From NCBI GenBank assembly GCA_037305845.1, contig CP147778.1, positions 992,001-1,056,000 on the forward strand: DNA of 64,000 nucleotides, in the 5' to 3' direction. Of this stretch, positions 1 through 64,000 are shown one piece after another; the first letter of the stretch is position 1, and every line of letters begins with the position of its first letter. Source of the DNA: Candidatus Freyarchaeum deiterrae (lineage in GTDB: Archaea > Asgardarchaeota > Jordiarchaeia > Jordiarchaeales > Jordiarchaeaceae). The notes beneath the pieces were generated by a model that saw only the letters and a list, made by a program, of their open reading frames with translations, made no database searches and was not told where the DNA came from. The translations under genes and the position numbers were made by a program.

Positions 1-2
1 TT

Positions 3-497
3 CGAATATCAAAACAAACCGGATTAGATCCTCATGAATTCCTAAATTGCACAATCCCTGAAAAAGGAGTGGAAGAATCATTTAAGGGTGTTCCGAGATT
101 CATGGGACAAGATGAAAAAAAGTGGATACTGTGCATTAAAGAAAATGAGAAGACTAGCGGTTGTATGTTTAACAGTTCTGGACCCTGTGGGATTTATCCA
201 GCCCGACCGTATGTATGCCACGCGTTTCCCTTTCTTTGGAGAAGGGACAACGATACAGATGTATTCACGTTTAACAAGGACTCTGTGGAGTTTTGCAAGG
301 GTTTGAAAGGAAAGGTGAACAAATACCCCTTTGATGCAGTAGCCAAGGATATGAGAATATCAGAAAAAGAGGACAAGGAATACGCTCAAATTTGTAAGGA
401 ATGGAACGACCGCGTGGAAAAGAAAGAAATAGAGTCTCCTTCATTAGAATCGTTCATCGACTTTATTATGAAAAAAGCGTCAGATGAAGGAAATTGA
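3..497 (+). CDS. YkgJ/CxxCxxCC-family cysteine cluster protein (5'-partial)
   Basis: Motif C-MF...CGIYPARPYVCHAFPF...C. The frame is open from position 3 (RISKQTGLDPHEF...), so the gene starts before the window. Confidence 0.75.
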   Translation, partial: RISKQTGLDPHEFLNCTIPEKGVEESFKGVPRFMGQDEKKWILCIKENEKTSGCMFNSSGPCGIYPARPYVCHAFPFLWRRDNDTDVFTFNKDSVEFCKGLKGKVNKYPFDAVAKDMRISEKEDKEYAQICKEWNDRVEKKEIESPSLESFIDFIMKKASDEGN

Positions 498-1357
498 CCT
501 ATAGAGAATTATACCTCACCCCTCAGAACGTATTCTTGGGAAGGACAACACTCTACAAGGAAGCAAAATTTGCACTATTCGGAGTTCCCTTCGACGGAAC
601 TTCCTCTTATTTGCCCGGCGCGCGATTTGCCCCCTCAGCCATTAGAGAGGCTTCCCGTAATTTGGAATCATTCAGTCTAAGAAGTCTTAAGGATGCAGAG
701 GACGCAAAATTCTGTGACCTAGGAGACATCGACGTGATTCAAGGGGATGTCCACCAGACACTTGACAGAGTGGAAAAGATAGTAGCGGAATTAAACCATG
801 ACAACAAAACGACCATAATGCTGGGTGGCGAACACACCATGACGCTGGGGGTTGTAAGAGGATTGGGGAAAGATGTGGGAATAATAGATTTTGACGCTCA
901 TATGGATTTAATAAGCGGATATTTGGACCAGCAATTAAGTCACGCAACATTCATGAGGAAGATATTGGACGAGGGCTCAGAAATTCTTCAAGTAGGAGTA
1001 AGATCAATTAACAGAAAAGAATACGAATTTGCCACTCAAAAAAATTGGAATTATGTAACATCTCTCGAAATTCAAAAAGAAGGAGTGAAGAAAGCTCTGG
1101 ATAAGATAAAGGAGTTTCAATCAGAAAGAGACCGCATCTACCTAACCATAGATATGGACGTCCTTGACCCCGCTTACGCACCCAGTGTGGGAAATCCGGA
1201 GCCAGGAGGACTAACTTCATCCCAGTTACTTGATTTACTAGAAGTCTGCGACAAAATTGTAGGATTCGATGTAGTAGAAGTAACACATGGAGAACGAATC
1301 ACCGCTATTACCGCGGCGAAAATAATTTTGGAATTATTATGCTTGACCAAAGTCTAA
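494..1357 (+). CDS. speB: Agmatinase (arginase/ureohydrolase family)
   Basis: GGEHT, DFDAHMD and DMDVLDPAYAP-GNPEPGG metal-binding motifs. Confidence 0.9.
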   Translation: MTYRELYLTPQNVFLGRTTLYKEAKFALFGVPFDGTSSYLPGARFAPSAIREASRNLESFSLRSLKDAEDAKFCDLGDIDVIQGDVHQTLDRVEKIVAELNHDNKTTIMLGGEHTMTLGVVRGLGKDVGIIDFDAHMDLISGYLDQQLSHATFMRKILDEGSEILQVGVRSINRKEYEFATQKNWNYVTSLEIQKEGVKKALDKIKEFQSERDRIYLTIDMDVLDPAYAPSVGNPEPGGLTSSQLLDLLEVCDKIVGFDVVEVTHGERITAITAAKIILELLCLTKV

Positions 1358-1400
1358 ATACTGCCCAGAGCCTAATCCAAAATAAGCAGCCTGATTTATT

Positions 1401-2192
1401 TTATGTCTCAATTTCTTCCAGAGGCTTCATAAACCCAACATCTTTGTGCCTTATATAAACTCGAGGTAAATTGACCTTTTTTGCCAACCCTAGAAGAAGT
1501 TCAACGCTGGGCGACTTTAATTTTTTGAATTCATCACTAAAAGCATTAGCCGGCTCAAATTGTTGCAGGGTGTAGCTCGCCTCTCTCTTCTCCACTTTAG
1601 GGATATATCCGAGATCCCTCAAAACATCTCCTATATTCTCATAGTACCTCTCTTCGCCGTTCAACGTAGGAATAACAGAAGTTCTCAAATCCGCGTAGCA
1701 ATGACTCCCGAATACAATCTTTATGGTCTGTATCAGATTTTCAATTATCTTCTCTCCGTCGTCTAATCCCGTTAATTTGCTATACAGCTCAGGATTATTA
1801 AACGGGGCCTTAACATCTATGGAAACCAAGGCGGTCTTACTTACAAGTTCCTTTACACTTTCAGGGAAAAATCCGTTAGTATCAAATCCGAAAGAGAGAC
1901 CCTTCTTTTCACAATAATTAGCAATTTCCATAAGAAATTCAGGATAAAGGGTCGGCTCCCCACCAGAAACCTTAACCGCTTCAATAAAAGAACTAGCCTT
2001 TTCGATTCTTTCAAAAACCCTAGATAACTCAACCTCCCGATCCGAGGTCGCTTCCATCATCCGCCAATTGTGACACATAGGACACTGAAACCGGCAGCCC
2101 GCAACGAAAACAACCATAGCCGGCTTCTGAGGATAATCAATAGTGCTAAAATCCAAGATCCCATAAACATACGCTTTCACAGAAACCACCAA
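1401..2192 (-). CDS. nrdG: Anaerobic ribonucleotide reductase activating protein-like radical SAM enzyme
   Basis: STIDYP N-terminus, CxxxCxxC (CRFQCPMCHN), SGGEPT, DTNG, YTLQQF. Confidence 0.8.
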   Translation of the reverse strand: MVVSVKAYVYGILDFSTIDYPQKPAMVVFVAGCRFQCPMCHNWRMMEATSDREVELSRVFERIEKASSFIEAVKVSGGEPTLYPEFLMEIANYCEKKGLSFGFDTNGFFPESVKELVSKTALVSIDVKAPFNNPELYSKLTGLDDGEKIIENLIQTIKIVFGSHCYADLRTSVIPTLNGEERYYENIGDVLRDLGYIPKVEKREASYTLQQFEPANAFSDEFKKLKSPSVELLLGLAKKVNLPRVYIRHKDVGFMKPLEEIET

Positions 2193-2317
2193 TAGGAGTC
2201 ATAATAGAAAAATTCTTTAATAACATAAAACATTTCATAACAACTAATCTAAACCAAGTATTTAAATATAATATATTTATTCCCGTTCTTTGAAAATGAG
2301 CAAAAGGGGCTCTAAAT

Positions 2318-2743
2318 ATGGAAAAGCGTGAAAATCCATACCAAGAAACGCAGTTCACAACAATAAACTCAAAGAATCGAATTGCACTCCCCCAAAAAAT
2401 TTGTGAAATGCTAGATATCAAAGAAGGCACCCGATTTCTAGTAATACCAGATAAATCAAAATCCAGAATCACACTCTACCCAATAATTCTTGGAAAAGAG
2501 AAATTCGCCGAGCTACACATGAAGCTAAGGAACATCCCAGGAGTTTTAGGTAAAGTGGCAACCGAGCTAGGAAAAATGAACATCAACATCGAATCCAGCA
2601 TAGTCCCTCCAAGTGCTGAGAAAATAAGTGATTTTTACGCAGTAATCAACTTTGCACAATGCAAACTCTCAATAGTAGAAGCAGAAGAAAAACTCAGAAA
2701 ACTCGAAAACATCATCGAAGCCGAAATTATACCAATCGAATAA
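2318..2743 (+). CDS. AbrB/MazE-type DNA-binding domain fused to an ACT domain (putative regulator)
   Basis: INSKNRIALPQKICEMLDIKEG (AbrB-like) followed by NIPGVLGKVATELGKMNINI (ACT). Confidence 0.75.
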   Translation: MEKRENPYQETQFTTINSKNRIALPQKICEMLDIKEGTRFLVIPDKSKSRITLYPIILGKEKFAELHMKLRNIPGVLGKVATELGKMNINIESSIVPPSAEKISDFYAVINFAQCKLSIVEAEEKLRKLENIIEAEIIPIE

Positions 2744-2840
2744 ATAAAAAACGGGAAACCTTGAAAAACAGGAAAAAAGTTTTATTCATTCAATAGGGCT
2801 AATTCAAAAAACTGAACCAATTTTTTCAGATTATTTATCG

Positions 2841-3581
2841 GTGGTATTATTATTGAAATCAAGCAAACGCAAGCATGAGGACGATGAGCTTGTCCCAATC
2901 ATCCCAAGCGAATTCGAGACAGTTCAGGGCATAGAACATAGGAACACGGGGATACTTTTGGGCTTTGGGATTACTGCGTTGGCTTTGATTATTTCTTTTT
3001 TGTTTGCTTATCGTTATTCCGTTTTGGATTCGACTATGATTATTACTGCGTTGGCTTCTTCTATTTCGTTTTTTGTTTTTTCACTTAGGACGCGTATTCT
3101 TGCTCTTTATCTTACTCATCATGAGTCGATAACCAAAGATAAAACCTTCTTAAAGGATATTTGGAGGTTGACTTTACGTGCGGATGCTTCTAATGAGGTG
3201 GGGTTGGCTTTGATTTTGGTTGGTATTTTTCTTTTTCTGATGATTATTGAGTTGGTGATTCCTGCTGTTGTTATGATGATAATTTTGAATCTTCTTTTCG
3301 GTAGGTGGAGTTTTCAGAGGATGGAGGTGGGTGTGAAGGAGAGGTTTAAGGCTATGCCGCATACTAGGGCTTTGATATCTAGGTTTAGGAATTTCGCTAG
3401 GTTTATGATTGTGTTTACGAGAGTCTGGATTCCGGTCTTTATGACGACGTATTATCTGGTTGCGCAGTATTCGGAAATTTTTCCTGCGGATAGTTTTTAC
3501 TGGGTCTTATTATTTTTGGGTGGGGTAGTTCTCTCGGTTGTTTATGTTTTTAGGACGGAGGAACAAGTTTCAATCATATGA
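2841..3581 (+). CDS. Hypothetical multi-pass membrane protein
   Basis: 246-aa ORF with about 6 hydrophobic segments. Confidence 0.6.
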   Translation: MVLLLKSSKRKHEDDELVPIIPSEFETVQGIEHRNTGILLGFGITALALIISFLFAYRYSVLDSTMIITALASSISFFVFSLRTRILALYLTHHESITKDKTFLKDIWRLTLRADASNEVGLALILVGIFLFLMIIELVIPAVVMMIILNLLFGRWSFQRMEVGVKERFKAMPHTRALISRFRNFARFMIVFTRVWIPVFMTTYYLVAQYSEIFPADSFYWVLLFLGGVVLSVVYVFRTEEQVSII

Positions 3582-3739
3582 ATTTTCTCTCAAAAGACGG
3601 GTTTTCCTTCTTCTTTTGTTGTTTGAATATTTTTACTTGCTTGGGCTTCTTTGTTGTTGATGGAGGATTCTTTTGTGGGATGGTTATGGTGTGAATGGGA
3701 AAAAATGGTTATTTTTGATGGATTTTTTTTGGGTGGGTT

Positions 3740-4399
3740 TTATTTTTTGGGTTTGTTGGATGTTAATTCTGTGTTTTGTAGTACTTTGAGTGTTTTCGTG
3801 TGGTTGCCGCCGTGGTTAATGAATTTTTTTATGTCTTCGATTTCGTCTAAGTCGAGGGTTACTCTTGGTGAATTGTAGATTTTTGGTTCTATGTTTATTT
3901 TTCGGGATTCGTCGAGGTGTTTTTGGAAGCTGTTTTTTCCGAATTTTGGTTCTATGATTTTGGGTGGGGTTCTGTAGAGGATGTTTGTTCCTCCGGTTAG
4001 TGAGGGTGAGAGGATTACGGTGGGTTTTGTTTTTCCTCTAGTGATTATTGTGTCGATGTCTTGGGGTTTGATTAGGGGTAGGTCGGCTGGGATGACGAGT
4101 GTGGCTTCAGCGTTCATCTTTGTTGTGCTGTATTCGGTGGCTTCTGTTATTGCTTGGTTTATTCCTCGGGGTTTATCCTCGGGTAGTAGTGTGGCGTTTT
4201 TTGGGATGATGCTTTCTATTTCTCTGTCGGAAGTTATCACGATAAGGTGATTTGCCCTTTTGGATGAGGATACTGCTAGGATCACGTCGGAAAGCATGGC
4301 TGTTACTAAACGTTTCCTTAGGTCGTCTGAGATTTCGTTTGCTAGGCGTGATTTGGATTCCGCCAGACCTTTGAAAGGAATTATAACGTTTACGTTCAA
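3740..4399 (-). CDS. cofC: 2-phospho-L-lactate/PEP guanylyltransferase CofC
   Basis: IIPFKGLAESKSRL, PADLPLI, GGTN, FGKNSFQKH, LDLDEIED; F420 operon context. Confidence 0.9.
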   Translation of the reverse strand: MNVNVIIPFKGLAESKSRLANEISDDLRKRLVTAMLSDVILAVSSSKRANHLIVITSDREIESIIPKNATLLPEDKPRGINQAITEATEYSTTKMNAEATLVIPADLPLIKPQDIDTIITRGKTKPTVILSPSLTGGTNILYRTPPKIIEPKFGKNSFQKHLDESRKINIEPKIYNSPRVTLDLDEIEDIKKFINHGGNHTKTLKVLQNTELTSNKPKK

Positions 4400-4458
4400 T
4401 GTTTTTCCTCTGGGAGGGATTTCTGTGTATAGCTTATTTATATTGCCTACCTAATATT

Positions 4459-5238
4459 TTATGCCTTATTTTTTTTTAGGGCGTTCTCAACTTCTAGTGC
4501 GAGTTTTCCAACCATTTTGGGGTCGCTGAGTGTGTGTCTCGCGACCGAGACTGCTTGTGCTCCTGCTTTGAGCATTTTTAGAGCTTTATCTACGCTGTTG
4601 ACAGAGTTGTTGCCGATTAAGAATGTTTTACTTTTCTTTGATACTCGTCTGATGGTCTCCAAATCTGCTTGGGGATAACCGGGTTTCATAGCATCGATGT
4701 GGAGAGCGTCAACTCCAAGGGATTCCAGAATTTTTGCTAGTGATACATCGTCTACCACATTCGCCCGCCACTTTACGATTAGTGGAATCTTCAATATTCC
4801 TTTCAAACTTTTTATCCATTCTATGAGTTTTTCAGGATTGAAGAGTAGAGCTTCGCCTCCGCCCACCTGTGTGATTTCCGGTTGTCTGCAATGAGCATTT
4901 AGTTCGAAAGCTTCTGCTCCACTGTTTTGTACAATTTCTACCGCCTTTAGCAACCCTTTCTGGGTAGCCGCCCTAACATTCACTGCTACAGGGGTGGTTC
5001 CTTTTTTTGCTATTGCTACCTCTTGAATCAGAAAATTTTCCAGATTACCTAACTCCACGTTAAACTCGCTTCTTCCACTGGCTTTTATTTTGAGCCCTGC
5101 GCTAATTGTTGGAATGTCGAAGTTTATGCCGCCTATTGTAACCATTCCCGCTCCCGCTTTAGCCGCTTCAAAACAGAATTTGCCATCGCAGATACCAGCC
5201 ATTGCAGCTAAAATTACAGGGTTTCTAATGCTTATCAT
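4459..5238 (-). CDS. MJ0144-like dihydrouridine-synthase-like FMN TIM-barrel protein
   Basis: LAAMAGICD, ELNAHCRQPE..GGGEALL, IGNNSV, VSVAR; overlaps the cofD stop codon. Confidence 0.8.
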   Translation of the reverse strand: MISIRNPVILAAMAGICDGKFCFEAAKAGAGMVTIGGINFDIPTISAGLKIKASGRSEFNVELGNLENFLIQEVAIAKKGTTPVAVNVRAATQKGLLKAVEIVQNSGAEAFELNAHCRQPEITQVGGGEALLFNPEKLIEWIKSLKGILKIPLIVKWRANVVDDVSLAKILESLGVDALHIDAMKPGYPQADLETIRRVSKKSKTFLIGNNSVNSVDKALKMLKAGAQAVSVARHTLSDPKMVGKLALEVENALKKNKA

Positions 5239-6179
5239 TTTTCAGCCCCTAATCTTTTTATTACAAGCTTAGCGAGATTCACTTTATCATTTTCATTCTT
5301 CATAATAATATTAGCGCAAAAAACTCTGATACCTAGCGCCCTGATTCTTTCAGTAAGAGCCTCATCACAGTTATCTATGAAAATTTCATCTATGAGCCCT
5401 TGATAAACAAGGGCGACACCGAAGGAGGATACTTCTACGCCTATTCCGCTCAATAGATTCCCAGCCGGTCCACTAATTGGTTCACTTCCCACTATGGGGC
5501 TGATGCAAATTCTCTTAACTTCAGTGCCTTCCAAGGCTTTCCTTATACCGGGTACACCAAGAATTGGATTTATACTGGTGACTGGATTGCTGGGACCGAT
5601 TATTATCCCATCGGCTTTGTTTATTGATTCGGTTACCCCTGGAGCCGGTTTCGCTTTTTTTATTCCCCTGAAATTTACGCCTAAGACCTTATCTTTCCCT
5701 TTTCTCTTTACCCAGAATTCTTGGAAGGGAAGGGTTCCTTTGTCTGTTTTTACAAAGGTGCTAATTTTTTCATTGGACATGGGTAGAATTTTCACTTTTA
5801 TATTGAATGCGCGGCATAGGGAAGCAGCGACTTCGGTGAGGTTGTGCCCTCTCTTAAGTAGCATAGTTCTGTGGAAATGGGTCGCTAGGTCTCGGTCTCC
5901 TACTGAAAACCAATCTTCATATCCGTATCTTTTAATCATATTTAGGAAGTGGAAGGTGTCTTCTTTGATTCCCCAGAACTTGTTTTCGTCGAGGAGACCT
6001 GCCAGAAGGTAGACAGCCGTGTCTAGATCCGGGCTGACGTATAGACCCAGCCATTCAAAGTCGTCAGCCGTGTTAACTATAATTGTTAATTCTTCAGGTT
6101 TTAAGAGAGTAAGGAGTCCCTGAACGAGTTTAAGACTGCCTGTTCCCCCGGACAGTACGGTTATCATTGTTTCACTCAC
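5235..6179 (-). CDS. cofD: 2-phospho-L-lactate transferase CofD
   Basis: LSGGTGSLKL, VNTADD, VSPDLDT, GDRDLATH, FQEFWV, GPSNPVTSI. Confidence 0.93.
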   Translation of the reverse strand: MSETMITVLSGGTGSLKLVQGLLTLLKPEELTIIVNTADDFEWLGLYVSPDLDTAVYLLAGLLDENKFWGIKEDTFHFLNMIKRYGYEDWFSVGDRDLATHFHRTMLLKRGHNLTEVAASLCRAFNIKVKILPMSNEKISTFVKTDKGTLPFQEFWVKRKGKDKVLGVNFRGIKKAKPAPGVTESINKADGIIIGPSNPVTSINPILGVPGIRKALEGTEVKRICISPIVGSEPISGPAGNLLSGIGVEVSSFGVALVYQGLIDEIFIDNCDEALTERIRALGIRVFCANIIMKNENDKVNLAKLVIKRLGAEK

Positions 6180-6186
6180 TCTCTGT

Positions 6187-6933
6187 TTATCGGAACATGT
6201 CCTTTTCGGACCGTCTCATTAAATCGTTAACAGTTCCTTCTCCCTCAATATAGTTGAATCCTCTTATTATGACGACGGGAATTCCTTCGTTAGCCTCTCC
6301 CATTATGAGCTCCGCGGCTGAAGCCAGTTCATCTGCTATGCCAACTATTGTGGATTTTAACACGTAACCGAATAAATCCACATCGCCACGTCTATCCCAC
6401 AGAGGCTTCATTCCAGACACACCCAAAGCAACATTTATCGCGCCCTCTCTGAAGGGTCTACCGTGAGTGTCTGAAATTATTACCGCAACCTTGACTCCAG
6501 TCAACTTTTCCAATTCAGTCCTTATTTCTCTAGCTGATTTCACTGAATCCTTGGGCAGAAGAGTGACGAAATTCTCACCGGGCATGTTTGATTTGTCTAC
6601 TCCAGAGTTTGCGCAAATATAACCATGCTTGGTTTCTGTGATAATAGCGTACTCCATTCTAATGATTTGTCTTGCTTCCCTAAAAATAACCTCGACTTGG
6701 CGGGGATCCTTTTCGAACCGTTCACCAGTTCGTATAGCCAGATCTGAGGGAACCACTGTATTGAGATTGACTATGCTGCCCTCTGCTCTAGAAACTATGG
6801 TTTGGGCGATGACGAAAACATCCTTGTTTTGAATTTCTATTCCTTGAGCCTCAGCGGCTTCTACAATTAATTTTGGAACGTTGTCCCCTTCCTGAACTAT
6901 AGGAATTTCTTTAATGCCCATTATTTGAATCAT
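6187..6933 (-). CDS. cofE: Coenzyme F420-0:L-glutamate ligase CofE
   Basis: IVSRAEG, ANSGVDKSN, SDTHGRPFREG, ADELASAAELIMGE; no C-terminal nitroreductase domain. Confidence 0.93.
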   Translation of the reverse strand: MIQIMGIKEIPIVQEGDNVPKLIVEAAEAQGIEIQNKDVFVIAQTIVSRAEGSIVNLNTVVPSDLAIRTGERFEKDPRQVEVIFREARQIIRMEYAIITETKHGYICANSGVDKSNMPGENFVTLLPKDSVKSAREIRTELEKLTGVKVAVIISDTHGRPFREGAINVALGVSGMKPLWDRRGDVDLFGYVLKSTIVGIADELASAAELIMGEANEGIPVVIIRGFNYIEGEGTVNDLMRRSEKDMFR

Positions 6934-7168
6934 TTTTCAACCCTCTAAATGTTGAAGTACATAGAGAAAATATGGTATTTAAGTGAACTGTTAGAAGAGA
7001 ATAACCAACTTTTACGGGTTTTTATATTTTAAGAATGGATTTAGGGGCGGCTCTTATAAAAACTCTTTGTCCAAAAAATGGGCTTATTAAAAAAAGATAG
7101 GGAGTTGCATTTATTGCCTTACTTGTTAATTAGGGAAGCAAAACCAGAAAGTAAGTTTATTGCATTTT

Positions 7169-7603
7169 TTACTCATCGGGCGCGAGTGTACCGTCTACTA
7201 TTTTGGCGATTATGTTTTCATTTGCGTAGAATGTTGCATTTTTAAAATCAAATCCTTTTGTGTCTATGCTCAGTTCGTCAATCATGTTCCCGAATGTACA
7301 CACGTTAACAATTTCAATGATCTTTTTGGTTATATCATACTTTTTTGACTTGTATCTCACTATAATAGTCTGGTTTTCCCAATCTACTTCAGCGCCGTAC
7401 ATTTGCCTCTGTAAATTTATAGCTTCCACAATGTCGATGCTAGGATTTGATTTCATCATTTGTTCGGGTGAAGGGACACTGATTCCTTCTTTTCTTAAAA
7501 GTGAGTGTTGAACAAACATTCCAAGAAGCCAACAGCGATTAAATCTGGCAGACCAAACTTTAGGTCTTAGCGCATCACCATTACCAGACAACAGTTTCAC
7601 CAA
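7169..7603 (-). CDS. Hypothetical protein
   Basis: 144-aa ORF filling the gap between operons; no recognised motif. Confidence 0.55.
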   Translation of the reverse strand: MVKLLSGNGDALRPKVWSARFNRCWLLGMFVQHSLLRKEGISVPSPEQMMKSNPSIDIVEAINLQRQMYGAEVDWENQTIIVRYKSKKYDITKKIIEIVNVCTFGNMIDELSIDTKGFDFKNATFYANENIIAKIVDGTLAPDE

Positions 7604-7804
7604 TTATTATATAAACAAGTGGGTCTAATAAACGATTTCAAGTGTGTAAATATAAATATAATTTTTAATAAATAAAAGCATAATCACAAAAATATAGTGT
7701 TATAAATGTATTAAAGCATGATGTCACTAGTCCTAGAGAACAGAAATCAAAGTAAATTGAACATCACAATAATCTTTTTTGGTAATTTAATTGTAGCTAA
7801 TTTG

Positions 7805-8377
7805 TTAATTCGTAGAGTCCTTTTTAGTGAGGCTTCTACCTAGTTTAACCCCTCTTATTAAAGCCTGAACGTTTTTCTCCTTTACATTCTCTTTCAAGTC
7901 CAATTGTTCCATCACGTCTAGTAAAGAATTCAGAATTGATTCTTCTGAAACGATATCTGTTATCCCTATTAGGGCCCCAAGCATTATCATGTTAGCAGTT
8001 GTTGTTGACTGGAAATCGGACTCAGCGATTTGAGTCGAAGGGATTCTGAAAATTTTAAAATTATTTTCCTGGGAGAATTTAGCATTCTCATCGATTAAAA
8101 GTAAACCTCCCTCCTTTAAACCGCTGGTAAATTCCTCCAAGGATTCGTCGGTTAATGAAACCAGAATGTCAGGCTTCGTTACGATAGGACAAACCACCTC
8201 GTTATCAGAAATTATGACATCAGAAGTAGTTGATCCTCCTCTCATCCTCGACTCATAGTTTTGAATATTAGTAGCGTTTTTTTCCTCATAAATCACCGCG
8301 GCACGTGACAAGACAAGCCCCAAAAACACGATTCCCTGGCCGCCTCTTCCAATAAACTGTATCTCTAAGGTCGCCAA
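7805..8377 (-). CDS. korC: 2-oxoacid:ferredoxin oxidoreductase gamma subunit
   Basis: GRGGQGI, MRGGSTTSDV, ANMIMLGAL. Confidence 0.85.
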   Translation of the reverse strand: MATLEIQFIGRGGQGIVFLGLVLSRAAVIYEEKNATNIQNYESRMRGGSTTSDVIISDNEVVCPIVTKPDILVSLTDESLEEFTSGLKEGGLLLIDENAKFSQENNFKIFRIPSTQIAESDFQSTTTANMIMLGALIGITDIVSEESILNSLLDVMEQLDLKENVKEKNVQALIRGVKLGRSLTKKDSTN

Positions 8378-8404
8378 AATTAATTCCCTTCTTCTTCTTC
8401 TATC

Positions 8405-9292
8405 CTATTCTCTTAAAGATAATTCAAGCCAGTCCAAGTGCGGCTTCTTCAGTTTAATGATTCCCCTTTGCACACCCTCAATTAGCTTCCTATACTCAAA
8501 AGTCATTTCCGGTCTTTCCCGGTCAACAAATTCACCCAGTATCAGTTTACCAGCTGTTTCCCTTTGGGGAAGATTCTTCGCCCTTTCCAGTTTTAAAGTA
8601 CGCTCGTTAAACCAATCCATTAGTTTCTTAGGGTCTGATAGTTCGTTCTTTCTACCAAACTGTGTGGGACACTGACTGATAACTTCTATATAAGAGAACC
8701 CCCGCTTTTGTATGCCCTTGATTATTGAATTTATCACTCTCTTGGGTTGAACGGTACTCCATCGAGCCACATAACTTGCACCGGCACTCGTTACCAGTTC
8801 GCAGAGATCAAAAAAGCCTTCAATAACGCCATAGGGAGAGGTGTAGGTGTACGCGCCCACGGGTGTAGTGGGGCTCGTCTGGCTACCGGTCAAAGCATAA
8901 ACCAGATTGTTAACGCTGATTACGGTCATATCGATGTTTCTCCTAGCAGCATGCACCAGATGTGAAATTCCTATAGCTCCGCTATCACCATCCCCGGTGA
9001 AGACGATTACTTCGAAATCAGGGTTGAAGAGTTTAATGCCCGTAGCAAAGGCCACGGCTCTCCCATGCGTGGTGTGCAGACTATCAGCGTTAATATATCC
9101 AGGTATTCGCCCCGAGCATCCTATCCCGGAAACAAAAACAGTTTCATCTATGTTTATGCCCAGTTCGTCAATAGCCCTAAGGGCGCAGTTAAGTACTATT
9201 CCATTTCCGCAACCCGGGCAGAAAACCGTGGGAAGCCTATCCTCCCGCAAATATTTTCTCAAAGGCTGAATAACACCAGTAGTTTCGCTCAT
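8405..9292 (-). CDS. korB: 2-oxoacid:ferredoxin oxidoreductase beta subunit (TPP-binding)
   Basis: FCPGCG, SGIGCSGR, HTTHGRA, GDGD, QTSPTTP; start placed at MSETT. Confidence 0.9.
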   Translation of the reverse strand: MSETTGVIQPLRKYLREDRLPTVFCPGCGNGIVLNCALRAIDELGINIDETVFVSGIGCSGRIPGYINADSLHTTHGRAVAFATGIKLFNPDFEVIVFTGDGDSGAIGISHLVHAARRNIDMTVISVNNLVYALTGSQTSPTTPVGAYTYTSPYGVIEGFFDLCELVTSAGASYVARWSTVQPKRVINSIIKGIQKRGFSYIEVISQCPTQFGRKNELSDPKKLMDWFNERTLKLERAKNLPQRETAGKLILGEFVDRERPEMTFEYRKLIEGVQRGIIKLKKPHLDWLELSLRE

Positions 9293-9321
9293 GTTTCCAC
9301 ATCCTTCGCCTTCTATAATGT

Positions 9322-10482
9322 TCACACCAGTTTTTTAATCTCGTCCAGAATTTCATTAGGCTTAAATTGCCTAGCTATACCCATAATTGGAAGAACTTCC
9401 GCTTTTCCCTTAGCCGCCTCAGCTACACTGTGAATTATTTGACCCGTATTCAATTCAGGAACCAGTATGTAATCCACCTTCTCTGCAATGTTGAGCACCT
9501 CCTCGTAGGGAAAAGGCCAGACTGTGATCAAACGCAGATAGTCAATGTTTATTCCCTCTTTCTCCGCCTCAATAACCGCCTTTAGAGCGACTCTGGAAAC
9601 GCTCCCAAAAGAGACAACTGCGATCTTTGGATTTTCGGAACTACGTTTTTCAAGGTAGGTAAACTTTGATGAATTATTAATTATTTTATCTCTTAAACGC
9701 CTAACAAGCTTTAGATGTTTTTCTGGATCATCAATAGGATAACCCTTTTCATTATGGCTCAAACCAGTGAAATGAATATGATAGCCGGCTCCAAGAGTGG
9801 GAAGTGGTGGAGGAATCCCCTCCTCGTCAGCTTTAAAGGGTAAAAATTCTTTTGGAGGAATTTCAGGATTCCTTCTCCAAACTATTCTCAACTCATCATG
9901 GTCAGGAACCTCAACCTTTTCTCTTACATGAGCCACCTCTTCGTCAGCCAATATTATAACTGGAACCCGGTAAGTCTCCGAAATGTTGAAAGCCCTAATT
10001 GTCAAGTCAAACATCTCCTGTGGAGAAGCGGGGGCAAGAGCTATAATCATACCGTCGCCGTGTCTGCCCCAAAGAGATTGCATAACATCCCCCTGAGAAA
10101 CACGCGTAGGCAACCCTGTGCTAGGCCCAGCACGCTGACAATCAACAATTACACAGGGAACCTCACACATAACCGCCCACCCCAAATTCTCCTGCATGAG
10201 AGAGAAACCAGGCCCGCTGGTAGCGGTCATTCCCTTTGCACCAGCCATAACAGCACCAATCACCGCCCCGATAGAAGAAATCTCATCCTCACACTGGAGA
10301 AAAACTCCGCCAATCTCTGGCATTCTACGGGCCATAACTTCCATAATCTCGGTAGCAGGAGTTATGGGATATCCGGCGAAGAATTTACACCCCGCGGTTA
10401 TCGCTCCTTCCGCACAAGCCTCATTTCCGCTCATGAAGTAAATTCCAGATTCCAAGAGAAAATCTTTCAAACCACTTCCCAT
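9322..10482 (-). CDS. korA: 2-oxoacid:ferredoxin oxidoreductase alpha subunit
   Basis: GNEACAEGA, GYPITPATE, TATSGPGFSLMQE, QRAGPSTGLPT. Confidence 0.92.
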   Translation of the reverse strand: MGSGLKDFLLESGIYFMSGNEACAEGAITAGCKFFAGYPITPATEIMEVMARRMPEIGGVFLQCEDEISSIGAVIGAVMAGAKGMTATSGPGFSLMQENLGWAVMCEVPCVIVDCQRAGPSTGLPTRVSQGDVMQSLWGRHGDGMIIALAPASPQEMFDLTIRAFNISETYRVPVIILADEEVAHVREKVEVPDHDELRIVWRRNPEIPPKEFLPFKADEEGIPPPLPTLGAGYHIHFTGLSHNEKGYPIDDPEKHLKLVRRLRDKIINNSSKFTYLEKRSSENPKIAVVSFGSVSRVALKAVIEAEKEGINIDYLRLITVWPFPYEEVLNIAEKVDYILVPELNTGQIIHSVAEAAKGKAEVLPIMGIARQFKPNEILDEIKKLV

Positions 10483-10816
10483 AGGCTACACCAATCAATA
10501 AATATCACTGAATCTATTTTAATTTATGTAAAGTTTCCTTTTTTAATTATGTGTAATTGTTTAGATTAGTGTATTTCTGGTAACATAATAGAAATCTGCA
10601 ACGACCCCGATAAAAATAGTAATGGAACAAACTTATCAAAAAACAAAGATGAGAGAATGTCAATAACCACGAAAACTAAACGATTAGTGAAGAGGTTGAC
10701 ATATATTTATAAAAAATACAAGCCCCTCAGAAGCCCCTAAAAGGGTAAACATATTTTGTAAAAAGTTTGAAGAAAAACTCAAAAAAAAGAAAGGTGTGGG
10801 TGAAGTAGCAGTTGTT

Positions 10817-13354
10817 TTAACAGACAGTAAGTGGTTTCGTGCAGCTACAGAAGAAAGCTCTTCCACCTATGGCGAGCATCTGTGTTGATGTTTCTTCTCT
10901 GTAAATAGTTAGAATGATTTTTCCGAGTACGCCCTCACCGTAGTAGAATTCGAATTGCCCCATCCTGCAGTGTTTTGTAATGTTCCAGGTGGCTATTTGG
11001 TCGCCTACCTGTATTCGAATCATGTGCTCTGAGAGGAACAGGGTAGCATTCCCACTAAACCATTGTTTGCCTATTAGAAGACCGCCACAGCCCTGGAATG
11101 CCTGTTCCATAATGACTGTGGTTGTTTTCGGCGTTTCTTTGTTTCCTGCGTTATCAACGCTGTAGTAGTCTATGGTGTAGGTTCCGATTGGACCCGTGAT
11201 ATTGAAGGCTCCAACATACTCAGTCCAGTTACCACCGTTGATACGGTAGTAGGTGTTTGCAACTCCTGAACCGGGAGCAGCGTCGGTGGCTGTGAGAGTG
11301 AAAACCGTGCTGGATGTAACATAGATGCTGCCATTCCCGTCAGTGTAGTGGGTTCCAATAATTAATGCGGTTGTAGGAGGCGTCTTATCGATACATATTG
11401 TTTCAGACTTTACAGTTTCCATGTTGCCTGCATTGTCTGTTGACCTGTAATATAATGTAGTTACTCCCTCGTCTGTGAGGGTGAATGAACCGGTGTAAGT
11501 GATCCAGTTGACGTTATCAAAGCTGTAGTTTGTTATGTTTACACCAGAACCAGAAATGCCATCTGTTGCCGATAAATTGACCATGACATTTGTTACATAC
11601 CAGCCTCCGAGCCCTAGGGTGCCGTCTAAGCTAATCGTGGTAGTTGGAGCTGTCTTATCGATCAATATTGTCTCGGAATTTGTTGTTTCCACGTTGCCTG
11701 CGATGTCAGTTGAGTTATAATAGACTGTCGTGGATCCCTCATTTGTGATAGTGAACGGACCTGTATAGTTAATCCAATTAATTCCATCGAAACTATACGC
11801 TGTGTTGGCTACACCTGAAATGTCGTCCATTGCGGATAGCTTGGCAGTCACATCTGATACATACCAGCCTTCAAGTCCTGAGATGCCGCTTAAATTGATC
11901 GTAGTAATTGGCGGCGTCGTATCCCAGGGTAGTAGCATAAATGCATCTGCTTTTTCGTCCCTGGTATCCCAATTCTGTATTGTTAGAGTGTAAGTGTATA
12001 CTGGATAATTGCTTTCTATTCTGCCTATTTCATCCGTAACCAGGTTGTCTTTGGGTTGGTTTGGATTTTGTACTCTGTGAGGGGGGTTAAATGTCTGTCC
12101 AGCGTTCAAGTATACAGTGTATTCGAAAACGCCGTCATAGTTGATGTCTATTTTTATTTCAGTGTTATCATGTGTTGCACCTATGGTGTAGGCTTTCTGG
12201 TAACTTGTTCCAAGTTGACTTGTTGGCTCAAGCAGTTGTGAGAAGGTGTAGTGTCTGTATACTCCAGCCCAAATGTCGCGCGCATAGATATCGAGTAAAT
12301 ATACTACTCCGATTGGCTTATCACTTGTAATGTGTGAAGAAAAACTTGTGCCTGTTTGGTATGGTAAGGTTCCGCCTTCATTTAAGGCGTAGTTGTTGCC
12401 ATCTATGTTGATTAGTGTGTTATCTTGGGTTGCTACTATTCGAAAACCAGAATAGTCAGTAGCATCCACGTATCTGAGTGAGATATCAAGATTGAACCAG
12501 TAGTCGGTTCCTAACCTGTTTGTGGGAAGCACTGCGTAAGAAAAGGTGTTGTCTCTGTTAGCCCAGTTCATGCTAACTGCAACCACTCCTATAGGATTGT
12601 TAGAAGTTATGTGCGTTCCAGCCGGTGGATTCTGGTAATTTAAAGCAGCTCCTATTCCCTGATTAGCCCAGGTCATTTCTGGGAAACCGTCGTTATTTGT
12701 GTCTATTTGGATATTAGTGCTGGGTGTGGTTGAAACTATGTAGAGGGCCATACAATTGGAAGGAAGATAATAATCCATTCCTAAAACATTGGTCGGCAGA
12801 GCCTCGTAACTCAAGATTACACTGTCATATATACTATAATCTTCAGAATATATGTGATAGAAAACTGCAACTGGTTTATCACTAACGATGCGAGTCCCTG
12901 AAAGCGGATTTGAAAACGTTACTGGTTGGTTCGCTACCAAATTTAATACGTAATCAAAGTTTCCATCGTTATCCAAGTCTATTTTGACCTGTGTATCTTG
13001 AGCTGAAAACATCCATATATAAGAACCAAAGTTATTTGGACCCCTAAAAGTATTATCCGAGAAAGGCAGGTAATAATCTGTTCCTACGGTTATAATTGGT
13101 GCTTCAGTTGGGTCATTCGGAAATTGTTGCATCGTGTTAGTTTCTTTGTTCACTGCATTCTCAACTAAGGCATTTAATCCTTTCATATTTTTTAAGCTGT
13201 TTTGAAAATAAGTTTGCGTTAATGTATTTGTTAGTGAATTGTACTGTACCGCTTGTTGGTTATGAAAGGCTAATAATATTGAACCGGAAGATAAAGCAAA
13301 AGCCGTTATTAGGATAAGTGCTAGAATTCTTTTTCTATTTTTGAATGTACTCAT
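10817..13354 (-). CDS. Secreted/surface protein with IgGFc-binding-like N-terminal repeats and three Ig-like (OmpL47-type) repeats
   Basis: N-terminal signal/TM segment. Repeats of LGxDY...IVATQDNT...HITSDKPIGV, then three DxTPPxTT...SGV..T.Y...W..Y.G.F...YYSTDxAGNxE repeats. Confidence 0.7.
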   Translation of the reverse strand: MSTFKNRKRILALILITAFALSSGSILLAFHNQQAVQYNSLTNTLTQTYFQNSLKNMKGLNALVENAVNKETNTMQQFPNDPTEAPIITVGTDYYLPFSDNTFRGPNNFGSYIWMFSAQDTQVKIDLDNDGNFDYVLNLVANQPVTFSNPLSGTRIVSDKPVAVFYHIYSEDYSIYDSVILSYEALPTNVLGMDYYLPSNCMALYIVSTTPSTNIQIDTNNDGFPEMTWANQGIGAALNYQNPPAGTHITSNNPIGVVAVSMNWANRDNTFSYAVLPTNRLGTDYWFNLDISLRYVDATDYSGFRIVATQDNTLINIDGNNYALNEGGTLPYQTGTSFSSHITSDKPIGVVYLLDIYARDIWAGVYRHYTFSQLLEPTSQLGTSYQKAYTIGATHDNTEIKIDINYDGVFEYTVYLNAGQTFNPPHRVQNPNQPKDNLVTDEIGRIESNYPVYTYTLTIQNWDTRDEKADAFMLLPWDTTPPITTINLSGISGLEGWYVSDVTAKLSAMDDISGVANTAYSFDGINWINYTGPFTITNEGSTTVYYNSTDIAGNVETTNSETILIDKTAPTTTISLDGTLGLGGWYVTNVMVNLSATDGISGSGVNITNYSFDNVNWITYTGSFTLTDEGVTTLYYRSTDNAGNMETVKSETICIDKTPPTTALIIGTHYTDGNGSIYVTSSTVFTLTATDAAPGSGVANTYYRINGGNWTEYVGAFNITGPIGTYTIDYYSVDNAGNKETPKTTTVIMEQAFQGCGGLLIGKQWFSGNATLFLSEHMIRIQVGDQIATWNITKHCRMGQFEFYYGEGVLGKIILTIYREETSTQMLAIGGRAFFCSCTKPLTVC

Positions 13355-14112
13355 TATTCCTTTTCCCCTTTTAGATTTTTTCTTCTTTCTTGTTTTTGGG
13401 TATTTTTTTCATTGCGCCCCTCCTCGGCGCTCCCTACAGGTACTGTAGAGAGGTTTATCCCCTCTGCATTGCGCCATTTGTAGTGGTTGAATCCCCTCAC
13501 TATTTCCCCGAATCCCAGTATTTCAGATTCCCAAGAAATTTTGAAAACGTTTTATTTATTTCTTTTAATTTATATATAAATTTTTCTTTGAAATTAAATA
13601 TAAGTGATTTATATAAGTGCTTTATTTTGATATAAACTTTGTACAGATTTTTCATAAATTCATCAAAATTCCAGAGAGCCGTCTTGAACATCACCAAAGG
13701 GGTTACCACACCTGGCGTGTAGAAATGGGTATAACGGATTTATAAAAGTTCAAAATGTACTTCGCAGGTACTGGGAATGGGAGAATAAGTAAAATTTGGG
13801 GGATGAGAGAGGAAAATTTCTGTGTGCCATTAGATAAATTATAGCGTGACATATACCGTTATTGAAGGGGTATCCGAAAAAGCTTTACAAGGCAATTGGG
13901 GTGATTAGCAACGTAGCGAACTGACTTCTTTTTAAATAATGTTTCATATCTCTCTGAGCTATATAAATAGTCTCAGCTAGCATCCGTCGGATTACTGCTG
14001 GGATGCGGATGCAAGTGAGTTATTAAGATTACTTTAAAAAATATTATTATTGTAAACTGTTTTTAAAAATAGTAAAATTTGTAATTTAAAAATTTGGGGG
14101 GGGTCTAGGCAT

Positions 14113-15003
14113 TTATGTTGTGGATCTTCTGAAGAGGTATGCTCCTATTAGTACCATGCCTACAAATATTAGTGAAAGTATTGCTAAATCGTATAGTAGG
14201 GAGCCGCCGACTCCGATAAATGCGAAATCTCCGTAGAGTGGTCCGAACTGTCCACCGAGGAGGCAACTTCTAACTGCGTCGACGGCGTAGGTCAGAGGAT
14301 TAAACTGAGCGGCGGTCTGTAGCCAGCCGGGCATGGACGATAAAGATGTGATTGCTGGGCTGACAAAGAAGAGCGGTAATAGGATCATTTGGATTATTCC
14401 GAAAAAGGCTTCAACGTTGGCCATTCTTATTCCTGCTGCTGTGGAGATGCCTGCGAGTCCTAGGGCGAAGATTACCAAGAAGGGGATGGCTAGAGCTATT
14501 CCTATGATTCCCGTGTAAATTTTTACTCCTAGAAGAACAGCTACTGCGATAACCACTACGGCTTGGATTAGGCTTCTGATCATTGCCGCTATCATTTTTC
14601 CGAGAATTATTGAGGAGCGGGGAATTGGAGCAGCTAACATCTTGGTGAAGAATCCGAACCGCTTATCCCAGATAACACTAATTCCAGATATGAAAGCTGT
14701 GGACATTACGGCGTAGGCGATCATCCCGGTTGCTAAGTAAGTGATGTAGTTGATGTTTACCAGATTGGATAGTATGTATTTCGTGATATAGTCGACTGGG
14801 AGGAGATTCACGAAAATTTGTAGTATGTTAACTGAGCCTAGGGATAGTGAGCCGCCGGCAAGACTGGCTATTCCTGAGCTTAGGGCGAATCCGAAGAAGG
14901 CTAGCCAAACCACGGGCTGTATGAGTGAGGTTATCACCTGTACTTTTCGTCTGATGAAGTGCTTGAGTTCTCTTTCGGTTATGTACCATGCTTCTCTTAA
15001 CAA
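14113..15003 (-). CDS. ABC-2 (DrrB-like) exporter permease
   Basis: SLIQPVVWL, WDKRFGF..KMLAAPIPRSSIILGK, NPLTYAVDAVR. Confidence 0.88.
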   Translation of the reverse strand: MLREAWYITERELKHFIRRKVQVITSLIQPVVWLAFFGFALSSGIASLAGGSLSLGSVNILQIFVNLLPVDYITKYILSNLVNINYITYLATGMIAYAVMSTAFISGISVIWDKRFGFFTKMLAAPIPRSSIILGKMIAAMIRSLIQAVVVIAVAVLLGVKIYTGIIGIALAIPFLVIFALGLAGISTAAGIRMANVEAFFGIIQMILLPLFFVSPAITSLSSMPGWLQTAAQFNPLTYAVDAVRSCLLGGQFGPLYGDFAFIGVGGSLLYDLAILSLIFVGMVLIGAYLFRRSTT

Positions 15004-15080
15004 TCACTTTTCCTCCAATAAACCATGTTGGTTCTGTAATTCGTCTTATCCAGGATTAGCTTTTTATCGAGATTCCATTT

Positions 15081-15983
15081 TTATTTTAGTGCCCGTCTAA
15101 ATACGGTCACCCCTATCGAAACCATGATAACTATGAATAAGCCTAATACGGCAGCGTCTACCAGAAGGTTTCCTAAGATTCCCATGAAGGCGTAGTCACC
15201 GCCTAGTTGTCCGAACGTTCCGCCGGCGAGCGACAATCTTACGGCATCAACGGCGTATGTTAGAGGATTACCAGAAGCCACCCCTTGGAGCCATCCGGGC
15301 ATAATCGCCACAGGAATTAAGGCTCCTGAAGCGAAGAACAGCGGCAGCAGTACTAGCGCTATGACGCCGAAAAATTCTTCATGCTCCGCCATCTTGATTC
15401 CGACGGCGGTGGACATGCCTGAAAACCCTAAGGCGAAGAGTGCCAGGAAGGGTACTACCAATATTATTCCTATGATTCCAGTATTTGTTTTTGCGCCTAA
15501 AAGTAGTGCTAAAGCTACGACGATGAGTCCCTGTATCATCGCTCTAATTGTTGCCGAGAGCATTTTTCCTAACATTATGGAGCTTCTCGGAATTGGGGAA
15601 ACGAGCAGTTTGTTGAGGAACCCGAATCTTCTATCCCAGACTATAGAAACTCCCGCAAACATTGCGGTGAACATGGAAGTCATCGCCACAATGCCCGGAG
15701 CGAGGAAAGAGACGTAACTCATGCTTGTCAAATTTAGAAGAATGTAGCTAGTTATGGGTTCCAAATTTAGTGATAAAATTATAAAAGTAAGCGTCGTAGG
15801 AACACCTTGCACACCTGTTAGACCCAAACTACTCAGATTAAATCCAGGCAATCCGCCACTAAGCGAGTAACCGAACAGTGCTAACCATATCACCGGTTGC
15901 ACCAGTGAAGTGATCACCTGAACCCTTTGCCTGTAGAAGTGCCTAAGTTCTCTTGTCGCTACGTACCACGCTTCACTCAGCAT
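15081..15983 (-). CDS. ABC-2 (DrrB-like) exporter permease, paralog of 14113..15003
   Basis: Same ABC-2 motifs (WDRRFGF, NPLTYAVDAVR); clear tandem paralog. Confidence 0.88.
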   Translation of the reverse strand: MLSEAWYVATRELRHFYRQRVQVITSLVQPVIWLALFGYSLSGGLPGFNLSSLGLTGVQGVPTTLTFIILSLNLEPITSYILLNLTSMSYVSFLAPGIVAMTSMFTAMFAGVSIVWDRRFGFLNKLLVSPIPRSSIMLGKMLSATIRAMIQGLIVVALALLLGAKTNTGIIGIILVVPFLALFALGFSGMSTAVGIKMAEHEEFFGVIALVLLPLFFASGALIPVAIMPGWLQGVASGNPLTYAVDAVRLSLAGGTFGQLGGDYAFMGILGNLLVDAAVLGLFIVIMVSIGVTVFRRALK

Positions 15984-15984
15984 T

Positions 15985-16977
15985 CTATTTCCGCCTTCTC
16001 TGCATTAACATTCTATTCTTCATTAACTCTAAAGCATCGGTTTTTTCCGCTCTTAGGCTTCTTCCAGTGACTTTGACGAACACATCGTCAAGGGTTGGTC
16101 GGTTAAGGGAGATATTATCTATGTTAACACCAGTTTTATTGGCTTCCTCAAAAAGTTTAGGTATCGCGGTTTCGCCATTCTTAACCGTTACTCGTAGTCC
16201 ACCCTCTTGCGGTAATACTTCGGAAACAAATTCCAGTTCCTTAACGTGATTCAGAAAAGCTTCACTATCATTCGTGTGAACCGTGACTATGTCGCCGCCT
16301 AGCATTCCCTTAAGTTCGTTGGGAGTGCCCATGTTCACAATTTTTCCGTAATCAATTATTGCGATGCGGTTGCACAGTTTATCCGCCTCATCCATGTAGT
16401 GGGTAGTCATAAAAATCGTTATTCCCTGCTCATTTAGACTTTTAACATAATTCCAGATGCTGACTCTGCTTGATGGGTCAAGCCCAATTGTCGGCTCATC
16501 GAGGAATAGTATGTCTGGTCTGTGCATTAGTCCTTCGGCTATTTCTAGTCTGCGGCGCATTCCCCCCGAGAAGGTTTTGACTAGGGAGTTTTTCCAATCA
16601 GTTAATTCTACTACACTCAAAAGTTCTGGTATTCTTTCTTTTATGAGCTTTTTTGGCATGTGGTAGAGTTTGCCGTGTAAATCCATGTTTTCTCTTGCGG
16701 TTAGGTCGTCGTCCACGCTTATGTCTTGTGGAACTAGACCAATTTTTTTCCTCACTTCGTCTGGTTGTTTTTTTACGTCTATTCCTGCTACTTTGGCTTC
16801 GCCTTCCGTTATTTGGGTTAGTGTGCATAACATGTGTACAGTGGTTGTTTTTCCGGCTCCGTTGGGACCTAGGAATCCGAATATTTCTCCTTTTTCCACT
16901 TCGAAGTTTATGTGGTCTACTGCAGTATATTTTCCGCCGAAAACCTTTGTTAGGTTGTTTGTTTCCACTATGGACAT
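15985..16977 (-). CDS. ABC exporter ATP-binding protein (DrrA-like)
   Basis: Walker A GPNGAGKT, signature FSGGMRRR, Walker B LFLDEPT, TTHYM. Confidence 0.92.
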   Translation of the reverse strand: MSIVETNNLTKVFGGKYTAVDHINFEVEKGEIFGFLGPNGAGKTTTVHMLCTLTQITEGEAKVAGIDVKKQPDEVRKKIGLVPQDISVDDDLTARENMDLHGKLYHMPKKLIKERIPELLSVVELTDWKNSLVKTFSGGMRRRLEIAEGLMHRPDILFLDEPTIGLDPSSRVSIWNYVKSLNEQGITIFMTTHYMDEADKLCNRIAIIDYGKIVNMGTPNELKGMLGGDIVTVHTNDSEAFLNHVKELEFVSEVLPQEGGLRVTVKNGETAIPKLFEEANKTGVNIDNISLNRPTLDDVFVKVTGRSLRAEKTDALELMKNRMLMQRRRK

Positions 16978-17520
16978 TACGGGACACCGCCTATAACGGG
17001 CATTAGGGTATATATATTGACTAAGTATTAATGCGAATTATTTGAATCTGTTCCACTGATATTTCGGTGCTTGTCAATTTTTATTTTCAATATTCTTATT
17101 GGGGCTTGTTTGTTTTTCTTTTTCTTAGCTTGCGGAATTCATTTTTTATTGATGTTGGGTTTACAATTAAAGAACATTAATTTTTTAATAATAGATTGAT
17201 TTTCTCCTAACTAAAAGGGTCTTTTTCTCTCTTGTTGGGCTCTTCCCAGATGGGGATTTAGATAGAGTTAGAGTTATTAGTGTTGTAGCTAGTCTTCGGA
17301 ATACGTATTTAGCCAGACAGGTTTGAAGTATTGTACCGTTGGGCTTCTTATGCCGTTAGAAAGAATTTAAAAAGCTTATCTCCTACTTTTTCATTATTCA
17401 AAATGAGTGCCTTCAGGTTATGGCTTGGAGTAATAGTTAAACGAAAGCTACGCGTTATGGGCCTAAATAATTCAAGGCGTGAAAATGAGTTTATTAAATC
17501 AGCAGTTTTGAATTTAAACA

Positions 17521-18615
17521 GTGCGTGTTAGAGGAATTATAATGGATATTCAAACTATTCTGTATATTATTTGGCTTGCTACTTCTTTTGGGTTTTGCGC
17601 ATTTTGCATTTTCCAGAGGAATATGATGATATACTCCGAGCTTCGAAGAATAAGAAGACGTGTTAAAGCGGTTTCTAAAATGATTAAGGAAACCAGAACT
17701 ATGTTGACGTCGTTGTTTGATGATAAGTTGACTGAGGAGAAGAGGTTTGAGGGTTATGATAAGGTTATGGATTACTTTGTAATTGCACCTATTGAAACTG
17801 ATCCATCAGGTGTGATGAACCGCCTTGAATATCTTCTTGATACTGGTGACGAGACTCTGGAAAAATTAGTTCAGCCTTTATCTCCTGATGGGGATTTGGA
17901 AAGAATGGAGAATCTTAAGCAGATGTTTAAGGAGGCAATAATTCTTAATAGAATTTACAAAATGTTGAGGGAATTGTATATCTCCAGTAAAAAGTCCCGA
18001 AGCCTTGAAACAGTGATGCAATCAACAATGAATCTTTCAACGTTTATTCGAGATGCAAAGATTCGTTTTAAAGCTGTAAAGGCTTATGTAGACCCTCAAC
18101 CTATTGGTAATGGTATCGCCCCCTTGGTAGCGTCGAAACTTATAGAGGATTCACCTTTCGAGGTTGAAGATGGGGTGGTTATTTCTGAGAGGAAGTATAA
18201 GGATAGGGATCTTGTAATAATTAAGCCTAAAGGTCCTGGAGCCCGGATGAGAAAATTGGGTAGAGTAGCCGAAACCAAAATAAGGAAGGAGAAAGAGATA
18301 GCGGGGGTAGCGGTTGTTACTGCGCAGGTTAAACTTGAGGGAGAGAAAACGGCTATTATTGTACCCGCAACTGGTGTTTCTTTCATCTCAGAACCGGATA
18401 AGTTCAGACTTGAAGAACTAGCGTCAGAGAGAAAAATTCCTTTAATATCAATTATTGTGAAAATGTCTGAAGAAGAGTATTACACAAAGATGAGCGATGA
18501 AATCCGCGATGCAGCGCCTAAAGTAATCGAAAAGTTTGAGGATGAAATAGAGCAATGGGGCAAAGGAAAAGTAATCGTAATTGGTTCAGGGAACACGATG
18601 TCCATAGAGCCGTAA
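17521..18615 (+). CDS. DUF1512-like archaeal membrane-anchored protein
   Basis: N-terminal TM; DPSGVMNRLEYL, PIGNGIAPLVA, KGPG, LKxEGEKT-like, IGSGNTM. Confidence 0.65.
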   Translation: MRVRGIIMDIQTILYIIWLATSFGFCAFCIFQRNMMIYSELRRIRRRVKAVSKMIKETRTMLTSLFDDKLTEEKRFEGYDKVMDYFVIAPIETDPSGVMNRLEYLLDTGDETLEKLVQPLSPDGDLERMENLKQMFKEAIILNRIYKMLRELYISSKKSRSLETVMQSTMNLSTFIRDAKIRFKAVKAYVDPQPIGNGIAPLVASKLIEDSPFEVEDGVVISERKYKDRDLVIIKPKGPGARMRKLGRVAETKIRKEKEIAGVAVVTAQVKLEGEKTAIIVPATGVSFISEPDKFRLEELASERKIPLISIIVKMSEEEYYTKMSDEIRDAAPKVIEKFEDEIEQWGKGKVIVIGSGNTMSIEP

Positions 18616-18662
18616 CTCCAATCAAATGAGGGAATCAGAAGAGAGGTATTCCAGTTTAGAAG

Positions 18663-19283
18663 TTATTCTATTACCGCGTGTCTTTCTTTAAGAGTCTTCT
18701 CGTCAGTCCCTGTTTTTTCCATTAGTTCAGTTATCAAACCATCTAGAAATGCTAACACCGTAGATTCAAACAGTGTGCCTAAAGGAGTCAGCGGGAAGTG
18801 CTCTCCTTTGATTTGACGCTGTATGTAATCATTTTGTTCTGTTATCTTTGTTCTGCCCCTAATCTCTACCACAAGGTCAGCTAACTCGGCTAGAGGTGAA
18901 TCAGGGTAAGATGTAATAACAACCAGAGTTGCGTCCACATCTTGTTTGGCGATGCGGGAACTCTCAACTACGAGCTTTGTTCTTCCAGAACCGCTAATTG
19001 CTATTAGTATATCCTTTTTTGTAACGGCAGGAGTTATGGTTTCTCCTACGACGAAAACCTCAAATCCGAGGTGCATAAGCCGCATAGCGAACGCTCTAAC
19101 CACCAGCCCAGAGCGGCCGGCCCCCACAACGAAGATTCTCTTGTTAGATTTTAATCCGTTAATTAAGAGTTCAACTAGTTGGTCTACCTCATTATCATCT
19201 ATTATTTCAACAGTATTCTGTATATTTCCACTGATCTCCAACATCGCTTGTTTTAAGGTTCTATGCTTTTCCAAAGCGCACAC
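18663..19283 (-). CDS. hxlB: 6-phospho-3-hexuloisomerase
   Basis: SIS domain: GAGRSGLV, AFAMRLMHLG, VVGETITP, SGSGRT, PLGTLFE, C-terminal RHAVIE. Confidence 0.92.
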   Translation of the reverse strand: MCALEKHRTLKQAMLEISGNIQNTVEIIDDNEVDQLVELLINGLKSNKRIFVVGAGRSGLVVRAFAMRLMHLGFEVFVVGETITPAVTKKDILIAISGSGRTKLVVESSRIAKQDVDATLVVITSYPDSPLAELADLVVEIRGRTKITEQNDYIQRQIKGEHFPLTPLGTLFESTVLAFLDGLITELMEKTGTDEKTLKERHAVIE

Positions 19284-19650
19284 CTGATTCTTAATACTTG
19301 CTCAATTTTCTCATTTAAGGTGACCACATATTTATACCCTACGTTCTAGCTTCATGCTTATATACTAAATGTTTTCTCTTTAAAATAAACATGAAAGTGT
19401 ATAGATTAAGTTGTTAAACAGTAAATTTAACTTTTTGCTAGACCAATTTTTTAATGAATAACCAAGAGAATGTAACCAGCCTCAAAACACGTCCAGAACT
19501 CGTCGCTCCGCGAGTACATTCACCAGGAATTCAGAGATTAATGGAGCCTCTTGTGGATAGCGAGGTTTAGTTGACCGAAATTTATATTATGTTTTTATAA
19601 TTGTTGTTTTCTGATTGTTTCGTTTCATTGTGTTGCAGGAGGTAAACTGT

Positions 19651-20127
19651 TTGACGGTTAAAAGGCAGAAAAGCAGGTTTTTCGAAGCGGATATTTGGTG
19701 GCAACATCAACTAAATTTTAAAGCTGAACTAGACGGTTTGCATAAGGCGGAGATAGATGAACTGGAGCCTAATGGAACAGATCTGGCTCCGAATCCCGCT
19801 GATTATTTGCTTCTCGCTGTAGGTGGTTGTCTTGCATCATCATTTATGTTTTCAGTAAGCAAATTCGATTTGAATCTGAAAAGGATGCACGCTAAAGTGA
19901 GAGGGAAGTATACGAGAGTTAATGAGCGTATAAGAGTTGAGAGGGTGGATGTAGTTTTGGAGGTTGACCCAGCAACGGAAAAAGACCTTCAAGAAATCAA
20001 AGAATGGTGTATGGGGGTATTTCGTAATTTTTGTGTTGTATCAGAATCGATAAGAAAAGGTTTACCGATAGGTGTAACTTTAAAAATGGGTAACAGTGAA
20101 TTTGAAATTCCCCCACCAGAGGAATAA
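19651..20127 (+). CDS. OsmC/Ohr-family protein
   Basis: DE..P.GTDLAPNPADYLL.AVGGC and a second Cys in FCVVSESI; GGAGGT Shine-Dalgarno before TTG at 19651. Confidence 0.85.
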   Translation: MTVKRQKSRFFEADIWWQHQLNFKAELDGLHKAEIDELEPNGTDLAPNPADYLLLAVGGCLASSFMFSVSKFDLNLKRMHAKVRGKYTRVNERIRVERVDVVLEVDPATEKDLQEIKEWCMGVFRNFCVVSESIRKGLPIGVTLKMGNSEFEIPPPEE

Positions 20128-20172
20128 AATTACAGTTATTGATTGTGAATTATCTCGAGTTTTGAACCTAAA

Positions 20173-20550
20173 TTAATTGCCTTTTATTTCCATTATTATT
20201 TCTCTGTAAAGCTTCTTCAATTTTTTACACTTGTTTTTTATTTCCTTTTTCGTGACAGTATGACTCTCTGGGCATTCTTTATCGGTGATACAACTTTTCG
20301 CATCGAAGTTCAGTATGATAGGATAAAAAACACATCCTTCTGGACGCGAGGGGTACACTATGCACTCATTTTTGAAAAAAAAGCACTTGCCTTCTATGTT
20401 TCTGAGTTGATGAAATCCCTCTGGAGTGGTTACCATAAATTCTTTGCGGTCGTATCCCAAAGCCTCAATCCTAGCAATATCCTTTGAGGACAGAAGCATT
20501 TCGGTGTTTTGACAACATAAACCGCATCGACTGCACTTCAATTTTACCAC
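20173..20550 (-). CDS. YkgJ-family CxxCxxCC cysteine cluster protein
   Basis: CSRCGLCC, CFF...CIVYPSRPEGCVFYP. Confidence 0.85.
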   Translation of the reverse strand: MVKLKCSRCGLCCQNTEMLLSSKDIARIEALGYDRKEFMVTTPEGFHQLRNIEGKCFFFKNECIVYPSRPEGCVFYPIILNFDAKSCITDKECPESHTVTKKEIKNKCKKLKKLYREIIMEIKGN

Positions 20551-20651
20551 TTCATTCCTCTAAAAGAAGATAGACATAAAATAAATAGTTACAATTTTTT
20601 TAAAAATTCAGAGGTGTTGTTGAAAGTGTTTTTGGTAATTATTTTTCATTT

Positions 20652-21623
20652 TTAAATTCGACCGTATTTCTTGACTAGCCATCTGACATATTTTCTTATC
20701 GCTTCGTCTATTCGTATTGTGGGTTTCCATCCCTGGTTTTTGAGTTTGGATATGTCAAGTAACATGAGGGATACATCGCCGGTCCATCCCTGCTCACCAC
20801 CGGTATAAGTAAGTTCAACATCTTGAAGTTTTAACTCGTTTATCACTAGTTTTGAAATGTAGTTTACGGTTACCCACTCCTCAGACCCTATATTGAAAAT
20901 ATTGAATCCTTTCTCGGATTTCTCCGAGACATACAGTGAAGCGTTTATACAGTCTGAGACATCCATGTAGGATTTTCTCTGGTTTCCGTCACCTAGTATT
21001 TGAAGGCTTTTATGCTCCTTCTTGAGTTTTTGGTAAAAGTCGAAAATTACTCCATGTAAACTCCTAGCTCCTATTATGTTCGCGTATCGTAGGACCACTC
21101 CGCAAAGCCCATAACACGCACAGTAGGCAGAAATATAGGCCTCTGAAGAAGCCTTTGAAGCTCCATACGGACTTATAGGCTGGGAGGGATAGGTTTCAGG
21201 AGTGGGGAGTGTCTCAGCTAATCCGTAGAGGGTTCCACCGCTGGAGGCTAAAACTATGTTTGAAATATCTTTTTTTCGCATAGCTTCTAGTACATTGACC
21301 ATTCCATTAACGTTGACATCAAAATCATACATAGGATCTGAAACGCTTCTCCGAATATCATACTGAGCTGCGAAGTGGAAAACCACGCTTATATCTTCAA
21401 GGCAGCTTTCAACGGTTTCAAAATCTCTAACGTCTCCTTTAACGAATTCAATTTGGCCTTTATCCAAATAATCTTGGATATACTCTGTGGTCGAGTTTGA
21501 AAGATCATCTAGAATTGTTACTTTGCAGCCCTTTTCGACCAAGTTGTCAACTAGATGGCTTCCTATAAAGCCCGTTCCACCAGTTACTAAAGCTTTTTCA
21601 CCCTTTATTTTCAAAAACTTCAT
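20652..21623 (-). CDS. NAD-dependent epimerase/dehydratase (UDP-glucose 4-epimerase-like)
   Basis: TGGTGFIGSH, YxxxK (YGASK), LRYANIIG, GWTGDV. Confidence 0.9.
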   Translation of the reverse strand: MKFLKIKGEKALVTGGTGFIGSHLVDNLVEKGCKVTILDDLSNSTTEYIQDYLDKGQIEFVKGDVRDFETVESCLEDISVVFHFAAQYDIRRSVSDPMYDFDVNVNGMVNVLEAMRKKDISNIVLASSGGTLYGLAETLPTPETYPSQPISPYGASKASSEAYISAYCACYGLCGVVLRYANIIGARSLHGVIFDFYQKLKKEHKSLQILGDGNQRKSYMDVSDCINASLYVSEKSEKGFNIFNIGSEEWVTVNYISKLVINELKLQDVELTYTGGEQGWTGDVSLMLLDISKLKNQGWKPTIRIDEAIRKYVRWLVKKYGRI

Positions 21624-22027
21624 CTCACAAACTCTGTAACTTGGTAATGGAGTATTGTTCTATTTTTGAGGAGAATAATTAAAAAACCTTCCCTTCCAAT
21701 TTCAAATGATAAAAAATAGGCCAAAAATGGAGAACTAATCGAGCATTTTACGCGTCTTCATAGTCGATGTTATTTTACAATATTGAGAGAAATAAGGGGA
21801 AAAAGTGAAGGTTTAATGGACTAATTTACACAAAAATCGTAATTATTATATAGAAATATTTTAAAGTATTAGAAGAGGAGTTATTACTAGATAATATGAA
21901 AATTTTTCGGAATATTTAATATTAATGGGGAAAGCTCCGAAAAATTCACTCAACCAAAATGAATTTACTAAAAAATTTGTAAAAAAAATCTTGAAAAGAA
22001 ATTGGTAAATTTCTGAAGGTGATATGA

Positions 22028-22564
22028 TTGGGTCTTTTGGATTATAAAAGCTATATAATCGATCGAAAGATGTCTCTAATATTGGACAACTTTTCTATCA
22101 TGAACGATTCAAACGAAGAGATAGGAGCAGTTGAAAGTAAATTAATCTCACTTAATGGAGAATTCAAAATCTTGGACAAAGCAGGGAAAGTTGTAGGAAA
22201 AATTAAAGGAAAGCTTTCGCTAAGACCAGCCTTTAACATTTATGATGAAAAAAACAGCCTTATAGCAATAGCAAAGAGAAAGATAGTTGACTCAGGAGGA
22301 AGCGAATACTGGGTTGAAAATCAGGAAGGACAAAAAATTCTTGAAGCAACACCAGACTTCTCCGGGCAAGAATATCAAATAAAAAACCCTGAAGGAGAAT
22401 TAATTGCTGATATTTCCGAAAAAATATCCAACCTCAATGATGCATACATAATAAATATACACAACCATATTGACCCACTAATTATACTTGCCCTCACAAT
22501 TTCCATCGACTGCTATGAAAACAAGAAAAACCAATTAGAACTAATTACTGGCTTTGAAGATTAA
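22028..22564 (+). CDS. LURP-one/scramblase (Tubby C-terminal-like) protein
   Basis: Repeated beta hairpins (F.I.D..G..VG.I) and a C-terminal hydrophobic helix DPLIILALTISID. Confidence 0.75.
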   Translation: MGLLDYKSYIIDRKMSLILDNFSIMNDSNEEIGAVESKLISLNGEFKILDKAGKVVGKIKGKLSLRPAFNIYDEKNSLIAIAKRKIVDSGGSEYWVENQEGQKILEATPDFSGQEYQIKNPEGELIADISEKISNLNDAYIINIHNHIDPLIILALTISIDCYENKKNQLELITGFED

Positions 22565-23141
22565 ATAAAGTAACCGAGAAAGCCAAAAAGGCAATAATTA
22601 CCCAAAAAAACAAAAAAACTATTTTTCAACCTTCAAAAAATTAACGACCCAAAAATGTAAGGGTGGGAATCACCAGCATCGAAAAATTGAAGGATTGAAG
22701 GGAATTACACGGGGACCCGCACTGGCGCCCGCATAATTCCCTTTCTCCCTCCTCATGGGGTAGATCGCATGGATAAGCTTTATTTTATTATTGAGTTTGT
22801 TGGAGGGAAGTTCCCATTTTTTAGTATAAGATAATCTTGATTAAAAGTATTTTTTTGTTTCTATTAATTTATTATATTGTTATTTTTCTTATTTATATCT
22901 TTCGATTAGTTAATTTGAGTTATATTATCACAGATTTTGGTTTATTAATGAAAAAGCCGAAGCTTAATTTATTTTATTTTTGCAAAAGAAATCTTTCGTT
23001 TTTCAATAAATTTGATTGACAAGTGTATATTTTTAGGATAAATGAATCAGAGAGATTATGCTTATTGTAATGTGTTCAAGTACTTTTGAAAAGAAAGTTA
23101 ATAAAAAAATGAATTTTTGAATGTTTATTCAGTTAGTTGGA

Positions 23142-24362
23142 TTAGAAATTCTTTTTGATAAGTTCTAAGGCCTTTTCTCCATCCTTTGATTTCACTAGAA
23201 TCTTGATGCTGCTGGCGGTTGGGAGGAAACTGTACACATTGATTCCGTTTTCTGTTAGCGGTTCAGTTAGTTTGGAGATTATTCCCGGGGTTTTCACGTA
23301 ATCCTGCCCCTTTACAAAAATCAGGCTTAGGTTATCATAGCAGGTAACTGATTTCCCTATGCCTCTCTTTCTTATTACTTCGTGAACCACATTGAAGGGA
23401 TTAAGTTGTGCATTATCGATGACTAGCAGCATAATACACCACGTTTCAAGAGTAGCACCTACAACCTCAACTTTCTTTTTGTAAATGTCTTCAAAAAACG
23501 TGGATAAAATCCTGGGTTCTGTTACGTTATCACCGATTATGGTAATTAATTGAACTGGTTTTCCCAGTATAGAAATCTCCATACTTGGAATACTTTTGCC
23601 AGTGATTACTGTTCCGTCCTCTGTAATTTTTCCTTTATCCATACCCACTATATGGATCGCCGAATCATCAGATTTATACTGGAGTGCTTTTGACTGAATC
23701 ACCTTAGCTCCTGAAGTTGATAAAATTTGGGTTTCCATGGTATCCAATGCTTTGATTGTATTCGAGCTCTCGACTTTCTTAGGATCTCCCGACTTTACGC
23801 CGGAAACATCCTTCACGAGTACTACTGAATTGGTGTCCAGACATTTCCCAAGCAGTATTGCTGTTAAATCACTACCTCCTCGACCTAATGTTGTAATTCT
23901 CCCGTTTTGATTTTTTCCCAAGAATCCACAGATTACAGGAACCTGTTTTTTCTCTAATAGAGGGACTAGAAAATTTTTTACATGCTGCTTCGTGAGTTCT
24001 AGGTCAGGGTTTGCGTTTCCATAATTGTCATCCGTGAATATAGGCCATAATTCACTTTCGGGATCTATCAGTACTGCGTCAACTCCCAATGATTTTAGTG
24101 CCATACACATTAGCCTTGCGCTAGTTCTTTCGCCCATTGACAGTAGGCTGTCCAGATCGCTTGATGAATTTGAGCTGTTATCCACTAGTTCGGCCATTTT
24201 GATTAGTTCATCTGTTTGACCCTTTAGGGCAGATACCACAACCACTATTCTCTTTTCGTTGTTATGTTCGTTTTTTATCAGCTGTGCGACTTTTTTAACA
24301 TTAGAGACGCCGTCTAGTACGGAGCCACCGAATTTGTATACTACTGTTTCAGGTTTGTTCAT
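23142..24362 (-). CDS. lysC: Aspartate kinase with ACT domains
   Basis: VYKFGGS, VVVVSAL.GQTD, LSMGERTSA, TTLGRGGSD, KDVSGV..DP. Confidence 0.85.
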   Translation of the reverse strand: MNKPETVVYKFGGSVLDGVSNVKKVAQLIKNEHNNEKRIVVVVSALKGQTDELIKMAELVDNSSNSSSDLDSLLSMGERTSARLMCMALKSLGVDAVLIDPESELWPIFTDDNYGNANPDLELTKQHVKNFLVPLLEKKQVPVICGFLGKNQNGRITTLGRGGSDLTAILLGKCLDTNSVVLVKDVSGVKSGDPKKVESSNTIKALDTMETQILSTSGAKVIQSKALQYKSDDSAIHIVGMDKGKITEDGTVITGKSIPSMEISILGKPVQLITIIGDNVTEPRILSTFFEDIYKKKVEVVGATLETWCIMLLVIDNAQLNPFNVVHEVIRKRGIGKSVTCYDNLSLIFVKGQDYVKTPGIISKLTEPLTENGINVYSFLPTASSIKILVKSKDGEKALELIKKNF

Positions 24363-24708
24363 GGTTAACCACTCCGAAGGAAATTTATTTCTGTAAAAAG
24401 AGTTTCTAAATAGAGGACGGATTTTTCAAAAGAAGCAGTCAGTAAGTATTTTACTTTTCTTTGCGCTTTATCCGGTTTTTTAAGCTGGGAAAAAATAATC
24501 CATCCGCATCTTTTTTATCACCGCTTCTCTCCGTTAAGAGAGTATAATTAAAAAGGTTTTCGTTTTTAATGAGGGTAGTTATATTTTCTTTAAATATATG
24601 ATATTCGGGTATTTTGTGTGTATTACACACTTTTTTTATTCTTTTTTCACATATTCTCCAGTAGAAATTGACCAGTACTACTTAGATAAGTGTTTAATTA
24701 AAGGAGAT

Positions 24709-25464
24709 ATGGGAATGTCAAAAAGTGGCAGCGAAGGATTGAAAAAAAACGGCGAATTTGTAAAAATGCGCGGCGTAGGCATCCCAATAAGACTCTACAA
24801 GCTCCAAAACGCAAAACTTGATGGAGACGAGGTTGTCAAACTCATGAGAAAACACCTCTGGGGAGAAGGAACTGAAGAAGGCTTCATTAAACCCCGGAAG
24901 AACAACGGCGAAGTTCAAGCAGAATACGTTGTGACTTACCCCTACCATTACTATAGGTTGGATGAGCGGGGAAGGATAGTTCCCGTTTCGGTTATGGCAC
25001 AAGACAAGGGAGAAATCCACGTGCGCTACGACACCGGAGTTATAGAGCTCAGAGGCAGTTATCACGCGACAAAACGAAGCATGGAGAAAACTGTTGAAAT
25101 AACAGGAGTCAAAGCAGAGCCAATGACTATAAGTGATGATGCAATGGACAAGTTGATGACAAAGGCGAATGAAGTGACAACAATCACAATTTCGAACCTT
25201 GATAACCCTTACCTAAATTCCCTAGAGATTAGGGGAGAGGCGGTCAAGCGTGCCCCTGAGATTCTAATATTTAGGAAAAGACAACGTGGAAAAATCCAAA
25301 CCCTTCGAGGAACCTATTCTTTGCCATCAGGACAAATGCTAACCTGTTTCTTCAATTCGAAGGGATCATTCATAATTTATAGAAAAGGGGAAGGAATATA
25401 CGCAAATGACCTTGAATACCTAGTCGGTTATCTAGAAAAACTGGCTTCACCCGAGATGCAGTAA
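24709..25464 (+). CDS. Hypothetical protein
   Basis: Long ORF; AAGGAG Shine-Dalgarno before ATG at 24709/24715. Confidence 0.65.
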   Translation: MGMSKSGSEGLKKNGEFVKMRGVGIPIRLYKLQNAKLDGDEVVKLMRKHLWGEGTEEGFIKPRKNNGEVQAEYVVTYPYHYYRLDERGRIVPVSVMAQDKGEIHVRYDTGVIELRGSYHATKRSMEKTVEITGVKAEPMTISDDAMDKLMTKANEVTTITISNLDNPYLNSLEIRGEAVKRAPEILIFRKRQRGKIQTLRGTYSLPSGQMLTCFFNSKGSFIIYRKGEGIYANDLEYLVGYLEKLASPEMQ

Positions 25465-25617
25465 AACTTCCTCTTTCCACCCTACCCGGCGGCCCCCGCT
25501 CGACCTCTCTCCTATTTTTTACAATTTAAGAAGTTTTAACCTAGTGGCAGATATCGGAAAATAATTTTTCTTGAGCTATTCGTTATTCTATGCACGATGG
25601 GTTGAAATTGAGTCGAA

Positions 25618-26211
25618 TTATTTAATATGAGTGTTTATTTTTTCTATTATTTCTTGGGCCGTTTTATTTACTTCTCGGTTATTCTGGACACGGATGACAT
25701 TTGGGTTGAATTTATCGAAAACTTTTTCGTACCCCTCAATCACTTTTTCGATATAGTTTCTGTCTATTTCATTCCATTCCACGGGATGCTTCTCTTCCCT
25801 GTTTCTTATTTGTTTTATTAATTGCTCAGGGCTTTCTTCAAGATAGAAAACCGTTGTTTCTTCCCATTTCACAGCTTTGTAGAGGTTTTCGATAGTTTGA
25901 TAGTCTTCACTGGTACATAATGCGTAGGTGTAGCTGAGTAGACATAAAGGACTACGATCACAGAAAACAATCCCTTCCGTTCGACTTCTTATTTCCTCAT
26001 TTCTTCTGATCATTTGCTCCAGGAACCATAGTTCTGCTCGTAAGGCAATTTGTTTATCTTTGGATCCAAAAGGGTATCGAGGAGTGTTTATGTTATCTGG
26101 AAAAAAGGTCCAGTTTCTGCATTTCTTTTTGAGTATCTCATAAATGGTGGTTTTTCCGGATCCGTGTACGCCTGATAGTGCGAAAACGTATTTCATTGGG
26201 GAGAGCCTCAT
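25618..26211 (-). CDS. P-loop nucleoside/nucleotide kinase-like protein
   Basis: GVHGSGKTT, FCDRS, IRNR lid region. Confidence 0.75.
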   Translation of the reverse strand: MRLSPMKYVFALSGVHGSGKTTIYEILKKKCRNWTFFPDNINTPRYPFGSKDKQIALRAELWFLEQMIRRNEEIRSRTEGIVFCDRSPLCLLSYTYALCTSEDYQTIENLYKAVKWEETTVFYLEESPEQLIKQIRNREEKHPVEWNEIDRNYIEKVIEGYEKVFDKFNPNVIRVQNNREVNKTAQEIIEKINTHIK

Positions 26212-26383
26212 TTTAACTTCTCTCGGGCTAATAAAAACTTCCCGTTTATATGCATGAGTAAGACGAGAGTATACCAGTTAAGGTTTAGCAGTTTAGATTA
26301 AAATTATTTTTTAGGATATTCTTGTAATATTTAATTTTTAGCTTGCGGAATTATTCTTTTCTTTCAATTTGTTGAATGTTTGG

Positions 26384-26905
26384 TTAATCCTCATTAAACA
26401 TTGTGGGTAGGCTTTTTTCGATTAATTTTGACAGATGTAAAATCTCAAACAATGCATCTATCTTATCTGCAATCCAAACTGTGAAAGCCTCTCTGCTTTT
26501 GGGCACCCCGCCTATGGGGGACATGTGAGTTCTTATTACTTCCACAACTCTAGGGTTTTCTCCAATTTTCCGCGCTAAAGCTGCTCCTTTTTTCGCGTGT
26601 CCAAAAGTTTGGCTTAATGGTTTATGGATTTCCCGGTAATCATAACCTATATCGTGTAGAATACCCGCTCGGGCGCAAACTCGGGCATCTCCACCCAAAA
26701 GGGTGCAGAGGCGAAAGCTGAGGTAACCAACTCTAATGCAGTGGTCACGCCTTCTATTTTTCTTCTGTTTAGTTTTTGAGAATCTATGAGACGGATACTT
26801 TTCCAACATTCTCAGATACTCAGAATTCTGTAAATCTTCTACAATTTTTTCAAAAAGCATAAACGTATCCTTCTCGCATTTCTTGCAATCTAATTTAAAA
26901 GACAT
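26384..26905 (-). CDS. HD-domain phosphohydrolase
   Basis: DHCIRV, AGILHDIG, HAKKGA, IRTHM, ADKIDA. Confidence 0.85.
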   Translation of the reverse strand: MSFKLDCKKCEKDTFMLFEKIVEDLQNSEYLRMLEKYPSHRFSKTKQKKNRRRDHCIRVGYLSFRLCTLLGGDARVCARAGILHDIGYDYREIHKPLSQTFGHAKKGAALARKIGENPRVVEVIRTHMSPIGGVPKSREAFTVWIADKIDALFEILHLSKLIEKSLPTMFNED

Positions 26906-26974
26906 TATTATAGTCCCATATAATTAATCGGGTTAGGATATATTTTTCCACTCAATTTCAAGAAAAAGGAGGGT

Positions 26975-28972
26975 TTAGGTGAACCAATCGGGTTCAGGTT
27001 CGGGTGGTGGTGGGGGCGGTGGAGGTGGTCCTTCACCCTGTCCAAACTCGAAAAACTCTGGTGGAGGCTTGGGTTTTCTGCGTCCAGCCCAAACAATGGC
27101 AACTAATCCAATCACTACAACTGCCCCTATTCCCACAATACCGCCAATAACCAAAAGATTATTCACGGGTCGGGAACTGCCGAAGAGCAAAAGTAGCAAA
27201 TAAAGCAAGCTGGGTTTGACGCTCGGTGGAGATAAAGGAATAGTGAACAACACGCTTCCATTTCCACTTATATTAACGAACATCAGAGTTCCAGAGAAAT
27301 TGGAAACAGACATATTTGGAGGAACTGTAAAGCTGATTGGTACAAATTGTTGTTCGTCAGTAAGATTGAAAGTGTTGAGGGGGGGTAGAGTCGTATAAGC
27401 GCTAGCATTGCCATTTACACTGAAAGTCGCATTAATGATTGAAGTATTGTTAGTCAAGTTTCCCACAACAATGGTCAGATTGAGGATTGTGATAGATGTG
27501 TTGCTGAGTGTCATAGGAGGCGTGATAGCCCTTATTGGAGTTATTATCAGAGGCGGTATGGTGGTAGCGTTCTTTATGTAATAATCTTGTAGATAGTTGT
27601 ATGCACTGTTAATGTTTATCAGTCCGGCTCCTTGTGAGAATGGATTGTCGCTTAGGTCCGTCGCTTTCATCATAATTGCAGCTTTAACGGTGTTTGGGGA
27701 AATCCAAGACACATTAGAATGAGCATCAAGTAATAGAGCTATTGCACCAGACACAACAGGTGTAGCGGCACTAGTTCCGCTGAAATAATTATGTAGGATA
27801 CTGTGATTATCGTTTGATAGAACAGTTAAATCTTCCCCAGGAGCTACTATGTCTGGTTTGGACCTGTTATCGTCTGTTGGTCCCCGGCTAGAAAAGTAGG
27901 ATACGGAACTGTGACTAGTATCTACCGAGCCGACAGTGATAATATAGGCTCCTAACCCGGGTGAATTTATAGTTCTGTAGATGGGTATAATTCCGTAGTA
28001 GAGGGAAAAACCGTCTCCACCCTCATTGCCAGCAGCTGCGACTACAATCGTGCCGTTATTCCATGCACGGTTGGCCGCAATGCTCAAAGTATCGTCGGAG
28101 GTCCCGTTTGAGTTACCCAAAGACATTGAGATGATATTGGCTTTAGGATGGCTTGTACTATTAGTCAACGCTTCATCTATCGCATTTATTGCCCAAAGAT
28201 CCTCTCCGTTACCGTTTTTATCTAATACCTTCAAGTTCAAGAAAGTTACCGCGGGTGCAACGCCTTTATCGGCGGAATCGTTGATTCCTGATGCTCCGAT
28301 TATTCCAGCTACAGCCGTTCCGTGACCGTTTAGATCATCTGTGGAACTTTCACCTAGTACGAAACTCTGGTTGTAAATTATCTGGCTTCCGGGCAAATCT
28401 ATGTGGGGATTGATTCCGGTGTCTAGGACTGCAACGACAACTCCTGTTCCGTTTAAGCCGTATGTTGTTTGGAGTGTACTGGCTCCTATTGCATTGTTGG
28501 CGCTTTGGTCTTCTGCTTGTATTTCGTTTGTCGTTATTTGTTCGGGTGCTAGTTTTATTTCTTCGTTGTAAGTTATCGAGCTTACATAGTTTTGTTGAGC
28601 TATGATTGGAGCTATTTTTATTGGGGCTTTTATGCATATGCCGTCGAGTATGGTGTAGTTTGAGATAATTTCGAAGTCTCCTAGGTTTTTGAGCAGGTTT
28701 ATTCCCTGGGTGTAGTTGACTGTTCCATCAAAGAATATTATCATCTCGTATTCTGTTGATGGGTCGGAGGTCTGTAGTAGTTGTTGTAGGTGTGTTCCCA
28801 TCTTTGAGTTTAGACTGGTTGAGCTGGTTGGGTTGGTTGGTTGTGTGGGGATTGTTAGCGTGTTACTGGTTGTGGATTGTTGGTTGAATGTGAGGAATAG
28901 TGAGAATGAGAGGATTAGTGTTACAGTTATGAGTAGGATGATGTTTTTTGTTCTTTTCCTGCACATTCTCAT
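26975..28972 (-). CDS. Membrane-anchored S8 subtilisin-like serine protease with proline-rich C-terminal tail
   Basis: Signal/TM and prodomain; catalytic triad VLDTG, HGTAVAG, SGTSAATP; C-terminal TM followed by a poly-Pro tail. Confidence 0.9.
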   Translation of the reverse strand: MRMCRKRTKNIILLITVTLILSFSLFLTFNQQSTTSNTLTIPTQPTNPTSSTSLNSKMGTHLQQLLQTSDPSTEYEMIIFFDGTVNYTQGINLLKNLGDFEIISNYTILDGICIKAPIKIAPIIAQQNYVSSITYNEEIKLAPEQITTNEIQAEDQSANNAIGASTLQTTYGLNGTGVVVAVLDTGINPHIDLPGSQIIYNQSFVLGESSTDDLNGHGTAVAGIIGASGINDSADKGVAPAVTFLNLKVLDKNGNGEDLWAINAIDEALTNSTSHPKANIISMSLGNSNGTSDDTLSIAANRAWNNGTIVVAAAGNEGGDGFSLYYGIIPIYRTINSPGLGAYIITVGSVDTSHSSVSYFSSRGPTDDNRSKPDIVAPGEDLTVLSNDNHSILHNYFSGTSAATPVVSGAIALLLDAHSNVSWISPNTVKAAIMMKATDLSDNPFSQGAGLININSAYNYLQDYYIKNATTIPPLIITPIRAITPPMTLSNTSITILNLTIVVGNLTNNTSIINATFSVNGNASAYTTLPPLNTFNLTDEQQFVPISFTVPPNMSVSNFSGTLMFVNISGNGSVLFTIPLSPPSVKPSLLYLLLLLFGSSRPVNNLLVIGGIVGIGAVVVIGLVAIVWAGRRKPKPPPEFFEFGQGEGPPPPPPPPPEPEPDWFT

Positions 28973-29165
28973 GGTATTACTTCCTTTGAATTAAGGGTTG
29001 ACAGATTAAAATTAGTTAATTTAAAATTGCTTTCGTTTTGTTATCTACTTTATTGGATTATTTTCATATATTTGTATCGATGTGTGTGTTTGCTTATTTT
29101 CGATTATTTTTAGAAGTGTTGGACTAATTCTCTTTGAAAAGTTTTTTGTGGTTTATTTTTAGGGA

Positions 29166-29253
29166 TGAGGGTATAGGTGTTACCCATTACTGAAACACGA
29201 GGTCATCGCTAGCCTTTTACTCGCTGTGCACTATTATAATGGGTATACCCTCA
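29166..29253 (-). ncRNA. Candidate H/ACA pseudouridylation guide RNA
   Basis: Minus strand: 9-bp stem UACCCAUUA/UAAUGGGUA, bipartite pocket, upper stem, and ACA 14 nt after the upper stem. An extra 8-bp outer stem encloses it. Confidence 0.5.
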
Positions 29254-29414
29254 GGATATATTATCTAGATTTGTTGAAATACGTTTTGGTGTTTTAGAAT
29301 TGGACGCTGTTTTTTGAGTGTATATTGCAGTAGTTTGAATTTTTTGTTAGTCTTTGGTGTTGTATTCTTTTTTTGTGAGGAGGGTTTTTATAAGAGTGGA
29401 TTTTTGGTTTGATG

Positions 29415-30431
29415 TTAAGTTTTGTTTGGTTTTTCTTGTTCTATTTGTGCTAGGATTTCTTTCGCTTTGTTTTCTAGGTCTTTGGGGTTTGTTTCTCTTT
29501 CTGTGCGGGCTTTTTCCACTAGTTTTTCTGCCTCGTTCAGCCAATCCGTAGATTTTCTTTCAGCTTTTTCTCTGCAGATGTGGTAGTTTAGTTTTGCGTA
29601 TAGGGCGCTGACCGGGCTTCCGATTATTTGTAATATTTCCGAGGCTTTAAGATGGTTTTCTGCTGCGAGGTTCCAATCTTTTTGTTCTTCGGCGTTTCTG
29701 GCGGAGGCTGAGTAGGCGTAGTATTCGGCGATGAGGGCTTTTTCTTCTTGGTCTGTAGCTCTTAGGAGTTTGGCTATCTCGGTCTGGTGTTCGGACACTT
29801 TTTTCCAGTTTTCTTTGCTTCCCTCGTAGATTACCAGTAATTCGTGGGCTCTTATTAACGCTGGTTCCTTGTCTTGGAAGCCTGTTTTTTCTATAATCTC
29901 GGCAATCTGGAAGTAGAGCTCGGCTGCTTTTTCGAATTCCTGTTTTGTGTATAGGATCTCTGCTTGGATGTTTAGCCTTCTCCTTCTGGCGGTGAGTGCA
30001 GCTTTTTTTCCGAGTTTTTCGAGTGTTTCTTCGGCTTCGGAATAAAGGGTGATTGCTCTTTCGGGGTCGTCGATCATTAGACTGTTTTCAGCTTCTCTGA
30101 GGTTATTGATAGCTAGGGTTAGCTCAGCGAGTTTTTCGTTTTTCTGACTGCCGAGGGTTTTAGCGGCCTCTTTCCAGAGGGTGGTTTCTGGGGGGGAATA
30201 GCTTGTAACCCTTTCCATTTTGCTTCTTATTCTTATGCTTTGAATCCAAGATTCTACAGCCTCTCTTATTAGAGAGAAAGTGTTAATTTCTTCTTGGTTA
30301 GTGGTTTTCTCGATGATTTTGTCTATGAACCAGAGAGAGTCTTCTAGGATGTTTAATCCCGATTCTTTGAGTTCAAATGCTTGTAATAATAGTTCGAAAA
30401 GTCTGTCGATGTAAGAGTTTGCTTCATCCAA
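29415..30431 (-). CDS. All-alpha TPR/SNAP-like repeat protein
   Basis: Repeated A..LY..A.E helical motifs (AITLYSEAEE, AAELYFQIAE, AAENHLKASE). Confidence 0.6.
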   Translation of the reverse strand: MDEANSYIDRLFELLLQAFELKESGLNILEDSLWFIDKIIEKTTNQEEINTFSLIREAVESWIQSIRIRSKMERVTSYSPPETTLWKEAAKTLGSQKNEKLAELTLAINNLREAENSLMIDDPERAITLYSEAEETLEKLGKKAALTARRRRLNIQAEILYTKQEFEKAAELYFQIAEIIEKTGFQDKEPALIRAHELLVIYEGSKENWKKVSEHQTEIAKLLRATDQEEKALIAEYYAYSASARNAEEQKDWNLAAENHLKASEILQIIGSPVSALYAKLNYHICREKAERKSTDWLNEAEKLVEKARTERETNPKDLENKAKEILAQIEQEKPNKT

Positions 30432-30637
30432 AAAAATTTCACCAAATAAAATAGTGAAAGAAACGAATTTAAGAAATTTGGTTTCTTTAAAAAGCTTTCA
30501 AAAACAATAATTGGCGGCTTTAAATTTTTGAGGAGATTAGTATCTTGAGTTGATGTTCAATAAGTATACATATGGTTTGTATTGTAGGAGTACTAAATAT
30601 TAGCGGAGCTTTTTGACTTAGGATGATTATTGGAGGT

Positions 30638-30913
30638 TTATTTTCGGGGGATTGTCGAGTTCGGTTGCATTTCTTCTAATCCTTTAAGATACACTTCTAG
30701 TTGTCTTGCGCTTTTGAATATGTGTATGCTGTCTTGGTCCGCCATTCTTAGTATTGCTGATTTTTTTTGAATGGTTACGTATATTCCTCCGAATGTTGAG
30801 TCATGTTTTAGGAATAAATCTCCTTCGCTTGATCTTTTGCACCAGAATCCGTTTCTTCTCAGAACATTTCTAAACATTCGGGCACCCGCTCTTACTATAA
30901 ATTCTACTCGCAC
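30638..30913 (-). CDS. Hypothetical protein
   Basis: 91-aa ORF in a co-oriented gene run. Confidence 0.5.
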   Translation of the reverse strand: MRVEFIVRAGARMFRNVLRRNGFWCKRSSEGDLFLKHDSTFGGIYVTIQKKSAILRMADQDSIHIFKSARQLEVYLKGLEEMQPNSTIPRK

Positions 30914-31117
30914 CCTTAATTATGCAAAAAGAAGTATTAGAAAGTTAATAAGATAAGGATAACACTAAAGAAATACCTAAACCGATATTAGAATTTCAAA
31001 GTTTAAGAAAGTTATCTGATTTGATTAAAGCGAGTATAATAATTGGTCTTCTTTGATGGGTGATGTTTCTCAGTTCCGGAGCAGTTTTGGTTGAATTATT
31101 GCAGGTCTGCAGCAGTA

Positions 31118-31858
31118 TTACTCTTTTCTTTGGGTAGCGTCTATGATTATCGAGGAGATTACAGGAATCTTACTGTCTGTTTTGTTTTTTATTTCCATCT
31201 TGTAGGTTTCTGGTGAAGTTTTTAGAATGGTTACGACGGTTTGTCCGTTCTTTACCAGTGAGTATTCTTTCTTTGTGGGGTCGCCCTTGATTTTGAGCGT
31301 CTGGTTATTCTCAAGGTCTTCTATCGTGTAACCCTGTTTTAGGACGCCTTGTTGCTGTATTGTACCAATTGTTTTTTGGCAGCGATCTTTTAGAATATAC
31401 TTTGTGTACTGTAGGTTTCCCTCGGCACTACCTACAACTAGTCCTTTTGCATTTCGTATGTGTACTATTAATCCCGATGAAGTATTCTCGCACTCCACGA
31501 ATCCTAGAAACTCATTCCCAGGATTTTTTATCTCGTATTGGAACAGATTCTTCGAACCTACAACATTTATTGAGAAACCAGTTCCGGGAAAATCTAGAGA
31601 GTCACAATCTTTGGGCAAACTCTGTTCTTCTATTATTCTACTTGGAACAAAGGACGCTTCTTCCTTTTTTGAACGTCTTGAGGTTCGTGCAAGAGGAATA
31701 ACTATCGTTGCTCCATCTTCAGACAAGTTTGACACCGCACTCTCGGGACTGGATTCTGATTCTGAGGTGTAGGGTTTTCCGCAATTCGGACAGTTTTTAC
31801 GCCCAGATAAGAACGAGCTCCCACAATTCGAACAAATTCTTACCTCAAGTTTACTCAT
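31118..31858 (-). CDS. Zinc-ribbon plus LURP-one/scramblase-like domain protein
   Basis: CSNCG...CPNCG, a low-complexity linker, beta-hairpin repeats and a terminal helix IPVISSIIID. Confidence 0.7.
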   Translation of the reverse strand: MSKLEVRICSNCGSSFLSGRKNCPNCGKPYTSESESSPESAVSNLSEDGATIVIPLARTSRRSKKEEASFVPSRIIEEQSLPKDCDSLDFPGTGFSINVVGSKNLFQYEIKNPGNEFLGFVECENTSSGLIVHIRNAKGLVVGSAEGNLQYTKYILKDRCQKTIGTIQQQGVLKQGYTIEDLENNQTLKIKGDPTKKEYSLVKNGQTVVTILKTSPETYKMEIKNKTDSKIPVISSIIIDATQRKE

Positions 31859-32074
31859 ATTTCTTCCCCTAGTGTTTTCCCTTTTATTAAATAGAGCAAG
31901 TGCTTCCTTATGAATATAATGCTTTATAAATTATCAAAATTTCTTTTTATTTTAAAAATTTTCTCAATATTAACGTTAAATTTTTTTGAAACTCCAAAAG
32001 TGGAAACTAAAAGTTATATAATTTTAGAGGGGTTTTTTATGTTATTCTAGGATTATATTTGATGGTGATTATCT

Positions 32075-32422
32075 TTGGCGAGAATTACGGGCAGAATTCT
32101 CAGTGTTGCTATTTTTCTAGTTTTGGTATTATTGGTTCAGATGCCACTAGTTGCTCAATCGATAAATAATATAAATTTATCAAGCGGGTACACAGAGACG
32201 GGATTACAAATAATTTTGTTAATATGGTTGATTGATTCTTTCATGATTGCAATTTCTTTCGAATGGGTTTCTCTAACCATTTCAATACTACCTTTCATCT
32301 TGACATTCCCGATAGCTCTAATTTACCCCACTCTAAATTCAGCTTACGGTTGGATTGTTTACGCAAATTTAGCCGTAGTTATTGTGCTAATATTCGCTAG
32401 GATGATAGCTAACATAATTTGA
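32075..32422 (+). CDS. Small membrane protein
   Basis: About 4 hydrophobic segments; GGTGA Shine-Dalgarno. Confidence 0.6.
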   Translation: MARITGRILSVAIFLVLVLLVQMPLVAQSINNINLSSGYTETGLQIILLIWLIDSFMIAISFEWVSLTISILPFILTFPIALIYPTLNSAYGWIVYANLAVVIVLIFARMIANII

Positions 32423-32509
32423 AAAATTCGATTAGGTGTGGTCAAAAAATTTGGTATTTAGCTAGATTTTTATAAAAAATCAGCTTTTTTCTAGTTAGGT
32501 GTATGTATA

Positions 32510-33583
32510 TTGGAAAAAAAAGGCTTAACATACGAAGACTCGGGAGTAGACCTGTCCAAATCGAGTGAAAGCCATAAAATTATTGGTAAATTGATTGAAA
32601 AAACCTTTGCATTTAGGAGTGGAAAATTTGGTGAAGTGGTGGGAGAGTACGGCCATTACGCGAATTTAATAGACATTGGTTCAGGCCGAGCATTAGCTGT
32701 ACACAGCGACGGAGTGGGCACCAAAGTGTTGATTGCTCAACTAATGGACAAATACGATACCGTAGGAATCGACTGCGTGGCCATGAACGCTAACGATTTA
32801 ATTTGTATTGGTGCTGAACCCTCAGCTCTTGTAGATTACTTGGCAGTCGAGAAAGCGGATCCTGAGATGATTGCGCAGATAGTTCGAGGACTTGTCAAGG
32901 GAGCTGAAATGGCAGGAATGGCTATACTGGGCGGGGAAACAGCTACGATGCCTGGCGTAATAAAGGGAGCCGTTGAAGGAAGAGGATTCGATTTAGCCGC
33001 TATGAGTATTGGGATGGTTTACCAGGACAAGGTGATAACGGGCAGAGAAATCATGCCCGACGACGTGGTGATTGGTCTGCAAAGCAGCGGAATTCACTCG
33101 AATGGCTTCTCTCTAGCAAGAAAAGCGCTTCTAGACGAAGCCGGATTTAGTGTATTTGACCCTATGCCCAATTCGAATCAGAGTGTAGGTGAAGCTCTAC
33201 TTGAACCGACCAAAATTTATGTTCAGGAAATTTTAGAAATTCTGAGAAATGCGGAGGTGCACGGCCTTGCAAACATAACTGGGGGGGCGTTCTCAAAACT
33301 CAACAGAATCTGTTATGGGAAAATCGGAATGTATCTTGACCAGTTACCAGAACCTCTAACTGTTTTCGAGGCTATTAAGCAGGCGGGGAACATTGACGAC
33401 TATGAAATGTATAGAACCTTTAACATGGGAGCCGGATTTGTTGTGGTTACCCCTAAAGAAAGCTCTGAAACGGTAATATCAATCTGTAAGAAAGCCGGGA
33501 CTCGTGCCCAAATTATAGGTAAAATAGCTACAAAAAAGGGTATCAAATTGGAGATAGCTAAGGGAAAACTTTTGGAAATGTAG
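32510..33583 (+). CDS. purM: Phosphoribosylformylglycinamidine cyclo-ligase (AIR synthase)
   Basis: LTYEDSGVD, DGVGTK, GIDCVAMNAND, GGETA, SSGIHSNGFS, EMYRTFNMG. Confidence 0.95.
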   Translation: MEKKGLTYEDSGVDLSKSSESHKIIGKLIEKTFAFRSGKFGEVVGEYGHYANLIDIGSGRALAVHSDGVGTKVLIAQLMDKYDTVGIDCVAMNANDLICIGAEPSALVDYLAVEKADPEMIAQIVRGLVKGAEMAGMAILGGETATMPGVIKGAVEGRGFDLAAMSIGMVYQDKVITGREIMPDDVVIGLQSSGIHSNGFSLARKALLDEAGFSVFDPMPNSNQSVGEALLEPTKIYVQEILEILRNAEVHGLANITGGAFSKLNRICYGKIGMYLDQLPEPLTVFEAIKQAGNIDDYEMYRTFNMGAGFVVVTPKESSETVISICKKAGTRAQIIGKIATKKGIKLEIAKGKLLEM

Positions 33584-33670
33584 ATTAAAATCTTTGAAAA
33601 GCTAAGATTTATTATAGAGTTCCACGTTTTTAAATTATTTTTAAAAGTATAGAATAAGGGTGTAGGAATA

Positions 33671-35824
33671 TTGTGTTCTAATAAAACTAGGAAAAAGTTG
33701 GCACTTCCAGAAATAGCGCCCCTAGGCGAACCTTCTGTTCGAGATTTCTTTTTCAGTATTTTCAACAGGGGATCTATTAAAATTTGGAAACGAGATGATA
33801 TTAATGGAATTATTGCCCTGTTTGCAAACAGCTTTGCCCTATTCGTACTGCTTGTTGGTCTACTTCCCACCATTTGGAGTTTACAGTTTATGCCAGCATG
33901 GTACTTCTCCGCTCTAACAGGGATATACGTAGCTCCAATGAATTTAATTGGCGTCATCAATTTTTCCGGAACACAAATCCCGGTGGCAATCCCCCAGGGT
34001 TATTCTCTGCTCCCTGATTTTCAAATATTCTTCCCTCATAAGCCGTGGGGTGTGATTTCTGCTCTCCTAGGCGCTTGTGCATTGCAAGTTCTCATAGGAA
34101 ATTTTGCTTATAGTTACTATGCGTACAAGAAAACCATGGAAACAGGAAAAACATATACCGCGCTACCCTTTGGAATAAGTGCACCCGGACTGTTTCTATT
34201 CCTAGGTGTGATAATAGGCTTCTCTCAAACGACTTTAGGCCTTGATTTATATACAGCAGTTTCTATCGCAATATTAGCTAACATTTTAAGCTCAATAGTT
34301 GAAATCATCATCGCATTTGGCTTTATAGAGCGTATAAGGAAGCATATCCCGACAGCGGGAGTATTAGGCACAATTGCAGGGATAGGTTTTGCTTGGCTCA
34401 TCCTAAATTATTTTGGGTTTATAGCCGGAGGCCCCGTCGATGGGGTTTATGGGGCCCTCAATGGTTGGCCTTATCTTTCGCCCACAATTGGATTTGTAGT
34501 ACTGTTTATTTTGTTAGTCGGAATAGTATCTCGTTTGAGACTTTTTAAGAAAATTCCCACAAATCTTTTGGCAATAGTTGTTGGATCAATCCTCGTAATT
34601 ATTAACATTTTGTGGCTTGGACGCGGTACCCCCTTTAGCGATACCTTTTTCTATTTTAGAGAGATGTGGGCCCAGATTTGGGGTGGCACTGGGCCACAAT
34701 TTTCACTCGCAGTAATTTTTGGCCAAAACATCACGAATTTTATTTATCCTCAAACCTTCACCTTTATGTTTCCCGGCCTGAGACCCGAACTTCTGGAACG
34801 AGGGTTACAGGCTCTACCAATGGTCATAGCGGTTGTTGTCCCATTCCAAATTTACGACAGTATAGAGAGCTACGCCAACAACAAATCAGCTAATCTCGAA
34901 ATTGCTCACAAGTTCGGTATAGAGGATCCGGAGATGTTACAACTTTGGTGTGATAAATATGGATATTCTGCAAAGACCACAATGCTCATAGATGGCTGCA
35001 GCAGTCTGCTCGGAACACCCTTCGGGAGCTGGGCACCCACAGTGAACTACGAAGGATCGGCAAGCTACGTTAAAATGGGAGCAGGAATTGGATACTCTTT
35101 ACTGCATGGCATCATTACTGCAGCGATAGTTTGGTTCGGAATTCTATTTCTAGTGCCTATGATTATTCCGGCAAATGTTACCGTTCCATTACTTTTGGTA
35201 ATCGGAGGCCTAATTGTTGTCCAAGCCTTTAAGGAAGTCTATGAAGAAAATAAAAAAATGGGCAGCCCAGATTTCATAATTTGGGGGGATTTATTCGCCG
35301 TAATGCTGGCTATGATTCCGCAGTTCTTCACAGTTTTAGCTCTTATGATAATCAACAATTTTAAAAACGCTTACACTGGAGCACTTATGAGCACAGCCAC
35401 ATCGCCTTACCAATTATTTTTCATAACTGTAAATATTGGAGGCATACCAATACAAATTTCCCTTAACCAGTTCCTAGGTCTCTACGGTTATCTGGTCAAT
35501 GGAACTTTTAGCTACTCAAGCGCCACTTTCGGCTGGTATGGAATCGTCTTCCTAGGACTCGGAGCAGCAACAGTAGGACTAATCTGGGGAAGTCTGGTTT
35601 CAGACCTCAACCATAGACGTTTCAGAAGAGCTTTCATATTTGCCTCTTTGGCAGCGCTACTGGCACAAATTGGAATAATTCACGCATACTCGATACCGAC
35701 ATCTCTCGAACAACTTGTTATGCAAACTCCTTGGGCATTAGCCTATCTGGCAGCTGCAATATACATACTGATACTCTGGTGGAAAACCAAGTCCAGTCCG
35801 AGTCAAAAGCTAACCGAAATTTGA
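33671..35824 (+). CDS. NCS2/AzgA-like nucleobase permease
   Basis: Many TM helices; DDINGIIALF, YTALPFGISAP, GAGIGYS; adjacent to purM. Confidence 0.7.
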   Translation: MCSNKTRKKLALPEIAPLGEPSVRDFFFSIFNRGSIKIWKRDDINGIIALFANSFALFVLLVGLLPTIWSLQFMPAWYFSALTGIYVAPMNLIGVINFSGTQIPVAIPQGYSLLPDFQIFFPHKPWGVISALLGACALQVLIGNFAYSYYAYKKTMETGKTYTALPFGISAPGLFLFLGVIIGFSQTTLGLDLYTAVSIAILANILSSIVEIIIAFGFIERIRKHIPTAGVLGTIAGIGFAWLILNYFGFIAGGPVDGVYGALNGWPYLSPTIGFVVLFILLVGIVSRLRLFKKIPTNLLAIVVGSILVIINILWLGRGTPFSDTFFYFREMWAQIWGGTGPQFSLAVIFGQNITNFIYPQTFTFMFPGLRPELLERGLQALPMVIAVVVPFQIYDSIESYANNKSANLEIAHKFGIEDPEMLQLWCDKYGYSAKTTMLIDGCSSLLGTPFGSWAPTVNYEGSASYVKMGAGIGYSLLHGIITAAIVWFGILFLVPMIIPANVTVPLLLVIGGLIVVQAFKEVYEENKKMGSPDFIIWGDLFAVMLAMIPQFFTVLALMIINNFKNAYTGALMSTATSPYQLFFITVNIGGIPIQISLNQFLGLYGYLVNGTFSYSSATFGWYGIVFLGLGAATVGLIWGSLVSDLNHRRFRRAFIFASLAALLAQIGIIHAYSIPTSLEQLVMQTPWALAYLAAAIYILILWWKTKSSPSQKLTEI

Positions 35825-36013
35825 TGCCTCTCTTAATTTAGTTATTTATTTTTAATAGCTAAATCGTGATGGACAGCAAACTTTAGTAAATACAAAAACT
35901 AGATAATAGACCCAGATTTATTTCCAAGAGGTTATCCCTCTACTTATGGAAAAAAATTCAATAACAATTAAGTATTAACTATTTTTTAAGCTAAACACTA
36001 GGAGACTCGCATC

Positions 36014-36670
36014 ATGATAAGCAAAATTAAATCAATTATTTTTGATCTAGATGGCACACTCTTGGATGTACCTGATGGAGATTTTTTTGATCAGTTGCTT
36101 GTGGATTCAATTATAGAAGTTGGATGTAAACTGCCCAGTCGAGAACAAAGGGATCTGTTATGGGATAGCGGGAAGGATTATCAGAAGATTTTAAAATCTT
36201 GGGGGGTTCAAAATCTGGAGGAGTTTTGGAAAGTATTTGATAGAAGGGATTTAGAAGCACGCCAAAAGCTTATAGATATAAGCGAAATCAAGCCATACGA
36301 CGATATTGTAGTTCTGGAGGATTTGGTGAAAGAATTTTCTTTAGGACTAGTTACGAATACTCCAGTTAAGCTAGCACTTTTGGAATTAGATTCTTTCGAC
36401 TTGACCAAGTATTTTAATTCCATCATTGCCCTAGGAACCGTGGAACAAAAAAATGCAAAACCAGAAGCCTACGGAATTCTCAAATGTATCAAAGAATTGA
36501 ACAGCACACCTAAAGTGTCACTAGTAGTGGGAGACAGGAATGCTGATATAATTGCTGGAGCAAGAGCAGGTGCTTCAACAGCCCTGATAATACGTTCGAA
36601 AATCAAAACGACGGCTAAAGCCGACTTTATATTAAATAATCTTTATGAGCTTATCGGAATCTTAAAATAA
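36014..36670 (+). CDS. HAD-family hydrolase (phosphoglycolate phosphatase-like)
   Basis: FDLDGTL, VTN, KP, VGDRNADI. Confidence 0.88.
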   Translation: MISKIKSIIFDLDGTLLDVPDGDFFDQLLVDSIIEVGCKLPSREQRDLLWDSGKDYQKILKSWGVQNLEEFWKVFDRRDLEARQKLIDISEIKPYDDIVVLEDLVKEFSLGLVTNTPVKLALLELDSFDLTKYFNSIIALGTVEQKNAKPEAYGILKCIKELNSTPKVSLVVGDRNADIIAGARAGASTALIIRSKIKTTAKADFILNNLYELIGILK

Positions 36671-36898
36671 TTTCCAAATTCAAAATTCTATCAGTGTAGG
36701 ATAGCCTTGAAACAATTTTTTAAATTATTTTATCAATTTTTCTAAATTAGATTAATCCAAATTTATTGCAAAATACCCAAATTGCGAAAATCACAGCAAG
36801 AATATGCTTTTAATGCATATTTCTCAACATCTAACACAATATTTATTAGTGTATTTGGCGCCAATTATAAGTGATGCGGTTAATCCAGGTGGAAAGCT

Positions 36899-37411
36899 AT
36901 GATTCATAATTTCTATTTATTAAAGAAGAGTGGAGAATGCGTGGTTCACCGTAAGTACGGTAGCCTGGAAACCGATGAGAATTTGGTAACAGGGTTTTTA
37001 AGCGCTATGTTTTCTTTTGGTAGGAATATAAGCGGTTGCAATATTGAAAGTGTGCTAATGGACGATAAAAAATTCATATACGTAATAAACGGTGACGTTA
37101 TACTTGCGGCTTATACGGACAGAGATGATGTGGTAAAAGAAAAACTCGAATTATTAAGCAATGAATTTTCAACGCGTTATGGTAATTTGGAAAATTGGGA
37201 TGGAGACCGCGACAAATTTGCAGAATTTCTGCCAAAACTAGATGAGGTTTTGGGCTGCACAGGTGAGGAAGCTTCTGATGATTTTGTTGGCAAAATGATG
37301 AATGATATTCAAACTGTTATTCAAACTGGAAAGGGATCATCAAGAATAAAAGACTCCGTGGACGATTTGGTCCAGCATTACAAAGAACAGTATAAAAAAA
37401 TCAATCAATGA
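36899..37411 (+). CDS. Longin-like domain protein
   Basis: MIHNFYLLKKSGECVVHRKY and LVTGFLSAMFSF..., a pattern typical of Asgard longin/adaptor-sigma-like domains. Confidence 0.7.
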   Translation: MIHNFYLLKKSGECVVHRKYGSLETDENLVTGFLSAMFSFGRNISGCNIESVLMDDKKFIYVINGDVILAAYTDRDDVVKEKLELLSNEFSTRYGNLENWDGDRDKFAEFLPKLDEVLGCTGEEASDDFVGKMMNDIQTVIQTGKGSSRIKDSVDDLVQHYKEQYKKINQ

Positions 37412-37465
37412 AATATCGAGTCAAAAATGATTTACTGTTTTTGTGTTCTTTCAACAATCATGTAA

Positions 37466-38659
37466 TTAAATCTTGTTTTCTCTAAGTTCGTGGTATATTT
37501 GTTTGGATATTCTTTTCGATTTTAGTAAAGCATTGTTTTGAGTGGATTCGAGGATTTGAATCGTACAAACAGGGGTTCCTTTTTTTACAAAGGTTCTTGG
37601 TTTGGTGATATCAAAGACTTCGGGGATGGTAATTTCAGGCATTATAAAGTCATGTTTTGCGTACAAAATGTTTTTCACAGCATATCCCTTGTTTGTGTGA
37701 ATTTCTTTGGGGAGTATTCCATTGCATGCCTTTATGTGCGTTTCAACCATATTTAATCCAGATACCATTTCCACGCACTCTAGTGTTCCTTGAAAACGGG
37801 GATTTATTTCCATTAAGTATGGTTCATCCTTATGAATAACAAAGTCTATTCCATTTGAGCCCTTTAGATTTAGTAACTCGCAAAGTGCTTCGGAGCATGA
37901 TTTTATTTTATCGCAGATTTGTTTTTCGGCTGTTAGTGGCACAATGTTTCCACAATAGATAAAATCTTTCGCGCCTAGCTCAGGAATACCAATTAATTGT
38001 TCGTTGACTGAGACTGCCAATGCTGATTTACCGCTTGAGAGAAGAGCACAACTGGCATCTTTTCCCTTGACGTATTCCTGAATCATTATTTTTCTTTGGT
38101 TTGACAATAGTTGAAATATTTTTTCTACTTCATTTAGATTCTTCGCCAAATGGATTCCATGTCCACCTCCACCCTTTGTTGGTCTTATTATTACTGGTGG
38201 ACCAATTGATTTTGCTGCCTCTCTGGCGTCTTCTAAATCTTTTGCGATAATTGAATTTGGGGAATGAATATCCAATTTTTTTGCTTCACTAAAAAGCTTC
38301 ATTTTGTCTCTCGATTTTCTGAGAGTTTTCGGATTGTTACCGATTACTGGTGCTATTTTGTTGAGGTTTTCCCAGAATTTGGGTTGATCATCAAAACCGC
38401 TGCCAATTAGAATGAAATCGATTTGATTTTTTTCTTTTAATTTTTGGGCAAGTTCGAAAAAAAGATTTGTGTAATTTTTTTCGGTTTTTTCTTCTTTGAG
38501 CGATTCGCTTACAACTAAGACTTTATCCGTGTATTTGTAGATATCAGTATCTCCCCAGTAGTCCACTGCTAGAACATTTAGTCCTAATTTTTTTGCAGAA
38601 GCAGCTATGGGTCTAGCATTAAATCCTAATACAAGAACGGTGGTGCCCTTTTCAAGCAC
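37466..38659 (-). CDS. ATP-grasp domain protein
   Basis: RP..GGGGHGI, QEYVKG, GSNGIDF, EINPRFQGT. Confidence 0.85.
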   Translation of the reverse strand: MLEKGTTVLVLGFNARPIAASAKKLGLNVLAVDYWGDTDIYKYTDKVLVVSESLKEEKTEKNYTNLFFELAQKLKEKNQIDFILIGSGFDDQPKFWENLNKIAPVIGNNPKTLRKSRDKMKLFSEAKKLDIHSPNSIIAKDLEDAREAAKSIGPPVIIRPTKGGGGHGIHLAKNLNEVEKIFQLLSNQRKIMIQEYVKGKDASCALLSSGKSALAVSVNEQLIGIPELGAKDFIYCGNIVPLTAEKQICDKIKSCSEALCELLNLKGSNGIDFVIHKDEPYLMEINPRFQGTLECVEMVSGLNMVETHIKACNGILPKEIHTNKGYAVKNILYAKHDFIMPEITIPEVFDITKPRTFVKKGTPVCTIQILESTQNNALLKSKRISKQIYHELRENKI

Positions 38660-38688
38660 GGCTAAACAGAACCCTCCAAACGAATAAT

Positions 38689-39420
38689 TTACGTTTCACT
38701 TTCTCTTACAGCCTCTTTAAGCTTTGTTATAATGTCTTTTACTTTAACCTTTTTTGGCATCGCGACCGCCAGTAACCTGTCGTTATCGATTTGCAGTGTA
38801 ATTACCATACCTTCCCTACCGGAAATGACAGAGTAATCACTGTTATCATTAGAAATCATATTACTACTTATCGCGAATATAGCGCTAATCATTCCTGAGA
38901 GAGATACTCCTTCTTCTGCGGGGTGCACCATCAGAGGTATCCCCTCTTTGGTAAGAATAGCGATTGCTGTGGCTTCAGGTATTGCATTTTTAACATTTAA
39001 AAATAAACCTTTTTTAGGATATTCTGCTAGTTCTATTATCTCTGCCATTTTGTAGGAAACATTCTGAATTTTGGAAATATAATTTTCAATACCTTTGCTT
39101 TCCGCCTTCTCTCTGTCGAGTAGCGCTGAAAGGACCATGTCGGAGGTAACAGCTAAGGTTATGATCAAATTGTTCTGGGTAAAGGAAAGAATATAATCTG
39201 GAGTCTGGTCTAGCAGTTTCTGAATCATCTGAGATGAAATAGCTAGTAAAGTAGCGCTACTAGCGGCCAGCTTATTCTTATTAATTGATTCGTCTAAGAT
39301 CACCATGGACTCTGACCTCCCCTCCTTACTAATCAGGATTATACCTTTTATGACTTTGTCTTTAACTATTTCTTCTAATATTTTAGATAATTCATTGACA
39401 GGCTCCATTTTAACCACCAT
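38689..39420 (-). CDS. Tandem roadblock/LC7-domain protein
   Basis: Two units of the pattern IILISKEG...LAASSATL and AILTKEG...LSGMISAIF. Confidence 0.7.
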   Translation of the reverse strand: MVVKMEPVNELSKILEEIVKDKVIKGIILISKEGRSESMVILDESINKNKLAASSATLLAISSQMIQKLLDQTPDYILSFTQNNLIITLAVTSDMVLSALLDREKAESKGIENYISKIQNVSYKMAEIIELAEYPKKGLFLNVKNAIPEATAIAILTKEGIPLMVHPAEEGVSLSGMISAIFAISSNMISNDNSDYSVISGREGMVITLQIDNDRLLAVAMPKKVKVKDIITKLKEAVRESET

Positions 39421-39647
39421 TTCCTATCTGTGAAAGTAATAACATTCTTATATTTCGAAAAATGGTATATTTTCAACAGCAAATTTCGCTTTCCCTTGTC
39501 TTTTTCATTTGTTGTATGTGTCATATTAAGGAATTTTACTTTTAAAAATGTTAGGTATATTGAAATAATTGGTAACTGTTTTTTACATAATACCTAAAGG
39601 GATTTTACTATGAAAATTAAAAAATCAATGTAATTGGCGAAAATTTC

Positions 39648-40400
39648 TTGGTGATTTTTTTGAGAGTGACCTTTTTAGGAACTGCGGGAAGTATGATTAC
39701 AAAAACTCGAACCAACTCAGCTGTACTAATTGATGAGGATCTGCTTATAGATTGTGGAGAAGGAACTACTCAAAAACTTCTTTCGATTTTGGGAGATTTA
39801 TCTAAAATAGATAATATTTTGATTTCACATGGACACGCGGATCATATCAATGGTATAATTTCACTCGTGTGGGGTATGTGGCTGGAAAATAGAAGAAGCA
39901 AAGAACTCACAATAACAGGTCCAGAATACATAGAAAACCAAGTAACATCCTTATTGAGATTAGAGCATACTCCACTTGATAGGCTAACCTTTAAAATAAA
40001 TTATAATGTTAATCCCAATTTTTTTGAAAATATTCGTATCAAAACTACGGTTCACGATCCTACGAATTACGCTTATCGTATAGAGAGAATGGGTAAAAGC
40101 ATCTGTTACACAGGGGATACCGGGCCTTTTAGAGATTTGGTAGAGATAGCTGCAGATTGTGATTTACTTATCCATGAGGCGACGTTTCAAGATGAACTTT
40201 CAGATCTGGCTCATACGCTGAATCATAGTACTCCTAGTGATGCGGGGCTATTAGCTTCTGCGGCTAACGCTAAAATTTTGGCGCTAGTTCACTGGCCGGG
40301 CATTTTCGAGGGAAATGAATCCGTCCTCATCGACCAAGCTAGAAAAACTTTCAAAGGGCAAATTATTTTGGCGAAGGATTTAGACGTTTTAGAGTTGTAA
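39648..40400 (+). CDS. Ribonuclease Z-like MBL-fold hydrolase
   Basis: FLGTAG, DCGEGT, SHGHADHING, YTGDT, HEAT, HST. Confidence 0.8.
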   Translation: MVIFLRVTFLGTAGSMITKTRTNSAVLIDEDLLIDCGEGTTQKLLSILGDLSKIDNILISHGHADHINGIISLVWGMWLENRRSKELTITGPEYIENQVTSLLRLEHTPLDRLTFKINYNVNPNFFENIRIKTTVHDPTNYAYRIERMGKSICYTGDTGPFRDLVEIAADCDLLIHEATFQDELSDLAHTLNHSTPSDAGLLASAANAKILALVHWPGIFEGNESVLIDQARKTFKGQIILAKDLDVLEL

Positions 40401-40583
40401 TCAAATTTCTTCAAGTTATTTAACAGGTATTAATAAAAATTTGATTAAAAATAGTTAAAATCATAAGACTTCGCAAAATATTTAAGGTCTTTTTGCGATA
40501 TTTAACTTAGACAATGTATATTTTGTTGTAATACTACAAATATTTTAAGAAAAAAATAGTCTTTTATAAGTGAGGCGTCAATT

Positions 40584-41033
40584 TTGACAGTCAAGGATGT
40601 TGATAGAAAAATATTAAAACTCCTTCAGGAGGACTCCCGAAGACCATTCAGGAAGATTGCCACAGACCTAAACATTTCCGAACCTACACTATACAGCCGA
40701 GTTAAAAAACTTCAGGAAGACATGGTTATCGAAAGTTTTACAACCATAATTAATCCCGATGCTGTTGGTTTCCCATACTTAGCTTTTATTATGTTAACAG
40801 TGGAACCATCAAAGGAAGAAGAAATCATTAATAAATTATCGGCTTTTCCAGAAATTCTGGAATTGCACCTCATATTCGGCGAAAAAAATATTCTCCTGAA
40901 AATTCGGTGTCAGGATATTACCTCTGTAAGGAATTTTATCACAAATAAACTAAGAGCAATAAGTGGAATATCGAAAGTCGAAAGTTACCTTTCAATAAAG
41001 ACCAAAAAAGAAACCCACATGATACCCATTTAG
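40584..41033 (+). CDS. Lrp/AsnC transcriptional regulator
   Basis: DRKILKLLQEDSRRPFRKIA..LNISEPT...RVKKL. Confidence 0.92.
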   Translation: MTVKDVDRKILKLLQEDSRRPFRKIATDLNISEPTLYSRVKKLQEDMVIESFTTIINPDAVGFPYLAFIMLTVEPSKEEEIINKLSAFPEILELHLIFGEKNILLKIRCQDITSVRNFITNKLRAISGISKVESYLSIKTKKETHMIPI

Positions 41034-41306
41034 TACCTTCTTCTCAATACTTCTATATTTATTCTGAAAAAAAAATGTGGAAAATAGTAATTTTTCTCAA
41101 AATAGGTTTTTAAATCGTATTATTACTCTAGAATCATCTAATGTTAATTAGGATAAGGTTGAAGAGCATCCTTAAAAATTTTTAAAAATCCGGGAATTTT
41201 TCCAAAAAACGAATTTATAATAAATTGTATAAATATCCTAAAAGAGTATAACAGCAGAAAATTAGAAATATAACTCTTGTAAATTAGATTTGCGGGAGTT
41301 GGTTTT

Positions 41307-42266
41307 GTGGTTGCTGATGAAGTTATTCGGATTTCGAGAGACATAAAAGATATGCGAATAAGAGGAGCAGGAGAAATTGCTAGGGCAGCTGTAGAAACTC
41401 TGGGAATAACCGTTAAGAATTCAAAAGCGAATAATGTTCAAGAACTCTTGGAAGAATTGAGAAAGACTGCTCAGTTAGTTATTAACACTCGTCCAACTGC
41501 AGTTTCTCTTCCTAATGGGATTCGATATGTTTCTAAAAAAGTGAATGATGAGCTAAAGCGAAACCCTACTTTAGAAGAATTAAAAGAAATCGTGGAAAAG
41601 GTGGTAAAAGATTTCATAGTGAACTCGCAAAGAGCTGTTACACGTATTGGTGAAATAGGATCAAAAAGAATAAGGAAAGGAGATGTGTTAATAACTCATT
41701 GTAATAGCTCTGCGGCCTTAGCAGTTATTTTGAATGCTGCCAAACAAAATAAGGATATTAAGGTTTTTGCAACAGAGACCAGGCCTAAATTTCAGGGTCA
41801 CATTACAACCCAAATTCTAAGAGATGCTGGAATAGACGTAACTCTCATAATAGATGATGCGGTTCGACTCTACATGAATAAGATAGATACCGCAATTGTG
41901 GGTGCCGACGCCATTTCTTCAAACGGGGCCTTGGTAAATAAGATTGGTACGTCCACCCTCGCTTTAGTGGCTAAGGAATCTAGAACACTGTTTTTTGTTG
42001 CCGCCGAAACTTACAAATTTAGTTCTGAAACTATGATAGGTGAGCTTATTGAGATAGAGGAGAGGGATATAGAAGAGGTGATTGACAGAGAAGAGTTGGA
42101 AAAAATTGGAAATCCCAGAGTTTTAAATCCTGCATTCGACGTTACTCCGCCACAGTACATAGACCTTATTATTACTGAGAGAGGAATAATTCCACCTCAG
42201 GCTGCGTTTACTATACTTCAGGAGGAATTCGGCTGGCTAGGTGGAGAAAAGGAACATCTTTTTTAG
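41307..42266 (+). CDS. Ribose-1,5-bisphosphate isomerase (eIF2B-like family)
   Basis: IRGAGEIA, TRPTAVSLPN, THCNS, ETRP, VGAD, NKIGT, NPAFDVTP. Confidence 0.9.
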   Translation: MVADEVIRISRDIKDMRIRGAGEIARAAVETLGITVKNSKANNVQELLEELRKTAQLVINTRPTAVSLPNGIRYVSKKVNDELKRNPTLEELKEIVEKVVKDFIVNSQRAVTRIGEIGSKRIRKGDVLITHCNSSAALAVILNAAKQNKDIKVFATETRPKFQGHITTQILRDAGIDVTLIIDDAVRLYMNKIDTAIVGADAISSNGALVNKIGTSTLALVAKESRTLFFVAAETYKFSSETMIGELIEIEERDIEEVIDREELEKIGNPRVLNPAFDVTPPQYIDLIITERGIIPPQAAFTILQEEFGWLGGEKEHLF

Positions 42267-42475
42267 AAGGTATATTCAAAATCATAAATTTAATTGATCT
42301 TAAAGAGCTTGTTGAAGCATTTGCACTACAGAAAGCAAAAATTTTTAAATGACTATTAAGATTTGTCTATGAATCCCTTAATCAAGAATTAGGTTAAGAA
42401 AAATGTTTTAATCTAGTTGTAATTAATCTTTAAAGCTGCTGGATATAAACTACAAACTCAAAAGAAGGTACCGCA

Positions 42476-43258
42476 ATGACAAAAACGAAAGTTTGGGATT
42501 ACCTGATGAATATCATTAATAATGATTTAGCTGTCCATCTAACATTGATAGACCCTGATCCGATAAAGCAAACAGCTCAGGAGGCGGGTATTATTGCTAA
42601 GTATGCTGCTAAGGCTGGAACAGACGCATTTATGGTAGGAGGGTCAACCGCTTTCGGGATTTTGGATGATACAATTAAAGAAATAAAAGAACAAACAGAG
42701 TTACCTGTAATACTTTTTCCAGGATCTGTTGCTGGAATTTCTAAACACGCAGACGCTATTTTTTTTATGAGCGTTTTGAACTCAAGAAGCCCGTACTATA
42801 TTATTAGAGCTCAATTAATTGGGGCTAGGGCTGTTAGAGAGTTTGACATTGAGCCGATAGGTATGGCGTATTTAATTTTAGAGCCTGGCGGCACCGCTGG
42901 TTATATGAGTGAAGCACAGCTCATCCCGCGCAATAAAACTCATATAGCAGCCGCATATGCTTTGGCAGCCAATTACATTGGTTTTAAGTTGGTTTACTTG
43001 GAGGCGGGGTCAGGGGCAGAACACGAAGCACCATTGGAAATGATTAAAACCGTTTCCTCCCTTATTGATATACCCCTGATAGTAGGTGGCGGTATCGAGA
43101 ATGCTGAGCAGGCGATCGCTTTTGTGAATGCTGGTGCTGATATGTTGGTTCAAGGAACATTTGTGGAAAAAACTGTTTTAAAGGATAAGGGAGCAGGACT
43201 AGCGAAAATAATCTCAGCGATAAAGAAAGAAACAAGAGCTAAAAGTTTAAATAAGTAG
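42476..43258 (+). CDS. Geranylgeranylglyceryl phosphate synthase
   Basis: HLTLIDPD, MVGGST, ILFPG, YLEAGSGA, VGGGI. Confidence 0.92.
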   Translation: MTKTKVWDYLMNIINNDLAVHLTLIDPDPIKQTAQEAGIIAKYAAKAGTDAFMVGGSTAFGILDDTIKEIKEQTELPVILFPGSVAGISKHADAIFFMSVLNSRSPYYIIRAQLIGARAVREFDIEPIGMAYLILEPGGTAGYMSEAQLIPRNKTHIAAAYALAANYIGFKLVYLEAGSGAEHEAPLEMIKTVSSLIDIPLIVGGGIENAEQAIAFVNAGADMLVQGTFVEKTVLKDKGAGLAKIISAIKKETRAKSLNK

Positions 43259-43328
43259 CAAAAAGCAGAAGTAGGGAACATAGAACCTCATCCTTCTGCG
43301 TCAAGTAGGTCAATGATTCAATTATTTT

Positions 43329-44111
43329 TTAACTTATGTATTCCGGTTTCTTCTCCTCTTTATGCGTTGTTCCCTTTTCTTTCACTTTTCCAGCGGTCTC
43401 CCATTGAAGTTTTGCTTCACGTTCCAGTGTAGATAAATCGATGTTTAAACCGAGCTTAGAGCTTAAAGCTTTCGCAAGAGCATATGATGCAGAAAAATCA
43501 TGATTAAGCATTTTACTAGACTCTGAGAGTAGAACCACGCCATCTATATCATACAAGCTTTTACACATAACTGGAATTATGCCATTCATCCCAACCACAG
43601 TTCCTTCATTGAGAATATTAACGTTCTCCATTTGGCTAAATGATTCTACTAATTCTTTTGAAGTAGCCGTGACAAAGACTTTAGGGTTTCTTTTTGGAGA
43701 AGTCAAGGGCTTAGCTGCTAGAGAGATAACCATTGTTACACCTAAATCCTTCAGAATGTTTGCTATGTATTTCGATAGGACGTTCATACCGATGTTTGAG
43801 GTCGGTTGAGTATCCGAAGTTAGCAGTATTACATCTCTTTTTAGTGATTCGTCTCTGTAATGAAGCAATTCAATTTTAGATGATCCGAGACACCCATCGG
43901 GGTTTATCTTTACGTTTGACGGAAAATCTGAGAAATAAATTTCCATTATACTTTTTGCTTCGAATTGTTTTGCTATAAAGTCCACGGCGCCTTTTCCTGT
44001 ATTAGCTATGCCGGGCATTCCTTCAATGCATAAAGTATTGATTAGTTTGTTTGAATCAATTTGCCGTATTTTTTTCATGGATATGTTAAATTTGTCTTCG
44101 TGTATTGTCAA
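43329..44111 (-). CDS. PAC2 (proteasome assembly chaperone) family protein
   Basis: IEGMPGIANTGK.AVDFI, DTQP, VGMNG. Confidence 0.8.
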   Translation of the reverse strand: MTIHEDKFNISMKKIRQIDSNKLINTLCIEGMPGIANTGKGAVDFIAKQFEAKSIMEIYFSDFPSNVKINPDGCLGSSKIELLHYRDESLKRDVILLTSDTQPTSNIGMNVLSKYIANILKDLGVTMVISLAAKPLTSPKRNPKVFVTATSKELVESFSQMENVNILNEGTVVGMNGIIPVMCKSLYDIDGVVLLSESSKMLNHDFSASYALAKALSSKLGLNIDLSTLEREAKLQWETAGKVKEKGTTHKEEKKPEYIS

Positions 44112-44212
44112 TTTAAATCATCTACTTTTCGGGGCAGAATTTTCTAATAATAAGATTAATTTGTATGTATGTTTTAGAAATTTTAATGTTTTCTATATTC
44201 GGAGATGAACTT

Positions 44213-44812
44213 ATGGTAAAAGGAAAACTCATTGTTTTAGAGGGAATCGATGGTGCTGGTACCACTACTCATTCTAGTAAATTGATGAATTGGATGAAAA
44301 GTAAGAATTATAAGGTCGCTGTAACCGCGGAACCCACAGATGGTACTATAGGTAAGATTATCCGGAATTACCTACGCTCTGGAGGCGGGTCTCCAACGGT
44401 TCATGCACTTCTTTTTGCTGCAGACAGAGCTGAGCACATAGAAAATGTTGTAAAACCCCTTATTAATGAAGGAGTAATTATTATTTCGGATCGTTATGTT
44501 GAATCATCAATAGTGTATCAAGCAGCGGAGGGAGTGGATGTAGAATGGATTCAAACCATTAATAGATTTGCAATTGAACCGGATTTAACAATTTTACTAG
44601 ATGTTGACCCAGAAGTATCTTTGGCCCGAAAAAAAGAAGTCAGAGATGCATTTGAAAATGTTAAATTTCTAAGAGAAGTGCGTCGAATTTATTTAGAAAG
44701 AGCACGAGCGAAAGAATACCCAATCATAGACACAAATAGGCCTACGGAAACTGTTCACCGAGATATTGTAAGATGTGTGGAACACTTTCTACTCAAAGCG
44801 CAGAATTTATAG
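44213..44812 (+). CDS. tmk: Thymidylate kinase
   Basis: LEGIDGAGTTT, AEPT, LLFAADRAEH, SDRYVESS.VYQ. Confidence 0.92.
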   Translation: MVKGKLIVLEGIDGAGTTTHSSKLMNWMKSKNYKVAVTAEPTDGTIGKIIRNYLRSGGGSPTVHALLFAADRAEHIENVVKPLINEGVIIISDRYVESSIVYQAAEGVDVEWIQTINRFAIEPDLTILLDVDPEVSLARKKEVRDAFENVKFLREVRRIYLERARAKEYPIIDTNRPTETVHRDIVRCVEHFLLKAQNL

Positions 44813-44835
44813 ATTCTAAAACAAGTGAATATAAT

Positions 44836-44896
44836 AGGCGATGAAGATGAGTCCATCTGACTTGCGGATGAAGAACGATTCGGGCGGTCTGAGCCT
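44836..44896 (+). ncRNA. Box C/D 2'-O-methylation guide sRNA; D guide predicted to target the SSU rRNA C1402 equivalent
   Basis: AGGC/GCCU terminal stem; C (GCGAUGA), D' (CUGA), C' (GGAUGA) and D (CUGA) boxes; D guide CGGGCGGU is complementary to the conserved ACCGCCCG. Confidence 0.85.
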
Positions 44897-44988
44897 CCAA
44901 ATCCATATTCAAATTTTTTATTGAAAAATGATTCAAAAAGAAAACTTCTTGACAAAATAAGGCTTGATTAGTTTTGTGATGTGGATAT

Positions 44989-45363
44989 TTATTCTTCGGA
45001 TAGTAATTCCCCTATTTTATTTGAAGTCTTTTTAAGAACCATGAGAATTAATCCCAAGTTAGCGTCAGTTTTAGCAAGAACCGTGATAATAGCGCTCAAG
45101 CCCGCCCCCTTAATAATAATGTACCCATCATCCCCCTGCAGCAATATTTGTTGCAGGTTCCCACGAACCAGCTCGTGCGCAGCGCGTTCACCAACACTAA
45201 GCATGGCAGCCGTCATAGCCGCAACAACACTCTCATCAACCTCCGCTGGCATAGCAGACGCTATCGGAAGTCCTTGAACGCTGACAACTGCGCTGGCTTC
45301 TATTCCAGGCGTATTTGCCTCCATGTCCCTGATTAGACTCATTATTTCCTCAATTTTCGACAA
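44989..45363 (-). CDS. Roadblock/LC7 (MglB-like) protein
   Basis: GIEASAVVSVQGLPIAS, VAAMTAAMLSVGERAAHEL, NLGLI. Confidence 0.9.
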   Translation of the reverse strand: MSKIEEIMSLIRDMEANTPGIEASAVVSVQGLPIASAMPAEVDESVVAAMTAAMLSVGERAAHELVRGNLQQILLQGDDGYIIIKGAGLSAIITVLAKTDANLGLILMVLKKTSNKIGELLSEE

Positions 45364-45639
45364 TCTTAATCACTACAGATTTAGTTGTTCAGTGATATTT
45401 TTGTTCCCAATTTAGCTATAAATTTAACCTATATTATCCTTTTTTCGCTTCCCGAGATTTATTCATACTTAAACACGCGTTTAGAACGTAGCAAGTAATT
45501 ATTCAGTTAATATTCTAATTAATTTTTTGCTCATTAATTTTTTGTTTCAATACGTATTTAAGCCGTAGGAAATAAGTTAGGGGAATAGTTTAATAATTTC
45601 TGCTCTAAATTTATAGACCTAACAGTAGGAGGAACCATC

Positions 45640-46599
45640 TTGAGCGATGAAAAAATCAAAGAAACTGTTTCAAAAAAACAAGGGGAAACAGCAGCAGAAG
45701 AAGAAAAAAAAGATAAATTTGAAAAGTATAGAAAAGCTGGAAAAGCTGGAAAAGAAGTCAGAGAAATTGCAAGAAAAATAGTGCAACCAGGAACTCCAAT
45801 AATAGATATCTGTGAAAGGATTGAGAGTGAACTTCTCAATAAAGAGGTAGGGTTGTCATTTCCTTGTAATATTTCAGTCAATAACGTTGCTGCCCATTAC
45901 ACATCTCCACCTGATGATAAGTCAATTATAAACGAGAATGATGTAGTAAAGATTGACTTCGGAACGCATGTTGACGGGTATATTGCTGACACCGCCTTTA
46001 CAGTAAGTTTCAAACCAGAGCATGAAAAACTTATTGAAGCCTCTGAAAAGGCTCTTGAAGCTGCTATAGAAATGGTTAAACCCGGAGCAGAAGCAAGGTT
46101 AATAGGAGAAAAAATTGAAGAAACGATTAAAGGATACGGCTTCAGACCGATAAAGGACCTTTCAGGTCATTTGGTTGACCAGTATATTATTCATAGCTCA
46201 AAGATAATTCCAAATATTTCAACTCCCCACGGTACAAAAATAGAGGAAGGAGAGGTATACGCCCTTGAAACCTTTGCAACTACAGGTTCGGGAAGCGTGA
46301 CGGAAGCGCCTTATGCTTACATCTACGGTTTGTTGCCGCTTAGAATACCTTTAAGATTTAAGGGTTCACGTCAGGTTTTAGGTTTGGTTCAAAAAGAGTT
46401 CAAGACGCTGCCATTCGCAGAAAGGTGGTTAGCTAAAAAGGTTTCTAAGGCAGGACTTAAACTTGCCATTAAAGAGCTTACAGAGAAGGGATTATTCCGC
46501 GCCTACAATGTATTGTCTGACAAGAAAGGTAGCCTTGTATCACAAGCGGAACATACTCTAATTGTTCTTGAAAGCGGGTGCGAAGTAATCACGCGATAA
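45640..46599 (+). CDS. map: Type II methionine aminopeptidase
   Basis: FPCNIS.NNVAAHYT, KIDFGTHVDGYIADTA, LSGH, ALETFAT, QAEHT. Confidence 0.95.
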   Translation: MSDEKIKETVSKKQGETAAEEEKKDKFEKYRKAGKAGKEVREIARKIVQPGTPIIDICERIESELLNKEVGLSFPCNISVNNVAAHYTSPPDDKSIINENDVVKIDFGTHVDGYIADTAFTVSFKPEHEKLIEASEKALEAAIEMVKPGAEARLIGEKIEETIKGYGFRPIKDLSGHLVDQYIIHSSKIIPNISTPHGTKIEEGEVYALETFATTGSGSVTEAPYAYIYGLLPLRIPLRFKGSRQVLGLVQKEFKTLPFAERWLAKKVSKAGLKLAIKELTEKGLFRAYNVLSDKKGSLVSQAEHTLIVLESGCEVITR

Positions 46600-46685
46600 T
46601 TGAGGGGTAATCTAAAAGAGATATAATTTGTTATGAATTAAAGTTGGCTGTCCAAATTTTAAAAAAGTAGCTGAGGAAAATATTA

Positions 46686-48014
46686 TTGACGAGTATTGAA
46701 TTGTCTTTTCTTGGTGGAGCAAGAGAAGTCGGCCGGTCATGTATTTCTATTAAAAAAGGTGACCAGTGTATTTTGCTCGACGCAGGAATTAGTTTGGGTA
46801 AGACGGGAGGAGATGAGTATCCATTGGATCCATCGGATCCTCCTAGCGTTGTTTTTATTACTCATGCACATCTAGATCACTCGGGATATCTTCCAGCAAT
46901 AATCTCGAAGTATGGATGCAGAGAAGTTTCTACACTTCCAACACAAGATTTGGGTGAACTATTACAGATAGATTTTTTAAAACTGCAGAAAGATTTTAAT
47001 TTGGAAGCACCATACACCTCCGAGGATGTTATGGCTGTAAGAAGCCATGCACTTGAAATAAACTATAGCGTAGAAATGGACATGGGAAAAGGGATTAAAG
47101 CCATGCTTCTTCCCTCGGGTCATATATTAGGCGCAGCAATGGTTCGTTTATGTGTGAATGATCAGGTTATTTTATATACTGGTGATTTATCTACTAGAAA
47201 CACTCGGACCCAAAGCATGGCAGAGACCTCGGTGGGTAAGGTTAACACATTAGTGATAGAATCAACCTACGCAGCTCATAATGACCGCCATCCTAGTTTT
47301 CAGAGAGTTGAGAGGGATTTCATAGATTCAATCAACAAGGCTCTGGATCGTGGTGGCAAAGTCTTGGTGTCTGTGTTTGCGGTGGGAAGAGCCCAAGAGG
47401 TAATGCTGTCTTTAGAAGCGTACATCCGGAGTGGTGTACTGGCTCAGGTTCCAATATACATTGATGGAATGATTAAGAGAGTTAATGAGGTTTACCGATT
47501 GTACTGGTCGTATCTTCGACCCACTGTTAGAAGGCAGATAAGGTATACTAGGCAAAGCCCTCTAGAATCCGATATCTTTGTTGAAGTATACCAAAGGAAA
47601 GGAGTTAATCTTGATGAACCTTGCATTATTATTAGCACTTCGGGAATGCTTGAGGGAGGACCGGTGATTGGGTATCTGAAGCAGATGGCGAATGACCCAA
47701 AGAATCTCATTTGCCTTACGGGCTATCAAGTTCCCGGCACGAGGGGACGGAAGCTTCAAGACGGGGCGAAAGAAATTAAGCTCCCCCCCGACGGGGAACC
47801 GATTGAGGTAAAATCGGAGGTTAAGACTTTTGAATTTAGTGCACATGCTGACCAGTCTGGACTTTTTAGATTTATATCGCGTATTAAGGGACTAGAAAGA
47901 ATTTACTGTGTTCATGGGGAAGAGTGGAAAACTATAGAGTACGCTGAGCGAATTGAGGAATTGAAAAAGGTGGATGCTTGTTCTCCCCTGAATGGGGAAA
48001 CCTTTTCTATTTGA
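46686..48014 (+). CDS. beta-CASP MBL ribonuclease (aCPSF-like, lacking KH domains)
   Basis: GGAREVGRS, THAHLDHSG, GHILGA, ESTY, FAVGRAQE, FSAHAD, VHGE. Confidence 0.88.
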   Translation: MTSIELSFLGGAREVGRSCISIKKGDQCILLDAGISLGKTGGDEYPLDPSDPPSVVFITHAHLDHSGYLPAIISKYGCREVSTLPTQDLGELLQIDFLKLQKDFNLEAPYTSEDVMAVRSHALEINYSVEMDMGKGIKAMLLPSGHILGAAMVRLCVNDQVILYTGDLSTRNTRTQSMAETSVGKVNTLVIESTYAAHNDRHPSFQRVERDFIDSINKALDRGGKVLVSVFAVGRAQEVMLSLEAYIRSGVLAQVPIYIDGMIKRVNEVYRLYWSYLRPTVRRQIRYTRQSPLESDIFVEVYQRKGVNLDEPCIIISTSGMLEGGPVIGYLKQMANDPKNLICLTGYQVPGTRGRKLQDGAKEIKLPPDGEPIEVKSEVKTFEFSAHADQSGLFRFISRIKGLERIYCVHGEEWKTIEYAERIEELKKVDACSPLNGETFSI

Positions 48015-48022
48015 TGGAAAAT

Positions 48023-49600
48023 TTATGCTAAATCCTCAAATTTTACAACGCCGGAAACCAGTTTAGAGATAATTTCGGTTAAACTGGCTCTATTAACGAC
48101 TGCTTGTTTTCGGGAATCTCTATCCCTAATTGTCACAGTGTTAGCGTTAGGTGTATCGTAATCTACGGTCACACAGAAGGGGATACCTATTTCGTCTGCC
48201 CTAGCGTACCTCTTACCTACGGATCCACGATCATCATATTCCGCGTCTATTCCGTTTTCCTTAAGATGCTCATAAATTTTAAACGAAATTTCTGTCAACG
48301 GTTCCTTAGTGACAAGTGGCACAACTAGTGCGGTTAAGGGCGCAAATTTTGGGGGAAACTGAAACCAGTTCCACCCTCTTCCATCATCCTCTCGGTAGCA
48401 GTGTTCTAAGATGCAGTAAATGGCTCTTTCTACTCCAAAAGAAGGTTCCACAACTTCGGGAATCACTTTTTCTCCATCAAAGTCTACCGATAGATCCTTA
48501 CCGCTTTTCTTCATATGATTAGATAGGTCGTAGCTTGTCCTGTAGGCGTTACCGACAATCTCCTTCCTTCCAATACTCAGCTCGATTTCAAGATCAAAGT
48601 TACCACCAGAGTAGAAAGGAGTTTCCTCAGGCATCATGTGTCGAAAACTAAATTTATCATAAGGAATTCCCAAGCTCTGATAAAACAGCGTCTCCTTCGC
48701 AAGATAATACGCCATATACGCGTTAGGAAGAATTCCTTTCTCAAGAAATTCCCCCACAGACATTTCAACAGGTTCAGTTTCACCCATTTTCTGCTGCTCT
48801 CTCGTTAAAATTCTAATTTTAACATCCCTAACTCTACCAAAACTGGGGTGAACACCAAGCTCCTTAGGATGTACGAACATCTCAATTTCCATCTGTGTAA
48901 ACTCGCGAACACGAATCAAACCCTGCCTGGGCGAAATCTCATTCCTGTAGGATCTACCAATCTGAGCTATACCAAAGGGAAGCTTAGCCCTCATGGATTG
49001 CTGAACCCGTTTAAAATCCAGGAAAATATCTTGAGCCGTTTCCGGTCTCAGAAAAGCGCTCTGCCCACCCGCCGGACCCACTTGGACTCCTAGCATAAGA
49101 TTAAAAACAGATACGTCAGATAAGCCATCTCCACAATCAGGACAAACTAAATTATTCTCCCTAATTATTTTGGTAAGTTCTTCAGGAGACATTCCCTCAA
49201 CGTACATTCCTAGATTATCCTCAATCAAGTGATCTGCACGCATCCACTTCTTACACTTCAAACAAGAAACCGTAGGATCAGTAAAAGAATCCAAATGACC
49301 AGAAGCCTTCAAAGCATCATAAGGAAGAATCGTAGCACCATCCAACTCGTACACTGGAGGATTAGTTTCCCTTAAAACAAAAAACTCTCGCCAGGCCTGG
49401 ATTAAATTATTCTTTAATTTAGAACCTAAAGGGCCTAGATCATATATACCAGCTATACCACCATAAATTTCAGCACTAAGAAATACGAACCCCCTATGAT
49501 TAGCCAGCGTCCAAACCTTATCAAACAAACTAATCTCTGCCTTTTTTTTCTTGCCTCCGCCACTACCTTTAGATTTATCCTTTCCTTCCATGATAACCAT
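48023..49600 (-). CDS. glyS: Glycine--tRNA ligase (alpha2 type)
   Basis: LRPETAQ, YRNEISPRQGLIRVREFTQME, VVEPSFGVER, GKRYARADEIG. Confidence 0.95.
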   Translation of the reverse strand: MVIMEGKDKSKGSGGGKKKKAEISLFDKVWTLANHRGFVFLSAEIYGGIAGIYDLGPLGSKLKNNLIQAWREFFVLRETNPPVYELDGATILPYDALKASGHLDSFTDPTVSCLKCKKWMRADHLIEDNLGMYVEGMSPEELTKIIRENNLVCPDCGDGLSDVSVFNLMLGVQVGPAGGQSAFLRPETAQDIFLDFKRVQQSMRAKLPFGIAQIGRSYRNEISPRQGLIRVREFTQMEIEMFVHPKELGVHPSFGRVRDVKIRILTREQQKMGETEPVEMSVGEFLEKGILPNAYMAYYLAKETLFYQSLGIPYDKFSFRHMMPEETPFYSGGNFDLEIELSIGRKEIVGNAYRTSYDLSNHMKKSGKDLSVDFDGEKVIPEVVEPSFGVERAIYCILEHCYREDDGRGWNWFQFPPKFAPLTALVVPLVTKEPLTEISFKIYEHLKENGIDAEYDDRGSVGKRYARADEIGIPFCVTVDYDTPNANTVTIRDRDSRKQAVVNRASLTEIISKLVSGVVKFEDLA

Positions 49601-49709
49601 CGCACCCAGTACTGTTTGCTTAAAGATTTTTGAAACCTAATGTAAAAATACCTAAAATAACTTTCCCCAAGTCTTTAAAAAGCGCAACTAAAAACATGAG
49701 TAAGAAGGT

Positions 49710-49853
49710 TTACATAGCCTTAACACGCTTAATGACAGGTGGCCGAGCCTTGTACAACACTCTATATCCACAACTGGGGCACTTCATTCCTCCAAGAAGG
49801 TCTAAGCCCTCAACAGTAACAGTTTTGCCACATTTCCCGCATATGTATACCAT
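49710..49853 (-). CDS. rpo12: DNA-directed RNA polymerase subunit Rpo12 (RpoP), 47 aa, below the ORF-track cutoff
   Basis: Hand translation MVYICGKCGKTVTVEGLDLLGGMKCPSCGYRVLYKARPPVIKRVKAM shows the zinc ribbon and CPxCGxRILxKxR signature. Confidence 0.92.
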   Translation of the reverse strand: MVYICGKCGKTVTVEGLDLLGGMKCPSCGYRVLYKARPPVIKRVKAM

Positions 49854-49929
49854 TTTTTATACCACTTCTTTTCAATGTTTTACATGTTGAGTATTGATTG
49901 GAATTTAATAAATATTTCTTGTTGCGGAT

Positions 49930-51528
49930 TCAATCAATCACTGCTTCTACCAGTTTTTCACTTTTTATTTTTGTGATTTTAACTTTTACTAATTCATTTA
50001 GAGGCGCATTTTCTGCCCACAATATTATTGTTGGGCCTTCTTCGAGGGGATAGGCTATGTACTCTCCGGGTTTTGTTTTTTCTGCTACTAAGGCCTCGAT
50101 TTTCTTGCCTATTAGTGATTTCTTTTGTTCCAAGTTAATCTGGTTTGCCTTGTCGACTATAATTTTGCTAGCTTTATCTTTGGTTGCCGGAGGGGGTGAT
50201 TCAAAGTCTCCAAACGCAGACATCGGAAGGGGTTTGAACCTGTAAATTGTTATTTTTTCAACTCCGTACTCAGCCATCTTGTCCATAATTTCCACAGTCT
50301 CTTTCGCAGTTTCCAAGGTTTGTCCTGGTAATCCATGAATAAAGTAAACATATGGCCTTAATCCATAAGCTATTGCGCGCTTCACAACCGTAAGGCTCTG
50401 ATAGGGAGTTGAAGGCCTACCAATGCTTTTCGAATGCCACTCCGATCCAGTTTCGCAGCCCACATGTACCGTAGTATGGGGTAGATAGGTACTTATAATT
50501 CGAGCCGCCTCTTCGGTAAAGAGGCAAGGCTTTATGTTTTCAATAGATATATAAGTTTTTTTTTCGCTCTCCCTCTGTATTTTTGAGATTCCAGACAGCA
50601 ACGATTCAATCTCCAAGTAGTTCGGTTCGGGTAAACAAGGATCAGTGAGAGGATGGGGGCTTACCAGTTTTTCCCTTTGATAGTCTAGAAAGTCACTTGC
50701 ACCCAGTACAATCCGATTGACTCCAAGATTTAGCAGATTACCTATTTCTCTCAGTATGATTTCCTTGCTCCTACTTCGCGACGGCCCGAAAAAGCTGGGT
50801 ACAGAGCAGAAGCCACAGCCTGGTAGAATTCCTATTGGACAGTAGTATCTTTCAGTCAGGTTGTCTTTATAGCATGAACCACATTGATTACATTCTCTTC
50901 CATCAGGTAGAGTCAAAAGCGTCCTTCGATAATTGGAACAACCACTGACACAGGTCACATAAACACGAGAAGCTCGAAAATAAGGATAATCAACTATTCT
51001 CTCAACAGATGGCTCGTACTTAAACTCGAAAGCTGGAGGCCTAAGAGGCGTCACTGCTACACCGCCGTCCATTCTGAAGGCTAGGCCTCTAATTCCTTTT
51101 AGAATATCTCTTTCAGGTACTCGACCTTCGGACAAAGCAGTTCCTAACAATTCCTCCAGTGTTTCCTCCCCCTCTGATATAACTACCAAATCATAATCCG
51201 TTTTTCTTAACAACTGGTAAGGATCAGCCGCGGCGGGACCCCCAGCTATAGCAAGCTTATCATCATTCACCCTTCTCCATATATTTACTATTTTTCTCAT
51301 AGAGGGAATATCCATAGTCATACCGCTGCACATCAAAACATCAAAATCCGATAAAAATACTTGATCCTTAAAAACTCGCTCAGTAGTGGATATTCTGCAC
51401 TCAAATCCTAATTGCTCCAACACCCCAGCCACAGTTCTCGGACCCGCACCAATAACGTCACGAGTAAATCTCTTGAAACCTTTTTCCACAGCCAATGAAT
51501 CCACGATAACGAAACGAATCCTACTCAT
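49930..51528 (-). CDS. B12-binding-like radical SAM protein with C-terminal TRAM-like domain
   Basis: RDVIGAGPR, AGGP, EGEETL, split Cys motif (GC...GCGFCSVP), VGCETGS, YFIHGLPGQ. Confidence 0.8.
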   Translation of the reverse strand: MSRIRFVIVDSLAVEKGFKRFTRDVIGAGPRTVAGVLEQLGFECRISTTERVFKDQVFLSDFDVLMCSGMTMDIPSMRKIVNIWRRVNDDKLAIAGGPAAADPYQLLRKTDYDLVVISEGEETLEELLGTALSEGRVPERDILKGIRGLAFRMDGGVAVTPLRPPAFEFKYEPSVERIVDYPYFRASRVYVTCVSGCSNYRRTLLTLPDGRECNQCGSCYKDNLTERYYCPIGILPGCGFCSVPSFFGPSRSRSKEIILREIGNLLNLGVNRIVLGASDFLDYQREKLVSPHPLTDPCLPEPNYLEIESLLSGISKIQRESEKKTYISIENIKPCLFTEEAARIISTYLPHTTVHVGCETGSEWHSKSIGRPSTPYQSLTVVKRAIAYGLRPYVYFIHGLPGQTLETAKETVEIMDKMAEYGVEKITIYRFKPLPMSAFGDFESPPPATKDKASKIIVDKANQINLEQKKSLIGKKIEALVAEKTKPGEYIAYPLEEGPTIILWAENAPLNELVKVKITKIKSEKLVEAVID

Positions 51529-51676
51529 AAGTACCCAAACTCATAAATTTTTATAAATTCATTCTTCTAAGGGACATAACTTTAAATAAGTATACTGTAT
51601 TCTTAAAAGTGGAAAAAGCTGAAAAACAGAATATTGCCTTCCTAAAAAAAGGCAAAAAAGTTGGAATGGTGTATTA

Positions 51677-51988
51677 ATGGCACAACAGATATGTCCGACA
51701 TGTGGATTACCAAAAGACCTTTGTGTCTGCCAAGAAATAGTAAAAGAAGAACAAAGAATAAAAGTACGAATAGAAAAGAGAAAGTTCAACCGTGCAGTAA
51801 CCATTGTGGAGGGTATTAACAGTAAGGACGTGGACTTGGGGAGGCTTGCGACGAAGTTGAAGAGCGTTCTTGCCTGTGGCGGTACTGCTAAGGAAGAACG
51901 CATCGAGCTGCAGGGCGACCATCGTTATCGCACGAAGGAGCTTCTTGTCGATTGGGGTTACCCCGAGAAAAATATTGACGTCTCATAA
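51677..51988 (+). CDS. Translation initiation factor aIF1 (SUI1/YciH)
   Basis: CPTCGLPKDLCVC, LKSVLACGGT, IELQGDH. Confidence 0.93.
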   Translation: MAQQICPTCGLPKDLCVCQEIVKEEQRIKVRIEKRKFNRAVTIVEGINSKDVDLGRLATKLKSVLACGGTAKEERIELQGDHRYRTKELLVDWGYPEKNIDVS

Positions 51989-52038
51989 TTTTTTCATTTA
52001 TTTTCTTTCGACTTAAAATTTTTCAGAGATTTCGAAAA

Positions 52039-52281
52039 ATGTTTGGAAGAATTAGGGGTTTATTTCAAAGTTTTACAAGGCGTCCCATGACTAAGAGGGG
52101 AGTACTGGTCTGTCCCAGGTGTGGCAGCACAAGAATAAGACAAGCTGATTCAATATCAGGTGTCATTACTCCTCCGCGCTACTTCTGCCCGAACTGTTAC
52201 TATTCAGGATATTTTGTAGTTGAGAAAGACAAAGACGAAGATAAGAACAAAGAAAATTATTTTGAAGGGTTTGGAGCATAA
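52039..52281 (+). CDS. Small zinc-finger protein
   Basis: CPRCGS...YFCPNCYYSG. Confidence 0.75.
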   Translation: MFGRIRGLFQSFTRRPMTKRGVLVCPRCGSTRIRQADSISGVITPPRYFCPNCYYSGYFVVEKDKDEDKNKENYFEGFGA

Positions 52282-52344
52282 AGAAAAGAAAAAGGAAGAA
52301 GATTTTAGGAGTTATGAAGCCAAGAACTTTTTCTTTTTTGTATT

Positions 52345-53301
52345 TTAGATTTCGACTTCTAATTTGAGTTTTTTAACCAGCTCTTTGTACCTGTTTCTGA
52401 CGGTGACTTCGGTTACATGTGCTACTTCTGCGATTTCTCTTTGTGTTCGGCGTTCTCCGATCATGATGGCTGAAATGTACATTGATGCTGCAGCGAGCCC
52501 TGTTGGATCTTTGCCGGCGGTTATGCCGAGTTCTTTTGCTTTTTCGATAATGAGGGCTGCTTTTCTTTGTGCTGCGCCTGAGAGATGTAATTCTGCTCCG
52601 AAGCGGGGCAAGAAGTCTATGGGGTTTGCGATGGGGATGTCGATGTCGAGTTCTCTGAGGACTAGTCGGTAACATCTACCTAATTCTTTGCGTCCAACTC
52701 TTGATTGTTTGGCGATTTCGTCTAGGGTTCTTGGAACTTTGCGCATACGGCAGGCTCCGTATACAGATGCTGCAACCATAGCTTCAATAGAGCGTCCTCT
52801 AATTAGGCTTCTTTCAATAGCTTTGCGATAGATTACTGCTGAAGCTTCCTTGACGCTGTGTGGAATTCCAAGTTGGCTTGAGAGTCTGTCAAGTTCTGAC
52901 ATTGCGTATGCTAAGTTTCTGTCCATGGAACTGTGAACCCTAGTTCTAATTTGCCATTTTCTTAGACGATAAATCTGGGCTCTACGTCTAGGGGTTAGTT
53001 TTTTGCCATAGGCATCGCAGTTGCGCCAATCTATCATAGTGCTTAAGCCTTTATCGTGCACCGTATATGAGGTCGGAGAACCCACACGACTGCGTCTGGA
53101 GCGTTCTTCGGAAGTAAAAGCTCTCCACTCCGGTCCCTGGTCAATCATGTGCTCATCGATAACGAGTCCACAATGGCTACAAATCAATTCTCCTCTGGTA
53201 ACATCACGGACAACATCTGTAGCTCCGCACTCTGAACATTTATACGGTGTCTTGGCCTTCTCCTCTAAGTCAGTTTCCTCTACCGTTGACTGACCACCCA
53301 T
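52345..53301 (-). CDS. tfb: Transcription initiation factor IIB
   Basis: Zinc ribbon CSECG..CSHCG, IDQGPEWRAF, two cyclin repeats, VTEVTVRNRYKEL; start placed at MGGQS. Confidence 0.95.
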   Translation of the reverse strand: MGGQSTVEETDLEEKAKTPYKCSECGATDVVRDVTRGELICSHCGLVIDEHMIDQGPEWRAFTSEERSRRSRVGSPTSYTVHDKGLSTMIDWRNCDAYGKKLTPRRRAQIYRLRKWQIRTRVHSSMDRNLAYAMSELDRLSSQLGIPHSVKEASAVIYRKAIERSLIRGRSIEAMVAASVYGACRMRKVPRTLDEIAKQSRVGRKELGRCYRLVLRELDIDIPIANPIDFLPRFGAELHLSGAAQRKAALIIEKAKELGITAGKDPTGLAAASMYISAIMIGERRTQREIAEVAHVTEVTVRNRYKELVKKLKLEVEI

Positions 53302-53645
53302 GACACCATTCTCCAAGGATTTGTGCCGAATTGCCCTGAATAAGGCGATTCTCACAAATATGCCGCTTATCCGAAAGCTCGAAAGATATAAATTCCTTAT
53401 AAATCTTTCGTTAGATTTATATTTACTTCGACCCTTTTAAACGCTTCCCATGCTTTGCATAAACAAGTTTTGAACAAAATAGGTAATAAACAAATATAAA
53501 AATAATTATGATTTACTTGTTTTTCATAGTCGTTAATTCATGAAAGCAGAAAAATGTGTGCATACTAGTGCGAAACTTAAATATAAAACGTATTCCCTCT
53601 TTAGGGCAGCTTGAGGAATAGATAAAGAACAGGAGGTGTATAGCT

Positions 53646-54338
53646 TTGGATGTTTTCGAAGCTATTTATACGAGACGTTCAATTAGGCAATTTAAAGAAG
53701 GAGAAAGAATACCTGAGTGGAAAATTGAGAAAATATTAGACGCCGCGCGTCATGCACCTTCACCCGAGAATGTGCAGGCGTGGAAGTACATCGTTATTAG
53801 AGATCAAAAATCAAAAGAATTGTTGGCAGACCTAGCTCAAGAAACCTCGTCGGGAACCTTTGGAATGTCGCGTTTTGAAATGCCTGCTGACCGGCTCTGG
53901 TATGTACCCACTCCAGCAAGAGTTGATACAGTTGAGGGCATGTTCGACGGGTCGCTCTTCAGATACCCTGAAACAGCAGACACAGTAATCCTATGCTGCT
54001 ACTCGGACCACTACTATGACCTACCAACAATACCCGGATCAATAAAAGATATTTGCATTGCCGCAATAAGCATGGGTATACAGAATATGTGGCTTGCGGC
54101 CACAGAGCTGGGCATTGGTGCTGCTTGGGATAGTTTCCCTGTCATTGGTGATGAGAGACGGCGTGAGACAGTGATGGACTATTTTGGTATTCCTAAGGGT
54201 TGGTACCCGCTGACTGCATTCTGTTTAGGTGTTCCGATAAGCACAAGAGTTCTTGGCCCTACGAGATACCCGATGGAAGGGGTTGTTTTTAGAGAAGCGT
54301 GGGGTATTCCCTATATTAGGAGTGAGTTAAGAAGGTAA
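53646..54338 (+). CDS. Nitroreductase-family flavoprotein
   Basis: AIYTRRSIRQF, APSPENVQAW, QNMWLAATELGIG. Confidence 0.9.
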   Translation: MDVFEAIYTRRSIRQFKEGERIPEWKIEKILDAARHAPSPENVQAWKYIVIRDQKSKELLADLAQETSSGTFGMSRFEMPADRLWYVPTPARVDTVEGMFDGSLFRYPETADTVILCCYSDHYYDLPTIPGSIKDICIAAISMGIQNMWLAATELGIGAAWDSFPVIGDERRRETVMDYFGIPKGWYPLTAFCLGVPISTRVLGPTRYPMEGVVFREAWGIPYIRSELRR

Positions 54339-54349
54339 AGGAGGAGATT

Positions 54350-54652
54350 ATGGTGCCTTTGAAGATTGATTTGGATGTAGATACCCAGAAGAAGTTCAAC
54401 GAGATTGCTAAGAAAAGTGAAATCTCGCCGGAATCGCTTGCAAAGTTGGTGCTTACTCTTTGGGCTACTAGGGGCGGTGGCATTGTACTCGGAAGGAAAA
54501 AAGGTGAAAGACAACGGATAGCTATTGATTGGCCTACGGGATTCGACCTTCTCAATAAGTCAGGAGAAAATTTGGAACAGATTCCTAAGACTAAGGGCAT
54601 TTTCTCAGAGTCGGTATTGGATAAAGATTGGATTACTTATGGAGGTAAATGA
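54350..54652 (+). CDS. Hypothetical protein (possible ribbon-helix-helix N-terminus)
   Basis: AGGAGG Shine-Dalgarno; LKIDLDVDTQKKFNEIAKK; operonic. Confidence 0.65.
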   Translation: MVPLKIDLDVDTQKKFNEIAKKSEISPESLAKLVLTLWATRGGGIVLGRKKGERQRIAIDWPTGFDLLNKSGENLEQIPKTKGIFSESVLDKDWITYGGK

Positions 54653-54903
54653 ATATGAGTGAATGGCTTGGCAAAAGGGAAATTAAGAAAGAAGACCTTT
54701 CTGAATGGCTCAAGGATATGAAATGGTTTGGCACTATAGCCCGTTGGTTTACGGAGATTAACTTTCCGCACATTGTGGTGGTTGTGCCTAATGAGTATAT
54801 TGATGATTTGATGAAAAAAGTTGAGCAGGAGTATGGGACGCTTTCTGCAGGTACTCTTAGGAAGGCAGCTCTGGATGCTTTGATTGAGTGGATTAAAAAG
54901 TAG
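54649..54903 (+). CDS. Hypothetical protein (possible ribbon-helix-helix C-terminus)
   Basis: GGAGGT Shine-Dalgarno; overlaps the upstream stop; LRKAALDALIEWI. Confidence 0.65.
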   Translation: MNMSEWLGKREIKKEDLSEWLKDMKWFGTIARWFTEINFPHIVVVVPNEYIDDLMKKVEQEYGTLSAGTLRKAALDALIEWIKK

Positions 54904-54918
54904 CTCTGAGGGGTTTGT

Positions 54919-55293
54919 ATGGCTGATGTAAATAATATTGTGAAAGGCTTTAAAAAGTTGGCAGATGCAATCAATGAGAATGATTCGGCGAAGAGTGTTT
55001 TGGCTAAGTGGCTTGATGGGTACGTTGGCAGAATTCACGCATTTGAGATAGATGACAAGAAGTTTCACATTGTTTTTTGGCCGGATGAAGCGAAATTTGT
55101 TGATGGTGAAGCATCTGCTCCTGACCTTGTAATTCGTGCTACTGCTGACGCTTGGACGGATATGGTTACTGGTAAGAAGAAGTGGTCAGACCTTCTCGGA
55201 GAAGGTACTTTGTTTATTATCGGTGCTGCAAATGAAATACAGTCTTTTATCCAGATTGCAATGACTGCGGGGGTTATACCTTCCGGTGCTTAA
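54919..55293 (+). CDS. SCP2 sterol/lipid-binding domain protein
   Basis: GEASAPDLVIRATADAWTDMVTGK...LGEGTLFIIG. Confidence 0.8.
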   Translation: MADVNNIVKGFKKLADAINENDSAKSVLAKWLDGYVGRIHAFEIDDKKFHIVFWPDEAKFVDGEASAPDLVIRATADAWTDMVTGKKKWSDLLGEGTLFIIGAANEIQSFIQIAMTAGVIPSGA

Positions 55294-55476
55294 CCTTCAA
55301 ACTAAACTTTTATTTCATTTTTTTATTTTTGTTTTAAAGAGACATAGGCATTAACTTAACCCTGTTAGGACTGCTTAAAGATGTTGTTGTCAATTTTACC
55401 CCAATATTTAAAAGGTTTGCTTGATTAAAATTTTTCATTGCTTGATATTTGATATGGCTTGATTGGGAGATAGTTT

Positions 55477-56487
55477 ATGCCCTCTTTGAAGAAGATATAT
55501 CATGTCGCGCGCCCAGTTCTTTCTCTTATTCCTGTAGGTAGTTTTATGATTGGTAGTATTATGGCTTTGTTTGATCCTTTTACGTGGAGCATCTATAAGA
55601 ATGGTTCTGTTTTTACGTTTTTTGCCTTGTCGATTCTTTCTCTTCCGGTTTTTTTGTTATCTTATTTATCTGTATTTTTTTTGGGGGTCTCTAGTTCATG
55701 CCTGAATTCTTTGGTGGATGCAAGGGACAGTGATTTGAGAGGTTTTAGGAAGGATTATCAGAACCCTATTGTTTATTATGATGTTTCTCCTCGGCAAATG
55801 AAGATTATTACGGTTTTTAGTGCGGCTGTTAGTTTTGGTATTGGTTTGTATGTCTCCCTTGTATTTGCAGCTTTGGTTTTGGTCGGAAATTTGATTTCGG
55901 TCTCTTATTCGTATTATCCTCGGATGAAGAGGCATGCTCCCTTTGACGTCATCTGGAATGCTATTGGTCTTTTTACTTTTCCGTTTATTACTGGTTGGAT
56001 TGTTTATCACAGTTCTTCGCAGGTTTTACTTTATTCGCTTTATGTTAATGAATTTTCATTATATTTGTTTTCAGGAGAAGGGGTTTATTATTTGCTTGCA
56101 TTTATGCTAGTGGTTAGGGCTTATTGGTTTCCTTTTTATGAGCTGTTAGGTGGCTCTCTGATAGGGGGAGCTTTCTATGTAATAACTGCTGTTTTAGATT
56201 ACGATAACGACAAGGAGACAGGTATTAAAACGATAAGTGTCATTTTGGGGAAGCGTTACGCCCTCCTGTCAAGTCTCGCATTATACACTTCCGGAGTTTT
56301 GGTAATGTTTAGCCATCTATTTTTTGATGTAGGAACTTTATTATTGGCTTCTTCAATAGCAATTTTTATAGCATATTTAGTTATAAAACCGGAAAATCTA
56401 CGATTATGGTATCTTTTAAAGTTGTCTTTAATGGCAACCTTAATTCTAATTGCAGTGGAAATAATCCTGAGAGTTTCTATCCATTGA
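55477..56487 (+). CDS. UbiA-family prenyltransferase
   Basis: NSLVDARDSD..NP, YSYYPRMK, DYDNDKETGIKT; multiple TM helices. Confidence 0.85.
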   Translation: MPSLKKIYHVARPVLSLIPVGSFMIGSIMALFDPFTWSIYKNGSVFTFFALSILSLPVFLLSYLSVFFLGVSSSCLNSLVDARDSDLRGFRKDYQNPIVYYDVSPRQMKIITVFSAAVSFGIGLYVSLVFAALVLVGNLISVSYSYYPRMKRHAPFDVIWNAIGLFTFPFITGWIVYHSSSQVLLYSLYVNEFSLYLFSGEGVYYLLAFMLVVRAYWFPFYELLGGSLIGGAFYVITAVLDYDNDKETGIKTISVILGKRYALLSSLALYTSGVLVMFSHLFFDVGTLLLASSIAIFIAYLVIKPENLRLWYLLKLSLMATLILIAVEIILRVSIH

Positions 56488-56734
56488 ATGTGATGACTCT
56501 TTTCCAAAAAAAAATCAAATCTCAAGAGAACTATTTTTTATTCTTCTCGATTTTAGAATCTAGGCGAGGGACGTTTAAATATTGTGAAAAAGTAATTCTA
56601 GAGGGTCTACATTAAGTAGACATTAATAAAGTGTTTTAAATCTAGACTAATAGAAGGTGTTCGGGGTTCCCTCTCATTAAAAAATTAACAATAATTTTGC
56701 AATCAAGTTGAAAATATATCAAAGATGGTGTTTC

Positions 56735-59683
56735 ATGTATATGCTCCTGGATTATTTTCTGGATATATCATCATTTTTGTCTCCGCCAGATTTATTTTGG
56801 GAACTAGCTATACTGATGCTTATTGTATTAGGTTTTGGTTTTTCGCTCTACTTTATTAGTAGAATCTCTATTGGTGTTCTCTCTCGTGGTATTTGTGGTA
56901 AAGGCGTTCGCTATTATTTTACAACTTGTCTTAAGGTTTCAAATATACCAAGGGAAGAGGTGAAAATGCAAAGACAGAACATTCAGGAAGACGATAAGAC
57001 AGTTATTCAGTATATACATCAACACTTGACCTCAATGTGGAGAAATGCTAGGGAAGCGAGTTATGAGATACACGTTCAGGAAGATGGCATCAGTATTTAT
57101 TTTTACACTCACCAAGCCGGATTTAGAGGAGAGGAATGTTTTAAAGAAGCCTGGAAGAAAATCCATTCGCTAAAAATTAGCCTAGAAACACGTTTCCCAA
57201 ACATTTTAACAGAAATTCAAGAATTTGACGAACTGAAAAAAGTCTTTAATATTATTGATACCAACTCAAAAGTTAGGAGTAAAAAGAACTTTTTAATTTT
57301 TCAAAACAGTGAGGGAGAAAATTGGATAAGTATAATTCATATTAGGAGAAGGATAGAAAACACACCGCATGAAAAGTATTCTCAGATTGATAACCTAGTC
57401 GGGGGTTTAACAAGATTAGGAATGGATGCTCATTTTATTGTCCATTTTAGGGCGATTAAACCTCCCAGAGTCAGAAAGACTAAATATACAAATAAGAAAT
57501 TGAAAGCGTCCAATGGAAAAATTCTTGTTAAAATAAATGAAGATAAACTGGAGGAAGAAGAGAGAGAAAGTGGACACATCACAGGTTTTTGGGACGTTTC
57601 GGCATATACTTTGATCAAAACTCAAAGCGAGGGCGAAGCAGAAACTCGGTCCATGCAGGTCAAAAACATTTTAACTACTGTTTACTCTGGAGCGCATTAC
57701 AGTCCAGATATAAAGATTCTTAGCGGAAGAAAGATAAAAAGAAAATTAAAACAAATAGTCTTACGAAAATCGGTTGGAAGAACCGAAAAGATGGCAAGCA
57801 CACGACTCGCAGCCCTAACACATTTTCCTGAAAGACCCGTTCCTGGCATCGAGTCTCACGAATACCCAGACTTTGAGATACCTCCCAACAACATATTTAA
57901 CTATTTCACGGGGATACCGACTGCTTACGTGTTATATAGAGAACGGGAAATTTTTACTTGTACACTGGACCCAGAAGATTTGAGACGTGGACTTGCGGTT
58001 TTAGGTACTGTTGGAAGCGGGAAAACCTTTTTCGTGATGAACCTTGTGGATAAATTACTAAGGAAGAAGCAGTTACCCATGTTAATATTTGAGAGCAAGG
58101 GCGAATACATTGGACTTGTCAAATCTTTATCTCCAGAAATTGTGAAAAATATAGTGATAGTATGCCCCGGGAGTGAATTCGCACCTCTAAAAATTAATCT
58201 TTTCGATCCGGGTGACATGGAGCCAGAGGATTATGCTCGAAGACTTTATGGCCTAATTGATGAGACACTTCACTCCCTTTTTCGGGTAGATGGCGAACTT
58301 TCACTTCAGATGTCAAGAGTTTTGGGTGAGGTACTGCCTCAGGTAATAAAAGAGGAAAGGTACCGAAACTTTGATGCGTTACGTAAATTATTGAGTGATT
58401 ATGCAGAGAAGAATAGGCAAAGTGCATCTTACATTGATAACACTGTACTCGCCTTAGACGCCCGCTTGAACGTTTTTCGTCAAGGGATTCTGAGCCGAGT
58501 TTTTAACGTGGAAAAAACCAACCTTAGCCTAAATGAACTTTTGAGAAAGGTGGTTATAATAGATTTCAGTTATCTACTTTCTCAAGGTGGAACTAAAGAG
58601 GATACACAGATTATTATGAATCTTATCTTGCTCCAAATTTTTCAGGCTGGACTAAGAAGGATGAATGCTGAAGAACTAAAACATCTCGTTATAGTAGATG
58701 ATGCTCGTTTTCTAGTACCCGAGATCTTTAGACGTCGCAGTAGTGGAGATACAACCATAGTTGAGGACATGATTACGATAGAGCGTGGAAAAGGGCAAGG
58801 ATTGGTTTTGATATGTCAGGACCCCGCGATATCAAAAGTGGCGCTTTCAAATTGTAATACGCGTGTTGTTTTTCGAATAGCTTTTAAATCTCCCGAAGAA
58901 GAAAAATATATCAGACTAGGCCTGAATGTTGCAGAGGAGCAGAATAGACATCTTGTTATTCAACCGAGACGTGAAGCGATAATGAAATTAGCCGAGTATC
59001 CTCACCCCTTCAGGGTTAAAACATTAAACTACCAAATTCCTAAAATCACATTTCAAGAGATAGAAGAACATAACAGGAACAATCATACAGGGTTATCTCC
59101 GGAAAAAGAGATTGAAAAAGAAGAAATACAAGAAATTACAGAATTTCAGGATCAAGATGAAAGATATATGAATGAAATTTTGTCTTGGCTGGTAACCCAT
59201 GACTATATCACAGTTAGTAAAGCCAAAAAATTAACCAAACTTAGCGACTTGAAAACGCAGGAATTATTAGATAGAATGTACTCGAAAAAAGAACTTTTAC
59301 GAACTATATTTTTTTCGCCATTAAACGGAAAGCAAATACTCTACCATGCAAACAAGGACATCAGCTTAGCATTTATGAATAACGAGTTGAAAAACTTTGT
59401 GAATAACAATAAACTTAACGCATCCATTCAGACATTAAAAAAAGGAGATAAAAACAAAATAGTACAAGAGCTTTCTTCCCCAGCATTTAAAGGCGGAGTT
59501 ATTATAACTTTTGATGAAAAAACAGCAAATCAAATAAAAAAATTGTACCAAGAAAAGAACAACGGACACAAAATAATTAGTTTTACAGAAAAGGGAATAT
59601 CAGAATTAAAATTGTTTCTTAAAAAAGGACAAAACAAAAACAATACTCACCGCATTATTATCATAGAAAAAATAGTTAATTAA
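56735..59683 (+). CDS. Membrane-anchored HerA/VirB4-like (DUF87) P-loop ATPase
   Basis: N-terminal TM; Walker A GTVGSGKT, FESKGEY, INLF, Walker B IVDDA, RGKG..L..ICQ.P, NCNTRVVFR. Confidence 0.8.
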   Translation: MYMLLDYFLDISSFLSPPDLFWELAILMLIVLGFGFSLYFISRISIGVLSRGICGKGVRYYFTTCLKVSNIPREEVKMQRQNIQEDDKTVIQYIHQHLTSMWRNAREASYEIHVQEDGISIYFYTHQAGFRGEECFKEAWKKIHSLKISLETRFPNILTEIQEFDELKKVFNIIDTNSKVRSKKNFLIFQNSEGENWISIIHIRRRIENTPHEKYSQIDNLVGGLTRLGMDAHFIVHFRAIKPPRVRKTKYTNKKLKASNGKILVKINEDKLEEEERESGHITGFWDVSAYTLIKTQSEGEAETRSMQVKNILTTVYSGAHYSPDIKILSGRKIKRKLKQIVLRKSVGRTEKMASTRLAALTHFPERPVPGIESHEYPDFEIPPNNIFNYFTGIPTAYVLYREREIFTCTLDPEDLRRGLAVLGTVGSGKTFFVMNLVDKLLRKKQLPMLIFESKGEYIGLVKSLSPEIVKNIVIVCPGSEFAPLKINLFDPGDMEPEDYARRLYGLIDETLHSLFRVDGELSLQMSRVLGEVLPQVIKEERYRNFDALRKLLSDYAEKNRQSASYIDNTVLALDARLNVFRQGILSRVFNVEKTNLSLNELLRKVVIIDFSYLLSQGGTKEDTQIIMNLILLQIFQAGLRRMNAEELKHLVIVDDARFLVPEIFRRRSSGDTTIVEDMITIERGKGQGLVLICQDPAISKVALSNCNTRVVFRIAFKSPEEEKYIRLGLNVAEEQNRHLVIQPRREAIMKLAEYPHPFRVKTLNYQIPKITFQEIEEHNRNNHTGLSPEKEIEKEEIQEITEFQDQDERYMNEILSWLVTHDYITVSKAKKLTKLSDLKTQELLDRMYSKKELLRTIFFSPLNGKQILYHANKDISLAFMNNELKNFVNNNKLNASIQTLKKGDKNKIVQELSSPAFKGGVIITFDEKTANQIKKLYQEKNNGHKIISFTEKGISELKLFLKKGQNKNNTHRIIIIEKIVN

Positions 59684-59718
59684 AAATGTTAGTTAGACTA
59701 ACACAACAGATTAAACTT

Positions 59719-60951
59719 TTAATTTTTGTAAGCCTTTTCTAAGGCTCTTATTGCTGGCAGAGATCCGCATCCATCAGTTATGAAACTTATGAATGCTTTA
59801 CCCGCGGTGCTCATGTATGATATTTTTGAAGCGTAACCATACTTTTCTACTGCTGCAATAGTATGCCCACCGCCAACAAGAGAGTATGCCTTCGATTTCG
59901 TAACAGCTTCAAGAAGTTTACGCGTACCAATTGCAAATTGAGGATCTTCATAGACACCAGCAGGGCCATTAAAAACAATGGTTTTCGCGTTTTTCAATAT
60001 ACGAGTGAATTCATCTATTGTCTTGCTCCCGATGTCCTTAATTGGTTTATTTGTAGGCAAATCTTCAACAAGAATCTCTACGCGTTTTCCCCCATCGTCA
60101 ACTGCAACATCTTTTATAATTTCAATTACATCACTGTATTTATTTAGAAGACCTTTAACCTCGGAAATTTTATCCATCAGTCCTTTCGAGGAAAGCATTT
60201 TTTTGTTTACATCACCAATATCAATTCCCTTACCAAGCAAAAACAGGTAAGAAATTATGCCTATAGGTAAGATTATATCTGCAATCTTATTATCCAAAGC
60301 TTCTTTCATTATTTCGTAACTATCCTCAGCTTTCATTCCCCCCAAAACATAGACTGATGGTCTTTCAGGATCCTCTGTAACATTAAGAATAGAATAAACC
60401 TCTTTTTCCATTACTCTTCCTGCAGCAGAGGGCAAGACATAAGTAAAACCGACCATAGAAGTATGATTTCTATGAGCTGTAGAAAAAGCATCATCAACAT
60501 AGATATCAGCTACGCTCGCAAGCTTCTGAACCATGGGAGAATTGATTTGCTCCTCTAATGTTTTCGCACCATCTTCCTCGTCACAAAACCGCACGTTTTC
60601 TAGAAGTAAAATTTCACCATTTTTCATATTCTTTATACTCTTGAGTGCCCTGTCTCCGTAAACATCATTGACGTATTTCACGGGTCTCCCCAAAATCTCG
60701 CTCAACACTTTCCCATGCTCTTCCAATGGTATAAAATCATCGTCTCCTTTCCGCCCTTGGTGTGCTAGAACGACGACCTTTGCACCATCATTTGATAGTT
60801 CTGAAATAGTACTAGCATGTGCCTTGAATCGCATACTATCCGTTATTTTTTTGGTTGCTAAATCGATAGGAGAGTTTATGTCAACTCGGACAAGTACCGT
60901 TTTATCTTTAAAATCGAAATCATCCAATGTATAAAACTTCTTACCAGCCAA
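59719..60951 (-). CDS. pgk: Phosphoglycerate kinase
   Basis: VRVDINSP, AHQGR, LLENVRF, DAFSTAHR, NGPAGVYE, GGGHT. Confidence 0.95.
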   Translation of the reverse strand: MAGKKFYTLDDFDFKDKTVLVRVDINSPIDLATKKITDSMRFKAHASTISELSNDGAKVVVLAHQGRKGDDDFIPLEEHGKVLSEILGRPVKYVNDVYGDRALKSIKNMKNGEILLLENVRFCDEEDGAKTLEEQINSPMVQKLASVADIYVDDAFSTAHRNHTSMVGFTYVLPSAAGRVMEKEVYSILNVTEDPERPSVYVLGGMKAEDSYEIMKEALDNKIADIILPIGIISYLFLLGKGIDIGDVNKKMLSSKGLMDKISEVKGLLNKYSDVIEIIKDVAVDDGGKRVEILVEDLPTNKPIKDIGSKTIDEFTRILKNAKTIVFNGPAGVYEDPQFAIGTRKLLEAVTKSKAYSLVGGGHTIAAVEKYGYASKISYMSTAGKAFISFITDGCGSLPAIRALEKAYKN

Positions 60952-61128
60952 TTGAAAACTCCCCTACAAGTAGGAATAAACTACGTCACGTCCATCTATT
61001 ATAAAAATTTTATTCAATTTTCGAGAAAAATAAGTCAATTATAAATATTAGCTGAATTATGAAAACTAAGCATAATCAATATGTTCACAATATTATATAT
61101 ACTAACTTAGCTTGTTTTACAATCTATT

Positions 61129-61659
61129 CTATATTTTTTCTGATAATTTCTTTTTCTTCGGCCTCCAATACTTCCACTTATTATTCCAAGATTTCCACCC
61201 AGTTTTAACATATTTCTCTCTACCTTCAAGATCCCCCATAACCCACCTTATAAGCGCGTAAAATCTATCCCTGCCGCTCTCGACAGTCAAAGTTTCCCTA
61301 GGAATCCCCAATGAGGCATAATAATCCAAAAGAGAGTTCTCAATCAGATCTTGCAATTTTCCTTCGATACGAGTAGGTTTCACTTTATATCCTTCACCCA
61401 TTAGAGTCAAACTGATCTCACTCAGAACTGAACCAGTACAAATCTCGATCTCTTCATCCTTAGTAACATTTAGCTCCTCCAAAGCCTCCCTTGCTAATCT
61501 TAAGGCCTCCTTAAGATAAGTTTTCCTAGCAAAATTAGGAGGACGAAAATGAGAAACATCAATCATTTTCACAACATATTCACCAGTTTCTTCACGTAGA
61601 AACCCCAATAAACAACCACCAACAAGGTCGCCCCATCCAGCATCATCTATTCTAAGCAA
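61129..61659 (-). CDS. Hypothetical protein with an RNase HII-like N-terminal motif
   Basis: IDDAGWGDLVGG resembles the RNase HII GxDEAGRG motif; GAGGGA Shine-Dalgarno before TTG. Confidence 0.65.
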   Translation of the reverse strand: MLRIDDAGWGDLVGGCLLGFLREETGEYVVKMIDVSHFRPPNFARKTYLKEALRLAREALEELNVTKDEEIEICTGSVLSEISLTLMGEGYKVKPTRIEGKLQDLIENSLLDYYASLGIPRETLTVESGRDRFYALIRWVMGDLEGREKYVKTGWKSWNNKWKYWRPKKKKLSEKI

Positions 61660-62074
61660 CGGGTATCCCTCAAGATATTATCAAAGGCTGAGTACCAATT
61701 CCAGTTCTCCGCTAGAAAGCTTGGGCGGTCTGCCAAGCGGCGTCCCAAGTCTGAGAAACTAAAACTCACTCGTATTATGACCATAAAATCACACCTAACA
61801 CTTAAAGTAAGTCAGATAAAATATAAATCCAACCCATAGAATTACCTTTAAAATAAATTACAAATAATAAAACATTTCTGTAAAAATGGTAGTTGCTCTG
61901 GCTTCCTTTGTCTTCTTAAACTGATTTCACGTAGAGAATAGAACACAAATCTGAAAAGAATAATTTTTTATTGAGTCTTAATTTTTCAGTGAAAAGTATA
62001 AAACAAAAAATACTTTCATAATGGAAAACACGAAAGAAAGGCAAAATAAATAGTTAAAAAACAAAAAATTAAAG

Positions 62075-62563
62075 TTAAGCCATTAGCAATGTACGTACTA
62101 GTTTACTGCGTAGAATGCCCTTTTTACTTAATTGGGACATATCTCTCATGTAATTAATTTTGATGTACTCATCGCCACCAGATAAGTTTGCGTATTTCTT
62201 ATACTCTTGAAAAAATTCGGTAAAATCGTTCGTTCTTGTCAGTTTAGATTCAACCTCGGGGGGAATTCTTATCAGAGCATCGGGATCTGAACATCTTCCA
62301 CTTGTTATTTTGAAAGTTTGCACACCACTTTTACACATGTAAAACAAGTTCCCTCCTGCATTAAACTGAAGTGTGATATCTCCTAAATTTTTATTCGCTT
62401 CGATAACCTCTGGATATTCCAACCTTGCCACAAACCAGTCCAACAATGTATCATCGCCATGATAAGAATTATCAGTCTCTAAATTTGTGGGAATGTTGTT
62501 CTCTGTGTCAGTATTTTCTTCGGCATTTCTGGATTTGCCTTTAAATATTTTTAACCTACTCAC
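62075..62563 (-). CDS. Hypothetical protein, possibly divergent SCP2-like
   Basis: TLQFNAGGNLFY...ITSGRCSDPDALIRI resembles the SCP2 pattern; start placed at GTG after GAGGT. Confidence 0.55.
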   Translation of the reverse strand: MSRLKIFKGKSRNAEENTDTENNIPTNLETDNSYHGDDTLLDWFVARLEYPEVIEANKNLGDITLQFNAGGNLFYMCKSGVQTFKITSGRCSDPDALIRIPPEVESKLTRTNDFTEFFQEYKKYANLSGGDEYIKINYMRDMSQLSKKGILRSKLVRTLLMA

Positions 62564-62864
62564 AAAACTAACCTCACTTGCAGCTATAATTAAAAAGCGC
62601 CTGAAGTAGGTTAAAAATATTTCTAAATTTGATATATAAAATTGAGAAAATAACAAAAATCACATTCATATAATGCGAAAAATGAAATAAATACTAAAAA
62701 AATTGTCTACTAAAATGCCAAGCTTGAATATATGCAGTCAAGGGGATATTTAGCATCCATGAACAAAATTAAAGAAAGGAATAAAAAAAATATTTAAGAC
62801 CAAACAAACCAACTAACCATCATTAAAAAAATAACTAACATCACCAAATAAAAGGGGAGAACCA

Positions 62865-64000
62865 ATGGCAAAAATAACAGTCTCCTTAATAAAAGCAGAT
62901 ATAGGTTCCTTAGCTGGCCACACAACCGTACATCCAGACTGCCTAGAATCAGCCAAAAACTCGTTAAAAAAAGGAAAGGAAGACGGAACAATAATTGATT
63001 ATCACGTAACCCACGCAGGCGATGACCTAGAGCTAATAATGACACACAGAAGGGGTGAAAACAACGAAAAAGTACACAAACTAGCCTGGGACACCTTTAC
63101 CAAAGCAACTGAAATTTCGAGGAAACTCAAGTTATACGCAGCAGGTCAAGATCTACTCAAAGACACATTCAGCGGAAACGTCAAAGGAATGGGACCAGGA
63201 GTCGCAGAAATTGAATTCGAGGAAAGAGCAAGCGACCCTCTAATAGCATTCATGGCAGACAAAACCGAGCCCGGAGCCTTCAACTATCCGATATTCAAAA
63301 TCTTCGCAGATCCCTTCAACACAGCAGGACTAATAATAGATCCCTCTCTACACCAAGGATTCACATTTGACGTTCATGATGTAATGGAAAACAAAGGAGT
63401 ACCAATACAATGCCCGGAAGAGATGTACGATCTTTTAGCATTAATAGGAACAACAGGTAGATACGTAATCAGAAAAGTGTGGAGAAAAGACAAATTACCA
63501 TGCGCGGCAATCTCCACAACACGGCTCAGCTTAATAGCGGGAAAATATGTAGGAAAAGACGACCCTGTTGCCCTCATACGTGCTCAAAACGGGCTACCAG
63601 CCACCGGAGAAATTTTAGAACCATTCGCATTCCCTCACCTGGTAGCAGGCTGGATGAGAGGCAGTCACACGGGACCTCTAATGCCTGTCAGCGTTAAGAA
63701 CGCTGTTTGTACTAGGTTCGATGGACCGCCAAGAATTGTTGCCTTGGGCTTCAACATTTCCGACGGCTACTTAGTTGGACCAATAGACCTATTCGACGAC
63801 CCAGCATTCGATCTAACAAGACAGCAAGCGAATGAAGTAGCAGACTTCATGCGCAGACACGGACCTTTCATGCCACACAGACTAGGACCCGAGGAGATGG
63901 AATACACATGCGCGAGTTTCTTTATACTTGTATATCGAATCGCGTTCGAATACAATTGAGGTTTGCCTCACGCAGTAGAACACCCTTCCCGGAGTTCTGA
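62865..64000 (+). CDS. fbp: Bifunctional fructose-1,6-bisphosphate aldolase/phosphatase, interrupted by an intron (exon 1 62865-63907, exon 2 from 63981 running off the window)
   Basis: IKADIGS, GDDL, YAAGQDLL, DKTEPGAFN, YVGKDDP, GWMRGSH, GPFMPHRL..EMEYT; the conserved TLPGVL resumes at 63982 in another frame. Confidence 0.95.
63908..63980 (+). other. 73-nt BHB-type intron in the fbp mRNA
   Basis: Central helix AUAC/GUAG, 3-nt bulges AC^A and AA^C, closing stem UGCG/CGCA and two internal hairpins; excision gives in-frame GAA UAC AC|C ACC CUU CCC GGA GUU CUG. Confidence 0.85.

What the first reader, a model, noticed from the sequence alone, without database searches (positions are those of the whole stretch)
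63908..63980. Bulge-helix-bulge intron inside the FBP aldolase/phosphatase mRNA (candidate archaeal pre-mRNA splicing)
Seen in sequence: fbp reads normally to ...PHRLGPEEMEYT, then diverges into CASFFILVYRIAFEYN-stop. After 73 nt the sequence C ACC CTT CCC GGA GTT CTG encodes TLPGVL in another frame, the continuation expected for this family (EMEYTTLP.V). The junctions fold as a relaxed BHB. The central helix is AUAC(63902-05)/GUAG(63975-78), with 3 Watson-Crick pairs and one A.G. The 3-nt bulges are ACA (63906-08) and AAC (63979-81), the intron-side stem is UGCG/CGCA, and the exon-side pairing is weak (GAGAUGG/CCCUUC). Inside are two hairpins, UUGUAU-A-UCGAA/UUCGA-AUACAA and UGAGG-UUUG-CCUCA. 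Established: the archaeal splicing endonuclease EndA cuts after the second nucleotide of each bulge and RtcB ligates; mRNA introns of this type are rare and best known in crenarchaeal cbf5. Applying that rule gives TAC AC|C ACC = Y-T-T-L-P-G-V-L, exactly in frame. Inference: this probable Asgard archaeon splices a core gluconeogenesis mRNA with its tRNA-splicing machinery. That would parallel eukaryotic non-spliceosomal RtcB-type mRNA splicing and could gate enzyme activity. More such introns may exist elsewhere in the genome, mis-called as frameshifts or pseudogenes.
Basis: partly seen in the sequence, partly recalled or inferred. Interest (0 to 1): 0.95.

Follow-up and report, generated by a model that had tools for sequence, protein, structure and literature searches.

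The report
tRNA-type intron in Asgard fbp mRNA
The only gene for a key sugar-building enzyme in this Asgard archaeon is interrupted by a 73-base insert shaped like a tRNA intron; it is one of about twenty such inserts in the genome's protein genes, so these relatives of eukaryotes very probably splice many messenger RNAs with their tRNA-splicing enzymes, which published work shows for only one archaeal coding gene.

Summary
Confirmed by comparison; no RNA data. Removing 63908-63980 gives a normal 365-aa FBP aldolase/phosphatase. The insert is genomic (three independent assemblies) and sits at the same codon in every Freyarchaeum-like relative examined (70, 73, 81, 89 nt). Those lengths cover all three frames, which excludes a fixed frameshift. 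The bulge-helix-bulge ends are conserved, with one compensatory change and a 15-pair exon-exon helix; exon 2 is under purifying selection. A splice-signal-free alignment re-found it: 13 of 19 frame-breaking inserts in this genome have the motif (0.3 expected), as do 9 of 12 in a sister family. About 20 such introns sit in this genome's protein genes, including rtcB and cbf5 at the published crenarchaeal site. The A.G mismatch is a family trait: all six central mismatches among 33 introns are A.G/G.A. A broad-specificity (alpha-beta)2 EndA and RtcB are encoded. Best reading: EndA/RtcB splicing (0.92). Regulation is untested; a functional retained-intron tail is possible but weakly supported. 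The scan noted this intron earlier in sister genomes, and the class widely; in print I found only cbf5 and one Haloferax 5'-UTR intron.

The parts
62865..63907 (+). fbp exon 1 (FBP aldolase/phosphatase codons 1-347 plus two bases of Thr348)
   Evidence: PF01950 match, profile 1-349 of 361 for the unspliced product; aligns to ST0318, PDB 3R1M/1UMG, through the intron-less sister protein; single copy in the genome
63908..63980 (+). 73-nt relaxed bulge-helix-bulge intron
   Evidence: same site in relatives at 70, 73, 81 and 89 nt
63883..63900 (+). 5' arm of the long exon-exon helix (codons L340-E346; G341, P342, E343 codons invariant)
63902..63908 (+). central helix 5' strand AUAC and 5' bulge ACA; predicted cut between 63907 and 63908
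   Evidence: helix strand invariant in 14 sequences; cut rule from PMC2738675
63909..63912 (+). intron stem 5' strand UGCG, pairs with 63971-63974
   Evidence: 100% paired in 14 sequences, with one G-C to A-U compensatory change in L287
63922..63955 (+). internal AU-rich hairpin of the intron
   Evidence: 85.6% of cells paired, three pairs with changes on both sides; the predicted register varies between lineages
63906..63959 (+). reading frame of the retained-intron product: Thr348, a 16-residue hydrophobic tail and TGA; this is what public databases annotate
   Evidence: coding constraint on the tail equivocal
63971..63981 (+). intron stem 3' strand CGCA, central helix 3' strand GUAG and 3' bulge AAC; predicted cut between 63980 and 63981
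63981..64000 (+). fbp exon 2 (continues to the stop at 64033-64035 outside the window; encodes TLPGVLKKLDNRFMKED; 63983-63999 is the 3' arm of the exon-exon helix)
   Evidence: pN/pS 0.18; variable sites 4/1/11 by codon position; matches family consensus

Best explanation
The insert is a pre-mRNA intron removed by the tRNA-splicing machinery. Shown in sequence: the transcript can fold so that a long exon-exon helix brings the two ends together around a 4-pair central helix (one A.G pair), two 3-nt bulges and an intron stem. Inferred from established archaeal biochemistry: the (alpha-beta)2 EndA cuts after the second base of each bulge (63907/08 and 63980/81) and RtcB joins the exons. The junction reads TAC ACC ACC CTT and restores the conserved C-terminal helix of FBP aldolase/phosphatase. 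The intron was gained once in the Freyarchaeum lineage and is one of at least about 20 endonuclease-type mRNA introns in this genome; fbp gained other such introns independently in another Asgard family.
For: Frame and family motif restored. Same site in all relatives of the genus, absent in the sister family and 80 other loci. Lengths 70/73/81/89 with fixed ends. Compensatory change in the intron stem; 91.5% of cells paired against 37-54% for slid controls. Exon helix specific to intron-bearing genes. Exon 2 under purifying selection. Motif-free census: 13 of 19 frame-breaking inserts have the motif against 0.28 expected, 9 of 12 against 0.19 in the sister genome, and 0 of 17 and 0 of 12 among in-frame stop-free gaps. 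Only the EndA cut register yields homologue-matching joins: 18, against 1 and 3 for shifted registers. All six central mismatches in 33 introns are A.G or G.A. A cbf5 intron lies at the published site. EndA alpha has the L1 loop lysine and aligns over the catalytic region to A. pernix 3P1Z, and a second EndA paralogue and RtcB are present.
Against: The motif is relaxed (A.G plus an A.A mismatch next to the 3' bulge) and does not appear as a BHB in the minimum-energy fold of this genome's sequence. Most motif pairs never vary, so covariation rests on few events among related sequences.
Confidence: 0.92

Rival explanations
1. Splicing occurs but is deliberately partial. Retention yields a near-full-length enzyme (348 native residues) with a 15-16-residue hydrophobic tail that works as a degradation tag or alternative C-terminal helix, switching gluconeogenesis off. 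This adds to the best explanation and does not replace it.
For: The intron lies at 95% of the gene; its retained tail is 17 residues against 0-10 for 15 other introns in the genome. In 7 lineages the tail frame is always open, with pN/pS 0.50 and conservative changes (column-shuffle P 0.038 and under 1/1500). The imperfect A.G pair is fixed. The genome also encodes ADP-dependent sugar kinase and class I and II aldolase families, so a futile cycle is conceivable (inference).
Against: The most divergent relative (89 nt) shifts the distal tail out of frame while keeping it as an RNA hairpin. With it included, pN/pS over codons 4-12 is 0.73 (P 0.53) and the BLOSUM P is 0.03. Hairpin covariation explains part of the third-position pattern. 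A.G mismatches occur in other introns too. U-rich sequence reads hydrophobic by default. The tests were post hoc on related sequences.
Confidence: 0.2
2. Translational recoding (programmed frameshift or ribosomal hop) bridges the insert on an unspliced mRNA.
For: A hairpin-rich insert followed by a selected downstream frame; Thr codons flank both ends.
Against: Insert lengths 70, 73, 81 and 89 fall in all three frames. There is no stop right after a take-off codon, as in T4 gene 60 (own knowledge). Genome-wide joins work only in the EndA register.
Confidence: 0.03
3. The insert is never removed; the annotated 364-aa protein is the only product and exon 2 is a relic.
For: All 15 listed database members end in the unspliced tail. 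AlphaFold models residues 350-357 as a helix, though the alignment supplied contained the normal helix in those columns.
Against: Exon 2 has pN/pS 0.18 and mostly third-position changes. The replaced residues V353, K356, L357, R360 and F361 are highly conserved in the family. Non-coding motif bases are invariant.
Confidence: 0.03
4. Assembly artefact, or a small mobile element with a target-site duplication that is excised at DNA level.
For: ACAC occurs at both ends in this genome.
Against: Present in three independent Logan assemblies and many other genomes. Single copy in the genome. The second ACAC is ATAC in most relatives, and removing one duplicate would lose a near-invariant Thr. No meaningful Rfam match.
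Confidence: 0.02

Closest known systems
cbf5 pre-mRNA intron of Desulfurococcales and Sulfolobales (Watanabe 2002; Yoshinari 2006; Yokobori 2009, PMC2738675)
   Same: Short ORF-less intron inside a coding sequence, relaxed BHB ends, cut between bulge bases 2 and 3, hetero-oligomeric EndA. This genome carries a cbf5 intron at the same catalytic Asp codon.
   Different: Central-carbon gene, not an RNA-modification gene; Asgard lineage; near the 3' end so retention gives an almost complete protein; one of about 20 in a genome, not a lone case; splicing not yet shown.
Haloferax HVO_1309 5'-UTR BHB intron (Schwarz 2020, PMC7714728)
   Same: mRNA substrate of EndA, found as a circle and cut in vitro.
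   Different: Lies in an untranslated leader; the paper names cbf5 as the only other mRNA case.
Non-canonical tRNA introns of Freyarchaeia and Atabeyarchaeia (PMC11291895; bioRxiv 10.64898/2026.10.13.758758)
   Same: Same lineage, same motif class, same enzyme, repeated gains.
   Different: Term searches of both papers showed tRNA introns only; the preprint never mentions mRNA or cbf5.
Eukaryotic IRE1-initiated XBP1/HAC1 splicing
   Same: Protein-only, structure-directed removal of a short frame-changing intron that swaps the C-terminus; RtcB ligase in animals (own knowledge; IRE1 splicing reviewed in PMC13149111).
   Different: The nuclease is IRE1 acting on two stem-loops, not EndA on a BHB; regulation is established there and untested here.

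Membership tests
EndA-spliced archaeal pre-mRNA intron (cbf5 type) | Interrupts a coding sequence; removal restores the conserved frame | tested here: met
EndA-spliced archaeal pre-mRNA intron (cbf5 type) | BHB or relaxed BHB at the borders | tested here: met
   Relaxed form: 3 Watson-Crick pairs plus A.G, 4-pair intron stem, offset exon helix; conserved with one compensatory change. The strict hBHBh' form is not met.
EndA-spliced archaeal pre-mRNA intron (cbf5 type) | Cut between the second and third bulge base gives the correct junction | tested here: met
   (computational only)
EndA-spliced archaeal pre-mRNA intron (cbf5 type) | Broad-specificity (alpha-beta)2 EndA with L1 loop, and an RNA ligase, in the genome | tested here: met
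   loop criterion from PMC5829648
EndA-spliced archaeal pre-mRNA intron (cbf5 type) | Spliced mRNA or excised intron observed | not testable with these tools
EndA-spliced archaeal pre-mRNA intron (cbf5 type) | Cleavage by the cognate EndA in vitro | not testable with these tools
   bench experiment
Group I / group II self-splicing intron | Ribozyme core recognisable by covariance models; several hundred bases | tested here: not met
   73 nt; only a chance-level Rfam match at E 4.9
Programmed frameshift or translational bypass | Constant frame offset, or matched take-off and landing codons with a stop after take-off | tested here: not met
   lengths in all three frames and no stop after Thr348
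MITE-like insertion | Multiple copies, terminal inverted repeats, conserved target duplication | tested here: not met

The most novel reading that the evidence does not exclude
Asgard archaea use regulated intron retention as alternative splicing. The fixed imperfect splice site of fbp would yield two proteins, the normal gluconeogenic enzyme and an isoform with a hydrophobic, destabilising or inactive C-terminus, so that EndA activity switches gluconeogenesis, much as XBP1/HAC1 splicing switches a C-terminus in eukaryotes.
Probability: 0.2. Interest if true: 0.9.

Novelty: new variant of a known kind. Interest (0 to 1): 0.72.

Why it matters
Published archaeal mRNA splicing, in the papers I could search, is cbf5 plus one 5'-UTR intron. 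Here core genes for metabolism, translation, chromatin and splicing itself are split by endonuclease-type introns in close prokaryotic relatives of eukaryotes, with sites shared between families and gained repeatedly. That would mean intron-rich, protein-spliced mRNAs exist in archaea without a spliceosome, which bears on how a lineage comes to tolerate introns. It also means Asgard gene annotations and metabolic reconstructions are systematically wrong at these genes: every database member listed for this FBP aldolase/phosphatase carries the unspliced C-terminus. It is directly testable with metatranscriptomes already deposited for this lineage.

Tried and rejected
A spliced-junction pattern in JGI metagenomes gave one hit, L275, a 58% GC intron-less fbp only about 67% identical to this gene, so not evidence. 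Searches for a spliced-form protein among full-length and fragment homologues found none from this lineage. A de novo motif plus ORF-join scan without homology had no power (observed equal to shifted-register nulls); a first Python version timed out. The ppsA, kae1, radical-SAM and queE sites noted by other readers were not recovered under my filters; that is not a refutation. ARAGORN found only 17 tRNAs, so no tRNA-intron census was made. No paper on the ST0318 C-terminal loop was in the library; its role is from memory only. The AlphaFold model of the unspliced protein says little about the tail because of the alignment used. The promoter/terminator scan gave nothing above chance. The coding-tail signal weakened when a divergent relative was added.

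Full report
Setting. The window is G000:C1:992001-1056000 of a single-contig 3,576,204-base genome, 40.7% GC. Its fbp protein clusters with proteins named Freyarchaeota / Ca. Freyrarchaeum, and the sister family matches Jordarchaeales records. The size fits the complete 3.58-Mbp Freyarchaeum genome of PMC11291895; that identification is an inference.

Observation. fbp starts at 62865; the open frame ends at 63959 with a tail foreign to the family. Removing 63908-63980 gives a 365-aa protein with the family C-terminus and a stop at 64033-35. Pfam FBPase_3 is matched to position 349 of 361 by the unspliced product and to 360 by the intron-less sister protein. Among about 215 homologues, T348, T349, V353, K356, L357, R360 and F361 are highly conserved. 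The intron lies in the codon after Y347, which equals Y348 of ST0318; from memory this is the C-terminal loop that reaches the neighbouring active site, not checked here. The gene is single-copy and the insert has no second copy. Three independent Logan assemblies encode the identical unspliced protein, so it is not an assembly error.

Relatives. All five same-genus genomes carry the insert at the same codon; the sister family and other Asgard families lack it there, as do 80 further archaeal fbp loci. More Freyarchaeum-like contigs give 13 distinct versions of 70, 73 and 81 nt, plus one of 89 nt. These lengths are 1, 1, 0 and 2 modulo 3, so no fixed frameshift can rescue exon 2. Exon 2 is translated: pN/pS 0.18 against 0.07 for the gene body, with variable sites 4/1/11 by codon position.

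Structure. On 14 sequences the proposed fold is 91.5% paired against 37-54% for slid controls. The intron stem is 100% paired with one G-C to A-U compensatory change in the 89-nt version; the central helix has three invariant pairs and an invariant A.G; an internal hairpin shows three double-sided changes. A 15-pair exon-exon helix is 95.7% paired, while 76 intron-less fbp genes form 8.75 of the 15 pairs on average and the nearest sisters 5-7. The codons G341, P342, E343, E346 and Y347 that build it are invariant where the gene body shows 8% (four-fold) and 23% (two-fold) invariance. These sequences are related, so the counts overstate independent events.

Genome-wide test. I fetched a 2.1-Mb sister-family genome and aligned its proteins to G000 with a spliced aligner that has no splice signal. 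Of 19 well-supported frame-breaking inserts, 13 have a BHB at alignment-allowed boundaries (0.28 expected at random places, 0.21 with shuffled inserts). The reverse comparison gives 9 of 12 (0.19 expected). In-frame stop-free gaps give 0 of 17 and 0 of 12. Starting from the motif instead, cutting after the second bulge base gives 18 joins that match homologues across the junction; shifting by one base gives 1 and 3, none strong. The curated set has 20 introns in G000 and 13 in the sister genome. Those in G000 include rtcB, ahcY (three), a RuBisCO-like gene (two), porA, an Obg-family GTPase, nadE, mvhD, moaE and a flavin oxidoreductase (families checked on the sister homologues), plus gatE, cbf5, tyrS and alba (named from junction motifs). 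Bulges are strongly A-rich, mostly AAN, and all six central-helix mismatches are A.G or G.A, so the fbp mismatch is normal for the class. The cbf5 intron splits the catalytic Asp codon exactly as in Crenarchaeota. alba, cbf5 and gatE are split at the same places in the sister genome. One ahcY site is shared with two distant families, and fbp carries independent BHB introns at other codons in another family.

Machinery. Two EndA paralogues and RtcB are encoded. The alpha subunit matches A. pernix EndA (3P1Z, E 8e-43), with the L1 loop lysine and the catalytic region aligned. PMC5829648 ties that loop to cleavage of relaxed motifs and reports it in Asgard.

Mechanism. Shown: insert, fold potential, selection on both exons and on the motif, and the enzymes. 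Inferred: EndA cuts at 63907/08 and 63980/81 and RtcB ligates. Confidence 0.92.

Retained-intron tail. Unlike the other introns, retention here leaves 348 native residues plus a hydrophobic tail. Seven lineages showed coding-like constraint, but the 89-nt relative frameshifts the distal tail while keeping the hairpin, and the signal then fell to marginal. I give a functional second isoform 0.2.

Literature and novelty. Ten searches found cbf5 (PMC2738675) and the Haloferax 5'-UTR intron (PMC7714728) as the mRNA cases. The Asgard papers examined report tRNA introns. Subscription journals were largely not searched. Earlier notes of this scan describe this intron in sister genomes and many like it elsewhere; one reports RNA support on other DNA, which I did not check and do not count. 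Verdict: a real relaxed-BHB mRNA intron, a known mechanism used at an unreported scale; new variant of a known kind, interest 0.72.

Noticed in passing
G000:C1:1452796-1452824 (-), inside L034: rtcB itself carries a 29-nt BHB intron in the PDAHQGY motif, so the ligase would be needed to make its own message.
   Followed up: partly
G006 C1:996133-996176 and 996247-996276 (+); C1:849905-849982 (-); C1:806573-806601 (+); C1:445935-445963 (-): The sister-family genome has BHB introns in a Rab-like small GTPase (two), eIF2-gamma (two), an IF2-like factor and EF2, mostly within GTP-binding motifs (names from junction motifs).
   Followed up: partly
L019:2540-2573; L022:2570-2618 and 2205-2234: Independent fbp introns in another Asgard family, five codons upstream of this one and inside the YVGK motif; the latter is in frame without a stop.
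   Followed up: partly
L169-L172, L184, L189, L191, L192: ahcY introns: the KWE/F site is shared by the genus and one sister-family genome; the HPS site is shared by G000 and two distant families.
   Followed up: partly
G000 and G006 intron sets: Introns whose length is a multiple of three all contain an in-frame stop, no stop-free in-frame gap had the motif, and retained tails are very short (0-10 residues). This suggests selection against read-through products; detection bias not excluded.
   Followed up: partly
window 63965-63980: The intron's 3' end is far more conserved than its middle, and a TAG in the exon-2 frame lies immediately before the 3' bulge in all 14 sequences.
   Followed up: no
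window 64200-64280 equivalent (outside the window, minus strand): A 48-49-aa ORF is called downstream of fbp, mostly on the opposite strand, in most Freyarchaeum-like contigs, with no Pfam family.
   Followed up: no
window 62075-62656 (-) and 61129-61659 (-): Two ORFs between pgk (59719-60951) and fbp have no Pfam match; the second has an acidic N-terminal motif reminiscent of RNase H-like folds (impression only).
   Followed up: no
whole genome: ARAGORN finds only 17 tRNA genes, in line with the multi-intron tRNAs reported for this lineage.
   Followed up: no
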